From a virus (lineage: Duplodnaviria > Heunggongvirae > Uroviricota > Caudoviricetes), in IMG/VR virus record IMGVR_UViG_2693429728_000004, positions 1 to 6,037 of that record: 6,037 nt of DNA; one strand, given 5' to 3'. A program made the position numbers and the translations under genes. Of the stretch, positions 1 to 6,037 are shown in pieces (the first letter of the stretch is position 1; every line of letters starts with the position of its first letter). Under the pieces are notes generated by a model. That model saw only the letters and a list, made by a program, of their open reading frames with translations. It did not search any database and had not been told where the DNA came from.

Positions 1-234
1 GGACCGGAAGCAGAGCCGGTAATGGCAGCGGCAAAAGCCAGCCTGCAGAAGTACATCGCCAGTCAGACGCGTCTTGGTCGGGATATTCGCCGTAGCGCCA
101 TCTTTGCCGCCCTGCATGTTGAGGGTGTGCAGCGTGTGGAGCTGGCTTCTCCTCTGGCGGATGTGGTCCTGAACAAAACACAGGCGGCATCATGTACGCA
201 GTGGAGCGTAACCAACGGAGGAACGGATGAATAG
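1..234 (+). CDS. Baseplate assembly protein J-like (P2 gpJ family), C-terminal fragment; 5' end lies outside the window
   Basis: Frame 1 is open from base 1 to the TAG at 232-234. Its stop overlaps the start of the next gene (ATGAATAG), consistent with translational coupling. Position directly upstream of gpI-like and gpH-like genes matches the P2 J-I-H order. Family assignment is by context and recalled similarity, not a search. Confidence 0.55.
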   Translation, partial: GPEAEPVMAAAKASLQKYIASQTRLGRDIRRSAIFAALHVEGVQRVELASPLADVVLNKTQAASCTQWSVTNGGTDE

Positions 235-832
235 TCTGCTGCCACCGGGTTCAACACCACTGGAGCGCCGACTGGCGCAAACCTGCAGCGGGATTTCTGA
301 TCTGCAGGTGCCGCTTCGTGACTTGTGGAATCCGGCAATCTGTCCGGTCAGTTTCCTGCCTTATCTCGCCTGGGCGTTCTCTGTGGATCGCTGGGACGAG
401 GGCTGGACAGAAAGCGTCAAGCGCCAGGTGGTGAAGGATGCTTTTTATATTCATCAGCATAAAGGGACCACCAGTGCCGTGCGGCGGGTGGTGGAGCCGT
501 TCGGCTTTCTGATCCGCATTATTGAGTGGTGGCAGACCGGAGAGGCACCGGGCACGTTTCGCCTGGATATCGGCGTGCAGGACCAGGGCATCACTGAAGA
601 TACCTATCTGGAACTTGAGCGACTGATAAGCGATGCCAAACCATGTAGCCGCCACATGATCGGCATCTCCATCAATCTGCAGACCAGCGGCCCGCATTGG
701 GTGGGAGCTGCCAGCTATCTTGGCGAAGAAATCACGATTTATCCGTATATCAACGAAACAATTATTTCTGGCGGCACCGCGCATGAAGGCGGGGCGGTCC
801 ATGTTATTGACACAATGAGAGTGAATCCATGA
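227..832 (+). CDS. Phage tail protein I (P2 gpI-like)
   Basis: 201-aa ORF containing LWNP..C.....LP.LAWAFSVDRWDE and GTFRLDIGV motifs that I recall from P2 gpI. Its stop overlaps the next start (ATGA at 829-832). Correct position between J-like and H-like genes. Confidence 0.8.
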   Translation: MNSLLPPGSTPLERRLAQTCSGISDLQVPLRDLWNPAICPVSFLPYLAWAFSVDRWDEGWTESVKRQVVKDAFYIHQHKGTTSAVRRVVEPFGFLIRIIEWWQTGEAPGTFRLDIGVQDQGITEDTYLELERLISDAKPCSRHMIGISINLQTSGPHWVGAASYLGEEITIYPYINETIISGGTAHEGGAVHVIDTMRVNP

Positions 833-1974
833 GCACAAAATTTTATACCCTGCTGACGGATATTGGCGCGGCGAAACTTGCCAGCGCCGCCGCGCTCGGT
901 GTGCCGCTAAAAATTACCCATATGGCGGTGGGCGATGGCGGCGGAGTATTGCCAACGCCGGACGCAAAGCAGACGGCACTGGTAAATGAGAAACGCCGGG
1001 CTGCGCTGAATATGCTTTATATCGACCCGCAGAATAGCAGCCAGATTATTGCTGAACAGGTGATCCCTGAAAACGAGGGCGGTTGGTGGATACGTGAAGT
1101 GGGCCTGTTTGATGAGTCCGGGGCATTGATTGCCGTGGGAAACTGCCCGGAAAGCTATAAGCCGCAACTGGCTGAAGGCAGCGGGCGTACCCAGACCGTG
1201 CGCATGGTGCTGATTACCAGCAGCACGGACAATATCACCCTGAAAATCGACCCTGCTGTAGTGCTGGCAACCCGCAAGTATGTGGATGACAAGGCACTGG
1301 AGCTGAAGGTGTACGTGGATGACCTGATGGCAAAACATCTTGCCGCGCCGGACCCGCATTCACAGTATGCACCCAAAGAAAGTCCAACGTTTACCGGAAT
1401 CCCCAAAGCGCCAACGCCAGCGGCGGGGAATAATACCACGCAGCTTGCGACCACCGCATTTGTTCAGGCGGCACTGACGGCTCTTATTAATGGTGCGCCA
1501 GCCACGCTGGACACGCTGAAAGAAATAGCCGCAGCCATTAACAATGATCCGAAATTCAGTACCACCATTAACAATGCGCTGGCACTGAAAGCGCCGCTGT
1601 CGAGTCCGGCACTCACCGGAACGCCAACAGCTCCCACAGCGGCGCAGTCGGTCAACAATACACAGATTGCCACTACCGCTTTTGTGAAATCGGCAATTGC
1701 AGCAATGGTGGGTTCTGCACCTGCGGCACTGGATACACTGAACGAACTGGCAGCGGCGCTGGGGAATGATCCGAACTTTGCCACGACAATGCTGAATGCG
1801 CTGGCAGGTAAACAACCGCTGGACAATACGCTTACCAATTTGAGTGGAAAGGATGTAGCTGGTCTTCTCACATACCTTGGTTTGGGAGAAGACATACCCA
1901 CGATGGCGGTGCTCACCGTGGTAATGGATCGGGTGCCTTCGTTGACTTCAACAACGCGCACCCCGTGGTGGTAA
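829..1974 (+). CDS. Tail fibre protein, N-terminal constant region (P2 gpH-like Sc); in this orientation it is not joined to a receptor-binding cassette and ends after 27 codons of flanking sequence beyond crossover site 1
   Basis: N-terminus [18 protein letters not shown]...MAVGDGGG and the later [26 protein letters not shown] block match what I recall of P2 gpH. The ORF is 381 aa whereas P2 gpH is about 670 aa. The motif YLGLGE is encoded exactly across site 1. Confidence 0.85.
1865..1890 (+). other. Crossover site 1 for a serine invertase (gix/hix-like 26-bp imperfect palindrome), inside the Sc coding sequence
   Basis: TTCTCACATACC-TT-GGTTTGGGAGAA: 12-bp half-sites (10 of 12 symmetric) around a central TT. 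The right half GGTTTGGGAGAA(G) is identical at sites 2, 3 and 4. Resembles the gix/hix architecture as I recall it (AAACC-NN-GGTTT core). Confidence 0.7.
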
Positions 1975-2127
1975 TCCTGAGCCATAGTGGCGAACCTCCT
2001 GATTGGATTAGGCTTCGCCCTATGTTGAAGTGATTGTGCCTGACAAACAGCTAAGCGCAGTTGTACCGTTATTCACACAAAATGACGGTATTTGTCTACT
2101 TGCAGGGATAATCAAAATTATGCTGAT

Positions 2128-2694
2128 TCAGGGGGATTCATTGCTCTCATTCACCGGAAATTTTCTATAAATAGTAGAAACGCCTACATCAAAAATCAGT
2201 GCAATACGCTGTCTTGATTCTCCGGCCTCGAGTAAACGTCCAATCTGTGCCCACTGTTCGGTGGTCAACTTAGGACGGCGTCCACCTACTCTGCCTTTGG
2301 CACGAGCTGCAGCCAGCCCTGCCCTGGTACGTTCAACTATCAGTTCGCGTTCCATTTCAGCCAGGGCACCCATGACATGAAAAAAGAAACGGCCCATTGG
2401 GGTGCTGGTATCAATACTGTCAGTCAGGCTTCGGAAATTCACGCCTCGCTGACGCAACTCTTCTATCAGCGTAACAAGATGCCGCATACTGCGCCCCAAC
2501 CTGTCCAGCTTCCAGACAACCAGCGTATCTCCTGCCGATAGTGTCCTGAGCAGTTTTTTCAGCCCTGGTCTGTCGGACTTAGTGCCACTGATTTTATCCT
2601 CAAAAATCCGCTCACATCCCGCGCAGTTCAGTGCATTACGTTGCAAATCGGTGTTCTGGTCATTTGTTGATACGCGTACATAGCCAATAAGCAT
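2128..2694 (-). CDS. Serine DNA invertase, Gin/Pin/Cin/Hin family, copy 1 (apparently native C-terminus)
   Basis: N-terminus MLIGYVRVSTNDQNTDLQ with the catalytic Ser in the YVRVS motif, plus VVWKLDRLGRS and a C-terminal helix-turn-helix region (RIALIFDVGVSTIYR). Very close to E. coli e14 Pin as I recall it. Start placed at the second ATG (2692-2694) because GGGGG lies 6 nt upstream; the six-frame ORF extends to 2700. Confidence 0.93.
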   Translation of the reverse strand: MLIGYVRVSTNDQNTDLQRNALNCAGCERIFEDKISGTKSDRPGLKKLLRTLSAGDTLVVWKLDRLGRSMRHLVTLIEELRQRGVNFRSLTDSIDTSTPMGRFFFHVMGALAEMERELIVERTRAGLAAARAKGRVGGRRPKLTTEQWAQIGRLLEAGESRQRIALIFDVGVSTIYRKFPVNESNESP

Positions 2695-2776
2695 GATCAT
2701 CCCCCTGAATAAAAACCGGAGATGATGCCAGTTAGCCGTTATCTCTGCATTTTCTTAAACGTTGGTTTGGGAGAAG
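2162..2776. repeat. 615-bp direct repeat, copy A (invertase body + promoter region + crossover site)
   Basis: Both boundaries mapped by direct comparison: identity with copy B begins at 2162/3545 and ends at 2776/4159 (constant offset 1383). The encoded invertase residues are identical in both copies. Confidence 0.85.
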
Positions 2777-3243
2777 GTTCAGCATTACCTGTTGGTGCGC
2801 CTGTTCCGTGGCCTTCAGAGACACCTCCAACAGGCTGGCTGAAATGCAACGGGGCGGCTTTTTCTGCTGAAGAATACCCGGAACTGGCAAAGGCTTACCC
2901 GACAAATAAATTGCCTGATTTACGAGGTGAATTTATTCGTGGCTGGGATGATGGGCGCGGTATTGATGCAGGACGTGCTTTATTGAGCCTTCAGGCTGGG
3001 ATGCTGGAAAAGCACCGTCATATTGTTGTTGCCAATGATGGTTACGACACAAAAGATGAATGGGAACTGGCTACGATTTTCAAAAAGACATACACACAAG
3101 GACGGGGACTTGATGCCACAAATACAGGAGGGAGTCTGATCCCATCACCGACACTTCATTCACGAGGGAGTATCGGTAATACTGGCGGGAGTGAAACCCG
3201 TCCACGAAATATTGCATTTAACTTTATCGTGAGGGCTGCATAA
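2722..3243 (+). CDS. Tail fibre variable C-terminal (receptor-binding) cassette Sv1; functional only when fused to Sc at the crossover site
   Basis: Contains GAPVPWPS...P.GWLKCNGAAFSAEEYPELAKAYP...NIAFNFIVRAA, which I recognise as the signature of Mu S / P1 S / e14-type fibre tips. The leading ATG codons are probably fortuitous; coding relevance begins at the GLGE codons in site 2. Confidence 0.8.
   Translation: MMPVSRYLCIFLNVGLGEGSALPVGAPVPWPSETPPTGWLKCNGAAFSAEEYPELAKAYPTNKLPDLRGEFIRGWDDGRGIDAGRALLSLQAGMLEKHRHIVVANDGYDTKDEWELATIFKKTYTQGRGLDATNTGGSLIPSPTLHSRGSIGNTGGSETRPRNIAFNFIVRAA
2750..2775 (+). other. Crossover site 2 (gix/hix-like), about 50 bp upstream of the invertase copy 1 start and at the 5' edge of cassette Sv1
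   Basis: TTTTCTTAAACG-TT-GGTTTGGGAGAA. Right half and central TT are identical to site 1. Same codon phase as site 1 (the central TT occupies codon positions 2-3 and is followed by GLGE codons). Confidence 0.7.
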
Positions 3244-3544
3244 TGGATAACGCCGTATTAAATAGCGAGCTTATTGCCACGAAGGCGGGGAATATTACCG
3301 TCTATAACTATGATGGTGAAACTCGGGAATATATTTCCACTTCAAATGAATATCTTGCCATTGGTGTCGGTATCCCTGCATATTCCTGTTTAGATGCCCC
3401 TGGCACACATAAGGCGGGTTATGCTATCTGCCGTTCGATGGATTTAAATTCATGGGAATATGTGCCAGATCATCGCGGTGAAATCGTCTATAGCACCGAA
3501 ACAGGAGAATCGAAAGAAATCACAGCTCCGGGTGATTATCCTGA
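2762..3544. repeat. Inverted repeat, arm A (site core + Sv1 + first 100 codons of the chaperone), at least 783 bp
   Basis: Position p pairs with 8799-p on the opposite strand: 2762 pairs with 6037 (window end) and 3544 with 5255. The first mismatch is 3545 vs 5254. Confidence 0.85.
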
Positions 3545-3557
3545 TTTCTATAAATAG
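3243..3557 (+). CDS. Tail fibre assembly (chaperone) protein, truncated copy U1; identical to U' for its first 100 codons, then fused to unrelated sequence
   Basis: Residues 1-100 are identical to the 200-aa U' (4954-5556, - strand). Divergence begins at nt 3545, exactly where the 615-bp invertase repeat starts. Start overlaps the Sv1 stop (TAATG). Confidence 0.7.
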   Translation: MDNAVLNSELIATKAGNITVYNYDGETREYISTSNEYLAIGVGIPAYSCLDAPGTHKAGYAICRSMDLNSWEYVPDHRGEIVYSTETGESKEITAPGDYPDFYK

Positions 3558-4077
3558 TAGAAACGCCTACATCAAAAATCAGTGCAATACGCTGTCTTGA
3601 TTCTCCGGCCTCGAGTAAACGTCCAATCTGTGCCCACTGTTCGGTGGTCAACTTAGGACGGCGTCCACCTACTCTGCCTTTGGCACGAGCTGCAGCCAGC
3701 CCTGCCCTGGTACGTTCAACTATCAGTTCGCGTTCCATTTCAGCCAGGGCACCCATGACATGAAAAAAGAAACGGCCCATTGGGGTGCTGGTATCAATAC
3801 TGTCAGTCAGGCTTCGGAAATTCACGCCTCGCTGACGCAACTCTTCTATCAGCGTAACAAGATGCCGCATACTGCGCCCCAACCTGTCCAGCTTCCAGAC
3901 AACCAGCGTATCTCCTGCCGATAGTGTCCTGAGCAGTTTTTTCAGCCCTGGTCTGTCGGACTTAGTGCCACTGATTTTATCCTCAAAAATCCGCTCACAT
4001 CCCGCGCAGTTCAGTGCATTACGTTGCAAATCGGTGTTCTGGTCATTTGTTGATACGCGTACATAGCCAATAAGCAT
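3520..4077 (-). CDS. Serine DNA invertase, Gin/Pin/Cin/Hin family, copy 2 (C-terminal tail replaced: ...STIYRNQDNHPEL in place of ...STIYRKFPVNESNESP)
   Basis: Identical to copy 1 through the helix-turn-helix region. Its last 8 codons are read from the antisense strand of the truncated U1. Lies within direct repeat 3545-4159. Confidence 0.9.
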   Translation of the reverse strand: MLIGYVRVSTNDQNTDLQRNALNCAGCERIFEDKISGTKSDRPGLKKLLRTLSAGDTLVVWKLDRLGRSMRHLVTLIEELRQRGVNFRSLTDSIDTSTPMGRFFFHVMGALAEMERELIVERTRAGLAAARAKGRVGGRRPKLTTEQWAQIGRLLEAGESRQRIALIFDVGVSTIYRNQDNHPEL

Positions 4078-4159
4078 GATCATCCCCCTGAATAAAAACC
4101 GGAGATGATGCCAGTTAGCCGTTATCTCTGCATTTTCTTAAACGTTGGTTTGGGAGAAG
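3545..4159. repeat. 615-bp direct repeat, copy B
   Basis: See copy A. Mismatches flank the repeat at 2161 vs 3544 and at 2777 vs 4160. Confidence 0.85.
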
Positions 4160-4518
4160 CAGCGAAACGGGGTGTGGGAACAGGGGAAAATCAGATACCG
4201 GACATGGCTTCTTTTGCCAGTGGTGATGGATGGATGAAATTACCCAACGGTAAAATTCTGCAATATGGTCGAGGTGAGGCTATGCCGAAATTATCGACGC
4301 AAACAATGAGGATTACATTTCCTATCCCTTTCCCTAAAAAAGCGGACTGCGCCATTCTTACCCATTCTGGTGATGGCGGTGCGCCTTTAGGCGCTGGGCG
4401 AGGGTTCGTGATGACTGCAGAAGGCCCTACGTTAACCGGCTTTAATTCTGCTTACAGAACGTCATCAACCAGCGACACGGTATCTATGCATTACAGTTGG
4501 TGGGCTGTTGGTGAGTAA
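4105..4518 (+). CDS. Tail fibre variable C-terminal cassette Sv2, a receptor-binding tip unrelated in sequence to Sv1/Sv'
   Basis: Shares only the leader and GLGE site codons with Sv1, then diverges completely (AAKRGVGTGENQIPDMASF...). Followed 20 bp downstream by a chaperone gene, as expected for a fibre tip cassette. Confidence 0.7.
   Translation: MMPVSRYLCIFLNVGLGEAAKRGVGTGENQIPDMASFASGDGWMKLPNGKILQYGRGEAMPKLSTQTMRITFPIPFPKKADCAILTHSGDGGAPLGAGRGFVMTAEGPTLTGFNSAYRTSSTSDTVSMHYSWWAVGE
4133..4158 (+). other. Crossover site 3 (gix/hix-like), identical copy of site 2, at the 5' edge of cassette Sv2
   Basis: Same 26 bp as site 2 (offset 1383 bp, inside the direct repeat). Sequence diverges immediately after GAGAAG. 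Confidence 0.7.
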
Positions 4519-4538
4519 TTTTATTCAGGGTGATTTAT

Positions 4539-4982
4539 ATGAACGAATATGTTTATAGTGCCAAGCATAATGCTTTTTTCCCTGTGGATATGATTGATAA
4601 ATATAAATCAGTAGGATGGGATTTATCAGATGCTAAGGAGGTGAATCAAAATATTGTCAGTGAGTTTATGGCTGAACCGCCACAAGGAAAAGTCCGTATT
4701 GCCGGAGAGGATGGACTACCTACGTGGGCAGATATTCCTCCACCTACTCATGAAGAGCTTATTGAAATTACTGAATCAGAAAGACAGCTACTAATTAACC
4801 AGGCCAACGAATACATGAACAGTAAGCAATGGCCCGGTAAAGCCGCTATTGGTCGTCTGAAAGGTGATGAACTGGCGCAATATAATTTGTGGCTGGATTA
4901 TCTGGACGCACTGGAGCTGATCGATACTTCCGGTGCGCCAGATATTGAATGGCCTACGCCTCCGGCAGTTCAGGCCAGATGA
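4539..4982 (+). CDS. Tail fibre assembly (chaperone) protein U2, cognate to Sv2
   Basis: Position immediately after Sv2. Its C-terminal region (LLINQANEYMNSKQW....A..RLKGDELAQYNLWLDYLDALELIDTSGAPDIEWP) parallels the U' C-terminus (LIDTAMASISLIQLKLQAGRKLTQAETTRLNAVLDYIDAVTATDTSTAPDVIWP). Start chosen at the ATG at 4539 with AGGGTGA upstream; the ORF track begins at a GTG at 4530. Confidence 0.75.
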   Translation: MNEYVYSAKHNAFFPVDMIDKYKSVGWDLSDAKEVNQNIVSEFMAEPPQGKVRIAGEDGLPTWADIPPPTHEELIEITESERQLLINQANEYMNSKQWPGKAAIGRLKGDELAQYNLWLDYLDALELIDTSGAPDIEWPTPPAVQAR

Positions 4983-5556
4983 CATCCGGCGCTGTGCTGG
5001 TATCTGTTGCCGTCACCGCGTCAATGTAATCCAGCACAGCGTTAAGGCGGGTTGTTTCTGCCTGCGTCAGCTTCCGTCCGGCCTGTAATTTCAGTTGAAT
5101 CAGACTGATGGAGGCCATTGCAGTATCAATCAGCGACTGGCGCAGTGCTTCTGCTGCATCTACTGCTGCGCCGTGCTGTGCCTCGGTATCTGTCACCCAT
5201 TTCTCACCATTCCATTTATCGTATGGCGTTAACGGGGCGATAGTGGTTGTATTTTCAGGATAATCACCCGGAGCTGTGATTTCTTTCGATTCTCCTGTTT
5301 CGGTGCTATAGACGATTTCACCGCGATGATCTGGCACATATTCCCATGAATTTAAATCCATCGAACGGCAGATAGCATAACCCGCCTTATGTGTGCCAGG
5401 GGCATCTAAACAGGAATATGCAGGGATACCGACACCAATGGCAAGATATTCATTTGAAGTGGAAATATATTCCCGAGTTTCACCATCATAGTTATAGACG
5501 GTAATATTCCCCGCCTTCGTGGCAATAAGCTCGCTATTTAATACGGCGTTATCCAT
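4954..5556 (-). CDS. Tail fibre assembly (chaperone) protein U', full length, cognate to Sv'
   Basis: 200-aa ORF convergent with U2, with 3' ends overlapping by 29 bp. Start overlaps the stop of Sv' on the - strand. This paired, convergent layout is the one I know from the Mu G and P1 C invertible segments. Confidence 0.8.
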   Translation of the reverse strand: MDNAVLNSELIATKAGNITVYNYDGETREYISTSNEYLAIGVGIPAYSCLDAPGTHKAGYAICRSMDLNSWEYVPDHRGEIVYSTETGESKEITAPGDYPENTTTIAPLTPYDKWNGEKWVTDTEAQHGAAVDAAEALRQSLIDTAMASISLIQLKLQAGRKLTQAETTRLNAVLDYIDAVTATDTSTAPDVIWPELPEA

Positions 5557-6037
5557 TATGCAGCCCTCACGATAAAGTTAAATGCAATATTTCGTGGACG
5601 GGTTTCACTCCCGCCAGTATTACCGATACTCCCTCGTGAATGAAGTGTCGGTGATGGGATCAGACTCCCTCCTGTATTTGTGGCATCAAGTCCCCGTCCT
5701 TGTGTGTATGTCTTTTTGAAAATCGTAGCCAGTTCCCATTCATCTTTTGTGTCGTAACCATCATTGGCAACAACAATATGACGGTGCTTTTCCAGCATCC
5801 CAGCCTGAAGGCTCAATAAAGCACGTCCTGCATCAATACCGCGCCCATCATCCCAGCCACGAATAAATTCACCTCGTAAATCAGGCAATTTATTTGTCGG
5901 GTAAGCCTTTGCCAGTTCCGGGTATTCTTCAGCAGAAAAAGCCGCCCCGTTGCATTTCAGCCAGCCTGTTGGAGGTGTCTCTGAAGGCCACGGAACAGGC
6001 GCACCAACAGGTAATGCTGAACCTTCTCCCAAACCAA
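5556..6037 (-). CDS. Tail fibre variable C-terminal cassette Sv' (same protein as Sv1), in inverted orientation; 5' end and site run past the window end
   Basis: Translation is identical to Sv1 from the GLGE codons through NIAFNFIVRAA. The two 60-nt stretches 3181-3240 and 5559-5618 were checked and are exact reverse complements. Confidence 0.8.
   Translation of the reverse strand, partial: GLGEGSALPVGAPVPWPSETPPTGWLKCNGAAFSAEEYPELAKAYPTNKLPDLRGEFIRGWDDGRGIDAGRALLSLQAGMLEKHRHIVVANDGYDTKDEWELATIFKKTYTQGRGLDATNTGGSLIPSPTLHSRGSIGNTGGSETRPRNIAFNFIVRAA
6024..6037 (-). other. Crossover site 4 (gix/hix-like), inverted relative to sites 1-3, truncated by the window end
   Basis: Reverse complement of 6021-6037 is TTGGTTTGGGAGAAGGT, i.e. 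central TT plus the conserved right half. The other half-site lies beyond position 6037. Confidence 0.6.

Follow-up and report, generated by a model that had tools for sequence, protein, structure and literature searches.

The 6,037-nt stretch of DNA analyzed here (hereafter, the window) probably represents a canonical prophage locus in mis-joined or mis-oriented form, drawn from a population in which that locus was present in mixed orientations. The system underlying it is an ordinary invertible tail-fibre module of the Gin/Cin/Pin type in a P2-like E. coli prophage, and such modules are already known; two blunt junctions are its sole departure from the Gin/Cin/Pin family. The window consists of three blocks (1–1891, 1893–3544 and 3545–6037), each of which is collinear with the canonical prophage locus and each of which is joined bluntly to the next. 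The 381-aa tail-fibre ORF without a receptor-binding domain that the window presents exists only because the second block follows the first in the wrong orientation.

P2-like tail modules run in the order J, I, H (with its chaperone), FI sheath and FII tube. In the window, the 3' end of the baseplate gene J (1–234, + strand), which runs off the window start, is collinear with the baseplate_J genes of relatives. It is followed by the gene for tail protein I (227–832, +; 201 aa; Pfam Tail_P2_I, E = 3e-54) and by Sc, the constant N-terminal part of the tail-fibre gene H (829–1890, +; codons 1–354), which ends with YLGLGE within the first crossover site. The partial J gene, I and the N-terminus of H are 96–98% identical to P2-like prophages, and Sc residues 1–354 are 94–97% identical to the rebuilt fibres of relatives and up to 100% identical to database homologues. 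The window arrangement retains only 31 codons of the sheath gene, reversed, and the tube gene lies beyond the window. Apart from the ORFs at the junctions, every ORF is intact, and the sequence is otherwise of high quality.

The ORF at 829–1974 (+) encodes 381 aa, of which residues 1–354 are the constant fibre part and the 27 that follow YLGLGE are junk (27 codons and a stop, 1891–1974, +). Its sole Pfam domain is Phage_tail_fib (residues 1–150); the distal Collar and Gp53-like_C domains appear only upon fusion to a cassette. No cassette copy is joined to Sc in the window: SvA, a fibre tip with a Collar domain, lies at 2777–3243 (+) and again at 5556–6022 (−), and SvB, a fibre tip with a Gp53-like_C domain, lies at 4160–4518 (+). 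Thus, a sequence-only reading of this DNA was correct that the captured tail-fibre gene has no receptor-binding domain and that no tip cassette is fused to Sc. It had counted three tip cassettes, of which there are actually two types, SvA being present twice within a perfect (100% identical) 783-nt inverted repeat (2762–3544 / 5255–6037). It had also assigned the 27 codons to the 3' flank of the first invertase copy; they do lie in that flank, but what they read is the antisense of codons 1–31 of the tail-sheath gene FI, which starts at 1985 on the minus strand. This first part of FI (1893–1985, −), cut after nt 93, is 100% identical to positions 2294–2386 of a related locus (L011), where they form the start of a 390-aa sheath gene. 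Its alignment is collinear with intact FI genes as far as nt 93 and then ends.

An intergenic region (1986–2127, −) lies between the sheath start and the first copy of a serine DNA invertase (2128–2694, −), which is full length, with 188 aa from the second Met. The invertase matches Pfam Resolvase (E = 2e-53) and HTH_7 (E = 6e-15), its residues 1–183 align with Mu Gin (PDB 3UJ3, E = 4e-92), and its DNA is 97–99.8% identical to canonical loci. In the second copy (3545–4077, −), the last 11 codons are swapped for 8 codons of antisense UA (ORF 3520–4083), and the invertase together with its site forms a 615-nt exact direct repeat (2162–2776 = 3545–4159). The cassettes are accompanied by tail-fibre assembly chaperone genes matching Pfam Caudo_TAP, namely UB (4530–4982, +; E = 3e-29) and a full-length UA (4954–5556, −; 200 aa). 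UA is also present as its first 302 nt only (3243–3544, +), and the 104-aa product of this cut gene has no Pfam match.

Four crossover sites are found in the window. Site 1 (1865–1890, +; 26 bp) comprises an outer half, l1, TTCTCACATACC, the core TT at 1877–1878 and the inner half GGTTTGGGAGAA. Site 2 (2750–2775, +) has a different outer half, l2, TTTTCTTAAACG, with its core TT at 2762–2763, and l2 is found again at site 3 (4133–4158, +), where the core TT is at 4145–4146. Site 4 (6023–6037, −) is represented by its inner half and core only, the window stopping exactly at the core dinucleotide. Core, inner half-site and an adjoining G make up a 15-mer, TTGGTTTGGGAGAAG, that occurs four times (at 1877, 2762, 4145 and, on the minus strand, 6023), with 0 copies expected by chance. 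Sites 3 and 4 are in inverted orientation, as far as the visible inner half and core of site 4 extend, and flank SvB-UB/UA-SvA; relatives carry the same sites. Because the window holds four inner halves against one l1 (the outer half on the Sc side) and two l2 (the outer half on the invertase side), an extra copy of Sc or a third invertase would be needed past position 6037.

For comparison we used about 20 related loci, taken from both complete and draft genomes of E. coli. Their canonical order is J, I, Sc, a site, a segment with two mirror-image pairs (Sv U> and <U' Sv'), a second site, the invertase and the 390-aa sheath gene, both pointing forward, and the tube gene. In each of these loci Sc is fused to one cassette, giving a fibre of 509 aa (Collar tip) or 464–473 aa (Gp53-like tip). 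Among 5,426 complete E. coli genomes, the Sc-SvA junction is present in 290 and the Sc-SvB junction in 305 (~595 together). Each orientation yields a complete fibre ORF in relatives (509 and 473 aa), which is not so in the window, where Sc runs into antisense sheath. Within the module ordered J, I, Sc-site-[SvB UB> <UA SvA]-site-invertase>-sheath>, the invertase flips a segment of ~1.9 kb, so that Sc acquires either SvA (509-aa fibre) or SvB (473-aa fibre); such a module has no OFF state. The invertase lies outside the segment in every related locus examined except those of E. coli AR_0013 and NZ_OZ546943.1. In these two complete genomes, a genuine inversion made by the invertase splits the fibre and sheath genes: Sc and the reversed sheath meet precisely at the core, the Sc site having recombined with a quasi-site at sheath nt ~960 (ATTATCG AG GGTATCC), and a hybrid site (AA/TT) is found at each of the two junctions.

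Against this canonical order, block 1 of the window consists of the partial J gene, I, Sc and the site. Block 2 is the reverse complement of sheath nt 93–1 and the invertase, followed by site, SvA and the cut UA, and block 3 opens with most of the invertase in reverse complement and continues with site, SvB-UB> <UA <SvA and the site core. Blocks 2 and 3 therefore hold invertase-site-SvA and invertase-site-SvB, that is, both orientations of the segment, and the parts they have in common are 100% identical. Strand exchange by a Gin-type serine invertase takes place only at the 2-bp core. Junction 1, at 1891/1892–1893, is 13–14 nt outside the core: the inner half-site of site 1 is whole and is followed by G, by a filler base (A at 1892) that matches neither partner, and by reversed sheath DNA, with homology to the sheath from 1893. 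Because it lies outside the core, junction 1 is not the product of a Gin-type invertase. At junction 2 (3544/3545), UA nt 302 is joined to invertase codon ~177. At junction 1 the 15-mer has a direct repeat of 7 nt, ACATACC, on either side; sheath nt 88–93 (GGTATG) mimic the start of a half-site; and both junctions fit their partners slightly better when homopolymer lengths are ignored.

Several simple origins for these junctions were considered and rejected. A simple two-break inversion is excluded, since each end of the flipped part carries the 15-mer. Crossover at a quasi-site at sheath nt 74–99 (GCACCGCCATCG TG GGTATGGTCTGC), which bears a weak resemblance to a site, is not compatible with a window junction outside the core; moreover, 0 of 5,426 complete E. 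coli genomes contain the clean product that such a crossover, at sheath nt ~86, would be predicted to give. The block ends are not mosaic boundaries between chaperone alleles, as UA nt 302 falls within the most conserved stretch and not at a boundary. A de Bruijn mis-join through a common k-mer was likewise rejected: neither junction has a common word, and ignoring homopolymer lengths reveals just matches of the 'AG' or 'AAAT' type.

When the DNA from the core of site 1 to that of site 4 was inverted in silico, one uninterrupted Sc-SvA ORF of 509 aa resulted, which matches the 509-aa fibre of a related locus (L014) over its entire length at 96% identity. The alternative join of Sc to SvB gave 473 aa, 96% identical to the fibre of another related locus (L017). 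Residues 356–442 of the rebuilt 509-aa fibre resemble the receptor-binding tip of T4 gp37 (PDB 2XGF). The flip confirmed a prediction of the sequence-only reading, that inversion between sites 1 and 4 would fuse Sc to the cassette Sv' and place both invertases downstream on the + strand. The ORF length given with that prediction, about 540 aa, was too large, and the P2 gpH protein of ~670 aa that served it as a yardstick is not the proper comparator, which is provided by the 464–528-aa fibres of related prophages. With positions 1879–6035 flipped, the first 4369 nt form a single ungapped alignment with a canonical locus (L015), and the remainder is accounted for by one 1383-bp repeat, the 3' end of the invertase and sheath nt 1–93. 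In this flipped construct the sheath gene stops at codon 31 and is followed by a half-site.

Block 1 ends right after GGGAGAAG, and the window ends right at CCAAACCAA. In a population of mixed orientation, these are the last bases that the alternative paths have in common. Two independent public drafts have contig breaks at the same positions, GGGAGAAG running directly into NNN in one (L007) and CCAAACCAA directly into NNN in the other (L021); the scaffold of the latter carries two mirror-image G segments side by side, identical at 1893 of 1893 positions. Segments of P2-like prophages keep flipping in clonal cultures (PMC4272514), and the merging of contigs in alternative orientations leads to artefactual duplications within phage regions (PMC4134206). 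The most likely cause of the window arrangement would be a culture in which both orientations coexisted, followed by a mis-join or mis-orientation during assembly. Under mis-assembly, no biological state would correspond to the truncated fibre, to the second invertase copy or to the sheath stub of 31 codons. The mis-join is something we infer.

Certain observations were counted against a mis-join. The junctions contain no Ns, there is no common k-mer, and three block ends (sheath nt 93, UA nt 302 and invertase codon ~177) coincide with no assembly-graph branch point that we could identify. Also counted against it was the real inversion splitting the fibre and sheath genes in two complete genomes, so that prophage damage of this sort is possible.

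We searched for the window junctions in several collections. The junction at 1891/1893 and that at 3544/3545 were each found in 0 of 5,426 complete E. coli genomes, and both junction DNAs were absent from GTDB representatives, JGI metagenomes and IMG/VR. No second copy of the whole window was present in the phage and plasmid collections searched. Exact look-ups of the 381-aa, 187-aa, 190-aa and 104-aa products were all negative, and a collection of 153 billion gene positions contains no record of the three junction-made proteins, whereas the canonical invertase protein is found exactly in 813 of its blocks and canonical UA in 146.

The main alternative, which we consider rather unlikely, is that the window depicts a real P2-like prophage in which two illegitimate (non-site-specific) joins, in addition to normal G inversions, scrambled the locus, with fibre and sheath broken and the prophage dead. 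The first join would bring the Sc site, at its outer edge, up against inverted sheath nt 93, and the second, between UA nt 302 and invertase codon ~177, would generate the 1383-bp duplication. Once flipped, blocks 2 and 3 amount to a canonical prophage with this single duplication, which one template switch could produce; the history as a whole, however, needs at least two independent events with zero microhomology within 1.7 kb, as well as a duplicated 15-mer and a further copy of Sc or of the invertase beyond the window. The intact ORFs outside the junctions and the otherwise high sequence quality are in keeping with a real molecule, but its duplicates would have to have remained without any divergence. 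Genuine inversions that split the fibre and sheath genes in AR_0013 and OZ546943 lend the idea some support, as do the ACATACC direct repeat around the 15-mer and the half-site-like GGTATG at junction 1. Nevertheless, neither junction occurs in any collection searched, the clean quasi-site product (sheath nt ~86) is absent from the complete genomes, and junction 1 and the window end sit at positions that are meaningful to an assembler and to no known enzyme. The sequence-only reading had suggested that the prophage is fibre-defective in this orientation; this is true only if the sequence faithfully copies a real DNA molecule, which we doubt.

The other suggestion of that reading, an OFF state of a host-range switch, was not supported. 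A programmed OFF state, which we judge very improbable, would require a 4.1-kb invertible super-segment delimited by sites 1 and 4, with the invertase inside in the manner of Hin, whose flipping toggles fibre and sheath between ON and OFF. The two sites are indeed inverted and identical in core and inner half, and the flip between them restores a perfect 509-aa fibre, but the sheath junction is outside the core, so the present arrangement is not the product of that inversion, and the flip leaves a sheath gene that still ends at codon 31, next to a half-site. Both orientations in relatives give a complete fibre, whereas the off-core arrangement of the window occurs in none of the 5,426 complete genomes, against ~595 canonical ones, and is absent from GTDB representatives, JGI metagenomes and IMG/VR; moreover, related loci examined keep the invertase outside the segment, save for AR_0013 and NZ_OZ546943.1. 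That the arrangement is both real and reversible, with inversion of a 4.1-kb super-segment that includes the invertase uncoupling the fibre tip and decapitating the sheath gene at once, seems to us hardly credible; if true, it would constitute a prophage-level ON/OFF switch of tail production on top of the normal host-range switch.

The 120 best homologues of the 381-aa product range from 392 to 667 aa, the shortest being flagged as partial. In the closest of them (97–100% identical), the alignment stops at query residue 354, covering 93% of the query, and no alignment among the 120 extends over the 27-aa tail. Sc homologues with a natural end near residue 354–381, which the sequence-only reading had named as evidence against a truncation, were not found among these 120 best matches. 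It is next to impossible that the 381-aa product makes up a short fibre that is complete and functional, given that it has an open ORF and nothing else in its favour, that its final 27 residues are antisense sheath sequence, that Pfam finds no distal domain in it, that the 120 best homologues are all at least 392 aa without aligning over the tail, and that the similarity to the T4 gp37 receptor-binding tip (PDB 2XGF) falls entirely in the cassette.

The module is similar to the G segment/Gin system of Mu (and to C/Cin of P1 and P/Pin of e14) in its 26-bp sites, with 12-bp half-sites around a 2-bp core, in an Sc that ends inside a site, in its two mirror-image Sv+U pairs and, in the relatives of the window, in an invertase just outside the segment. 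In contrast to Mu or P1, the host module is P2-like (J-I-H...FI), and, unlike all of the Mu, P1 and e14 systems, the window has an Sc joined to no cassette and a duplicated invertase situated between sites. The invertible tail-fibre segments of E. coli prophages in EC958 (Phi1, Phi2 and Phi4) and of the P2-like prophages of EPEC E2348/69 are the same kind of locus, with near-identical sites (PMC4134206, PMC4272514); the site of EC958 Phi2 is TCCTCAATTACCTT GGTTTAGGAGAA, and tables of sites are given in PMC4134206. The two orientations of these segments were found together in a single culture, and their alternative contigs can give rise to duplications that are artefacts (PMC4134206, PMC4272514). 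The orientations in those reports are clean alternatives, whereas the window contains two blunt junctions in addition.

Inversions by Cin/Gin-type invertases at quasi-sites, or secondary crossover sites, are attributed to Iida & Hiestand-Nauer (1986, 1987), as cited in PMC4134206. The window resembles the quasi-site inversion of AR_0013 in that Sc is followed by the reversed 5' part of the sheath gene, the reversed invertase and the G segment. It differs in that the exchange in AR_0013 is exactly at the core, while the sheath DNA of the window begins 13–14 nt outside the core, beside an intact inner half-site. An invertase gene between inverted sites, with an ON/OFF outcome, is also reminiscent of Hin and the H segment of Salmonella; for Hin, however, this placement is a conserved native design with crossover at the core, whereas here it is unique to the window and is not a core product.

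The main value of these results is one of caution. Invertible prophage tail-fibre regions are known to yield scrambled or duplicated assemblies, and such a record can present a fibre without a receptor-binding domain, an invertase in two copies and a decapitated sheath gene with no biology underlying them. If the arrangement is real, it would represent one more dead P2-like prophage, of modest interest as collateral damage near an active invertase, comparable to AR_0013.

At junction 1 (1870–1898), the 15-mer is flanked on both sides by ACATACC, a 7-nt direct repeat, and GGTATG, at nt 88–93 of the reversed tail-sheath gene, is identical to the first 6 nt of the reverse complement of the half-site on the side of Sc, the constant part of the tail-fibre gene. 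This resemblance is either coincidence or a hint that the invertase bound a pseudo half-site. A 173-aa ORF on the minus strand (1464–1985), composed of 31 sheath codons followed by antisense Sc, is spurious, but a gene caller could report it.

Joining of Sc to the sheath gene is also seen in E. coli AR_0013 (NZ_CP032204.1; locus L001, 3829–8690), where the Sc crossover site is joined to a quasi-site, ATTATCG AG GGTATCC, at nt ~960 of the sheath gene. The cores at both junctions are changed to TT/AA, and this inversion is genuine and invertase-mediated. The fibre and sheath genes are both split and are annotated as pseudogenes. Among 5,426 complete genomes, only two (NZ_CP032204.1 and NZ_OZ546943.1) carry the Sc/quasi-site inversion.

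Two draft scaffolds broken at the same locus are clear assembly artefacts. Scaffold KE700796.1 (GCA_000458955.1; locus L021, 9520–13380) contains the invertible segment twice, as mirror images identical at 1893/1893 positions and separated by 75 N, and the contigs that make it up stop precisely at the core of the crossover site. In locus L007 (6256–9930), the scaffold breaks exactly after GGGAGAAG.

Within the window, the second invertase copy (3520–4083, minus strand) ends in eight antisense codons of the chaperone gene UA (…TIYRNQDNHPEL) in place of its last 11 codons, and the part that matches HTH_7 is reduced, covering 40 of the profile's 45 positions. In the invertase-site spacers (2722–2776 and 4105–4159), the silent tip cassettes gain an upstream ATG (MMPVSRYLCIFLNVGLGE...), yielding free-standing ORFs of 173 aa and 137 aa. 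RefSeq names such ORFs ‘tail fiber protein’ or ‘gp53-like domain-containing protein’. Neither is likely to be a gene in its own right.

The entire invertible segment (SvA-UA/UB-SvB; 2762–3544 and 4145–5254) is 99.7–100% identical to that of Mu-like prophages (L013 and L022 9520–11412), which lies in a Mu Gp45/46/48 baseplate context and whose outer half-sites (CTCTCGAAAACC) differ from those of the window. Because of this identity, the tip cassettes are common to P2-like and Mu-like E. coli prophages.
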